From Eledone cirrhosa (lineage: Eukaryota), in NCBI GenBank assembly GCA_964016885.1, contig OZ024760.1, positions 15,066,001 to 15,130,000 of the forward strand: a stretch of DNA of 64,000 nt, read 5' to 3'. The translations under genes and the position numbers were made by a program. Shown one piece after another: positions 1 to 64,000 of this stretch. The notes beneath the pieces are model-generated. The model was not told the DNA's origin. It made no database searches and saw nothing but the letters and a program-made list of their open reading frames with translations. Every line of letters begins with the position of its first letter. Within the stretch, counting starts at the first letter, position 1.

Positions 1-86
1 GATATAGTGTACTTTTCGATGACCGCGATATCGAGCTTAAATTCTCTTGTCAATAAGGTAAATCACACACACATACATACACACAC

Positions 87-118
<32 letters not shown>

Positions 119-315
119 ACATACATACATACATATATATGTATACTCACACATGGATTCTAGTTATTTTCTCTTGAAAATATTAACATATCAATGTTGC
201 CCCACCCCTCAGTCGGCTCTTTCAATGATTTATATATAAAAATATATACGAAAAAAAAAAATTCGTCAATACTATTACCACCAATAATAACATACATCAA
301 AGCCTTTTCTCTCCC

Positions 316-370
<55 letters not shown>

Positions 371-506
371 CAAAGATTAATACGGTTCATTGATTACTCA
401 ATGAATATAGTTTTACAATAGATTAAAAGCACTCTACAAAGAAGTTTTCTGGAGTTATTAATATTATTCAAAATATTAATAAATGAAGACATTCACATAA
501 TTAAAA

Positions 507-577
507 TATGTTTTATTATATATATTTCGGAGGTACTGTGCTGTTTTGTCAGTACGTCCTCGTCAGATAAGATACAT
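507..577 (-). ncRNA. Type I hammerhead ribozyme (family A, left arm)
   Basis: Reverse complement reads ucuuau-CUGACGA-GGAcGUACUG..CAGUACcUCC-GAAA-uauauaUA|auaaaa. Confidence 0.75.
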
Positions 578-678
578 GAATTGATGTATGACATACCTCA
601 ACTGTCTTGATGGTTTAATTTGACTGCCAAGACTGGAATTGAACCATCAAGACAGTTGAGGTATGTCATACATCAATA

Positions 679-750
679 TATGTATTTTATCTGACGAGGA
701 CGTACTGAAAAAACAGCACAGTACCTCCGAAATATATATAATAAAACATA
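679..750 (+). ncRNA. Type I hammerhead ribozyme (family A, right arm)
   Basis: Stem I UUUUAU/AUAAAA; core CUGACGA 691-697; stem II GGAcGUACUG/CAGUACcUCC 698-728; GAAA 729-732; minimal palindromic stem III; AUA cleavage triplet ending at 740. Confidence 0.85.
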
Positions 751-790
751 TATTTTAATTATGTGAATGTCTTCATTTATTAATATTTTG

Positions 791-824
<34 letters not shown>

Positions 825-826
<2 letters not shown>

Positions 827-1017
827 CGAAGGGAATGTAGCAAGGAACCAGGTGGACCATAACGCACCAAAGTACTCAATACTTAGGGTAGTAGAGTGGG
901 TAATAGGAAAAAGTATGACCCCGACGGCTGAGCTCAAGCCGTTTCGACGGCTAATTCAGTCCAGAATTAGCCGTCGAAACGGCTTGAGCTCAGCCGTCGG
1001 GGTTCTACTCGCTCCTA
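825..1017. mobile_element. Foldback element (family B) carrying the 3' half of a hammerhead in each arm
   Basis: Perfect 40-bp arms 918-957/964-1003. GAAACGGCU-ugagcuc-AGCCGUC gives GAAA + stem III + GUC site. Flanked by (TA)n; a second single-arm copy is at 34322-34379. Confidence 0.7.
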
Positions 1018-1021
1018 TATA

Positions 1022-1057
<36 letters not shown>

Positions 1058-1086
1058 GCGAAGCCTGTATATCTTCTTTTTCTCAC

Positions 1087-1242
<156 letters not shown>

Positions 1243-1417
1243 AAGTGCTTGTGTCTGACTATGTGTGAATTTCTGGCGATCGCTTCTCATATTTTCCTTT
1301 CCATACTGTATATATTTTCTCTTCTTTTCTCTCACTATCTGTTTGGATATTTCGAACCAATTCACCCCATATTTACCATAGCTATCGCCTGGAACCACTG
1401 TCTGAACAGCCAGACAT

Positions 1418-1769
1418 GTCTGCGCATATCATATATATATGTGTGTGTGTGTGTGTGTGTATGTATATATATATATAGTCATATATGTGAGTATGTATGT
1501 ATGTGTATATATATATATATATGTGTGTGTATGTATGTATGTGTATATATATATATATGTATGTATGTGTATATATATATATATATGTATGTATGTGTAT
1601 ATATATATATATATGTATGTATGTGTATATATATATATATATGTATGTATGTGTATATATATATATATGTATGTATGTGTATATATATATATATGTATGT
1701 ATGTGTATATATATATATATATGTGTGTATGTATATATATATATATATAATCATGTATGTGTATATATA

Positions 1770-1823
<54 letters not shown>

Positions 1824-1841
1824 CATGTATGTGTATATATA

Positions 1842-1877
<36 letters not shown>

Positions 1878-1893
1878 CATGTATATGTATATA

Positions 1894-1957
<64 letters not shown>

Positions 1958-2061
1958 CATGTATATGTGTATGCATATATATATATAATCATGGGTGTTT
2001 GCGATTGTATATGTATATATATATATTTACGATTGTATATATATATATATATATATATATA
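1418..2061. repeat. Compound (TA)n/(TG)n/(TATG)n microsatellite; similar blocks at 14790-15405, 47030-47470, 52380-52800 and many others
   Basis: Direct low-complexity sequence; source of the YI/VC/HT ORFs in the track. Confidence 0.98.
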
Positions 2062-2145
2062 ACTAATTGAGTCTAGTAACACCATTATTCAAGTAGTACT
2101 CCATACTCTGTAGAAAATAGTGTATGTATATATATATATATATAT

Positions 2146-2176
<31 letters not shown>

Positions 2177-2277
2177 TATATATACGTGTGTGTGTGTATT
2201 TATGATCTTGTTAAGACTACCAGTAATTTTCAAGGGTAGAATAAGAGGGGTGTGCACGCTGCTGTCGTATATGTATG

Positions 2278-2323
<46 letters not shown>

Positions 2324-2483
2324 ACACTACTCCCTTTCATAGTGTGGAGTAGAGGGGGATCGAGGTAATTATAAAGGAACATTCGAGTTCACTTCCGACT
2401 TGACTGTGTCGCGTCGGCCACTTGTTTTGTGTATGTCAACCTATAGCTAGTCATTGTGTGTGCTTGTGAGTGTATACACACAT

Positions 2484-2517
<34 letters not shown>

Positions 2518-2951
2518 GACGATTTTTTCTTGTGTGTGTATATATATATACTTGTGTATGTATGCTTACGTATATATATATATATATGCATATATATATA
2601 TACACACACACGCAGATGTATGTATATGCATATATATATATATAAACACATGCAGATGTATATATATATATACATACACATGCATGCTCTGTGACACATA
2701 TTTACGTTGATGTAGAATGATCTACACGTAAAAAGGAATGTATATATATATATATATATATAAATGCAATGATATTAATTAGTAAATGAAGCGAGAGAGA
2801 AGGCTTTCGTCTTCTAAAAGAAAACAAGACCCCTAATACACAAACGTAAATCCCTAATTGATGCTTAAAATCTTTCTACTTAATAGGTTTGCTACTTTAT
2901 ACACTCACTTCCTTTATATATACATATACATATCACACACTCAAATATATT

Positions 2952-3032
<81 letters not shown>

Positions 3033-3260
3033 CACATGCACACAGATATATTGTATACACATGCACACATTATATACATGTGCACACAAGTGTGTATATA
3101 TATATATATATATCCGCATATACACACGCACTAATATACTTCCTGTCTGCCTATATAATTTCGTCACATCTGGTCAAGAGCAATGAAAAGAACGACCACC
3201 GACCGACTAAACCATTTTTATAATCTGTGTGTGTATATATACATATAAATATATATATAT

Positions 3261-3424
3261 ATGGCTTCTACAGGATTGGAACTGTTTCATTCGAAGGAAA
3301 TCATCAGGAAAACCCCGATGATTTCCTTCGAATTGAACAGTTCTAGTCCTGTAGAAGCCATTTCTATGTTAAATCTTGTATTGAGTACTTCACTTACTGT
3401 GGTTACCCTCGATTGAAATCCGGA
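3261..3424. mobile_element. Foldback element (family C) with hammerhead-like motif; other copies 4840-4953, 25040-25172, 36470-36616, tails at 17305-17345 and 31860-31930
   Basis: Arms 3261-3307/3315-3361. Minus strand reads gguuuuc-CUGAUGA-uUUC cuuc GAAu-GAAA-CAG..CUG-UA|gaagcc (stem I, core, stem II, stem III, GUA site). Confidence 0.7.
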
Positions 3425-3853
3425 CACACACATATATATATAAACAAGGATTCAAAAGGATTATGATGTACTACAATGTTGTGGTGATCATGCATTTCCT
3501 ACCACACCTTACTCTAATAATAGCTATAATAATAATTGTGTTCTTTTTATTTGATTGGTGACAGGCAACGTTCTGTTGGGGCAAACATAGTATGTGAAAA
3601 TTTGGTTTTGTTTGGGAAGTAGTGGCGATCATTCATTGGTTTCCTTCTCTGTAGTGTATATTAACTGGTTTTGTATGTTTGTTTGTTTAAATTATATTGA
3701 AAGGGAAGTGAGATAGTGGTTTTAAACCGGCCTTTGAAAGTGGGTCGCTTCACACGACCGTTGAAATGTGAACTTAATATCACAATTGTTGTGTGTGTAT
3801 ATACATATATATTTTAATGTATGCATGTATATATATATATATATATACACACA

Positions 3854-3936
3854 CAGGGTGTCCCCAAAAATGTACACACACTTTGATTACCTGTACAGGC
3901 AATATTAGAATGGTGTCTACATTTTGGGGGAAACCC

Positions 3937-3938
<2 letters not shown>
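3854..3938. mobile_element. Tc1/mariner-type MITE; related copy at about 61476-61574
   Basis: TIR CAGGGTGTCCCCAAAA(A)TGTA / TACATTTTGGGGGAAACCCT; internal 'cacactttgatt..gtacaggcaatat' shared by both copies. Confidence 0.7.
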
Positions 3939-3967
<29 letters not shown>

Positions 3968-4002
3968 AATAAAGGATTTAGTGTTTAGATCGACATCAAG
4001 TG

Positions 4003-4060
<58 letters not shown>

Positions 4061-4490
4061 CATCCTGTTTCGAGTATATATAATTGAAACTCCACTATTT
4101 ACGGGTTCGATTCTTCACTAAACAACTAACAACAAAACAAACAAACATGCACAGTACTTGTTAGTGTTGTTAATGATGGGGGGGGGGGGGGGCTGGCATT
4201 AGAGAGAACCTGGACGGGTCCAGACTGGTCGGAATGAACCTATTTGAAAAAAAAATTAAAATACCAGGTGCACTGTTGTTTTTACGTGCTGACCAGGTGG
4301 TTAGTTCGTTGTCGTTTCCTTAAATCTTGGTATCATCAGGTGAGTCGATCCAACAAGTACTAGTAATATACATGGATTTTTTAAAACGTCTTTGTCAGAA
4401 AATCAAGGCTCTTAGATTTAGGTGTGCTTAGTATCTGTCTAACCATCTACCTACCAGTCTATAATACCTAAATCTCTCTCTCTCCCCCTC

Positions 4491-4558
<68 letters not shown>

Positions 4559-4569
4559 CACACACACAC

Positions 4570-4810
4570 TGAAGTAAAAATTAAGTAGAAATATCCAAGA
4601 GTAAGAGCACTCAGTCCATAGAACCATTTAGTATAAATAATTACAACAGTGACATAAACAGGTGCTCAAGTTTCATTCGGTTTTGGACCCCCAACTCATT
4701 CAGCCATCTTTGTTTTTATTTTTCTCATGGCAGGCTGAATGAGTTGGGGCCCAGAACCCAAATCCAACGAAACTTGAGTGCCTGTTTATGTCACTGTTGT
4801 AATTATTTAT
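4570..4810. mobile_element. Foldback element (family E) with a variant hammerhead (CUGAAUGA core)
   Basis: Arms 4633-4705/4733-4810. Plus strand reads cagg-CUGAAUGA-GUUGG..CCAAC-GAAA-Cuuga-GU(g)-ccug. Confidence 0.6.
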
Positions 4811-5172
4811 TTATTTATATATATATAACGTGTGTGTAAGTGACGTGTTCAATCGGAGGTAACCGCAGTTAGTAAAGTACTGAATACATTAGTAGAGTGT
4901 AAACATCAAGTTTGATATAGAAATTATTTCTACAGGACTAGAACTGTTACATTAATCTCGTAATGTGGGTAGTTAGTTTTGAGAGTTTGTGGACATCGGT
5001 GATCAGCCCAGTTGTATATTTAATAGGCCGGACTATAAATCGCCTTTCATAAGTATCTTGTGGGGGTGGAATGATTGAACTTCACAACTTCTTCGCCTCT
5101 GTTAATTGTGAATGCTTATCTTCAATGTCTTTACAAAGAAAACCATACACCGTTTATATATAAATATATATA

Positions 5173-5388
5173 TCATCATCACCATTTAACGTCTATTTTC
5201 CACGTTAGCATGGGTTAGACGAGTTGTCCTGTTGTGGGTCAAGTCAGATCAGATGACCGTGTGTTGCTCATACAGAACTGTTTCTGGTTTGGTTTCTACG
5301 GCTGGATGCCCTTCCTAACGCCGACAACGTTTACAGTGTGGATTGGGTGGTGCTTTTTATCGTGACACCAAAACGACCACTTTACATA
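5173..5388 (-). mobile_element. SINE 3' part with RTE-like tail ((CAT)n end); similar copies 6198-6368, 10765-11215, 13676-13900, 19350-19555(+), 20500-20692(+), 35395-35590, 41225-41425(+), 42069-42245(+), 43789-43972
   Basis: Recurring 'catcatcgtttaacgtccattttccacgctagcatgggttagac...gctggatgcccttcctaacaccaacc' block. Confidence 0.85.
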
Positions 5389-5392
5389 CAAT

Positions 5393-5433
<41 letters not shown>

Positions 5434-7213
5434 CTAAACACACACACATATAAAGCAGCTTGTTGCTGTGGTACCTGTTCTAGTTATAACGACTGTCGTT
5501 AAAGCCAGTTTTCAAATAACATTCCGGTTTACGACAAGCAGATAAAGTGGGTGTGATGGCGGTTGGGGTGGGGGTTAGTAGTCAGTCTATAGCAGTTTTT
5601 GAAGCTTATTTATCTTTATGGTGATGATGATGATAATAAAAATAATAATAATTAAGCTTTTTATATACATATATATATATCCTATACTCTTTATGTTTGC
5701 TTGCTTACATATGTGTGTTTGTGTGTGAACATATATATCCTTCAACAAAATACAATTTTCGTTGTTTATCCACAGGTCAGTTCTAAGCAGACTGATCTAA
5801 ATGATCCAACCGTGACCATCACATTTATAGATTCCTCCATCTCCGCCACGCACATATAGTCCTTTCTAAAACAAACATTGTTCAATGTGTCCTTGTTTTT
5901 TGTTGTATTTTTTTCTTTTTATTAAAATTCCAGTGGCTGCTATTTCTAGCAAGTGTAGAGACCACCTAGAAGCTCTCTGTCTCCTCGGTTCTTAATTAAA
6001 CACCTTTATTTGATAGGTAAGTAATCCTTTGTTTTAATCTCAGACAACTTCCGGTAACTTCTGTCAATGAAAATGACATTTTCGTTATGAGGTAACAAAG
6101 CCAGGTGGAAGTTCTAAATTATATTTGTGCGTGTGTGTATATATATGTATGAATATATACGTATGTGTGTGTATATATACTGTATATATATATATATATC
6201 ATCATCACCGTTTTACGTCCGTTCTTCCACGTTAGCATGGGTTGTCCTGTTGTGGGCAGTGTCCAGTCGACTGACCTTGTCTTGCTCATACAGGAACTTA
6301 TTCTGGCTCGATTTCTACAGCTGGATGCCCTTCCTAACACCAACCTCATTTACAGTGTGGGTGCTTTTATATATATATATATATACACATACACATACAT
6401 AAGATTTCATCTTCACTCCCGGAAATTACTGGAAGTTGTCTGATTTTAAAACGAAGAATTACCCCTTTGTTAATATTTCTAAATAAATTGTCTACTCCTT
6501 CCTTACCATATTTCTAATGAAATACTCAACATTTCAATTAATTAAGCATTTTGAGGGATTTACTAAAGATATTTCCTTAACCCTTTAGTATTTACATTAC
6601 TTTGTTTCAGGTTACTCCAGTTTACTCAGCTGTAGAAATGAGATCATAGGGGCTGGGGTCCCTATCATTCCACTGCAAAGTGGTCATGTAGGTACCACGG
6701 CAAAAAAGCACCCAGCACTCACTGTAAATGAGGTTGGTGTTAGGAAGGGCATCCAGCTGTAGAAATCAAGCCAGAGTCAGTTCCCGTCCCACCCTTGCAA
6801 GCAGGGAAAAGTGGACGTAAAATGAAATGATGATGATGATGATATATATATGGGTGACAATGGATATTATTTCAAAAATACATTTTCTTAATCAAACTGA
6901 TGTACTAATCCATTTATAAAACTTTTCTAATAATGATAGTGATGATGATGATGATGATACTGAACACAGTCAGTTGTTCTACTGCATCTCCTCTACTTCA
7001 CACTATAATAATAATAATGGTTATGGTGGTGGTGATGATGATGATACTGAACACAGTCAGTTGTTCTACTGCATCTCCTCTACTTCACACTATAATAATG
7101 GTAATGGTTATGGTGGTGATGATGATGATGATGATACTGAAGGTAAACATAATAGAAATTCTTGATATTTTAAGGTGCAAGAATGTTGACAGTAAGCTGT
7201 TTATTTGTAAGAC

Positions 7214-7259
<46 letters not shown>

Positions 7260-10200
7260 GAGAGACACATATATATATATATATGTGTGTGTGTGTCTGT
7301 ATATATATATATATATATCAACTTACAAATATATATGTGTGTGTGTGTATGTATATACACATATATATATATATATTTATACATATACATATGTGTATAC
7401 AAACGCACAGACAAATACATGTGTGTGTGTGTATATATGTACACATATACATGCATATATACATACATATGTAAATACACGTATATGCATACATATACAA
7501 ACACATACATATATATATATATACATGCATATATGTGTATACAAACACACAAATACATGTGTAAAATAACCCCCCCCCCCTCTCTCCCACATTCTTTCTC
7601 TTCCCTATCTTTTCATTAATCCCCTCCCCCCATTTTCTATATATCATAACATTCTCCCTCCTCCATTCCACCCTCCCCCTTTATAACCTAACATGCTCCC
7701 TCTCCAATCCACCCCCTTCTATATAATGTAACATCCTCCCCCTCCATTCGACCCCCTTTTATATATCGTAACAGCCATCCCCAGACCATCTCACACCCAC
7801 ACCACCATCCCCAGACCTTCTCACACCCACGCCATCATTTAGATGTACTGTTGTAAGTGGATCCTTAAAATTTATTTGGTTATGTTAGTGTTGGTGATAG
7901 TGATGGTAGTATTGGTGGTGGTGGTGGTGTTAGGGCTGGTGTAGTGTTGTGGTGGTGATGTTAGAGCTGGGGTAGTGTTATGGTAGTACAATTGGTGGTG
8001 ATAGTGATGGTAGTATTGGTGGTGGCGGTGGTGTTAGGGCTGGGGTTATGATGGTGGTAGTGGTGGTGTTAGGGCTTGGGTAGTGTTGTGGTGGTGGTGA
8101 TAGTGATGGGGTAGTGTGGTGGTGGTGGTGATGATATTAGTGATGGTGGTGATAATATTAGTGGTGGTGGTGATGATATTAGTGCTTGGGTTGTGTTGTG
8201 GTGGTGGTAGTGATGTTGTTAGTGCTTGGGTTGTGGTGGTGATGTTAGGGCTCTGGTAGTCTTATGATGATGGTGGTAGTGGTGTTGTAAGGGCTTGGGC
8301 TGTGTGGTTGTTGCGATGGTGGTGCTAGTAGGTTTAGTTTGTGAGTAAAAGTATTGAGTTGGTTTATTCACACATATGTTTAGACGTGTACATTATGTAT
8401 ATATTATATATATTTACATTATATATGTATGTACATATACATTATATATATATATATATATATATTTACATTATATATGTGTCACATATGGATGTGGTGC
8501 TGTGATAGAAGAAACCAAAACATGTACAGAGTTGTTTCTTTACCTGATAGGACATTGACACCTTCCTTTAGAGATGTAGTACAGCTGCACTCTCAGCTCC
8601 TATTTGCAAGGAATATATATATATATATATACACTAGGCAAATTACCTGCACCTTGCTGCGTTTCATACATTTTTTTTTGTAAGAAAATGATGATTGATT
8701 TTAAATCAGTGATATAATTTATGGAGAAAAACTCTGCATTTCAATGTTACTCAATGTAAAATGTAATGCATGAAAAATTGGAAAACATTTTTTTTAATAT
8801 ATCAAATCAAAATTACATTATTAAATCTTATTCTTATTTTGTTTCTTATAAATATTTTTTTAAAAAATCAATTCAAAACTTTTGTGAATAGGCATCATAT
8901 CTTGTCATTTACCTATGATTAAAATGAAATATACTTATCCAAGTACCCTGGGCAATGTAGTTTCAGAATATCTCGTATATATATACACACGCACACACAT
9001 ACACACACACACACATCTGTTGATATATATAGTGAAGTTACACATGAGAAAAAAAAAACCCTTCATCCACTGTACTGTATATTAGAGTATGAGATCTCTA
9101 TTGTACTGTATCTATCTCTGAATATATATGCATGAGTGTGTCTATATATATACATATGAGTGTGTATGTATATGGGTGTGTATGTATATACATGAGTGTG
9201 TGTGTATATGTATATGAGTGTGCATGTGTGTATATATATATATATGTGTGACTATATATATATATGAGTGTATGAGTATGTTTATATATGAGTGTGTATA
9301 TGTATATATATATGTTTGTGTGTGTATGCATATTTATATATATAAAACATATGTCTTTGTCATCTACCACACCCTGGGTAATGCAATTTTGTTCATAAGT
9401 GTGGTATTCTGTAATATTGAGTCTGGGTTGCAAGGCAGCTTCAACAAACACCCGAAAAGATGCGACATGCGTGACAACACAGCATATGTACATTTATATA
9501 GTAAAGATGATGACGATATTTGACCTCAAATCACTGAGATTCACAGAGATGATGACAAAGGATCTCGACGTGTGGAGAGATGCAGTACTTAGGACCTGAC
9601 CAACCCATGCAGGTGTGAAAAAGCAGACCTAAAAACGATGATAATGATGATTCCTGGATGATGGTGCAGGCAAGATTCTAAAGACCCAGTTTTCAGTGAC
9701 ATAACAACAACATTGGTGCTAATGAAAATGTACATGTGTTGATGTGTTTATATATGACATCATTGCAATTAGATTATTCTAATTTAATTGAAGTGTGTTA
9801 ATTGTTATTGCTGCTGTTCTGAGTTATTGTTTCACATCAAGGTATGTAGTGTGTTCTACTTCTACACAGCATCATATGTGTGTAGTCTGTGTTCTACTTC
9901 TACACAGCATCATCTTCATCATCATAGGTATGTATTGAACTGGCTTCCTATCCAGGTGAGGAGTCTCGTGCTATGGAAGCTGGGATAAACTGCCCGGTGA
10001 GCCTCCATGCTCAAGACAGACTTTAACCCTTGGCATTCAAACCGGCCATATCCAGCCAGAATTCTCTCACCTCTTTCTGTTCAAACCAACTGTAACCGGC
10101 TGCTCATACTCATGTTAAGGTATTGTTCTCAAAATAAATATCAAAATCTCATAGATTCGATATTATGTAAGATAATCATGTAAGGTAAAGCCTTTATTAT

Positions 10201-12219
10201 GAGAATATAATAGTAAATATAGAGACATGTATATAGTACATGCGAAAGGGTTAAAGATGTAAAATGTAGGCCCCCAAAGCTGGCAATAGGTTCAGGTCAG
10301 ATGTGAAATGTTGGCTGCCAAAGCAGGTAATAGGTCTACCTGCCTCTTTACCTTTAGTCTGAGCTGAGTATGGATCATTAAAGCACTCAAGAAGCCTCCT
10401 TGTAGAAAGCCAGCTAAAATAGGTAAGCTGTTAGAACAATACACGTGTGTGTGTATATGATAGGACTGGGGTTCTTCACATTAACCCTTTGCCATTTAAA
10501 CTGCCATTACTACCACAGATGCCCGACAAGCCATTGATTACAGAGTTGGGCTAGATTGATACAGATCGATCCTTGAGCTGATCAATAGTGAAACGTGTGT
10601 CACCAACCAATAAACGTAATGGAGTAACCATTCGTCCTTGTTTTATTATACTACTCTGTCCAGCTCTACACCTCGATACTGACGTGAACCTAAACATCGA
10701 GTGCTCACCCGGGTGAACCTACAGTAACTCCGCATAACACACCCTGTATATATACATATATATTATCATCATTACCATCACCATTTTACGTCCATTCTTC
10801 CATGCTAGCATGGGTCCGACCGGTTGTCCTGTTGTGTGCTATGTCAGGTGACCATGCCATGCTCATACGGAACTGATTTGGCTTGATTTCTACAGCTGGA
10901 TGCCCTTCCTAACACCAACCACATTTACAGTATGGACTGGGAGCCTTTTTATATATATATATAAACATCATTGTTTTTCACATTTTCCACACTAACATGG
11001 GTTAGAGAGATTGTCCCATTAGAGTCAAGTTGGGTGAGGTGACCGTGTCTGGTTCATAACGGACTGTTTCTGGCTAGATTTCTATGGCTGGATACCCTTC
11101 GTAACACCAACCACATTTACAGTGTGTGCTGGGTGCTTTTTGTTGTGACACTTACATGACGACTTTACTGTGTGGGCTGGGTGTTTATTGTCGTGTCACC
11201 TACAACAACCACTTTACACTATATATATACACACACACACACAAACACCCATACATATATATTTAGAGACAGACTCGGTACAATGGATAGATATGTTATG
11301 TCTCAATATATAATACAGTGGAATATTTTCATTGTTGGTTTGCTTATGTACACAATGGCCTTGTTAAATGTAGCACCCCCCTCCCCCTTTATTTTACATC
11401 CTTGCTCCTATCAATGCCTGGCCAAGGACATCAAGCACCCTAGTGTTATCATGTGATGGTGCCACAAGTAAAAGCAGTCTGTCCACCCTGTAAGGTAGTA
11501 GAGATAGTACCTTGACAAATAGCACTCTGTAAGATGGTAGTGCTGGTGTCCTAACAAAAAGCACACTGTCCACTCTCTAAGGTGGTAAAGTTGCTGCCAT
11601 GACAAAAAGCACCCTGTCCACTTTCTAAGCTGGTAAAGTTGCTGCCATGACAAAAAGCACCCTGGGTGGACCCTGTAAAATGGTTGAGGTGGTGTCATGA
11701 CAAAAACGCACCCAGTGCACCCTGTGAGGTAGTAGTGCTGCAGTCTCGATACAATGCTCCCAGTACACACTGTAAAGTAGTTGACAATACGAAAGGCATA
11801 TAGCCATAAAAACCAGATCCAGAACAGATTACATGAGCAAGGTGTGGTTACCTCATCAGTCAAGCTTTAGTACATGACACCTCGTCTAAGCAAGCCCGTG
11901 AAATTAGCATTAAATAAGAATAATGATATATATATGTATATATTTATGTATCATCATCGTTTAATGTCTATTTTCCACACTAGCATGGGTTAGAAGGGTT
12001 TGTCCGATTCAGAGGCAAGTTAGGTCAGGTGACCGTGTCTCCCTCATATAGGTCTGTTTCTAGCTGGTTTTCTACGACTGGGTGCTTTTTGTTGTGATAC
12101 CAACTTAACTTTACAGAGTAAGAGTGGGGTGGGGGTGTATGTTGGATTAAAAGGTGTCTACTGTATATATGTTTAAGTCTGATGCATGTATATATATATG
12201 TGTGTGTATATGTATATAT

Positions 12220-12540
12220 GAAGAAGAGATATTTAATTTGTTGGAAATCCAACAAATATAGATGTTTATAACTGATTCAGAGCACTCGACAGATTTCTGG
12301 AGTAAGTGTTCAATGATATTAAATAAATGGAAACTATATTTATAAAACCATATTTCAAGGGTACCAAAAATTTTGGTAGTCTATCATCAGGTATATTATC
12401 CTTGGTCATGTCAAATATTTATAAAACATTTTGTATTTTATCTGATGATAGCATACCAACATTTTTGGTACCCTTGAAATATATATAATAGAATAAATAT
12501 TGTTTTATAAATATAGTTTCCATTTATTTAATATCATTGT
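12220..12540. mobile_element. Asymmetric foldback element (family A2) with hammerhead at 12434-12495(+) and a partial inverted copy at about 12350-12392(-)
   Basis: Arms share 'aatgatattaaataaatggaaactatatttataaaac'. Core CUGAUGA 12442-12448, GAAA 12476-12479. The outer end matches 41757-41815. Confidence 0.75.
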
Positions 12541-13074
12541 ATGTATATATATATATATATATGTGTGTATTTGTATTTATATATATATATTCTCCTCTCA
12601 TGATCTCTTTACACACAAATACTTAATTTCTTTTTTGTTCTATTTAAACCATTAATAAAAGTGTGTATGGCACCTTACACAATATGTTTATGCATAATAA
12701 ACATATTGTGTAGTCTTGCTTTAATCATATCACAACTACCACCGTACTAGTGTAGGAGTACTTTATATATGTATTTCAGGATTCTTATTCATCTTTAGCA
12801 GACACTTACTTACACGGAGGTAGAAATTAACTCTGAGGGATTCAGCATGACATATTATGTGAGAAGACAGGCCCTTTGAATTACAAGTATTGTCCATCCA
12901 ACAGACTTCCAAGCAGTTTACATCTCCCCAGTTTCACACACACAACATTAGTCAACCCAAGGCTATGGTAAATGACATTTGCCCAAGATGACATAAACTG
13001 GGATTGAACCAGAAACCTAATGATTGCCAAGTGAATCTCTTAACCATTTCTTCTTCTTCTTCTTCTTCTTCACC

Positions 13075-13515
13075 CACTTAATCCTCAAATGGTCATGGTG
13101 GCAGTCCTCAAACACTCCTTCCAGTGGTGTTCTGTCAGAAGCAACTGTCTCCAATTGATCTGGCTGGATCCTCAAATGAGACCAGCCAAGCTCATGGATG
13201 TTATCCAGCCATCTTGCTTGGGTTGTACCCCTGGGGTCTCCTGTCGGTTAGTTTTGCCCATAAAATCTGTCCAGTGATTCTTTCCTGAAACATTCCAAGC
13301 ACATGCCCATAGTATCAGAGCTGTGATTTCTCAATACAGAGAAGTAGCAGCTCTACCTGGAGTGACTCTTTCATCTCCAAGCTACACACTATCTAGTAAC
13401 GTTACTCCAAAGACCCTTTGGAGGAACCCCATTTTGGCCGCTTGTAATCGTGATTGTATTCTTTCGGTCATTACTTAAGTTTCATGACCATAGGTAAGGA
13501 TTGGGATGAATACCA
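13075..13515 (-). mobile_element. Degenerate RTE-clade LINE 3' fragment (Expander-like); related inverted piece at 45243-45530
   Basis: Minus-strand translation IPILTYGHET*VMTERIQSRLQAAKMGFLQRVFGVTLLD...LLLCIEKSQL*YYGHVLGM; ends at a (GAA)n tail. Confidence 0.85.
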
Positions 13516-14139
13516 AATGTTATATCCACCAAATATTTTATCTAGTCCATGTACATGTACACTTTTATTATGACTCACACTGTGTTAGTGCTGTTGATAA
13601 TTCATGGTCTTTGTACTAAGAATCACACTATCATACACTAGTTATGGGATCATTTATCTTTCCTTCCTTTATCATTCATCATCATCATCACCGTTTTACG
13701 TCCATTCTTCCACGCTAGCATGTGTTAGATGGGTTGTCCTGTTGTGGGCAATGCCAGGTCGGGTGACCTTGTCTTGCTCATACGGGAACTTAGTTTGGCT
13801 TGATTTCTACAGCTGGATGCCTTTCCTAACACCAACCTCAGTTACAGTGAGTACTGGATGCTTTTTTTCCGTGGAACCTACACGACCACTTTGCAGTGGG
13901 AGGGGATGGGGGCATATGTCTATATGCTTGGGCTTGTACCCGTGGGAAATCGGGTCTTCTGTATTACTGCATAACGCCAAAGGTCATGGTGCTGTGTCAT
14001 TGCCTTTGAGAGGTGCAATTGGGCAAGGTCAGTTTTTATCACCTCATCCCTTATCATATTTCTAATGAAAGACTCTGCCTATGATTTGAAAATAGTTTTG
14101 AAATTCAGCAGGATTTAGTACTATATATGTTATCATTAT

Positions 14140-14490
14140 AGCAGCAAATTGGCAGAATCGTTAGGACATCAGATAGAATGCTTTATAGTATTCATTTTGA
14201 CTCTGCTTTCTGAGGTCAAACCTTGCCGAGGTCAACTTTGCCTTTCATCCATTCAAGGTCGATAAAAAAAAAAGTACCAGTCTAGTACTGGTCTCGACTT
14301 TTCCTCTATATATGTGTTTCTCACTTCATTTCTCTCACTCTCTCCTTCTCTGGAAGAAATCTACTGTATTCAGACCTGGAGAGGAGATGGGTTCTGCCAG
14401 GTTTTAAAAATGCCCTAGAAATGCTGTATATCAATATGGCACCCCTACGACTCCCTCGGAAGTTACAGGTCCAAACCATATCATACCATG
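14140..14490 (+). mobile_element. tRNA-head SINE with Deu/Nin-like core plus an extra ~200-bp 3' module ending in (ACCAT)n; copies 36805-37130(+), 57115-57445(-)
   Basis: 'gttcaaatcccgccgaggtcaactttgcctttcatcc...gtcgataaaataaagtaccagt' is followed in three places by 'tctggaagaaatct...cagacctggagaggag...ctacgact'. Confidence 0.7.
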
Positions 14491-14941
14491 TTATCATTAA
14501 GGTTACAAAAAGGGTGGTGGATAGTCTGAGTTCAAATCACACCAAGGATAGCTGTGACTTTCATCCCTACAGGGGGTCGATAAATAATGCACTAGGGCCG
14601 ATTTAATCGATTTCCTCTCCCTTTGAAATTGCTGCCCTTGTGCCTAAAGTAAAAACCATTATTATGGTTACAAAAAGGGTGGTGGGTGTTCTGAGTTCAA
14701 TCAGGCCGAAGGTAGCTTTGCTTTTTGTCCTTATGGGGGTCGATAGAATAAAGTACCAGTAACAAACTGGGTCGATTGAATACATAAATACATATATATG
14801 TATGCATGCATACATATATATATATATACATGCATACATATATATATATGCATACATATATATATATATATGTATACATACATACATATATATATACATA
14901 CATACATATATATATATATGTATACATACATACATATATGT

Positions 14942-14973
<32 letters not shown>

Positions 14974-16478
14974 GCATGCATACATATATATATATATGCA
15001 TACATACATATATATATATATATATGTATACATATATATATATGCATACATACATATATATATATATATGTATACATACATATATATATATATATATACA
15101 TGCATACATATACATATATATATATATATGTATACATATATATATGTATACATATATATATGGATACATATATATATGTATACATACATACATATATGTA
15201 TACATACATACATATATGTATACATACATACATATATGTATACATACATACATATATGTATACATACATACATATATGTATACATACATACACATATGTA
15301 TACATACATACACATATGTATGCATACATACATATATATGTATACATACTTATATATGTATACATACATATGTGTATATATACACACGTGTGTATATATA
15401 TATATCCCACCCTTGCAAGCAGTAAAATGATGATGATGATGATGTATATATATATTTTTGGTAAATATCATCTTGGTTAAGAGAGTGGGACTGGCTTTGT
15501 GCAGTGCCTTTGCTCACTATAAAAGCTTCACAGCACAGGCATTGCTTTATATCTGGAGATCTCTCTGCACTTGTCCTCACATGGTACCATGGGCCCAGCA
15601 CTATGTGTCAGTAATTGTCACAAGTGTAGTGTTTGTACCAGTTTTCAAGTCGCTGGCTGGACTAAAACAGTCACATTCGTTCAGCGTATCGGTAGGGGTT
15701 CTCCTACATGGGTATAAAGTAGTGGCCGTACTCGAAAACGAGTTGGCAGCCACCATATATATATATATATAATTTTTATCAACATGGACGTAATTCAGAC
15801 TTTCTAAAGTGTATATCTGCAAAATTTCGTTTAAAAATATACCTTATTAAGAAAGTTATGAGGAAACAAAAATTGGGGCGGGACACTGCCCCTGAAATTG
15901 TTTGTTGATAAGACGATAACATTTCTATTTCATCATGCAGGACTCCATTTCAATGGGCTTTCTTTTACATATGTTGGTTGGTGGGCGATGGATATATATA
16001 TTTTTTACTTTTTGTACTTTAATTTAGTGCTAAGGCTTGCGGGTTTATCTCCCCTTGTTATGGTCGCACTCTCCTGTTAGATTCTCCGAAGAAAACCACT
16101 AATTGCACATGTGAACGAATGTACAACAAAAATACTTCCGGTTTGAATGTGATGGTGTGTATGTATATATATATGTATAATGTGTGTGTGTGTGTATATA
16201 TATATATGTGTGTTTTTGTATGTTTCGTATCAGTGATAATTATTCTAGCTATAGAAAACATTTTTAATCGTTCAGATTCATGTATGTACACACACAAAGA
16301 TATACGTGTGTGAATATGTATATATATATATATATATAACTGTGTGTGGTTCGTATCATCGATAATGATTTTCGCTATGGGATATTTTTTTAATCGGACG
16401 AAACATGCATTTTTAAAAGCAGTGAATCGAACAAATTAAGAAAAGAAAATTGAAACGAGGCCCATTATTAGTGATACA

Positions 16479-16521
<43 letters not shown>

Positions 16522-16715
16522 TAAAATAACAGATTAAAGTTTAAGCAAAGAATCGCTGCTTTCACCCTTAACGGGATCTTCTGAAAATAGTAATATTATT
16601 ATTACTATATATATATATATTGCGAAACTCCAAAGTAACAAGTCTCACAATCTTGCTTTAATAAAATATTTCGATAGAGTACTCTTTTCTCTCGGCCGTC
16701 AATTAATTACCACAT

Positions 16716-16766
<51 letters not shown>

Positions 16767-16781
16767 TGACTTCGTTCCAGT

Positions 16782-16814
<33 letters not shown>

Positions 16815-16815
<1 letters not shown>

Positions 16816-16990
16816 GGAAAAATTTGAACAGGAACAAAACAGAGAGGCAGTACAACGAATGTTTATTAATTTCACGCTCTGGAGAGTGGGGAACGACGTT
16901 TCGGGCATAAGCCCTTCCTCAGGTGAGAAGTGTGTGGGAACAGAGTTCAAAGGGTGTGTAGGGGAGTGGTGGAGAGATATATAGCGAAAG
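16815..16990 (-). mobile_element. Penelope-like pLTR fragment with hammerhead core (16885-16930)
   Basis: Reverse complement CUGAGGA-a-GGGC uuau GCCC-GAAA-CGUCGUU with AATAAA downstream. Abuts (TA)n. Stem I is not evident. Confidence 0.6.
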
Positions 16991-17071
16991 GAAACGGTGC
17001 GAATGAAATTAAAAATAAAAATAACGCATGATCAAAATAAAAGGAATGAAATTAAAATAAATATAAAAGCA

Positions 17072-17107
<36 letters not shown>

Positions 17108-17235
17108 ACACTGAAACGAAATCATCGGATATGACCGAAAAATCTTCGATCGTATTCTCTCCTCGCTCGTTGTTTTAATTAAGCTAGTATCCTTAAGATA
17201 CCAACCCATATATATACACACATACACACGTAAGT

Positions 17236-17269
<34 letters not shown>

Positions 17270-17716
17270 ACGCACACGCACACGCACACGCACACGCCTA
17301 TATGTGTGTCCCGGGTTGGTACAATCGGGGGTAACCACAGTAAGTTGCAGAATATATATATATATTTTGCAACTCGGATCCGGTTTACAATTGTAACCGT
17401 TTTCGATTCAGTCGTGTCATCCTTGTTAATGTGAAAATATCTCTTCTACTCCCCCCCCCCCTCTTCATATTGCTACATAATAAACAAATATTTTATTCAC
17501 ACTTGTATAAATAACATTACAAATTGTTTGCAATTCTTTAAGAATGAAAATATTAACAGAGCATATGAATAAATTTACAGTAGAATAACATTATAAATAG
17601 CTTGCGATTCTCCCAGAAAGATACATTCTTTTAATGTTACAGTATTAAAGAAAATGCTAAGAGAAAGGGTGAACAACGGAGCCAAAGGCAGCAGCTAGGG
17701 GTACTGGGCAACCTCT

Positions 17717-17842
17717 CTAATGATTTTTGAGGCAAGCTAGCACACTCGTAGCATTGCCTCGGGTGATGGCGAGGCTAATGCACTGGAACAACCAAGCACC
17801 CTCGCGAGATTCGCCAGCTACCTCTATTAGACGAGCCACCAG
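17717..17842 (-). mobile_element. CRE-like non-LTR retrotransposon, C-terminus of the restriction-like endonuclease region
   Basis: LVARLIEVAGESREGAWLFQCISLAITRGNATSVLACLKNH* matches the RE..WLFQRLS.AI.RGNA motif. Confidence 0.75.
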
Positions 17843-17947
17843 ATATATTCTCCTGGTTTTATTTCATATGCTTGCATATCAGAAACTCTTAATTTCCTGA
17901 AGCATAATCAAAATAATAGTTGAGATTTTGTATATTTACATGTACAC

Positions 17948-18010
<63 letters not shown>

Positions 18011-18404
18011 TGCAGATATGTATGTATATATATACACACACACACACTATTAGATATATTTATATGTATGTATGAATATATATATATATACACACACACA
18101 TACATATTAGACATACTTATATGTATATATATGTGTGTGTATATATAGCGCCTTGCATTCATCTACAGTGGCTCAATGACCCTTGTGCCAGTAATTCCTA
18201 GAGTAAAAGGCCCAGCATACACACACATACACATACACACACCCACACACCCCCACAGACTACTTGGCCTGTTTCAGCGACCAGTATCAGCACCTATAAA
18301 TAACTACCACTATTATTTGAAGAAGGAAACAGCCACCAACTGTTACTTATTGATAGTCCAAGATGCTCTATCAGTGTAGACTTACCAAAAGTACTTCAGT
18401 GAAG

Positions 18405-18740
18405 CTAGGTGGCCTAGTGGTTAGTGTAATGGACTCAGGATAATAAGGTTTGGGTTCGATTCCTGAACCAGGCAGGACTTTCTTGAACAAGATACTTCAC
18501 TTCATGATCATTAGGTGGAGGTGTATGGCCTCAAGGTTAGTGTGTTAGACTCAGGATAATATGGTTGGGGGTTCTGTAACCAAAAGTATTACAGTAAAGC
18601 AAGGTGGCCTAGTGGTAAAGGTGTTGGATTTACGATCATAATGTAGTGGGTTCGACTCCTGGGCTGGGTTGCATGTTGTGTTCTTGAGCAAAACACTTCA
18701 CTTCACATTGTTTCAGTATACTCAGCTGAAAATGAGTACC
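18405..18740 (+). mobile_element. Three tandem tRNA-derived SINE heads
   Basis: A-box-like TGGCCTAGTGG at about 18410, 18527 (variant) and 18605; B-box-like GGTTCGA(T/C)TCC in the first and third. Confidence 0.65.
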
Positions 18741-19901
18741 GGCCATATCTAGCCAGAATACTTTCACCTCTTTCTGTTCAAACCAGCTATAACTGGCTGC
18801 TAATACTGATGTTAAGGTATTGTTCTCAACATAAATAACATCAAAATTTCATAGATTTGATATTATGAGATAATTAAGTAAGATAAAGCCTTTATCATAA
18901 AAATATAATAGTATATATAATGTAAAATGTTAAAGGGTTAACCTGTGATGGTGCAACCTTATAAGAGGCCAGTTAAACTTACTTAGATAGGCGGGAGCTG
19001 TAAACTGGGAAAACTGGGGCCTCTATAATTAAAACCCACGAGAAGTCCCATATAAGAAAAAACCATGTAAGAGATGTTAGCTGCAATAACACACGTGTGT
19101 GTGTGTGTGTGTGATAAAATTGGGCACCCGATCATTAAAATACCCCCCAAACTGGCTACAATATGCAACCTCATAGGAGGCCAGTTAACTCTGCATAGCT
19201 GTGAGCTGTAACACATACACGTGTGTGTGTGTGATAAAATTGGGGCTCCTATCATTAAAACACTTAAGAAACCTCCTATGGTGCAACCTTGTGAGAGGCC
19301 AACTAAACCTGAATAGGTGTGAGCTATACATTTCATTTGTAATATGGTTGTATTGGCGACACAACAAAAAGTGCTCAGCCCACATTGTAAAGTAGTTGTG
19401 ACAAAAAGCACCCAGCACACACTGTAAATGTGGTTGGCCTTAGGAAAGGCATCCAACTGTAGAAACCAAACCAAAATCTGATCTCTCACAAAGGGACAGC
19501 CTGTCCTACCCATGCTAGCGTGGAAAATGAACATTAAACGGTGATGATGATGATTTCATTCAAAAATACTACTATAATGTACACTAGGTTACTAAAAACA
19601 CTATATTACTGTAATGTACTTCTGTAGTTTATAGGTCACCAATATTACTAATGCATTGATAGTCACAAACTATTATTGTAGTCTATATGTTAACAAAAAT
19701 ATTTCTATATTCGATATGATATCACTGTATACAGTGTTTAAGATGTAGGTGTGTTAATGTGTGATGTGTGGTAAATAAATATATACACATACATGAGATC
19801 CGAACACAATAGAAACAAACCCCCACTGTCACTGCCTCCGTCCCTCCTGCTCTCCCCATCTCTCACTGTTAAGAGCAAATGGAGGCCCACGTGTTGGCTG
19901 C

Positions 19902-20066
19902 CTAGGCAGACAGAATAGAGAAGGCGTTTCCCCAGAGGATGGTGTGAGAGACGTGTTGGAAGAACCATTCCAGTTCCTGAGGTTTACACCTGCAGGTAGC
20001 CAACTCTGTGCCGATGGTGGTGAGCAGGGAAGTGGTCCCAGGGCCAAGAATGCCAGAGGTCTCAAA
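19902..20066 (-). mobile_element. CRE-like non-LTR retrotransposon, endonuclease C-terminus (second family)
   Basis: FETSGILGPGTTSLLTTIGTELATCRCKPQELEWFFQHVSHTILWGNAFSILSA*. Confidence 0.8.
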
Positions 20067-20740
20067 AGTACTGTTCTATTGATAGTCTCAAAAACTATAT
20101 TAGTATATTCTATTATATAGTACTACTATATAACATGATTGTGGGCAAAGTTCAATGTGTCTATACCTATGTATATATTTGATATGTGTGTAAACCTATG
20201 TATATATTTGTGTATATGTGTGTTCATATGTATATATTTGTGTATGTTTGTATATATGTATGTATGTATAAGAGCCAGAAAGTCTTGGGACGAGGTGATA
20301 AAAGCTCACCTTGCACACTTGTACCTCTCTAAGACAATGACACAGGATCGAGATCTTAGACACTATGCAGTAATACAGAAGACTCGCCTTCCCTTGTGCA
20401 TGGACTTAAACTTACCCTCAGCAGGCACCTCTTAATCCAATATAGGCCCCCACGCACCCCTACTCCTTCCGCCCACACCTCCTTTACTCTGTAAAGTTAT
20501 GTTGGTACCACAAATCACCGAGCCCACACTGTAAATGTGGTTAGCGTGAGGAAGGGCATCCAGCCGTAGAAAACTAGCCAGAAACAGTCCTATATGAGCA
20601 AGACACGGTCACCCGACCCAACTTAACTCTAATGGGACAAACCAGTCTAACCCATGCTAGCATGGAAGATAGACATTAAACGATGATGATCATATATATA
20701 TATATAGGGAAAAGCATGATGATATATATATATATTATGA

Positions 20741-20776
<36 letters not shown>

Positions 20777-20808
20777 AAAAGCATGATGATATATATATAT
20801 ATATATAT

Positions 20809-21060
20809 ATATTAATAAAAGGAATTCCAACTTTGTCTGATTTACTCATTTTATTTACAATCCTTTAAAATTTATAATGGTATTATAATGAAATAGTATG
20901 ATAGAATATTAAATGTTAAGTGTTAATTGAACACTTAACTATCATACTATTTCATTATAATACCATTATAAATTTTAAAGGATTGTAAATAAAACGAGTA
21001 AATCAGACAAAGTTAGAATTCCTTTTATTAATATAATCTTCTATACACCCGTGTATTTTT
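20809..21060. repeat. AT-rich foldback (~115-bp arms) next to (TA)n; no hammerhead core recognised
   Basis: About 20810-20903 is the reverse complement of about 20940-21032, with a further inner hairpin gttaagtgtt/aacacttaac. Confidence 0.85.
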
Positions 21061-21280
21061 ATCTATCTCTCTCTCTCTATATATATATACGCACACACGT
21101 ATATGTGTTTGTATATCATATTGTTTTCTGTCCATTTTCCATGCTGGCATGGGTTGGACAGGTTATCATTCTCTGAGACTAGACAGGTCAAATGACTTTG
21201 GCCTTCTATTTGTATGTTTGTGTTTGTATGTGTATATATATATACACACACAGACACACACATATTTGTATGTATATATT

Positions 21281-21314
<34 letters not shown>

Positions 21315-22042
21315 TATATATATATATAGTGTTCTAATTGCTGCAATAAAGTATATGGTGCCAAAAAGTCTATGTTAATGAATTATTTATTTAGAGTGGT
21401 GCTATTGATAGTCATAGTAGTAGTGGTGGGGGTGATGGTGTTGATGTGGTAGTGGTGGTAGTGCAGATGATGTTGATGGTTGTAGTGGTGTTGGTCGGGT
21501 GGTAGTGGTGGTGTAGGAGATTGTGATGGTTGATGTGTTATTGATGCGGTGGTGGTGATGTTCACTTGTGGTGGTCATGTTGGAGTTGGTAGGGTTTGTG
21601 GTGGAGGTGGTGATAATTTGAGCTGTGTGTGTCTGTGCATGTCTGTCTTTTGTCTCCAATACCTTTTTTTTTTTTACATGACTTTATATGGATCTTCTTG
21701 CTGTTGTTTAGCCCAGGTCAATCCTCATTGAGCTGAACTATGATCAAATGCATTCCATCACTGACGATCCCTTTTGGTCTTTTTAGGGTTAATCTAAAAC
21801 CTCATTATTTTTCCCCCTTTTTTATATGACAGTAGAGGTCTAACTGGGGGATTTGGCTGTTTTTTCTAGCAGATCAAGGCACCACACAGTGCAGAGATCA
21901 ATTTCATTTCTTAATGACCCACTTTTGTTTTGTTTTTTAGATTTGTTCATGGCCCACTTGTATATCATGTGTCGTTTCTTACATATAAACATTTGCAAAC
22001 GTCTGAGGTCCACAGAAAACAAAGTAACAGTTCGCATCTATA

Positions 22043-22418
22043 CAAGTTCACAATCTCTTATCTGAAAACCTTAGGGCCAGATGCTTTTTGGATTTTGGAA
22101 TGGAAGACTTTTAGCATAGATTTCTCACTGTTTACCAAAAGGGGAACCTGCAGCTCTTTTTGACATTTTCACAGTCTTGAAAGTAAAAACAAAAATCTGC
22201 AAAACATAAACAAAATCTCTGTGAGCAGCAGAGGTGATGTGCGAATGACTGGTAGAAGCACTGAGACACAACTGTATGACCTGGGTTGACTGTGGGTCAT
22301 TTCAGGTCAAGTTTGGTGCCAAACGCGAGCTTTTGTGTGCAGACAACATCCTGGAAAAAATGTTTGGTTTTCGGAGTTTTTCGGTTTTGGGAATTTCAGA
22401 TAAAAGATTGTGAACCTG
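22043..22418. mobile_element. Tigger/pogo-type MITE with TA target duplication
   Basis: TA-CAAGTTCACAATCTCTTATCTGAAA ... TTTCAGATAAAAGATTGTGAACCTG-TA. Confidence 0.85.
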
Positions 22419-22441
22419 TATAATTTTATATCTGACATTGT

Positions 22442-22890
22442 GAAGGCACATGGCTTAGTGGTTAGAGCATTGAGCTTGCAATTGTGAGGTTGTGAGTTTG
22501 ATTCTCGGACCAGGTGATGTGTTGTCCTTCAGCAAGACACTTTATTTCACATTGCTCCAGTTAACTGAGCTGTAGAAATAAGTTTACCTTGTCACTGGTG
22601 CCAAGCTGTATCAGCCTTTGCTTTTCCTTTGGACATCATATATAGTATGTATATAGTGTATATATAATCTATATACAGTGTGTATATGTGTTATGAGGTC
22701 ACTGGTGCCAAGTTGTATCGGCCTTTGCCTTTTCCTTGGACAACATTAGTGGCATGGAGAGGAGAAACTGGTATGCCTGGGTGACTGTTGGTCTTCCACA
22801 AACAACCTTGCCCAGACATGCGTCCTGCCTCAGGGGAACTTTCTAGGTGCAAATCCAATGGTCATTCTTAACCAAAGGGGTCTTTTTACT
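22442..22890 (+). mobile_element. tRNA-derived SINE with internal duplication
   Basis: A box TGGCTTAGTGG, B-box-like GAGTTTGATTC, 'gtcct(t)..agcaagacactttatttcac' core; 'gtcactggtgccaag' is duplicated. Confidence 0.75.
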
Positions 22891-23034
22891 GTTACATCTG
22901 AGACCCACAGAGAACACCTCAATGATCCTCATGTATATTATATCATATCAAAAATCCAGGGCCTTCTCACTCCTGTTGGCGGAACCCCTCCCTGGTTGAC
23001 CTCCATCACTTCATATCTCTGTCCATATTGGACC

Positions 23035-23250
23035 AAGGTATCTGATCTTTGACAGCCCTCTGGTTCTTCTCTACTGCCTTGGTGCCCACTTCGTCACTCT
23101 AATAATCCAGCTGTTGTCTCTGAAATGAGAGACCTGGCCAGCCCATCTATGTCTGCTCTTCTTGGTGGTCTCAATAACGTCCTTCATGCTAGACTGCCAC
23201 TGACTCTAGGTGTTGCCCTTCCCGTCATGTAAGGTGATGCCGAGCTTGAT
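23035..23250 (-). mobile_element. Degenerate RTE-clade LINE fragment
   Basis: LGITLHDGKGNT*SQWQSSMKDVIETTKKSRHRWAGQVSHFRDNSWIIRVTKWAPR. Confidence 0.8.
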
Positions 23251-23562
23251 TTAACTCCATTTTAATATTGGGCCACTGCAAGAGTCTCTGCAGTTGTGGT
23301 GTTCAGTGCACACATCACACTTCCATATGTTATATATACATTTTAAAATGTCATTTACAGTGTGTGCTGGGTGCTTTTTGCCGTGCCTGTTACACTCTAC
23401 AGTGGGCTGGATGTTTTGTGGTACCGACACAACAGACATATATATATATCATGATAATGGTATATATATATTTGTGTGTATATACATATATCATCATCAC
23501 CTTCGTTCTACATCTATTCTCCACGCTAGCATGGGTTAGACGGGTATATATACATATATATA

Positions 23563-23799
23563 TAGTAATAATAATAAATGTGAAAACTAAAATCCGAAGA
23601 GGGCTCGATAAGGATAATCTATATATGTAAATATATAAAACCATAGAGCAAATAATTATTAAAATAACAGATTAAAGTTTAAGCAAAGAATTGCTGCTTT
23701 CACCCATAACAGGGTCTTCTGAAACTAAAAGAAGTTTAGTTTCAGAAGATCCCGTTAAGGGTGAAATCAGTGATTCTTTGCTTAAACTTTAATCTGTTA

Positions 23800-23806
<7 letters not shown>
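23563..23806. mobile_element. Foldback element (family D) with non-canonical hammerhead-like fold (CAGAAGA core); copies 16520-16590, 31939-32150, 48860-48910
   Basis: Arms 23658-23727/23737-23806. Consensus AGUUU-CAGAAGA-uCCC guuaa GGGu-GAAA-GCA..UGC-UU|AAACU. Confidence 0.6.
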
Positions 23807-23848
<42 letters not shown>

Positions 23849-23986
23849 TCAGCCACCTAGCTGCTTTCTACTGCATATTGCACATTGAGCACATGCCTTT
23901 ACGCTTTGGCTTCTAACTCACCAATCTCTCCTCTCATATCTCCTCTACTATCTCCATCTCTCTCTTTAAGATTGGTTACTCTTGAA

Positions 23987-24027
<41 letters not shown>

Positions 24028-24099
24028 AACAAATGTGTGTATATAATGTGTGTGTGTCTGTCTTTTTCTCTGTTCATGTCTGTCTCTTGTCTAACGTCT

Positions 24100-24240
24100 C
24101 CCTATATATGTCTAACTTCTTTAATTTCTCATTCTTTCTTCTGATCAAGGACTAGCGTCCTAAACGTTAAGACCAGACCCTCTTCCTGCTCCTTCCATGT
24201 ACTGTGTCATTTGTTTTGTTATTTCTGTTTACCTTTTACA
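24100..24240 (+). mobile_element. Degenerate pLTR-like element with decayed hammerhead; related 30740-30880 and tail 24785-24850
   Basis: ucuu-CUGAU(c)A-a-GGAC uagc GUCC-(u)AAA-CG-UU|aaga has two core substitutions; shared tail 'gttatttctgtttacctttta'. Confidence 0.5.
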
Positions 24241-24279
24241 CGCGCACACACACGTTTTATGTGTTAAGTATTTCTGTAG

Positions 24280-24512
24280 AAAAGGTAAAGGAAAGAAGAG
24301 TGCTCTATGTATAGTAGAGAGCTATTTAATTACATAATAAACAACATAATATAATTATTCTGTAAAGATCGTCTAGTTTCCTGAAACCTTTGGTAATGGA
24401 ATAATTATAATGTTGTTTATTATGTAATTAAATAGCTCTGTACAATACATAGAGCACTCTTCTTTCCTTTACCTTTTGGAATAATATGGTACTGTTTATT
24501 ATGTAATTAAAT
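24280..24512. repeat. Foldback with ~80-bp arms containing the GAGCACTC motif, next to (TA)n
   Basis: 24280-24360 is the reverse complement of about 24400-24477. Confidence 0.85.
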
Positions 24513-24922
24513 ATATATATATAAAAACAAATATGCACCAACAACAACACTTGCAGGTAGTACGTGTCTAGCTGCAAGTCTCAACTGCTCTCAAGAAATG
24601 GTGCCATTAGCTCTCTCTCTCTCTCTCTCTCTCTACTACAAATATCAGAAGCGGCAGCTATTTAACAGTTACTGTCTTGCACATGCACATATGCATCCAC
24701 TCAGGCATCTTCATACACCCCTCACACACACACACATCCCGATACCCTCACAGGAGGCTGTAACAACATACACACACACATATAGCGTTAGCCTAATAAT
24801 ATCCCTTCCATATACCGTACCAATTGTGTTGTTATTTCTGTTTACCTTTTACACACACACAGACACACACACACACACACACACACAGACACACACACAT
24901 ACACACACACATACACACACAG

Positions 24923-24953
<31 letters not shown>

Positions 24954-24965
24954 GACAGACAGACA

Positions 24966-25039
<74 letters not shown>

Positions 25040-25282
25040 TAGAAATGGCTTCTACAGGACTTGATCTGTTCTAGCCCTGTAGAAGCCATTTCTATATAAA
25101 AAATTGTTGTATACACTCTACTAATGTATTGAGTACCTGACTTACTGTGGTTACTCCTGATTGAATTCGACACACACACTATATATATATATATATATGT
25201 ATATATATGACTACCCAAGGAATATTCAACTGATAAGGTATGTTTTTCCTTGGCTATGTCAAAATTTATAAAACACTCTTTG

Positions 25283-25345
25283 TATTTTATCTGATGAAAG
25301 CGTACCAAAGTTTTTTGGTACCCTTGAAATATATATAATAGAATA
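25283..25345 (+). ncRNA. Type I hammerhead ribozyme (family A2), best-preserved copy
   Basis: UAUUUUAU-CUGAUGA(25291-25297)-AAGcGUACCAAA..UUUGGUACcCUU-GAAA-uauauaUA|AUAGAAUA. Confidence 0.85.
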
Positions 25346-25539
25346 AATATGGTTTTATAAATATAGTTTCCATTTATTTAATATCATTTTATATACGTAT
25401 ATATGTATTTATATCTGTACATATGTATATGTATGTATATATATTTATATCTGTATATATGCATTTATATCTGTACATATATATGTGTGTGTGTGTGTGT
25501 GTATATATATAATAGTTAAATTACTGTAAATGTGTTGAC

Positions 25540-26042
25540 TGTTGTTGTGATAGTGTAGGTGATGGTTGTGGTGGTAGTGTAGGTGGTGGGGGTGGTGGTT
25601 GTGATAGTGTAGGTGGTGGGGGTGGTGGTTGTGTAGGTGGTGGTTGTGATAGTGTAGGTGGTGGTGGTAGTGTAGGTGGTGGTTGTGATAGTGTAGGTAG
25701 TGGGGGTGGGGGTTGTGATAGTGTAGGTGATGGTTGTGGTGGTAGTGTAGGTGGTGGTTGTGGTGGTAGTGTAGGTGGTGGGGGTGGTGGTTGTGATAGT
25801 GTAGGTGGTGGGGGTGGTGGTTGTGTAGGTGGTGGTTGTGATAGTGTAGGTGGTGGTTGTGATAGTGTAGGTAGTGGGGGTGGGGGTTGTGATAGTGTAG
25901 GTGATGGTTGTGGTGGTAGTGTAGGTGGTGGTTGTGATAGTGTAGGTGGTGGGGGTGGGGGTTGTGATAGTGTAGGTGGTGGTTGTGGTGGTAGTGTAGG
26001 TGGTGGGGGTGGTGGTTATGATAGTGATGGTGGTGGTGGTGG
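25540..26042. repeat. GT-rich cryptic minisatellite (gtgatagtgtaggtggtg variants)
   Basis: Direct tandem repetition; gives the His/Thr-rich ORF artefacts. Confidence 0.95.
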
Positions 26043-26189
26043 ACAAAATATACATATTTCGGTGCATGATTTGCAGCATAACTACAACCACACCCACCAC
26101 CAACACAACAATACTGCGACCACGACAACAACATCACTAGCACGACAATGACACCACGGTACTACCACCAACACTGCAATGATATTGTA

Positions 26190-26592
26190 TGATATCAGTA
26201 TGTTTGTGTGTGGATATCAGTATGTTTGTGTGTGTGGATATCAGTGTGTGTGTGTGGATATCAGTATGTTTGTGTGTGGATATCAGTATGTTTGTGTGTG
26301 TGGATATCAGTATGTTTGTGTGTGTGTGGATATCAGTATGTTTGTGTGTGTGGATATCAGTATGTTTGTGTGAATGTGTGGATATCAGTATGTTTGTGTG
26401 TATGTGTGTGTGTGTGGATATCAGTATGTTTGTATGTGTATGTGTGGATATCGGTGTTTGTGTGAATGTGTGGATATCAGTATGTTTGTGTGTGTGTGTG
26501 GATATCAGTATGTTTGTGTGAATGTGTGGATATCAGTATGTTTGTGTGTCTGTATGTGTGTGTGGATATCAGTATGTTTGTGTGAATGTGTG
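26190..26592. repeat. Minisatellite GGATATCAGTATGTTT(GT)n
   Basis: About 15 units with a variable GT spacer. Confidence 0.95.
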
Positions 26593-27240
26593 TTTTATCT
26601 ACAAAAAAATGTTTTGTGCAAAGACCTTGAAAAGTGTTGCCTTGTTGCAGTGTAAATTCTATAGCTGCATCATTGCCACCATCACCATCATCGTAAACAT
26701 CTTCATCTTTCTCCGTTTCTTCCTCCCCCTCCTCATCATCATAGTTATCAACATCATCACAATAATTATCATCATCATCACCGTCATAATCATCACTGCT
26801 TTTCATCCTTACGGGGTCGATAAAATAAGGTACCAGTAATGCACTGGTTTAATTGCTGGCCTTGTGCCGAAAATAGAAACAATTATCATTACCAATCCAC
26901 CACTACCACCCCCTGAAGTGGTTGGCCTCCTACAAGGTTCTATCTCACACGAAGTTTCTTGATTGTCTTAATGATAGGATCCCCACCCTACATCACTTCA
27001 TTCCACCCTCTGTCCTATCATATCTATGTTTGCAAGTATACTTTCATGTTTACTTAAGTTTATATCAGGTGTGTCTGTTAACCTTTCTGTAGGTATCCAG
27101 CTTAGAATAGCTCCACCTTATCTCAGTGTGTATCCAATTTAGAAGAGGTATATTATATCTCTGCATGTGTTGTAGGAGGTAACTAAAAGGGCTGATGTTA
27201 GGAAGGGCACCCACGTTGCCTTTAACCTGAATATGGTCAG

Positions 27241-27651
27241 TTTAACTCTTTAGCATTTACATTACTCTATATTTACTATTGTATTTTAACGGTAAAGGCT
27301 TTATCTCTCATAATATTGAATCTACAAAATTTCAATGTTATTTATTTTGCGAACAATACCTTAACATGAGTATGAGCGGTCAGTTACAGCCGGTTTGAAC
27401 AGAAAGAGGTGAGAGAGTTCTGGCCAGGTACAGCTGATTAAACCCTTTAGCATTTACATTACTCTATATTTATTATATTTTCATGGTAAAGGCTTTATCT
27501 CGCATAATATCGAGTCTATGAGATTTTGATATTATTTATTTTGAGAACAATACCTTAACATCAGTATGAGTGGCTAGTTACAGCCGGTTTGAACAGAAAG
27601 AGGTGAGAGAGTTCTGGCTGGATATGGCCTCTTTAAATGCTAAAGGGTTAA
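27241..27651. mobile_element. Two tandem piggyBac-type TTAA MITEs; family also at 10023-10254, 29399-29812, 30352-30578, 37184-37410, 38478-38700, 38795-39236, 39246-39445, 50449-50639, 55604-56063, 62265-62454
   Basis: TTAA-CCCTTTAGCATTTA ... TAAATGCTAAAGGG-TTAA termini with a conserved ~200-bp body. Confidence 0.9.
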
Positions 27652-28213
27652 TCTAAACCCCCTCCCCCACACACACTCAGAAAGGCTGAAACGTAAAGCT
27701 CTTGACATCTGCAGGATTTAACCTTAAAGTGCAAAGGACTGGAACGAATAGCACAAAACATTTCTAATCTAATGCTCCACTGACTATTTAATTCAGTCTT
27801 TTCCTCATAGCTTAAACTTACTTATTCAGCAAACATAACTGTTGTTCCACTCTATTTATTGTGTGTACGTGTGTATGTGCATGTTTAATTAATTCCTTAA
27901 TTGGTTGTAGATGTGTATTTAGTATTCAGTTACTAAGGGCCACGTGAGGTTAGGGGTGAGGGTGCCCACTTCATAAGCGGAGTGTCGTGGGGCGTGCCCT
28001 ATTTTTACTTTCTAACATGGCGAATTGGCAGTGTTGAATTAAATGACAAGACTAATCGTCGTCGTCGTTTAACATCCATTTTCCGTGCTAGCATGGGTTA
28101 GACAGGTCGTCCTATTTGACGCAGGTTGGGTTGGGTGACCATGTCTTACTCATATAGGACTGTTTCTGGCTAGGTTTCTATGGCTGAATGTCCTTCCTAA
28201 TTGCCAACCACAT

Positions 28214-28685
28214 TTACAGTGTGGACTGGGTGCTCTTTGTTGTGACTCCTACATGACCATTTTACAGTGGGGACTGGGTGCTCTTTGTTGTGACTCCTAC
28301 ACGACCACTTTACAGTGTGGTCTGGGTGCTCTTTGTCGTGACTCCTGCATGACCACTTTGCAGTGTGGACTGGGTGCTCTTTGTCGTGACTCCTACATGA
28401 CCACTTTACAGTGTGGACTGGGTGCTCTTTGTCGTGACTCCTGCATGACCACTTTGCAGTGTGGACTGGGTGCTCTTTGTCGTGACTCCTACATGACCAC
28501 TTTACAGTGTGAACTGGGTGCTCTTTGTCGTGACTCCTGCATGACCATTTTACAGTGTGGACTGGGTGCTCTTTGTTGTGACTCCTACACGACCACTTTA
28601 CAGTGTGGTCTGGGTGCTCTTTGTCGTGACTCTTGCATGACCACTTTGCAGTGTGGACTGGGTGCTCTTTGTCGTGACTCCTGCA
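28214..28685. repeat. 48-bp minisatellite (~10 copies) expanded from a SINE internal segment
   Basis: Unit tgtggactgggtgctctttgtcgtgactcctacatgaccactttacag, contiguous with the SINE at 28057-28215. Confidence 0.95.
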
Positions 28686-30274
28686 CAACCTCTTTAGGCC
28701 AGGGAAATCATTTATCTATCAATCAATCAATCTGTCAATGTATATGAAGGGTAAATACTGTGGTTAGTCACATATGACCATGGGTTCTGCATTGAGAAAC
28801 TTCCCTTTCGAGTTAGAAGTTTGGTTATAGGGTTTTATTTTTGTGGAAGACAAGCAGTCGGTCATGCATATCACTCCACTCCGCACCACTAATGTTGACC
28901 AAGGGAAAGGCAATGACTGATACAGCTTGGCACCAGTGATGACACAGCTCATTGAACTGGAGCAATATGAAATAGTGTCTTGCTCAAGGACACAACGCGC
29001 TGCTGAGAATCAAACTCACCACCTTACGATTGTAAGCCGAATACCTCAATATGTCACCCCTGTTAAAGATGAGAGGTGGTTTGTGTGTTCAGTTTATTTT
29101 GACTAATTATGTGAGGTGTGTTATTAAATTTTGTTTTAAATTTCATAAGAATCTATATTATATTGTAAAGAGTCTAGGCCTTCTTGTTTACTAGATGAAG
29201 TGCTGGGTTCACTAAACGGTAATTTCATCTCCAAAAAGATCCATTGGCTTGGAGGGAATGGGCCTACCTAGAATAGATGGGTCAGACCTGGCTTCCTTAA
29301 TTCTAGGTGTTAATTTTTAACATCCTGTACCACATAATACCACATTAGCAAGCAAGACATTCCTGCAAAGTACAAAACAACACTATAACTGCATTACATT
29401 AACCCTTTAGCATTTACTTTAGCCAATATATACTATTATATTTTCATTGTAAAAGTTTTACCTCACATGTTATCTTAGATAATATTGATGCTATGAAATT
29501 TTGATATTTATTTTGAGGACAATACCTTAACATAAGTATGAGTAGCAAGTTACGGCCGGTTTGAACAGAAGGAGGTGATAGAATTCTGGCCGGATATGGC
29601 TGATTTAAATGCTAAAGTTTTAAACTGGCCATATCCGGCCAGAATTCTCACCTTCTGTTCAAATCAGCTATAACCAGTCGCTGATACTGATGTTAAGGTA
29701 TTGTTCTCAAAATAAATATCATCAAAATCTCATAGATTCGATATTATGTGGGATAATTGTGATATTAACCACAAAAATACAATAGTATATATATAGAGTA
29801 ATGCAAATGCTAATTTTTTGGGGTACAAAGTGCACTGTGAGTAAAAGAAGTTTGGGAACCACTGCCTTAGTAGCACAGCGTGACCAAAGTCTGATGAGTG
29901 AAACCAGTATCAGAGTAGGAGAATAAAAGAATACTAATGAATATATTCTTTTGTTCTTGAATGTTCTCTAATATATATATTCTTTGTTCTTTAATGTACC
30001 AGGTCAACTGGAATGGGTCATTTAGTTCATGAATGAAGGGCGTCTCATTGTGTAAGTGTGCTAAGGGTGACTCAGCCCACTGACCCCTCTATAGTCCTTC
30101 TTAGGGGGGTCATTGACTACAAGTGTAGATACAGAAAGGTGGGTGTTTCAGCTGCAATGTGAAATGTTCTGTGTGTGTGTGTGTGTGTGAAAGAGAAAGT
30201 ATGTGTACACCCCACCCACACGCACACACATATATATATGTATATATATATAAGTATGTGTGTATATATATATA

Positions 30275-30308
<34 letters not shown>

Positions 30309-31090
30309 GTCTGTTCGCTTTTTGAGTAAACTTGAAGTACGCGAATTTGCTTTAACCCTTTAATGTTGAAACCGGCCAAAACCGGCCAGAATTCTCTACC
30401 TCTTTTTGTTGAAACTGGCTGTAACTGGTCGCTCAAACTGATGTTAAGGTATTGTTCTCAAAATAAATACTTTTAAAATCTCATAGATTCGATATTATGT
30501 GAGGTAAAGCCTTTACCATGAAAATATAATAGTATATATATATATATATATAGAGTAATATGAATTATGAAGGGTTAACACACCTTGAAAAAATATTATT
30601 AAATATTCACTTTGCGGGAATAACGCACTATAATGTGTGTGGCTTTTAATTTTTTAAAAATTAGACTTGAATTACACAAATTTACTTTACGCACTGCATT
30701 AAAGACACTTTTTCTAATTCCATGCTGCATGTCCCTTCAATTTATCTAATTTCTCATTCTTTTTTCTGATGGAGTAGCATCTGAAACATTAAGACCCTCT
30801 TCCGGCTATTTCAAGCATTAACCCTAATATATCCCTTCCATATACTGTACCGATCGTGTTATTTCTGTTTACCTTTTAAATACATATATATACATATGTA
30901 TATATATATATGCGTGTGTTCCGAAGAGATTGTTTTGGTAAAAACAGGAGCAAAGCAGGAGAAAGCTCTGAACATTCGTAGTTTGTAGTTACGATGGAGA
31001 TTTAGTATAATAATAACATTAAGAAAGATGCTGGTGTTACATAAATCGTTTATGTAACATCAGCATCTTTATTAATTTTATTATCATATG

Positions 31091-31145
<55 letters not shown>

Positions 31146-32066
31146 TAACAGTAGTACCCAATTTTGATCAGGTAAGAGAGATGACTCAGTCTGCGGACAA
31201 TTTCTTGAAAAATAATAATTGCAACTCTGCATAACTATATTATCTGAGACACACATATACACACACACATTCTCTCTCTCTCACACACGCACATATATTG
31301 TGTGTGTATCATCATCATCACGTCTGCACTACATGCTCTTATGAGGTGTCTGGTTTGTTATAGTCGGCTGGAGACTAGATAGGACAGAGAGAGACCTTAT
31401 CTTGCTCATCTCACATGATCCTGCACTCGAAACTGTGAGTGCATGTTATCATGTCACCAACACTAGAGAGGTTGTCATACACTGCTAAAGACTCTTCCTC
31501 CACACAACCCTTTGTTTGGCACTTTTTCTACAGCTGGATGCTCTTCCTATCACACTTTACAGGGTGTATGTATATGTGTGTGTTTTTATATGGAGGCACA
31601 TGGCTTAGTGGTTAGAGCATTGGCCTTGCAATCGAAAGGTTGTTAGTTCAATTCTCAGTTTACTCAGCTGTAGAAATGAGATGATAGGAACTGAGGTCCA
31701 TATTATTCCACTGTAAAGTGGACGTGGAGGTGCCACGGCAAAAAAGCACCCAGCACTCACTGTAAATGAGGTTAGTGTTAGGGAGGGCATCCAGCTGTAG
31801 AAATCAAGCCAGAATCAGTTCCCGTCCCACCCTTACAAGCAGGGAAAAGCGGACGTATATATGTGAAATATTTATACTCTATGTATTGAGTACCTTATTT
31901 ACTGTGGTTACCCCCGATTGAACCCGGGACACACACACATTAAAATAACAGATTAAAGTTTAAGCAAAGAATCGCTGCTTTCACCCTTAACGGGATCTTC
32001 TGAAAGCAGCGATTCTTAAACTTTAATCTGTTATTTTAATAAATATTTGCTCTATGGTTTTATATA

Positions 32067-32098
<32 letters not shown>

Positions 32099-32270
32099 AT
32101 CCCTATCAAGCCCTCTTCGGATTTTAGTCTTCACATTTATTATTATTACTATATATATATATATATATATGATAATGAAATTATTGTGTACAGTGCTCAG
32201 GTGCACTACAACTCGTCAAAGGTGCATGTAGAGTACATAGAATAATATACAAATGTCAGGGAAGTGAATA

Positions 32271-32316
<46 letters not shown>

Positions 32317-33189
32317 GCAGCGTGTGAAGCCATGTATATGTGTGTATTCTTCACCAAATGTGTTATATTATATATGCCTGCATGTATATATATATTGGTG
32401 TTGGTGGTAGTTTTGGGGGGGGGGGTACACTTGTAATATTTCTGTATAGTTCTTACTTCAAGTACCTGAATTATATACAGTTGTCTTTCTCTCTCTCTCT
32501 CTCTCTCTCTCGCTTAACTCTTACTCTTTCCTTATCTCAGCACTCCTATTCTCTATCTCCCTCTCTTTCTCTCAACAATCCTACTCTCTTTCTCTCTCTC
32601 TCTCTCTCTTATTACTGCTATCCACTTCTCTCTCTCTCTTTCATTACTATTATCCACTCTCTCTCTATCTGTCACTAATCCTCGTCTGTCTCTCCCACTT
32701 TCTCCCTCCCTCTCGTCTGTCTCTCCCACTGTCTCCCTCCCTCTCGTCTGTCTCTCCCACTTTCTCCCTCCCTATCTGTCTCTCTGCTTCTCTCCCTCCC
32801 TCTCGTCTGTCTCTCCCACTTTCTCCCTCCCTCTCTGTCTCTCCCACTTTCTCCCCCCCCTCTCTGTCTCCCTCCCCCTCCACCTCCTCCTCCTCCTCAT
32901 GTATTCTACTATCAGAGACAGACTTAACTGTGGCCCTCTCTGAAAGGTTCTGTCTGGAGTTGTATGGAGTACTGGTTGCTGTGCAGGTGGTGATGGCTGC
33001 AGTGATGGTAATGGTGGTGTTGTGATGATGATGGAGCTTATATCAGTGATGGAGATGATGATGATGGAAGAGGCTAGTGGATTTACTTATATATACATAT
33101 ATAAAAATGTTGATAGGTCACACTTAAACCCATCCTCAATAGTGCGTAAACTTGAATGACTTTACAGATTCTTGCTTCACCCACATCTA

Positions 33190-33290
<101 letters not shown>

Positions 33291-33572
33291 GTATCTGTGT
33301 ATGTATGTATCTATGTGTGTATGTATATAGTGTGTTTGCATATGTGTATATGTACATATGTTTGCATGTATGTTTGCATATACATGTGTATGTGTGGGTA
33401 TGCTTGTGTGTACATATGTGTCTGTGCTTGTTTGTACATGTATGTATTTTTGCATATGCATGTGTGTGTGTGTTTGTGTGTGTGGTGGAGAGGCTGGGAA
33501 GACTACAAATCAAGGTAGTACTCAATACATGATGAGATAGTGGGTATATTGATGAGGCAAACTGAGTAGCAA

Positions 33573-33930
33573 CATGTTGAAGCTACATGAGCTGGCGACA
33601 TGTCGAAGGCTACATGAGCTGGCGACATGTCGAAGGCTACATGAGCTGGCGACATGTCGAAGGCTACATGAGCTGGCAACATTTCGAAGGCTACATGAGC
33701 TGGCGACATGTCGAAGGCTACATGAGCTGGCGACATGTCGAAGGCTACAGGAGCTGGCAACATGTCGAAGGCTACATGAGCTGGCAACATTTCGAAGGCT
33801 ACATGAGCTGGCAACATTTCGAAGGCTACATGAGCTGGCAACATTTCGAAGGCTACAGGAGCTGGCAACATTTCGAAGGTACATGAGCTAGCAACACTTG
33901 GAAGCTGCATGAGCTGGCAACATTTCGAAT
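33573..33930. repeat. 27-bp minisatellite, ~13 copies
   Basis: Unit gaaggctacatgagctggc(g/a)acat(g/t)tc. Confidence 0.95.
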
Positions 33931-34375
33931 ACAGCCATTGTGTAGCTTAGAAGGAACATTATATTATTTCATCTTTTGAAAAAAAAAAAAAAAAAAATGG
34001 AAGGGTACAAACAAGACCCGTGCTATTCTTGCTATGTCTAGGAGGGCAGAAAATCCCAATAATTACTTTCCTTCACCATCCCACCCACTTTGGAGGCTTT
34101 CTAAAGAGACATAAGCACTGTCGTTCACTCTGAAGTTAATTGATATTGCTCACATGCAGCCATCAATTCAGCTGACTACATCGGTGAAGGTGTGTGGCCA
34201 AGTGGTTAGGGTTGTAGAGTCATGAACTTATAGTCATGGGTTTGATTCTTGGGAAAATCTGTGTGTTGTGTTCTTGAGTAACATACTTTGTTTCATGTTT
34301 CTTTTGATGATAGAACTGAGGACCAGAATTAGCCATCGAGACGGCTTGAGCTCAGCCGTCAGGGTCCTACTCATT

Positions 34376-34417
<42 letters not shown>

Positions 34418-34420
<3 letters not shown>

Positions 34421-34552
34421 GTAAAATTCCATTATAACAACATTTTTTTCAATCCCTGGCCGTGTGCTTGATGTGTTGGGTCGATCTTGAATTTTTCGTT
34501 ACAACAAATTTTTTTTATACCCCATGAATTTCATTATAATGGAATTTTACTG
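34418..34552. mobile_element. Tigger/pogo-type MITE at a TA site
   Basis: TA-CAG(G)TAAAATTCCATTATAA ... TTATAATGGAATTTTACTG-TA. Confidence 0.85.
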
Positions 34553-35204
34553 TATATAAAAATAAAATTAATGAGATATTTCCAGAACTTGCTTAAGAAT
34601 ATAGTCACCACAGATGACCCAGTCCTGTGTAGAAATAGAAAGAGACAGATATTCGGTGAGAGAGAGAGAGATAGCTGGTCATCAATAGAGAGACTGACAG
34701 CTGATGATAGAGAGAGAGACAAGGGAAACAGACTACAGTTCAGAGAGAGAGATACAGAAACAGCTGGTGAGAAAGACATTTGAAGAGAAACAGAGAGAGA
34801 GATTGTGAGAAGGTAGTGCTTGGTCTCAACAGCAGCCATTCAAGCCAAACCACTTTGATGGCACTACCACTACCACTACCACTCATCTATCTACCTCACC
34901 CCATTAACTTACACTTAAAAAAGGAAGCCAGTCATAGCGGCCAGTGGAAGTGAAATGGTATGGCATCAGGCAAAACTACAAACCTCACTGACCCTCTTTG
35001 TTCTTGTGTTCAATTTACAATTATTCTTCCTTTAAAACAAAACTGTTTTCTAGGCCAAGTACAGTTTCAAGGAAATAGGATTTCTCTATCATAAGACACA
35101 AGACTGTAGAAGGAAAAGCAAGCCTCTACATGGTTACTTGATCTGTAGGAAATAGCAGTCAAATCTCCTTCATATCACACCCTATCATCATTGTCATTAT
35201 CATG

Positions 35205-35395
35205 GATTGGCAGTATCGGTAGAGGGTCTGACGCCATGCTTTGCAGCAAAGAGTTACAGCCCTTGCCATTCTGAGTTCAAATCCCGCCGAGGTTAACTTT
35301 GCCTTTCATCCTGACGGGGTCGATAAATAAAGTACCAGTAATACACTGGGGTAATTGCTGGCCTTGTGCCAAAAGTAGAAACAATTATCATCATC
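35205..35395 (+). mobile_element. tRNA-head SINE with Deu/Nin-like core; copies 50950-51135(-), 53430-53640(-), 53780-53965(-), partial 26795-26890
   Basis: B box GAGTTCAAATCC followed by 'cgccgaggttaactttgcctttcatcc...ggggtcgataaataaagtaccagta'. Confidence 0.8.
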
Positions 35396-36350
35396 ATCAT
35401 CATTGGTTAACATTTTTATCTTCCATGCTAACATGGGTTAGATGGGTTTGTCCGATTTAGAGGCAAGTTGGACGGGTGACTGTGTCTTGCTCATATAGGA
35501 CTGTTTCTGGCTGGTTTTTCTATGGCTGGGTGCCCTTCCTAACACCATCCACCTTGACAGTGTACGCTGGGTGCTTTTTGCCATGTCTTTTACATTATCG
35601 TCGTAATTATTCTCGTTAGCTTTGCCTTTCATTTTTACGGGGTTGATAAAATAAAGTACCAGTCATGCACTGAGGTCGATTTAATCAACTTTCTCCTCCC
35701 ATCGTCGTCATCATTGTCATCATAATTACCATCATCGTCATTATCACCATTGTCAGCATCATCACTATCGTCATCATCATCATACATCTGTTTTCCATGC
35801 TGACATGGTTTTAACAGCTGTAACAAATTGTAATGAAAGAGTTAACGGAAATTTACTTTTCTATTTTATTGTAGCTCTCTGTGAGACTTTGGAAAAATAT
35901 AAACAAAAGCCTTTTGTTATCTCTTTCACAGACACATATTACAACAGGCTATGTTTACATTTGATCAAAGTTTCATCATGTCAGCTAAAATATCATTTAA
36001 ATATACCTTAATACACATTTTAAATTACCCATACACATCGTTGTTTATTGTGCAATGAAGATTAATTAGGCACACTGCTTAATTAAATGATGCATGGTCA
36101 TGACTAGAATATAACACACTGCGTTCCAACTCATTACTAAGACTACATAACAATTGTCTTATTTTCATTCTGTATTTTCAATTTTTTTTTTTTTTTTTGT
36201 CTTTACTCAGACCTTTTCTGTTTCTCCTTTGTGATCCTTTTTGATTTTGTGATTTTGTCGGCTAAAGCCCGGCACGTGGAACTTTCTTTCCTCTTTCCAG
36301 TATAAAGCGTGAAACTAAGACTTCTTGTACCTCTGTTTGTTGTCTCCTTC

Positions 36351-36381
<31 letters not shown>

Positions 36382-36766
36382 ATCATCATCATCGTTTAAC
36401 GTCCATCTTCCACGCTAGCATGGGTTAGACGGTTTTGTTCCATTTGATGCGGGGGGGCCATGTTTATCCTGGGTTCAATCGGGGGTAACCACAGAGTATA
36501 AATATTTAATATAGAAATGGCTTCTACAGGACTAGAATTGTTTCATTCGAGAGAAATCTGATGATTTCTCCTGAATGAAACGGTCCTAGTCCTGTAGAAG
36601 CCATTTCTATATTAAATATATATATATATATATATAGGGATTGTAACATCCAGTTGCTGTAGGTTCACCAGAGTGAGCACTCGATGCAAAGTTTCCAGTA
36701 AGTACAAAATAATATTAATAAAAGGGATGATTTATTATATCTATTTATATATATATATGTATATAG

Positions 36767-36800
<34 letters not shown>

Positions 36801-37928
36801 CATTGGCAAAGTCGTTACAACGCAGGATAGTGCTTTATGGTATATTCGTTCCGGCTTTCTGAGTTCAAATCCCGCCGAGGTCAACACTGCCTTTCATCCT
36901 TTCGGGGTTGATAAAAACAAAGTACCAGTCTAGTACTGGGGTCAGTTCTTCATCTATATCTCTTTCTTACTTCTTTCTCTCTCACTTTCTCTATCTTTCT
37001 CTGGAAGAAATCTGCTGTATTCAGACCTGGAAAGGAGATGGGCTCCTTCAGGTTTTAAAAATGCCCTAGAAACACTGTATGTCAATATGGTGCTTCTACG
37101 ACTCCCTCGGGAGTTATGGCACCAGGCATGCATTATAATATGGCAAATTTCCACAACGATTTGTCGACTCTAAAATATTTGAATTAACCCTTTAGCATTT
37201 ACATTACTCTATATTTACGATTATATTTTCGCAGTAAAGGCTTTACCTCACATAATTATCTTACATAATATCGAATCGAATCTACAAGATTTTCATATTT
37301 ATTTTGAGAACAATAACTTATCAGTATCAGTGGCCAGTTACAGCTGGTTTGAACAGGAGAGGTGAGTGAATTCTGGCCGGATACAGCCGGTTTAAATGCT
37401 AAAGGGTTAATGAACCATATGAAATCACATAAGCAGGACATTCTTATCCACAGATGAAGTGTTTCTGTGTGTGTGTATGTGTGATAGAAAGCAAAACAGA
37501 AGGAGGGTGAGTGAGAGGAAGACTGTAGTAACAGTTAGGGTTTTAATCATTGCAATTGATGGTACATAGTCTGCTTCTGAGGTGAGACCTTGTTCCCAAT
37601 AGATAAGCTTATCAAATCACCTTCCTACCAAGATATAAGTGGGTACATGTGAAGCTCTGTGTGTCTGTATGAACATGTGTTTGTCTATGTATGTATGAGT
37701 GTATATATGTGTGCGTGTTTATGTATGTCTATGTACATGTTTGTGTGTGTATGTACATGTTTGTCTATGTACATGTTTGTCTGTGTGTTTGCATGTCTAT
37801 GAACATGTTTATCTGTGTATGAGTGTATATATGTATGCGTGTGTATATGTTTGTGTATGTCTGTATGAACTTGTTTGTCTATGTATTTGTGTGTGTATGA
37901 GCATATATATGTACGTGTGTGTGTTGTG

Positions 37929-37960
<32 letters not shown>

Positions 37961-38824
37961 AATATGTGTGTATTTGCGTATGTTATCACTGCCAAAATAA
38001 GTTCTGTCAAAAAACAAAATAAAGAAAAAAAAGCATTAATACATATTTTTAATTCTTTCTGTTTATTTTGGCAACTTCTGACACCATACAGTAGGTAGGA
38101 GTAGGAGGCAACAGGTGGGTTAAACCTAACTTAATTCCAGGTGTTAATTATTAACATCCTGTACCACATGATACCACATTAGCAAGATATTCTTGCAATG
38201 TATAAAACAGCATTATGACTGCATCACATTAAATATTAGTCTTTACTCTAATGTGCCAAATTTTTACAACAATCTGGCCCCTAGTAAAGATATAAACATT
38301 TGAATTAACAAACCACATTAGCAAGACATTACATTAAATATTAAAGTCTTTACTCTAATATGCCAAATTTTTACAACAACCTGTCCACTATTAAAGGTAC
38401 TATAAACATTTGAATTATGAAACCACATTAGCAAGACATTCTTGCAAAGTACAAAACAACCCTATAACTATATCACATTAACCCTTTATCATTTAAATTG
38501 GACGTATCCGACCAGAATTCTATCACCTCATTCAGTTCAAACTGGCTGTAAACTGACCTCTCATACCAATGTTAAGGTAGTGTTCTCAAAATAAATATCA
38601 AAATCTCATAGATTCGATATTATGTGAAATAATTATGTAAGATAAAGCCTTTAACACAAAACTACAATAGTAAATATAATGTAAGTGCTAAAAGGTTTAA
38701 CTCCAGGTGTTAACTTTTAACATCCTGTACCACATGATACCACATTAGCAACACATTCTTCTAATATACAAAACAACACTATAACTGCATTACATTAACC
38801 ATTAGCATTTACATTACTCTATAT

Positions 38825-39039
38825 CAGAGGTTCTCAAGGTGGGCAAGGGCCCTAAGGGGGTGGTAGAGATGATATAGTTGTATATTAAATACCAAATGAT
38901 ACATATATATATAAATATAGTAAAATAATAAATATATAATATTTATTTATACATAGTATATTTTATATCTTTCTGGAAATGGGGTGGGTGCTGAGGGTAT
39001 TACATGGGTGAGAGGGCCCCAAAAGTTTGAGAACCTTTG
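38825..39039. mobile_element. hAT-type non-autonomous element nested inside a TTAA MITE
   Basis: TIR CAGAGGTTCTCAA / TTGAGAACCTTTG; 8-bp TSD ctctatat (38817-38824) / ctgtatat (39040-39047); the host MITE resumes afterwards. Confidence 0.85.
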
Positions 39040-41649
39040 CTGTATATTTACTATTGCATTTTTATGGTAAAGGCTTTATCTCACATAGTATCGAATCTGA
39101 GATTTTGATATCATTTATTTTGAGAACAATACCTATACCTTAACATCAGTATGAGTGGCTAGCTACGGCCGGTTTGAACAGATAGAGGTGAGAGAATTCT
39201 GTTCGGATACAGCTGGTTTAAATACTAAAGGGTTAATGAAGGTTCTTAACCCTTTAACTTTGCTCTATATTTACTATTATATTTTCATGGTAAAGTCTTT
39301 ACCTCACATAATATCGAGTCTATGAGATTTTGATATTACTTATTTTGAGAATAATACATTAACATCAGTATGAGCGGCCAGTTTGAACAGAAAGAGGTGA
39401 GAGAAATCTGGCCAGATATGGCTGGCTTAAATGCTAAAGGGTTAAATAAAATTATGGTGGCAGGTTTTAAGATTAACAGTTTTGTATCATAAAACCAGAG
39501 GGCAGTTTCGGACAATTTTATATCAGAAGGTTTAATTATTATTAGGTCTTTAAGTACTCTTTTTCATTTTCTCGTTCATTAGTCTAATTAAAATGATTTG
39601 ATTTTCTTTCTTTGCTTTCTGTTTGGGATATGTTCATATTTTCACTTTGTTACAGAATAAGGTTTTTTTTTTTTTAACAAACTTCTAAATCCTGATTTTT
39701 ATCAGGGTTTGCTTACGTCAAAGCTTCTCCGTTATCAAATTATCTTTATTAATAGCTGAGGTTTTTGCTGTTTTGAGGATAGGGGAACCAATTAGATGAC
39801 TGTGGCTCCACCCTTGCCTGCACCTGGTACTCATCCATCAGGCCACATCAACTACAACCATTACCATCACCAATACCATGACCGCCACCTTTACCACTAC
39901 AACCATTACCACCATCACCACCAGCATGACCTCCACCACCACCTTTACCACTACAACCACAACCATTATACCACTGTCACCACCACCACTATCACCTTCA
40001 CCACTATCACTACCACCACCACAGCCACTACCATAACCATGATTATCATTGTCACCTCAACAACAACCACCACTACCATCGCTACAACCATCACCACCAC
40101 CACCATCATCACTACAATCATTACCATCACCACCACCATCGCTACAACCATCACCACCACCACTGTCGCTACAACCATTACCACCACCACCACCACCATC
40201 ATTACCATCACCACCATCGCTACAACCATTACCACCACCACCACCACAATATATATATATCCCAAAATATCTTTAATGAGCTGCAACCTAACCTCAAGTT
40301 AGAAAATCCCTATTTGGGAAGAAGCTGCTGATGATGATGATGATGATGATGATGATGGTGGTGATGATGACAATGATGATAGTGGGGATGTTGATGGTGG
40401 TGGTGATGGTGGTGGTGGTGATGTTGATGGTGATGATGGCATTTGTTGTTAAATTTTTTTTTTTTTTTTTTTTTTTTTTCCCGTTTCTTCCATTTCTTCC
40501 ATTAACTGAAATTTTGTGGAATGCAGAGTCTATTAATGGTCATACAGAACGTCCATCTTACCCCAACACCACACCACCATCATCATCACCACCACCATCA
40601 CCACCATCACCACCACCACCACTGCCAACACTACTACCACCACCACCATGATCACCTCAACACCATCACCCATCATCACCACCACCATCATCATCACCAT
40701 CACCACCATCACCAACACCACCACCATCCTCACCCCCCCCCCCCCCCATCATCATTGTCATTCAAGTGCCTATGAATTAAAATAAGTTTCATCTTTTGTG
40801 AGTGTATAGATATATTGACACACATTTTAATGAAATGCACTCACACACATTGAACTCTGTGTGAGTGTACGTACAAGTAATTACACGAAGAATCCGTGTG
40901 TATATTCACACACTCATGCACACTTATACGCATGCACTCATATATTCATACATTTACATACACAGACACGCACACACGAATGCACTTAAACATGCACTTA
41001 CATACACTTATACACACACACACACACACTCTCACACGCGTGTGCACACGTGAGCTTATATCATACACGCCTTGACCAGTGTGGTCAAAAGGGGCCAGCC
41101 ACATTTACATTTTGTAGCTTTTGTTGTCTCTGACCATTTTTGGTGAATCCCTTTCGTTACTGTATTTCTAACGAAAGAATATTTATTTCCCATGAGTTTC
41201 CATTACCGTATGTAATTGAATATAAGCCGACCCTGGAGCCATCCAATTCCACACTGTAAATGTGGTTGGTGTTGGGAAGGGCATCCAGCTGTAAAATACC
41301 CAGTCAGATATACAGGCCTTGCCGGAGCAAGGTGTGACATGGCCAACTCTGGCCAGCCAGACTTGCCTCTCACGTGGACGACCCCTCTAACCCATACAAG
41401 CATGGGAAAATGGACGCTAAACAATAAGTATTTATATATATATATATATATATATATACTTGGGGAGGGTCATATTTGTGTAATAATATTGCCAGAATTA
41501 ATAACAGAACACACTCACTGTTTGGTTGGTTTTCGCTTCTCTGTCTTTTATATCGGTTAATTTAATTTATTCGGTCCTCAATGTTTACCATTGACTGACC
41601 AACGGTCAAAAATACAGATACAATATAGACACAAACACATATATATAGT

Positions 41650-41697
41650 CTAACAAAGTTCTTTCGTTGCACATCTGCAACATCATCAGTGGTGCTA
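41650..41697 (-). ncRNA. Hammerhead core, another family (degenerate stems I and III)
   Basis: Reverse complement cacca-CUGAUGA-u-GUUGCA gaug UGCAAC-GAAA-gaacuuuguu with a perfect 6-bp stem II. Confidence 0.55.
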
Positions 41698-41720
41698 TTA
41701 TGTTTCCTCCTGTTGTATTG

Positions 41721-41758
<38 letters not shown>

Positions 41759-41926
41759 TAGAAGGGGTATTTAATTTGTTGGAAGTCCGACAAATATAAA
41801 TGTTTCTAACTGATTTATTCGCACATAACTTTGAATAATCACTAATATATTTCCACTATCCAGTGAATATCGAACCGATAAGGTAAGATTTTCATGAGTA
41901 TGTCTCTATTTATAGAACAAACTTTG

Positions 41927-41990
41927 TATTTTATCTGATGAAAGCGTACCAATGTTGTCTTGGTACCCTAGAAATATATATAATAAAATA
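41927..41990 (+). ncRNA. Type I hammerhead ribozyme (family A2) within element 41757-42034
   Basis: Perfect 8-bp stem I UAUUUUAU/AUAAAAUA; core 41935-41941; stem II AGcGUACCAA/UUGGUACcCU with a mismatched first pair; GAAA 41971-41974. Confidence 0.8.
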
Positions 41991-42029
41991 AATATGGTTT
42001 TATAAATATAGTTTCCATTTATTTAATAT

Positions 42030-42072
<43 letters not shown>

Positions 42073-43088
42073 TGTAAATGTGTTGGTGTTAGGAAGGGCA
42101 TCCAACTATAAAATACCCAGCCAAATTTACAGTCCTCACTGGAGCAAAGTGCAACATGGCCAACTCTGGCCAGACCTGCCTCTCACGTGGACGATCCATC
42201 TAACCCATGCGAGCATGGAAAAATGGATGCTAAGCAATGATGATATCGAAATATTCAAAAATCCAGGCCCCATTTATAAGCCAAGGCAGGTAATCAGCAT
42301 GTTTAAATGGCACAGTTTTTAAATTTTGCCCCAGGATCACTTGGCAACGGGCATTCTGAAAAGACCTGGTGGCAGCCAACATCACTTGGCATGGACACAA
42401 AAAAGCCACTGCTGATCGTGATGGTTGGCGACTGCCTACTCCTGGATTCTGAGAACAATTCCTTAACATCAGTATAAGTGGCAAGTTACAGCTGGTTTGA
42501 AAAGGAGGAGGTGAGGGAATTGTGGCCGGATACGGCCGGTTTAAGTTCTTCTTCCTTGTTGTGTCCACAAGAGTGTCAGTTACAAAGCTTGGCTAGATTT
42601 GGATCTGCCACAGCTGAACACATTCTCTTTTACTCTTTTACCTGTTCCAGCCATCCGACTGAGGTCATGTTGTGGTCCTTTCTCATTAAACTCTGCCAAA
42701 TCCAATGCTGCTAACCAGCTGGTTTAAATGTGAGAAGGTTAAGCCAATATTTGAAAGATAAAACTTAGATAAAATTATGATGGAAAGTTTTTAGATAAAT
42801 ATAAACACTTTAACCCCTTTGTTACCATATTTCTACTGAAAGTCACTGCCTATAATTTTCAAATAATTTTGAAAATAATGAAAAATTTGGAAGGATTTTG
42901 TAATGTAATTAATTTTCTTGTTATTCAAGTGGTTTTGGGAGTTTGGTGTCTTAATGCAATAATGTATATTATTGCAACAGAAAGAGAGAGTGGGGAGGTT
43001 TGTAAGATAGTGAAAATGGTAAAGGATAAAAGAAAATATGGAATATAATACAAAGCTGTTAAGCTATGGTGTGTGTGTGTGTGTGTGG

Positions 43089-43136
<48 letters not shown>

Positions 43137-43628
43137 GGAGATATGTGTGTGTGTGTGCACATATATTACAGTGGCAACAAGACAAAAGCTATATATATAT
43201 ATTAGAAAAAACACATACACACACATATATATACATAGACAGTTATATAGATATGGAGAGGGAGAGGGAGCAATAGGTAGATATTAAGATAAAGGGAGAG
43301 AGTTAGAGGGTGTGAGGAGAGAGTCTGAAGTGTTTGGTTCTCAAGAGGAATACTAAGTACAATTAGTCATGGCATTAGTGAGAAACTGTACACTCCTCCT
43401 CATCCTCCTGAGAGAGAGAGAGAGAGGATGTGATGGAGTGTAGGGGAGGAGGAACACAGTGGCAGTGGTCAAAGAGAGGGGGTACAGTGGCACTGGTCAA
43501 GGGGAGAGGGGGAAGGAAGGCAAGATTTGTTTTTAAAAAAAAGTGACCAATGTTTTAGTTTGATGCTTTTTGATGAAGACAAAAAAAGTTTAAAAAAATA
43601 TGCACTCAATTCTGGTGCTCTTTTGTTG

Positions 43629-43696
<68 letters not shown>

Positions 43697-44323
43697 GTGT
43701 CATATTCATAGCAGATTGGTTTTTTTTTAATGTACCCTGGAAAATACATTTGGTGCTCTCTTGTGTATATGTGTGTATATATATCACCACCATCATCATC
43801 ATCATCATCATCGTTTAACGTCTATCTTCCACGCTAACATGAGTTAGATGGGAATTGTCCCACATGAGGCAAGGTTGATCGGGTGACCGTGCCTCACTCG
43901 TATAGGACTGTATCTGGCGGGTTTACTACGGCTGGATGCCCTTCCTAACACCAACCACATTTACAGTGTGGACTTTAAATATATGTATACACACACACAC
44001 ACACTCTTGCATGGGTTGGACCAGTCCTTCTCAACACAGCATCACTCCACTTGCCATGTTCTTTCATCATCTCTTTTCTGTATTAAGCGCCGAAATATCT
44101 ATGATCTGCGGTTTACAGCTGATGAAGGATTTCTTTTGTTTCGTCCATATTACCATCTTAAACTTTGTTTACAGTAACCACACAGCTCCTTTCGTTTCTT
44201 GTAATTTTATATATATATATATTTGTGTGTGTGTATGTAAACTTATATATGTGTATATATGTGTGTATGTAAACTTATATATATGTGTGTGTGTGTATAT
44301 ATTTTATATATATTATATATTAT

Positions 44324-44590
44324 GGAGGCACATGGCCTAGTGGTTAGAGCATTGGCCTTGCAATCGAAAGGTTGTGAGTTCAATTCTCAGACCGGGTTAT
44401 GTGTTGTTTCCTTGAGCAAGACACTTTATTTCACATTGCTCCAGTTTACTCAGCTGTAGAAATGAGATGATAGGGACTGGGGTCCCTATCATTCCACTGC
44501 AAAGTGGTCGTGGGGGTGCCACGGCAAAAAAGCACCCAGCACTCACTGTAAATGAGGTTGGTGTTAGGAAGGGCATCCAGCTGATGATGA
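44324..44590 (+). mobile_element. tRNA-derived SINE, young subfamily; copies 6605-6843, 31591-31857, 47919-48187, 48236-48606
   Basis: A box TGGCCTAGTGG, B box GAGTTCAATTC; highly similar body 'ctcagctgtagaaatgagatgatagggactggggtcc...aggaagggcatccagctg'. Confidence 0.9.
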
Positions 44591-44913
44591 TATATATATA
44601 TATAGTAATTCTGTCTTCTCTTATTCATTCATTCTGCTATTCTACTCTGTGAGGTCAAGTAGAGAGAGAGAGTTTTGGCACACAGTAACTGTGTCAATCT
44701 GTGCCAATGTCTAGCACACTTTACTCTTCTTGTAATTACACATAGTCTCTCTTGCAGGCTATCACACCCTTTCTTTCTCTCTTCTCCTCCTCCTTGTCTT
44801 CTCTATTGCCATATTAGTTTCTCTCTCTCTCCTCTCTTGTCATGCTATTCTCTTCTCTCTCTCATATACATACAGAGAGAGGGGTATGAACCCGACCCTA
44901 TCTTAGCACTGCA

Positions 44914-44993
<80 letters not shown>

Positions 44994-45854
44994 GTATAAT
45001 GTGTATCTGTGTTTAGTTTTTTGTTCATCTCTTTCTCTCTGCCAGTGAATTATGATTAGTTGGTGACTTAAAGAACAACGGCTTCTTTCATCTCTCCTAA
45101 TCCTTGAATTTGGGTAGACTGATACTGTGTGGAAACCTGTCGAATGGACCTTACCTGTATTTGAAAAGATAGTCTTGTCACATACATACATTGTGTCATT
45201 TGGAATTGCATTAACCCATTAGCTCATACCTATATTACGGTATCTTCTTTTTTGCCCACTTATTCCTGAGAGGGTCTTGGTGACAGTCCTCAAACACTCC
45301 TCCCAGTGGGTCCTGTCAAGCGTGACCAGCCAAGTTCATGGATGTTATCCAACCATCTTCCTTGCGGTTTACTCCTGGGTCTCTTGCCAGTTGGTTTTGC
45401 CCTTAAAATCAGCATTTAGTAATCGGAAGAAGGGAGGTAGGTGTAAAAGTCTAACTCGCTATCTTCAATTCAGTTTTTGTGCCAACCCTTACCTATGGTC
45501 ATGAATCTTGGATAAAGACCGAAAGAATATATTATGGTATTGTCCTCAAAATAAATAACATCAAAACCTCATAGATTCAATATTATGTGGGATAATTATA
45601 TGAAGTAAAGCCTTTACTGTGAAAATACAGTAATGTAAATGCTAAAGGGTTAAGGATGCTCCTGTTTTTGCAATATACTCCTCCACTTATGTATCCCAGT
45701 TGAACAAGCAGCTCAGTGTCTTTCAAAACCAAGAGAAGATCCCCTCAAGTTTACAAACCAACTGGATGGTTATGGCTTGAGTGGCTTGTGGCTTTGACCA
45801 GAGGACTGTTTTATTGGTGCTGACCTTGGAATCTACAACCAGCAAATTGCTCAA

Positions 45855-46540
45855 GTTACGGAGTTTGTATATCTCGGTCACAGACTATCATCAAACAACA
45901 ATGGAATGGTTGCTGCGCAATATTGAATCGCTAGGCTGGGCAGTTTTCAACAAGAACAAGGAAGTACTAACATCAAAATGAGCTTCTTATCTTTAACACG
46001 TGCATCCTACCAGTTGTGTTATATGATCTTGACTGTGTTAATTGGATGACAAGGTCACTTCAGAACCTCTCTACATTCCAGAACCACATCACAAGACTTA
46101 TGACTGACAAGCGGCTCAGCGACCGTATCTGTATCAGTGAGCTGCTCAACATAACCAAACATAGAACAAGTACATCAATTGTCAAGTCAAGAGTACTCGA
46201 ACTATACGGCCATATAAAAAGATCAACTCGTGGTGTGAGTAGGTTATGTCTGGAAGGAAGGGTGGCTGGTAAGAGAAGCAGAGGTTGGCAGCCAAAACGA
46301 TGGCTTGATAATGTCAACCTATGGACTGGACTTGATCTTTGCTCTTTAAACTCTGCTGTTGGTGATCGAAAGGTATTATATATGTCTGGAAGGAAGGTTG
46401 GCTGGTAAGAGAAGCAGAGGCTGGCAACCAAAATGATGGCTTGATAATGCCAACTTATGGACTGGACTTGATCTTTTCTCTTTGAACTCTGGTGATGGAA
46501 CTTTGTGGAGAAAGATATCACATGTTGATGCACAGTCTGC
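45855..46540 (+). mobile_element. Degenerate RTE-clade LINE, post-RT C-terminal region, with a 3' duplication (about 46246-46350 repeated at 46381-46490)
   Basis: FVYLGH..GWAVFNKNKEVL..FNTCILPVVLY..LELYGHIKRS..CLEGRVAGKRSRGWQPKRWLDNV, with stops and frameshifts. Confidence 0.9.
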
Positions 46541-46758
46541 AACTGGCAAAGTTTAGCGACACGAAGAATTGCTGTTAGGCTCCAGAGTCATACCAATACT
46601 TGGGTAGTTGGGTAGTGGTCTCTTATTTTTTTCTTCCATATCTCCCTCTCTCTTTATCTCTCTCCCTCTCCCCCTCTCTCTCTCTATCTCTCTCCCTCTC
46701 CGCCTTTCTCTCTCCCTCTCCCCCTTTCTCTCTCCCCCTCTTCCCCCCCTCTCTCTCT

Positions 46759-46811
<53 letters not shown>

Positions 46812-47116
46812 TTTGGTGCTCTTTTGTTGTCTCTCTCTCTCTCATTCTCCCCCTTCCCCAGTGAACCAACCAACACTAAGTAGGGCTCTCTAGCAACTCC
46901 TCTAGTTGGTGACCAGTAGCTAGTAGGTCGTGAGTAATTTACTTCAAGAACCTAAGACCCTTCTCGTCTCTCTCTTCTCCATTGACAAGTTATTTGCAGT
47001 TTGTCAAAGAGCAGTAATTTCCTGAAAAACTTAAAACACTGCCAAACCAGGTCATTGTTTGCTAAGTGGTCTCTCTCTCTCTTTCTCTTTCTCTTTCTCT
47101 TTCTCTCTCTCTCTCT

Positions 47117-47154
<38 letters not shown>

Positions 47155-47401
47155 GTCATTATGTGAATGTGTGTATATATATATATATATCTGTCGTGTG
47201 TGTGTGTGTATATATATATATATCTCGTGTGTGTGTGTGTGTATATATATCTCGTGTGTGTGTGTGTATATATATATATGTGTGTGTGTGTATATATATT
47301 TATATATATTGTCGTGTGTGTGTATATATATATCTGTATGTCAGTATGAGTGTGATGCATCTGTGGATATTTGACTCTGTCAGTTTGAGAGGGTGTGTAC
47401 A

Positions 47402-47441
<40 letters not shown>

Positions 47442-47871
47442 GTGTGTGTGTATGTTTCTCTATATAGTTGTGTGTGTACTTTTACTTTTTGTGTAGGTCT
47501 TTTTTATGTGTCTATATGTCATTATTTGTAGCTGATGTATCTGTTTATATGACTGTCTCAGTAGAATGTGTGTGTGTATGTGTCCTTGTATGTGTATGAT
47601 ATCTTGTGTGTATCTGTGTCTCTAGATATGTGTGTGTGTGTGTGTGTGTCTGTGTCCATCCATCACTTTCTAGTTTATCATAAGTTACAACAGATATCAT
47701 TCTTAGAATCCATCAGTTGCAATCCAACCATGCCCACCCCCATCAAATAAATGAAAGTCTTTAGTTTCTCTACACACTTCCACACTATATCCGACTGTTA
47801 AAGATGGAGACACAGGTAGGTAGATAAGTAGATATAGACAAATAGCTGTAGAGATGTAGATATACACTAAT

Positions 47872-47919
<48 letters not shown>

Positions 47920-48183
47920 ATGTGTTGTTTCCTTGAGCAAGACACTTTATTTCACATTGTTCCAGTTTACTCAGCTGTAGAAATGAGATGATAGGGACTG
48001 GGGTCCATATCATTCCACTGTAAAGTGGATGTGGAGGTGCCACGGCAAAAAAGCACCCAGCACTCACTGTAAATGAGGTTGGTGTTAGGAAGGGCATCCA
48101 GCTGTAGAAATCAAGCCAGAATCAGTTCCCGTCCCACCCTTGCAAGCAGGGAAAAAGCGGACGTAAAATGAAATGATGAATGA

Positions 48184-48238
<55 letters not shown>

Positions 48239-49055
48239 CACATGGCTTAGTGGTTAGAGCATTGGCCTTGCAATCGAAAGGTTGTCAGTTCAATTTTCAG
48301 ACCGGGTGTCCTTGAGCAAGACACTTTCTTCCACATTACTCCAGTTTACTCAGCTGTAGAAATGAGATGATAGGGACTGGGGTCCCTATCATTCCACTCT
48401 AAAGTGGCCGTGTAGGCGCCACAGCAAAAAAGCACCCAGCACTCACTGTAAAGCGGACGTGTAGGCGCCACGGAAAAAAAGCACCCAGCATTCGCTGTAA
48501 ATGAGGTCGGTGTTAGGAAGGGCATCCAGCTGTAGAAATCAAGCCAGAATCAGTTCCCGTCCCACCCTTGCAAGCAGGGAAAAGCGGACGTAAAATGAGG
48601 ATGATGTGTGTGTGTGTGTGTGTATATATATATGAGAAAAACCACAAACCTTCCATCTCAATTCTACTTTTGAAAAGCGCAAGAACTGCGAAACCGGTAA
48701 AGGAACCAAATAAATATTTAAAAAAAAAAAAAGACTCCAGTTGCATTTTCGATTTCATCTTTTTTCCTTATACTTTCACTCGTGTAGGACATCTCTTTTT
48801 TTTTTCATTTTGTAAAAAAAAACCGCACTTACTAATTTTCTAATATATATATATATATAAACCCGTAGAACAAATATTTATTATTAGTACAGATTAAAGT
48901 TTAAGCAAGGGATTTCATCATTGTTACAAACGTTCATACACTCTACTGAGTACATTTTATTGTGATACCAGCACTAGGGAAGTTGACATGTCTTTGACTC
49001 AGCTGAAGAATCCTCCCAACCTTTTTTTGGCAGCTCTTTCCTACAGCTAGAGGCT

Positions 49056-49501
49056 CTTCCTATCATCAACCACTTTACAGAGTGTACTGGGTGTGTTTAT
49101 CATGTAGATCACCAACACTAGGCAGGTTCTCAGGTCTTTGACACAACTGAAGAATCCTCTCGACCTTTTGCCAGATTTCTTACGGGAAGATGCCCTTCCT
49201 ATCATCAACCACTTTACAGAGTGTACTGGGTGTGTTTATCATGTAGATCACCAACACTAGGCAGGTTCTCAGGTCTTTGACACAACTGAAGAATCCTCTC
49301 GACCTTTTGCCAGATTTCTTACGGGAAGATGCCCTTCCTATCATCAACCACTTTACAGAGTGTACTGGGTGTGTTTATCATGTAGATCACCAACACTAGG
49401 CAGGTTCTCAGGTCTTTGACACAACTGAAGAATCCTCTCGACCTTTTGCCAGATTTCTTACGGGAAGATGCCCTTCCTATCATCAACCACTTTACAGAGT
49501 G
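49056..49501. repeat. 139-bp tandem repeat (3 apparently identical units plus partial), SINE-derived
   Basis: 'tatcatcaaccactttacagagtg' at 49061, 49200, 49339 and 49478. Confidence 0.95.
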
Positions 49502-49737
49502 AACGCGAAGGACCGTAACTGTGCCGCCATAAAGCATGTTTTTTCTGACGCTCTATTGATGAAGAATAGTATTTGAACAGATGATAAATATGAAATATCA
49601 TTCAAATGTTTTATGTACATCACTAAGTAAATGTTTCTTCTGTCTCTTTTTTTATTTGTAGATTTAAAGCATATGTCAGTGAGATTTGTGCTTTTGGGCT
49701 GCCTGCAGTTCATTCCGATGTCCCTCCCTTCGACAGC

Positions 49738-49990
49738 ATGGAGGAAACCTACATATACGTAGCAAAGTTTGAGTACATCCCTGAGGCTGACCACAAAGGG
49801 GATATCCCTATGTCAGTTGGTGATCGGCTAACGGTCAACACACCGGTCTCTCCCAATTTCAAAGGAAGCCTGGAAAAACCTGAGGGTTGGCTGTGCGGCT
49901 TCAACACCAACAAGAAGGTTCGTGGCAACTTTCCCGGCAATTACGTGCGGTTTGAGGGGAAGCTGCCCCCCAAAGACCTACCGACACAAA
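49738..49990 (+). CDS. PIK3R1: SH3-domain exon of a PI3K class IA regulatory subunit (p85-like); exon 49662-49990
   Basis: MEETYIYVAKFEY..DIPMSVGDRLTV..PEGWLCGFNTNKKVRGNFPGNYVRFEG resembles the p85 N-terminal SH3 ([44 protein letters not shown]), including the long n-Src loop. Pyrimidine tract + AG at 49660-49661, Kozak AGCATGG, donor GTGAGT at 49991 (phase 1). Invertebrate homolog; paralog assignment is nominal. Confidence 0.85.
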
Positions 49991-50037
49991 GTGAGTATTC
50001 TTTACCGTTTTTTTTTTTTTTTTTTTTTTTCATTTTC

Positions 50038-50335
50038 ATTGTGTGCATACAAACAGCAATGTTACATGGTAGTGTGACCTGGGTACTGTGTGTAGAAGAC
50101 TTGTGTTGATTAGAAAGAAACGAAGCCTGCATGCTCTGATGGAAGTGTAATAGTAATACACGCGAACGGCAAAGCATAAACGAACTGAGAGAATGACTGA
50201 GCATAAGAGGAATCAGATGCTGTGTGCAGGAGAGGAGGATGCGTTGGTATGGACATGTGATGCGTATGAAGGATGACGGCTGCATAAAAAGGTGCAGAGC
50301 ACTAAAAATTGATGGAAGCCATGGAGTGGGAGGTT
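50038..50335 (+). mobile_element. Degenerate RTE-clade LINE fragment
   Basis: CIQTAMLHGSVTW..LERNEACML*W..ELRE*LSIRGIRCCVQERRMRWYGHVMRMKDDGCIKRC. Confidence 0.9.
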
Positions 50336-51804
50336 GCTGAGAGCAGCAAGCTCTGCTAAGCAGAGGCCATTGTAGTAGTGGTAATAAAAGCAGAATGAAG
50401 GGAGAGCATATCTGTGTGTTAGAGGTGGGTGATGGTCGACAAGTTACTTTAACTCTTTAGCATTTAAACCGACCATATCCGGCTAGAATTCTCTCACCTC
50501 TTTCTGTTCAAACCGGCGTAACTGGACACTCATACCAATGTTAAGGTATTTTTCATGAAATAAATATCAAAATCTCATAGATTATCTATTATGTGAGATA
50601 AATACCACAAAAATACAATAGTAAATGCTAAAGGGTTAAGTCATTTCGTTGTAATGTTCGCACAGTGTTGGCCAACATGCTTTAAAGAATGTAATATTAG
50701 ATATACTACGTCTGAAAAATTAAACGGGATGGTCATAATTGGGTTGGTGTTGGTCATAGGCTAGATTAATCAGAGCTGGCCTGGAGTGAAACAATATTCG
50801 CAAATTCATTATACAAGAAATGGGTAGGGGGTGTAAAATTTTCTAAGGGAAATAACTCTCAGGGAATTGTATAGTAATTTCACGATTATCTCCCTTGGTA
50901 TGCTCAAGCGAGCGATTTTACAGCAAATTGTTACCATTGTGTAGTAGTAATAATTGTTTCTATTTTTGGCACAAGGCCAGCAAATACTCCAGTGCATTAC
51001 TGGTACTTTATTTTATCGACCCCGTAAGGATGAAAGGCAAAGTTAACCTCGGCGGGATTTGAACTCAGAACGTAAAGGGACGTAGATCTATGCTGCAAAG
51101 TATGGTGTCCGACTCAGTACCAATCCAACACCCTAGTAATAACTTTTTGTAATTTAGGCACAAGGCCAGCAATTTAGAGGCTGAGGGGAGTCGAATGGAT
51201 ACTGAGCCCAGTATTTTACTGGTACTTTATTTTATTGACCCCGGGAGGATGAAAGGAAAAGTGGGGGATATATATAAAACAGCAGATCCCAACATGTGTG
51301 GCCTACCGACCTCTAGGAGCTCTCCAAAGGTAGCACTGGGGGAGGGAGTGTCTGCTGGGATATTACGAGGTGGGGGCCATAGGTAATATTGGTGGAGAGG
51401 GAGGAACTCCTAAAGGTAGCTCCTGGAAGGAGGAGGGGCTGTACACCGAGGTAGCCCTGGGGTGGTTATATTTTCTTTTACTGGTAAGACTGGAAGAGCC
51501 AGAGGTCAGTAGGTTCTTTCTAGCAGAACTTTGGTTCCAGATTAGTATTTTGTATTGGAAAGGGTTAAACATTGCTATTTTGTCGTGTGTGTATGTATGT
51601 ATGTATGTCTGCGTAAGTATGTGTGCGTGTGTATATATATCTCTGTATCCCTGTGTGTTTTTAATAGGACTTTAGTTCCATGTCGCTATGTTATACTGGA
51701 ATGGGTTAACCATTGGTATTTTGTCGTGTGTGGGGGTGTATATGTATGTGTGTGTGTGTATCTGTGTGTATACCTGCGTGTATATGTATGTCAGCGTGTG
51801 TGTG

Positions 51805-51859
<55 letters not shown>

Positions 51860-54152
51860 GTATCTGTGTGTGTGTTTAATAGGACTTTAGTCCCATGTTG
51901 CAATTTTATACTGGAAAGGATTAAACATTGCTATTTTATCTTGTGTATATGTGGGAGGGTGCATATGTATGTGTGTATGTCTATGGTAGGGTGTGTGTAT
52001 GTCTGCATCTAATAGGACTTTAGTTCCAGGTTTCTATTTTGTCTTGTGCATGTGTGTGGGCATATGTGAGTATATCTGTGTATGTATGAGTATGTGTGTG
52101 TGTGGGCATATGTGTGTCTGTATGTATAAGTGTGTGTATGTGTGTTTTATAGAACTTTAGTTCCATGTTTCTATTTTGGACTGGAAGGTGTTAAACATTC
52201 CTATACTGCCTTCTATCAGTCTGGTGTGTGTGTGTCTCTCTTTGAATGTGTGTGCTGTTTGTGTTTGTGTGGTGTTTCTGTCTTTGTCTCTTTTTTAATG
52301 TATGTGGTTCTGTCTGAGTGTGTATGTGTGTGTCTGTGTCTCTTTGAATATATGTGTTGGTTTATGTATGTGTTCCTTTGTGTGTGTGAATATATACATA
52401 TGTGTGTTTCTGTTTGTCTATGTATATATGTATATATCTGTGTATGTGTGTGTGTGTTTATATATATATATCTTTGTATGTGTGTGTTTATATATGTATA
52501 TATCTTTGTATGTGTGTGTTTATATATGTATATATCTGTATGTGTGTGTGTTTGTCTATGTATATAACTGTGTATGTATGTGTGTGTTTGTCTATATATA
52601 TAACTGTATGTATGTGTGTGTTTGTTTATGTATATATCTGTGTATGTATGTGTGTGTGTGTGTGTTTGTCTATATATATAACTGTATGTATGTGTGTGTT
52701 TGTCTATGTATATAACTGTATGTATGTGTGTGTTTGTCTATGTATATAACTGTATGTGTGTGTTTGTCTATGTATATATCTGTGTATGTATGTGTGTGTT
52801 TGTTCCTCTATGTAGTGTCCAGTTAGGTTTTTATTTTTCTTAGCTTTCAATTGTTGTCTTCTGAAGAATCAAAAATAGTTTAGTTTGGTATTCATGTAAT
52901 GGTCAGTCAGCAGGTCAGTGGGTCCTAGGTGTGTGTGGGGGAGGTGCAGGGTCTGTGTGTGTATGAGAGAGAGAAAGAAAAGAGGGTTAGTGATTGCATG
53001 TGAGAGAAGGAAAGAGTTAGTGTGGGCGAGAGATAGTGAGGTTGTGTGTGTTTGTGGAGTGATAGTTAGTATGTGGAAGAGAGAGAAGTAGTGTGTATGT
53101 GTGCGTGTGAGGAGTGATAGTATGTGCAAGAAAGTAGTAGTGTGTGTGTGTGTGTGTGGAGTGATAGTATGTGGAAGAGAGAGTAGTATGTGTGTATGTG
53201 GAGTGATTGGTATTTAGTGTGTGGCAGAGAGAGAAGTTGGATGTATGTGTGTGTGGAGTGATAGTATGTGGAAGAATTCTCTCACCCCTTTCTGTTCAAA
53301 CTAGCCTCTCATACTGATGTTAAGGTATTGTTCTCAAAATAAATAACATCAAAATTTTGTAGCAACATCTCATAGATTCGATATTATGTGAGAGATCAAG
53401 AACTTTTATTTACAGTAATAATAATAATGATTTCTAATATAGGCACTAGGCCAGTAATTTGGGGGGAGGGGAAAGTCGATTAAATCGACCACAGTACGTT
53501 ACTGGTATTTTATTTTATCGACCCCGTAAGGATGAAAGGCAAAGTTAACCTCGGCGGGATTTGAACTCAGACCGTAAAGGGCCGTAACTCTATGATGCAA
53601 AGCATGGTGTCCGACTCTACCGATACTGCCACTCCAAATAATAATAATAATAAGAAGATACTCAAATATATACATAGGTATACACACATATATTATATCT
53701 ATATCGATAAATTTTTTTTTCATGTTCATGGACACAACTGAACTTTGCCCACCATCATGTTATATAGTAGTAATATACAATTGTTTCTACTTTAGGCACA
53801 AGGCCAGCAATTATTCAGTGTATTACTGGTACTTTATTTCATCGGTTCCGTAAGGATGAAAGGCAAAGTTAACCTCGGTGGGATTTGAACTCAGATTGTA
53901 AAGGGACGTAACTCTATGCTGGAAAGTATGGCGTCCGACCCTCTACTGATACTGCCAATCCACCCCCATAATAATAATAATGACAACAATAATAATAATA
54001 ATTGTTTCTACTTTAGGCACAAGGCCAGCAATTACCCAGTGCATTACTGGTAAGGGAAACAAGAAAAAATAGGAAAATATAGAGAAAAAAGAGAAAAAGA
54101 AAGGAAATGGCAAGAACTTTAGTGTCGCAGAAGAGAGGGAAGGGGATTGGGC

Positions 54153-54260
54153 CTAGGGCATGGGGACAGAAGGGCTGTGCCCCTCGGACAAGACCGCAAA
54201 ATCATTTCCACGGACAATGGCCAGCGGCGCACGCTACAACAGCCACCTGACCTCGCGGAA
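54153..54260 (-). mobile_element. CRE-like retrotransposon endonuclease C-terminus remnant
   Basis: FREVRWLL*RAPLAIVRGNDFAVLSEGHSPSVPMP*. Confidence 0.7.
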
Positions 54261-54297
54261 GCCTTTACCACAAAAATACAATTTGTAAATATTATAC

Positions 54298-54366
54298 ATC
54301 CTCCGTGGAAACGCCTTCCCCATTGTGTCCGCCAGGGCTGTGTGGAGAGGCCATCAATATCATTGA
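54298..54366 (+). mobile_element. CRE-like retrotransposon extreme C-terminus remnant
   Basis: ILRGNAFPIVSARAVWRGHQYH*; nucleotide similarity to the 19902-19945 copy (atcctc..ggaaacgccttc). Confidence 0.6.
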
Positions 54367-56598
54367 CTGACTTGTCCTTTTAACTGCTTTAGTCAATGTT
54401 TATGTGTGTGTGTGTGTGTATGTAGTACAGACACACAGACACACATACACACATACAGATAACAACAGCAATAGATCATACAATGAGTAATGTAAATGTT
54501 AAAGGGTTAAAAATTAAAATTTTTAATACTGTAAATTTTCTCAACACATGCTATAAACACTGGAATTAAGAAAGCCATTTTTAGATATTTTCTACCAACT
54601 CATTACAGGATGTTAACAGCCATATATAAATATATTTTAATTAAGGTGTTTTAAGGTGTAATTAGCACCTGGAGTGGATTCTTTTGTAACTAGCAGTCAG
54701 GTGGTCAGTCAGTCCTACTAGCCTGGCTCAGGTGCCTCATTTAAGTGGCTGTGCTTTAAATAAAGCCGGGGGTGGTGGGTATATATATATATATATAATG
54801 GTGGGGAGAGGGAGGTTTGACTCGGGTATGATATATATAATGGTGGTGGTGGTGTTGATAATGATGTTGGAAGTGGTAATACTAGTAGAGGTAGTAGTGG
54901 AAGTAGCTGTGGTGGTGGTAGTAACAGTAGTGGTAATAGCGGCAGCAATGGTGTTAATATTAGTAGCAGTAGTAGCAGCATCAGTGGTGGTAATAGTAGC
55001 AGCAGCGGCGGTGGTGGTGGTGGTAGTAGTAGTAGTAGCAGTAGCAGTGGTGGTAATAGTAGCAGTGGTGGTGGTAGTAGCAGTAGTGGTAATAGCAGCA
55101 GCAATGGTGTTAATATTAGCAGCAGTAGTAGCAGCATCAGTGGTGGTAGTAGTAGTAGTAGTAGCGGCGGCAGCGGTGGTGGTAATAGTAGCAGTGGTGG
55201 TGGTTGTAGCAGTAGCAGTGGTGGTGGTAGTATCAAGAGCAGTGGTGGTGCTGGTAGTAGTAGTGGTGGTGGTGGTGGTGGTGGTGGTGGCGGTGGCGGT
55301 TGGAGATCAAAGAAAAACTGTTCTGAAAAATAAAAATAGAAATAAGTTTGATAAAAGAAAAAATCTCACCTAAAAGATAAGAGATTAGGTTTAGAATAAG
55401 TAAAGATAATATTCCTACCCCCCACCCCAGTTCCCCAGCCATGCTTGCTTCCTTCTTCACCCACATTTGAAATGTTGACCCCCCCCCCCCCCCCCCCCAG
55501 CCACATTAATGGAAGGCATTGCCTGCAATTCTCAAATGGTTTTGAAAATAACATAACTTTCATATTTATTATTATTATGCCGGCTTGTTGTGTGGAACAT
55601 AACTTAACCCTTTAGCATTTAAACCCGCTGTATCCGGCCAGAATCCTCTCGCCTCTTTCTGTTCAAACCGGCTATAACTGGCCACTCATACTGATGTTAA
55701 CCCTTTAGCATTTAAACCAGCTGTATCCGACCAAGATTCTCTCACCCCTTTCTGTTCAAACTGACTATAACTGGCTGTTCATACTGATGTTAACCCTTTA
55801 ACATTTAAACTAGCCATATCCGGCCAGAATTCTCTCACCTCTCTCTCTTCAAACCAGCTGTAACTGGCCACTCATATCAAGGTATTCTCAAAATAAATAT
55901 CAAAATCTCATAGATTCGATATTATGTGAGGTAAAGCCTTTACCATGAAAATACAAGAGTAAATATAGAGTAATGTAAATGTTATGAGATATTATGTGAG
56001 GTAAAGCCTTTACCGTGAAAATACAAGAGTAAATATAGAGTAATGTAAATGCTAAAGAGTTAAGAAAAATTCTTACATAGAATTATGATGGAAGGTATTT
56101 TTGATAAATATAAACCCTTTCATTACTATATTTCTAATACAAGACACTTCCTATGATTTTCAAATAATTTTGAAAATAATCAAAAATTGCTGGGATTGAT
56201 TAATATAACTAGCTTTCTCATTGTCAAAAGCTTTTTATCCTCCCACTACTGCTACTACTACTCCACCACTACCACTGCTACTTCCACTACCACTACCATA
56301 AGAACCTTTATGTTCCAAACACCAGCTTTATCAATTATTTCAGAACCATAAGCAGTATCTTTCGTATTAGGTATGATAACAAAAGGGTTAAACCTACATA
56401 AATGTAAACTGTAAATTTCATTATCTTATTTATTTTATTGGGATGATATTTTGAGAAATGTGAAAAAATGACCAAGTCCCACTCCACCATAGAATAAGGC
56501 CCCGAGCCCATCAAAACAGACATTTCAACCCTCCCTCAATGTCAATTTTAGCTAGCAGCTGACCTGTCTCATAGCTTCTTACCATAATCTGTTTGCAG

Positions 56599-56670
56599 TT
56601 GCATCTTTACCACCGACCTCTGACCTTAATTTAGGTCATTCTTCACCGGAACAAAACAGACCTGCCAATG
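56599..56670 (+). CDS. PIK3R1: Probable second coding exon of the p85-like gene (Pro/Ser linker after SH3)
   Basis: Acceptor tttgcAG at 56597-56598, donor GTAAGC at 56671. The 72 nt are open in the phase-1 frame set by the SH3 exon: (I)ASLPPTSDLNLGHSSPEQNRPAN. Unique sequence island; no homology support. Confidence 0.6.
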
Positions 56671-57721
56671 GTAAGCTTGTCTTTTATTTTTATTTTTTTG
56701 TAACCCTCCAAATACCCCAGTTTAATTTCTTTGTAACCCTTTTAATTTCTTTGTAATCCTTCAGATTTCTTTGTAACCCTCCAAATTCCCTTGTAGCCTC
56801 CAAATTCTTTTTAACCCTCCGAATTTCTTTTTTAACCTTCCAAATTTCTAATTCTTTTGTAACTCCCTTAATTATGTTGCACTACCATACTCCTTCCATA
56901 ACCCTCCCAATTCTTCTGTAACTCCCTTAGTTTTTTTACACCACCATAACTCTTCCATAACCCTCCCTAATTGTTTTTTAAACCTTCTCCTTTTTTGTTT
57001 CGTTTTGTGGAGAATGTGTTTCTTTTTGTTTTGTTTTTTCTAACGTAGTAAGTCAAGAACTGAATGCTTTAGTTATACAACTCAATATCAATTTGTTAAG
57101 CTTAACATAAAGTTGGTATGGTATGGTATGGTCCCATAACTCCTGATAGTCGTAGGGGAACCGTATTGACATACTGAGTTTCTTGGGCATTTAAAGCCAG
57201 GCGGAGCCCACCCCTCTCCAGGCCTGAGTACAGCAGATCTCTTCCAGAGAAAGATAGAAAGTGAGAGAGAGGAAAAGAGGAAGAATTTACCCTAGAATTA
57301 TACTGATATTTTTTTTTATTGACCTCGAAAAGATGAAAGGCAAAGTTGACCTCGGTGGGATTTGAACTCCGAGAGCAGAGAGTTGGAATGAATACCTTAA
57401 AGCATTCTATCCGATGTTCTAACAACTCTACCAATTCACTGCCTTAACATAAAGTTACGAAGGGTTAAAACCTTTGTATGCCAAACTGCCTGAAACTCTA
57501 CTTGGTTCTGTGATAGAAAGCTGTTTATTTTTAAGTGTTTATATTTACCAAAAAACTTTCCATTATAATTTTATGAAAGATCCTTTGTTATGTTCCAAAC
57601 AGCAGTTTAATAACAAGAAAGTTTAAGCACACGGGGATTTATGGCAACAAGATTGTGTAAAATAACTTTTAACTATCATAAATATATATGCTGTGTGTGT
57701 GTCCATGTATGTATATTTATT

Positions 57722-57771
<50 letters not shown>

Positions 57772-58844
57772 CATATATGTATGATCTTTTCTCCTTTTTG
57801 GATTAGAGCTACTGTCACTCAGAGAGTGGGATTGGCTCAGTGCACAGTCTTTCCTCACTTTAAAAAAAAAATCTTTACGCACAGGCATTGCACGATACCA
57901 TTAATTGATAATTATTAATAATGTTATATCGTGCAATAGCCATACTCAATAACGAGGGGGCAGCCATCATATGTATAAATATATATATATATATACACAT
58001 AGATAGATAGATAGATCATGCTGGTTTGTTCTATGGTTTGTTTTGGGAAGTGGTACATTTTATATAAGAACCTTTAAGTTATGTTCCAAATTCTTGATTA
58101 TTTTCAAAATTATTTGACACTCAAAAGCAGTGTATTTCATTAGAAATATAAGAAAAGGGAAAGTGGTCTGATGGTCCACTCAGGTGGTCTGACAATCCTT
58201 TCTTTCTAGCAATACCAATGCCATTACTAACTTTTATTAGTAACAAATCACTACATCCTTCTTAGCAGCAGCGCCACCAACACCACCTACATATGAATAC
58301 CATACCACTATTACAAACACCAGCTTTACCAACATCACCAACAAGTCACCATACCATTATTACCACTTAGGCCAGCTATATCATTAACTCTGCTATAACT
58401 AGTAACACCACCACCAACATTACGACCATCAACACTATCACCACCACCAACATTACGACCATCAACACCACCACATCATCACTATTCTATCCCTATCACC
58501 ACTACTGCTAACACTGCCGCCATCATACCACCTCCACCACCCTCCATCTTCCATCACCCCAACTCACACACCCACACACCCATCTCCCCTAGCACCATCG
58601 CCCGTCCTCCTCGCCACCACTACAACCATCATCACCACCACCACGCACACACCCTCCTCGTTCATCCCACCACAACCGCGCGCGCGCACACGCACACACA
58701 CACACACACACCCTTTTCTTCCACCACCACCATGTAGTGTACAATAGTTAAGTTACTGGTAGTAAATAGCTTCACCAGGAAAGTGGGTTAAACTATTTTT
58801 GGTTTAACCTATAATCAGGTCAGTAGGACAGGTAAGTTCTTTAT

Positions 58845-59416
58845 AGTGGTGGTGGTGGTGGTGGTGGTAGTGATGATAGTAGTGGTGGTGGTGATAGTGA
58901 TAGTGGTGGTGGTGGTGATGATAGTGGTGGTGGTGATGATAGCGGTGGTGGTGGTGATGATAGTGATGGTGGTGGTGATGATAGCGGTGGTGGTGGTGAT
59001 GATAGTGATAGTGGTGGTGGTGGTGATGGTAGTGATAGTGGTGGTGGTGGTGATGGTAGTGGTGGTGGTGGTGATGATAGTGATGGTGGTGGTGGTGATG
59101 ATGATAGTGGTGGTGGTGATAGTGGTGGTGGTGGTGATGATAGTGATAGTGGTGGTGATGATAGTGGTGGTGGTGATGGTAGTGGTGGTGGTGGTGGTGA
59201 TGATAGTGGTGGTGGTGGTGATGATAGTGGTGGTGGTGGTGATGGTGGTGGTGGTGGTGATGATAGTGATAGTGGTGGTGGTGGTGGTGATGATAGTGGT
59301 GGTGGTGGTGGTGGTGATGATAGTGGTGGTGGTGGTGATAGTGGTGATGATGGTGGTGGTGGGGGTGGTGATGATAGTGGTGGTGGTGGTGATGATAGTG
59401 GTGGTGGTGGTGGTGG

Positions 59417-59447
<31 letters not shown>

Positions 59448-59760
59448 AGTGGTGGTGGTGGTGATAGTGATGGTGTTGTGTAATAATTCTGTCAGTGATG
59501 TAATAGAGATGATGTGATGATAGTAGCGGTTGTTGTGGTGGTCTGTGTGTGATGTAGTTGTTGTGGTGTGTGTGGGATGTAGTTGTGTTGTAGTGGTGTG
59601 TGAATGATGGTGGTGGTGTAGTGGTGGTGGTGATGCTGTAGTGGTATATGGTGGTGGTGTAGTGGTGTGTGAATGGTGATGGTGTAGTGGTATATGGTGG
59701 TGGTGATGGTGTAGTGGTATATGGTGGTGGTGTAGTGGTGTGTGAATGGTGGTTGTCCAC
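58845..59760. repeat. (GTG/GAT/AGT)n trinucleotide mosaic; similar tracts 7890-8330, 39845-40750, 54840-55300, 59850-60925
   Basis: Low complexity; poly-His/Val/Thr ORFs are artefacts. Confidence 0.95.
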
Positions 59761-60479
59761 TTGTTTAACCCCAGGTCAGCCCTAATAAAACAGATCCTAT
59801 GGTCAAAGCTGCTGAGGTGTTATTTGAGGAAGATTTAGCTGCTATTACTGTATTGGTTGTAGTGTTAATGGTGGAGGTAGTAATAGTGTTAGTGGTGGTG
59901 GTAGTGGTGGTGGTAGTAGTGTTAGTGGTGGTGGTAATGGTGGTGTTGGTGGTAGTAGTGGTTGTATTGATGGTGTTAGTAGTGTTGGTAATGGAAGTGT
60001 TAGCAGTGGTGTTAATGGTGGTGATAGTGTTAGTAGTGGTAGTAGTGTTAGTAGTGGTGTTGGTAATGGAAGAGTTAGTAGTGGTGTTAATGGTGGTGAT
60101 AGTGTTAGTAGTAGTGGTAGTAGTGTTATTGGTAAGGGTAATAGTGTTAGTAGTAGTGTTAGTAGTGGTGTTGGTAATGGAAATGTTAATGGTGGTGATG
60201 GCAGTGGTAATAGTGGTGGTAGTATTATTATCAGTTGCTGCTGTTGTTGTTAAACCCAGGTCAGCACTGATTAGACTATAATACATATTATTATCAAAGA
60301 CATTCCATTCCTGCCCATCCTGTCTTTGCCAGATGAATCTAGGACTACATTATCTGTCATGAAATACAACTGTGGGGTGTGCATGATTTGAAAGAAATCT
60401 GGCTGCTATTTCTAAACTGGGTGACTGACTATCTCCATGGAGGTTTCCTCTTTCCTTTGATGGGTTTAATATTAGTGAC

Positions 60480-60511
<32 letters not shown>

Positions 60512-61202
60512 ATAGGAATAGTAGTAGTAGTAATTGCTGTGACAGTGTTGGTAGCAGTAGTGGCAGTGGTATTGTTGATGTTGGTATGGGTTAGATGTAG
60601 TGGTAGTGGTAATGGTTAGATGTTGTTGTGTAGTAGTAGGAGTAGTAATTGTTGTGATGTTGGTGTTGGTAGCAGTGGTGGTAGTAGTAATAGTAGTAGT
60701 TGTTGTGATAGTGTTGTTGGTAGTAGCAGTGGTGGTGATGGAGGTGGTGGTATGATGGTAGTAGTAGTAGCGGTGGTATGGGTTAGATGTTGTGATGGAC
60801 GTAGTAGTAATAAATGCTGTAACTGATGGAGGTGGTGGTATGGTGGTATGGGTTAGATGTGGTAGTAGTAGAGCCGCAGTAGTAGTAGTAGTTGAAGTAG
60901 TAATAGTGGTGGTAGTAGTAGCTGTTTCTCTTGTTTTTAGTGTTCCCTCCTATGTTTTCTGAAATACTTGGCAGAGAGGTGGTGTGATGGTAGCTTGAGT
61001 AAGCCCCCCACAGCCACCCCCCTCTCTCGCTATATACTCTATATACTCTAAGCTATATACACCCTGGTAAACTACCAGTTGTATAGCTGGTTGCTGGAAA
61101 GAGAAGATGGTGCTCTTGAAGGAAAGTGAAGGGTATATATATATCTGTATATATAAAATAGTTTGTGGTGTATAATATAAATGTTTACATACATACATAC
61201 AT

Positions 61203-61272
<70 letters not shown>

Positions 61273-61631
61273 ACATACATACGTACGTACATACATGCAT
61301 ATATACATACACATGATGTACGCATAAACATACACATACATGTATATATACTCCTTCATTGGGTATACATACATACATACATACATATATATATATATAT
61401 ATTCCATGCTAGTGTAGATGGATGTTAAACGATGATTATATATATATATATATACACACACGCATATATACGCATACAATGTGTTCGAAAAATGTATACA
61501 CACTTTGATTCCCAGTACAGGCAATATTTATTAGAATGCTGTTGAAGTGCGTATACATTTTTGGGGACACGCTGTATATATCATCATCATCTTCGTTTAA
61601 CGTCCATTTTCCACGCTAGCATGGGTTAGAC

Positions 61632-61688
<57 letters not shown>

Positions 61689-61717
61689 CTACTCATCATT
61701 ATATAAATGTGTGTGTG

Positions 61718-61756
<39 letters not shown>

Positions 61757-61819
61757 CAATCTCTAATTCACCAATCTCTCCTATCTCCATCTCTCTCTTT
61801 AAGATTGGTTACTCTTGAA

Positions 61820-61856
<37 letters not shown>

Positions 61857-62454
61857 CTGTATATCGTTTTGTTATATATTTATATATATATATTGTTGTG
61901 CACTACTGCAGGAGTTTCAGCTTTACTTGCACAATACGCCAACAGTATTGCACCTGCTGACACACATATACATGCACATATATATTATACACACACACAC
62001 CAGACATTTCTCTCCCGTCACCATTGTGTTCTCTCTCTCTCTCCATCATATATTATTACCTATCTAGTCAACGGTATACGTGTAATCTCTGTTTACATTT
62101 ACGACAGGGTACTTCTTGAGCAAGTTCCTTCACGTTGCACGTTTGTTTGTCCAGTCTACTCAATACACTTTCAGTTATTGTGCTGCTAAGCTACTACTAC
62201 TACTCCTACTACAATCAACGGTACTACTACTACTACTACTACTACTACTCTGTTGCTCCCTAAATTAAACCTTTAGCATTTAAACAGCCATATCTGGCCA
62301 GAATTCTCTAACCTCTTTCTGTTCAAACCGGCTATAACTGGCCACTCATACTGATGTTAACGTATTGTTCTTAAAATATATAACATCAAAATATCATAGA
62401 TTACCGTGAAAATATAATAGTATATATAGAGTAATATAAATGCTAAAGGGTTAA

Positions 62455-63100
62455 TGATAGGGATTTTGTTCTCACATCTGTATCGGTTTAGCCAGTTCCC
62501 TCACAGAATGTCTCTGGGATATTTTAGTGTTAGGGGCCCCAGTCCTATCATGATTCAACCTTATAGAATTAACTGCCAAATCTGACACTTTACCTCACAT
62601 AATCTCACATAATATCAAATCTATGAGATTCTGATATTTATTTTGAGAACAATACCTTAACATCAATATGAGCGATCATTTACAGCTGGTTTGTACAGAA
62701 ATTCTGGCTGGATATGGCCAGTTTAAATGCTAAAGGGTTGAAATATCCCAGAGGCATCCTGTGAGATTCAAACTTATAGGAGGAAGGCTAAACTGATACA
62801 GATGTGAGAGCCCCTATCATTAAGGTACCCAAAGGTCTTATGAGATGGATGTAAAATTCCTAAAAGGCCGGATAAAACTTCAGATGTGAGATTTGACTGT
62901 TGATTTAATAGTGGAACCATAGGAGGCCTGCAGTTCCTATCATTAAACCACACGAGGCCTACAGCTCCTATCATTTAAATACATGAGGCCTGCAGCTTCT
63001 ATCATTAAGAGACACATGAGGCCTCCTGTGAGATGCAACCTTGTAGGGGGGTTAGCTAAACTTACATGGGTGTAAGCTTGTAACAACACCCACTACATAT
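62455..63100. repeat. Unclassified dispersed repeat built on 'cctatcattaa' and 'gcaaccttataggagg' subunits; related 18945-19330 and 10360-10480
   Basis: The same subunits recur in tandem at the three loci. Confidence 0.6.
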
Positions 63101-63439
63101 GCAGGAGTTTTGACCCATGGTGTGTAGCTTCCGTTGTTAATGAAAATAAAATTACATCTCTTCCTCTCTCTCTCTCTCCCCTTTCCCCTCCTCACCCATC
63201 CTGCTTTATTAATAGTCCCCCATCCCACCAAAAACAAAAAACAAAAAGACGTTTTGCATGCAAACTTCTTCTGGCATTCACACTCTCTTTATAGTGTATG
63301 TATATATTTAAACATGTGTGTATATGTGTGTGTATATATAAAGTGAGAGAGAATAAAATGGGTGCGCGCGTGCAAGTTCTTAATTGTATTGGCATATATT
63401 TGAGTATGCTACATCTTTGCAACCCTGTCCCCTTATTTG

Positions 63440-63490
<51 letters not shown>

Positions 63491-63566
63491 CATATACCCA
63501 TCTCTACATAATTTAATTCTCTTTTTCTTTTTCCCTCACTGGATACTGTAGCAGTTTGCAGAGCAG

Positions 63567-63645
<79 letters not shown>

Positions 63646-63778
63646 AGAGTCAAGACCCCAACACCTTTTCAACAGCTAGTTCCAGACTCTTTATAATATA
63701 TAACCATACTCTACTATCCCAAGTATTGAGTACTCTGTTGTGTAATGGTCTAACCAGTTTCAAACTGAATCCATCCTG

Positions 63779-63814
<36 letters not shown>

Positions 63815-64000
63815 CATAGTACCCATAAAAAATGACTGTTTATAGTAAAAGAAATATCTAAATTGATAATTCTTTGATTACAACACTATGTAAAAATGTT
63901 TGAATCCTTGATTTTCCTTGACCTTCTCCTTCATGTCATTCCAGTCATAGCCGTGTTTTATTTTACGTCCATTTAAGTCAATTAAAGAAAATTTGGAAGA

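What the first reader, a model, noticed from the sequence alone, without database searches (positions are those of the whole stretch)
679..750. Covariation between families A and A2 supports a real hammerhead fold with a conserved C-C mismatch
Family A stem II is GGA-c-GUAC-UG/CA-GUAC-c-UCC. Family A2 (25298-25325) is AAG-c-GUAC-CA/UG-GUAC-c-CUU. Several pairs change compensatorily while the C-C internal mismatch, the core and the GAAAUAUAUAUA stem III are kept. Stem I varies AUAGAAUA/AUAAAAUA, preserving pairing. The palindromic AUAU loop III fits the dimeric cleavage known for minimal hammerheads.
Basis: partly seen in the sequence, partly recalled or inferred. Interest (0 to 1): 0.75.

Follow-up and report, generated by a model that had tools for sequence, protein, structure and literature searches.

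The report
Penelope hammerhead with conserved unpaired cytosine
These motifs are hammerhead-ribozyme folds at the ends of a very abundant Penelope-like jumping gene; across its lineages the base pairs swap but stay paired while one cytosine stays unpaired, which likely marks a contact site, though cutting itself is untested and the copies were likely made from uncut RNA.

Summary
Both motifs are type I hammerheads in the pseudo-LTRs of Hydra-clade Penelope-like retrotransposons; ORF-bearing parents were found for family A and for A2. The genome has 72,098 exact core matches with C·C at stem II pair 4, against 2 in the control. Across 19 subfamily representatives (parent RTs down to 42% identical), 13 of 16 pairs change on both sides and 92% of cells pair. 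My own tree-aware test gives two pairs at E<0.05, and lineage branches keep pairing (51 of 65 changes) while single copies do not (47 of 170). The fixed feature is an unpaired C10.4: its partner is mostly C, but A or U in some subfamilies. Corrections: the A twin at 566 is inverted, not tandem, so it cannot be the dimer partner; the stem I variant quoted is a one-sided change within A2. Copies mostly start at a putative transcription start, and only 2 of 70 near the cut site, so the templates were likely uncut. Cleavage is untested. The scan already noted this mismatch on other DNA of this genome (e1-8671138). Verdict: known kind, new variant.

The parts
679..752 (+). Family A type I hammerhead: core 691-697, unpaired C701 opposite C725, GAAA 729-732, palindromic stem/loop III 732-739, predicted cut after A740
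   Evidence: model hit 79.6 bits, (this sequence is in the model)
623..796 (+). Short arm of a family A pseudo-LTR fragment, from the putative transcription start (ACTGCC at 623, preceded by G622) to the short 3' end about 56 nt past the cut site, then (TA)n
   Evidence: start inferred from a TATA box about 30 nt upstream in longer copies (L084, L147, L285, L297)
368..621 (-). Long arm of the same insertion, inverted, ending about 149 nt past its cut site at (TA)n; 461-798 is a 92% palindrome
505..578 (-). Inverted twin hammerhead (core 566-560, C556·C532, predicted cut after 517); antisense to the finding's copy
   Evidence: 72.5 bits
661..666 (+). GTATGT after AG, resembling a 5' splice site upstream of the hammerhead; an intron is not shown
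   Evidence: sequence; GGTAYGTC recurs in A, A3 and A4 but not in B
25210..25388 (+). Family A2 pseudo-LTR fragment (single short arm) with hammerhead 25279-25349, C25301·C25322, predicted cut after 25337
   Evidence: parent element in L061 and L062
12221..12540 (.). A2-type inverted pair: intact hammerhead 12430-12499 (+; U·U at 10.1, A·C at 10.5) and a minus-strand arm whose hammerhead (12337-12402) has a deletion across the cut site
41756..42033 (.). A2-type copy with hammerhead 41923-41994 (+; A·A at 10.1) joined to an inverted long-tail fragment

Best explanation
These motifs are the pseudo-LTR hammerheads of a Hydra-clade Penelope-like retrotransposon lineage; their stems are conserved by compensatory change and one cytosine (C10.4) stays unpaired, likely as a contact site, and the ribozyme is predicted to cut slowly, only as a dimer and probably with help from the element's protein. 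Shown: in full elements the motif lies about 200 nt upstream of the ATG and again at the 3' end. The window copies are short pseudo-LTR fragments inserted in (TA)n. Inferred mechanism: RNA starts at a TATA/initiator promoter 65-85 nt upstream of the core. The RT-endonuclease starts reverse transcription at two sites about 50-60 and 140-150 nt past the cut site, one for each end of a DNA break, which gives inverted long-plus-short pairs. It copies through the uncut hammerhead up to the capped 5' end. Selection on the fold acts in the parent elements, where two sense copies 3.7-3.9 kb apart (or two RNAs held by one protein dimer) could pair through AUAUAUAU. The window copies are relics drifting neutrally.
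For: Parents: A2 follows a 637-aa RT+GIY-YIG frame (L061) and precedes the ATG (L062). A follows RT/EN on the same strand in L358, L341 and L339. ORFs of 749-750 codons flanked by two direct hammerheads occur in L223, L224, L226, L228 and a 748-codon one in L240. Hydra motifs RWR, DKT, CxCx5C, CxxC and CxH are present (against Craig 2021 section 11). Covariation: 92.1% of 304 cells paired, 13 of 16 pairs with double change, 0 of 500 shuffles as high, slid registers 32-49%. RNAalifold finds stem II unprompted and leaves pair 4 open. Tree-aware test on 284 of 290 copies: top 3 of 703 column pairs are proposed pairs, 10.6/11.6 E=0.005 and 10.3/11.3 E=0.045. Internal branches keep pairing in 51 of 65 changes against 47 of 170 on tips. 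C10.4 needs 0 and C11.4 needs 1 parsimony step against a mean of 3.6 per paired stem II column (p about 0.006). Closing the pair would gain about 6 kcal/mol, yet no abundant closed lineage appears in the first 100 listed exceptions. Uncut templates: of 70 family A arms picked by a downstream tail pattern, 33 start at the putative start site, 13 upstream of it, 18 between it and the cut region, 2 within -12..+3 of the cut (about 3 expected from background) and 4 downstream. Inverted pairs are long+short in 49 of 59. The main loop III variant, UAUGUAUA (8, against 121 UAUAUAUA, among 160 descriptor hits), stays self-complementary through G·U. Precedent: Cervera 2014 (dimers, low activity) and Frangieh 2024 (protein-assisted cleavage, unprocessed RNA used, two RT starts).
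Against: No cleavage was measured. Only 2 of 15 tested pairs reach E<0.05, effective sample size is about 28, and no stem I pair is significant; the test is my own approximation, not R-scape. Core and loop III invariance were imposed by my search patterns. Alone, A is predicted to misfold: stem I probability 0.01, with GAAAUAUAUAUA pairing to the 5' strand, and the dimer helix is only -3.2 kcal/mol. Pair 10.1-11.1 is mismatched in 36 of 284 copies, and AUA was the slowest of four triplets tested in one viroid hammerhead (Carbonell 2006, abstract). No conserved partner base for C10.4 was found. A U10.4 variant occurs at two unrelated loci (L379, L382), so C10.4 is not needed to be copied in trans. 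Published Hydra hammerheads (Craig File S2) and other families in this genome have pair 4 closed. The lack of cut-site ends is also what an inactive ribozyme would give.
Confidence: 0.62

Rival explanations
1. The fold is kept mainly as a docking site for the element's RT-endonuclease, not as a cutter; unpaired C10.4 is read by the protein and helps place reverse-transcription starts.
For: Templates are uncut. The short 3' end lies at a median 49-55 nt past the cut site in A, A2/A4, A3 and B. 10.1-11.1 is weak or mismatched and the triplet is AUA. Frangieh 2024 saw cleavage only with protein.
Against: Frangieh 2024 mapped the needed RNA downstream of the hammerhead, and ribozyme mutants still inserted. 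A conserved ACTC..GAGTGC hairpin just past the short end could set the starts instead. More than 72,000 copies match the full catalytic core, as expected if catalysis is selected.
Confidence: 0.2
2. The mismatch is a frozen accident or a simple helix-weakening device in an ordinary PLE hammerhead; any mismatch would do, and C10.4 was just inherited.
For: C·A and C·U lineages exist, and so does a U·C source variant. Only about 19-22 lineages were sampled. Other hammerheads work with pair 4 closed.
Against: C10.4 is the only filled column outside the search pattern that is invariant in all 19 representatives, although it is a CpG cytosine in A, A2 and A4 and C>T is its commonest decay in copies. 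The flanking pairs take three different forms.
Confidence: 0.15
3. The apparent covariation is a by-product of DNA hairpin correction or shared descent, not RNA selection.
For: A versus A2 alone is one contrast, all transitions, with three changed pairs adjacent. The shuffle control ignores relatedness.
Against: G·U intermediates are common (43-45 copies at pairs 1 and 2). Lineage branches and tips behave differently (p=1.6e-12). Hairpin correction would be expected to erase the C·C mismatch.
Confidence: 0.03

Closest known systems
Canonical hammerheads of Hydra-clade PLEs (Craig et al. 2021, PMC8557442; passages, sections 11-12, supplement part 2 of 59 and search hits seen), including Hydra-1_Obim
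   Same: Same retroelement clade (RWR/RWK, DKT, CxCx5C, CxxC, CxH, C-terminal GIY-YIG, (TA)n targets); type I hammerhead near the 3' end; short palindromic stem III; non-G-C first pair of stem II in many; inverted 5'-truncated copies; tail at one end only.
   Different: The listed Hydra stems II show no conserved internal mismatch at pair 4. Their stem III starts AC rather than AUAUAUAU. The distance between the two 3' ends here is about 90-95 nt, against a described tail of 30-40 bp. These lineages are not Hydra-1_Obim itself, whose hammerhead differs.
PLE-associated minimal and small-palindromic-helix-III hammerheads (Cervera and de la Pena 2014, PMC4209133; main text parts 1-2 of 4 and supplement parts 1-2 of 3 read)
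   Same: In pseudo-LTRs; long helix II; thousands of solo truncated copies; opposite-strand pairs 100-700 bp apart; palindromic helix III proposed to act in dimers; covariation between families.
   Different: No extra nucleotide between A9 and 10.1, and no conserved G10.1-C11.1. The unpaired C10.4 is not in their consensus; D. virilis has a one-sided bulge in helix II instead.
Poseidon element PAc of Anolis (Frangieh et al. 2024, PMC11167929; parts 1-2 of 4 read)
   Same: Two reverse-transcription starts downstream of the hammerhead, AT-rich targets, unprocessed RNA as template, cleavage only with protein.
   Different: Different clade; its hammerhead overlaps the start codon, whereas here it lies about 200 nt upstream of the ATG; no conserved mismatch is described.
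Non-LTR retrozymes (Li, Clavereau and Pollet 2026, 10.64898/2026.07.22.740005; part 1 of 5 read)
   Same: Type I hammerheads related to PLE pseudo-LTRs, non-autonomous spread.
   Different: Retrozymes are head-to-tail arrays; these copies are solo or inverted fragments with ORF-bearing parents.

Membership tests
Type I hammerhead ribozyme | Core CUGANGA, GAAA and NUH triplet | tested here: met
   CUGACGA or CUGAUGA, GAAA, AUA; AUA is natural in one viroid hammerhead (abstract)
Type I hammerhead ribozyme | Stem II supported by compensatory change | tested here: met
   8 of 8 counted pairs with double change; 2 pairs at E<0.05 in a tree-aware test
Type I hammerhead ribozyme | Stem I closing the 5' and 3' ends | tested here: met
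   88.6% of cells paired, 5 of 6 pairs with double change, but none significant
Type I hammerhead ribozyme | Stem III, stable or formed in a dimer | tested here: inconclusive
   2 bp and invariant by the search pattern; monomer probability about 0; trans duplex -3.2 kcal/mol
Type I hammerhead ribozyme | G10.1-C11.1 pair (usual, not universal) | tested here: not met
   G-C in 68 of 284 copies, A-U 137, G-U 43, mismatch 36; many published Hydra hammerheads also depart from it
Type I hammerhead ribozyme | Site-specific self-cleavage | not testable with these tools
   needs an in vitro assay
Rfam hammerhead families | Match to a covariance model | tested here: not met
   no hammerhead family among 7 matches at E<=10 on 660-770, nor among the 150 of 293 listed for the window
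Hydra-clade Penelope-like element | Single ORF, RT with C-terminal GIY-YIG, pseudo-LTRs with hammerheads | tested here: met
   Pfam GIY-YIG is only a weak hit, E=0.0045, and none on the 637-aa frame
Hydra-clade Penelope-like element | RWK, DKT, CxCx5C linker, CxxC and CxH motifs | tested here: met
   RWR 37, DKT 120, CNCRDRSKC 601, CDLC 699, CRH 726 in the L223 ORF; similar by eye to Hydra-1_Obim
Hydra-clade Penelope-like element | Insertion into (TA)n | tested here: met
Hydra-clade Penelope-like element | Placement with published Hydra RTs in a tree | not tested
   the tree held no named Hydra reference
Neptune-clade Penelope-like element | CX2-5CxxC linker | tested here: not met
   the linker is CxCx5C; my first reading as Neptune was dropped
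Non-LTR retrozyme | Head-to-tail tandem units each with a hammerhead | tested here: not met
   window copies are solo or inverted; 7 of 10 same-strand pairs in the loci flank an ORF at 3.7-3.9 kb

The most novel reading that the evidence does not exclude
In this Penelope lineage the hammerhead is a protein-gated switch. The element's own RT-endonuclease dimer reads the unpaired C10.4, keeps the ribozyme off in capped RNAs chosen for reverse transcription, and licenses dimeric cleavage only in other transcripts; in the A clade a 5'-UTR intron may also remove the ribozyme from the mRNA.
Probability: 0.15. Interest if true: 0.75.

Novelty: new variant of a known kind. Interest (0 to 1): 0.43.

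Why it matters
What PLE hammerheads do is open: Craig 2021 calls their function unclear, and Frangieh 2024 found them dispensable for insertion in vitro. This lineage offers young full-length elements with uninterrupted ORFs, over 70,000 copies as a record of which RNAs were copied, and one conserved unpaired base amid freely swapping pairs. That base is a precise handle for separating catalysis from protein binding. The class itself is known, so the gain is a testable detail rather than a new system.

Tried and rejected
Rfam did not recognise the motif. I first read the parent as Neptune and dropped that. One search used a structure that was off by one column; one search is the right register. 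Expression and splicing: no RNA holder listed; three contig runs of unknown kind showed no splice-type joint, which says nothing either way. The intron idea stays a lead: the donor-like GGTAYGTC is absent in B, and the acceptor-like CTCCAG is not kept in several subfamilies. The 5'-end mapping was biased towards intact hammerheads, and its A3 part was spoiled by (TA)n in the reference; one search replaced it. A test for arms copied from two different RNAs flagged 7 of 91 pairs, of which only L379 looks convincing. Six of 290 copies (chance hits or stem II deletions) were left out. No tertiary partner for C10.4 was found by eye in stem I. Literature: 'hammerhead + C-C mismatch + stem II' gave 0 papers; some searches gave 1, 3 and 2 listed papers, and none of the parts I saw describes this mismatch. 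Lunse et al. 2017 on dimeric PLE hammerheads was not held and is known to me only as cited in PMC6765202 (passages); it or unread supplement parts could describe the feature.

Full report
Observation. Both motifs are as described. Family A has its core at 691, C701 opposite C725 and a predicted cut after 740; A2 has its core at 25291, C25301 opposite C25322 and a predicted cut after 25337. Five of nine stem II pairs differ on both sides and none on one side (p=0.003 under random placement). The quoted stem I variation is a one-sided change among A2-type copies; A reads AUAAAACA. A model built from 19 representatives finds five intact copies and one broken copy in the window, and six further hits at E 0.15-0.54 that I treat as chance. 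Rfam does not recognise the motif.

Context. The A copy is the short arm of a palindrome (461-798, 92%) whose long arm carries an antisense twin; both arms end in (TA)n. The genome is 3.0 Gb; homologues named from Argonauta and Octopus suggest a cephalopod, which is inference. A2 follows a 637-aa RT plus GIY-YIG frame in L061 and precedes an ATG by about 200 nt in L062. Family A follows RT/EN in L358, L341 and L339, and an inverted A arm precedes an ORF start in L342. Related elements have ORFs of about 742 aa from the first Met, flanked by two direct hammerheads 3.7-3.9 kb apart. Motifs RWR, DKT, CxCx5C, CxxC and CxH match the Hydra clade defined by Craig 2021. RT identity is 56-62% between A and A2 and 42-46% between B1 and the A clade. 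The B1 link rests mainly on L261. D, E and F have no ORF link in my loci.

Covariation. Three stem-I-dependent patterns gave 16,342, 13,960 and 27,596 matches with controls of 0, 67 and 65. I clustered 290 copies from the fetched loci and used 284. On 19 representatives, 92.1% of 304 cells pair and 13 of 16 pairs change on both sides; 0 of 500 shuffles reach the pairing or the score, and slid registers pair at 32-49%. RNAalifold recovers stem II with pair 4 open but does not predict stems I or III. Since shuffles ignore descent, I ran a tree-aware G-test with simulated nulls. The top 3 of 703 column pairs are proposed pairs; two pass E<0.05 (10.6/11.6 and 10.3/11.3), 13 do not, and effective n is about 28. 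Changes to a paired state keep pairing in 51 of 65 cases on internal branches against 47 of 170 on tips (p=1.6e-12). So selection acted on parent elements, and inserted copies decay.

The mismatch. Pair 4 is C·C in 265 of 284 copies, U·C in 8, C·A in 6, G-C in 3, and other in 2. Genome-wide, 72,098 matches have both C's. 4,738 lack C10.4; by my reading of the first 30, 17 are true substitutions (14 T, 2 G, 1 A), 7 are nested second cores, and 6 are chance, deleted or another family. 4,884 have C10.4 with another partner; of the first 30, 8 are a short-stem subfamily with C·A and 2 are true C-G point variants. The listing also shows two further small families, with C·A and C·U. C10.4 needs 0 steps and C11.4 one step on the representative tree, against 3.6 per paired stem II column (p about 0.006). 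The flanking pairs take A-U, G-C and U-A (10.3) and G-C or A-U (10.5). Published Hydra hammerheads and other families here keep pair 4 closed, so the feature is lineage-specific. Against strict need, a U10.4 variant recurs at two unrelated loci.

How copies arose. Longer copies show a TATA box about 30 nt upstream of a TCACT initiator-like site where short copies begin. Of 70 family A arms chosen by a tail pattern downstream of the cut, 33 start at that site, 13 upstream, 18 between it and the cut region, 2 near the cut and 4 downstream (two rows are disturbed by insertions). A G precedes the start in 9 of the 17 arms I counted at the first two start positions (p about 0.001), suggestive of a copied cap, though some G's may come from the partner arm. 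The 3' ends fall at two sites, about 50-60 and 140-150 nt past the cut, and 49 of 59 inverted pairs are one long plus one short. This fits Frangieh 2024: two internal starts, both DNA strands extended, unprocessed RNA as template. It does not show whether the ribozyme ever cuts.

Dimer. Stem III is unstable in the monomer, and the AUAUAUAU trans duplex gives only -3.2 kcal/mol. Family A alone is predicted to misfold (stem I probability 0.01), and a read-through of 461-798 is a -243 kcal/mol hairpin that abolishes the fold. A dimer is therefore plausible only between the two sense copies of a full element or between two RNAs, probably with protein help.

Comparison and verdict. The motif works like, and by sequence and covariation belongs with, the PLE type I hammerheads of Cervera 2014 and Craig 2021; cleavage is the one defining feature untested. 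The unpaired C10.4 was not found in the papers and searches named, but Lunse 2017 was not available and most supplement parts were unread. New variant of a known kind, interest 0.43.

Noticed in passing
L262:6066-7473 (G000:C1:14038500-14046000), minus strand: Tandem array with a 469-bp unit, each unit holding a canonical type I hammerhead with a 4-bp stem II; looks like a non-LTR retrozyme.
   Followed up: partly
L003, L014, L045, L073, L100, L140 and others: Other abundant hammerhead families with fully paired position 4 and different stems III (GAACUU, CCACUGGUA, CCGAUCGGUA); the first has the extra unpaired G after A9.
   Followed up: no
window 740-745 and equivalent sites in loci: AATAAA lies within 25 nt after the cut site in 320 of 347 arms across A, A2/A4, A3, B and others, at variable spacing; possibly the element's poly(A) signal, though the region is AT-rich.
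   Followed up: partly
window 661-666; long arm 596-449 (minus): A splice-donor-like GTATGT upstream and an acceptor-like CTCCAG downstream bracket the hammerhead in A and A3, recalling the 5'-UTR intron of Penelope; not conserved in B and untested.
   Followed up: partly
L379 (G000:C1:17020293-17023341): The two arms of an inverted pair carry different subfamily variants of stem II, each matching another locus, as if copied from two different RNAs.
   Followed up: partly
window 916-1004: An 89-bp GC-rich palindrome next to the A element; related sequence flanks (TA)n in several other loci (for example L007, L028, L084), probably another small mobile element.
   Followed up: no
window 25036-25098: A 63-bp palindrome upstream of the A2 copy, with relatives elsewhere in the window.
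   Followed up: no
L241:2980-3129: A family D hammerhead duplicated directly in tandem with a period of about 54 nt; the second copy has an altered GAAA.
   Followed up: no
L424 and L430: Two further small families with the same loop III and C10.4 facing A or U, one with a very long stem II; parents not sought.
   Followed up: partly
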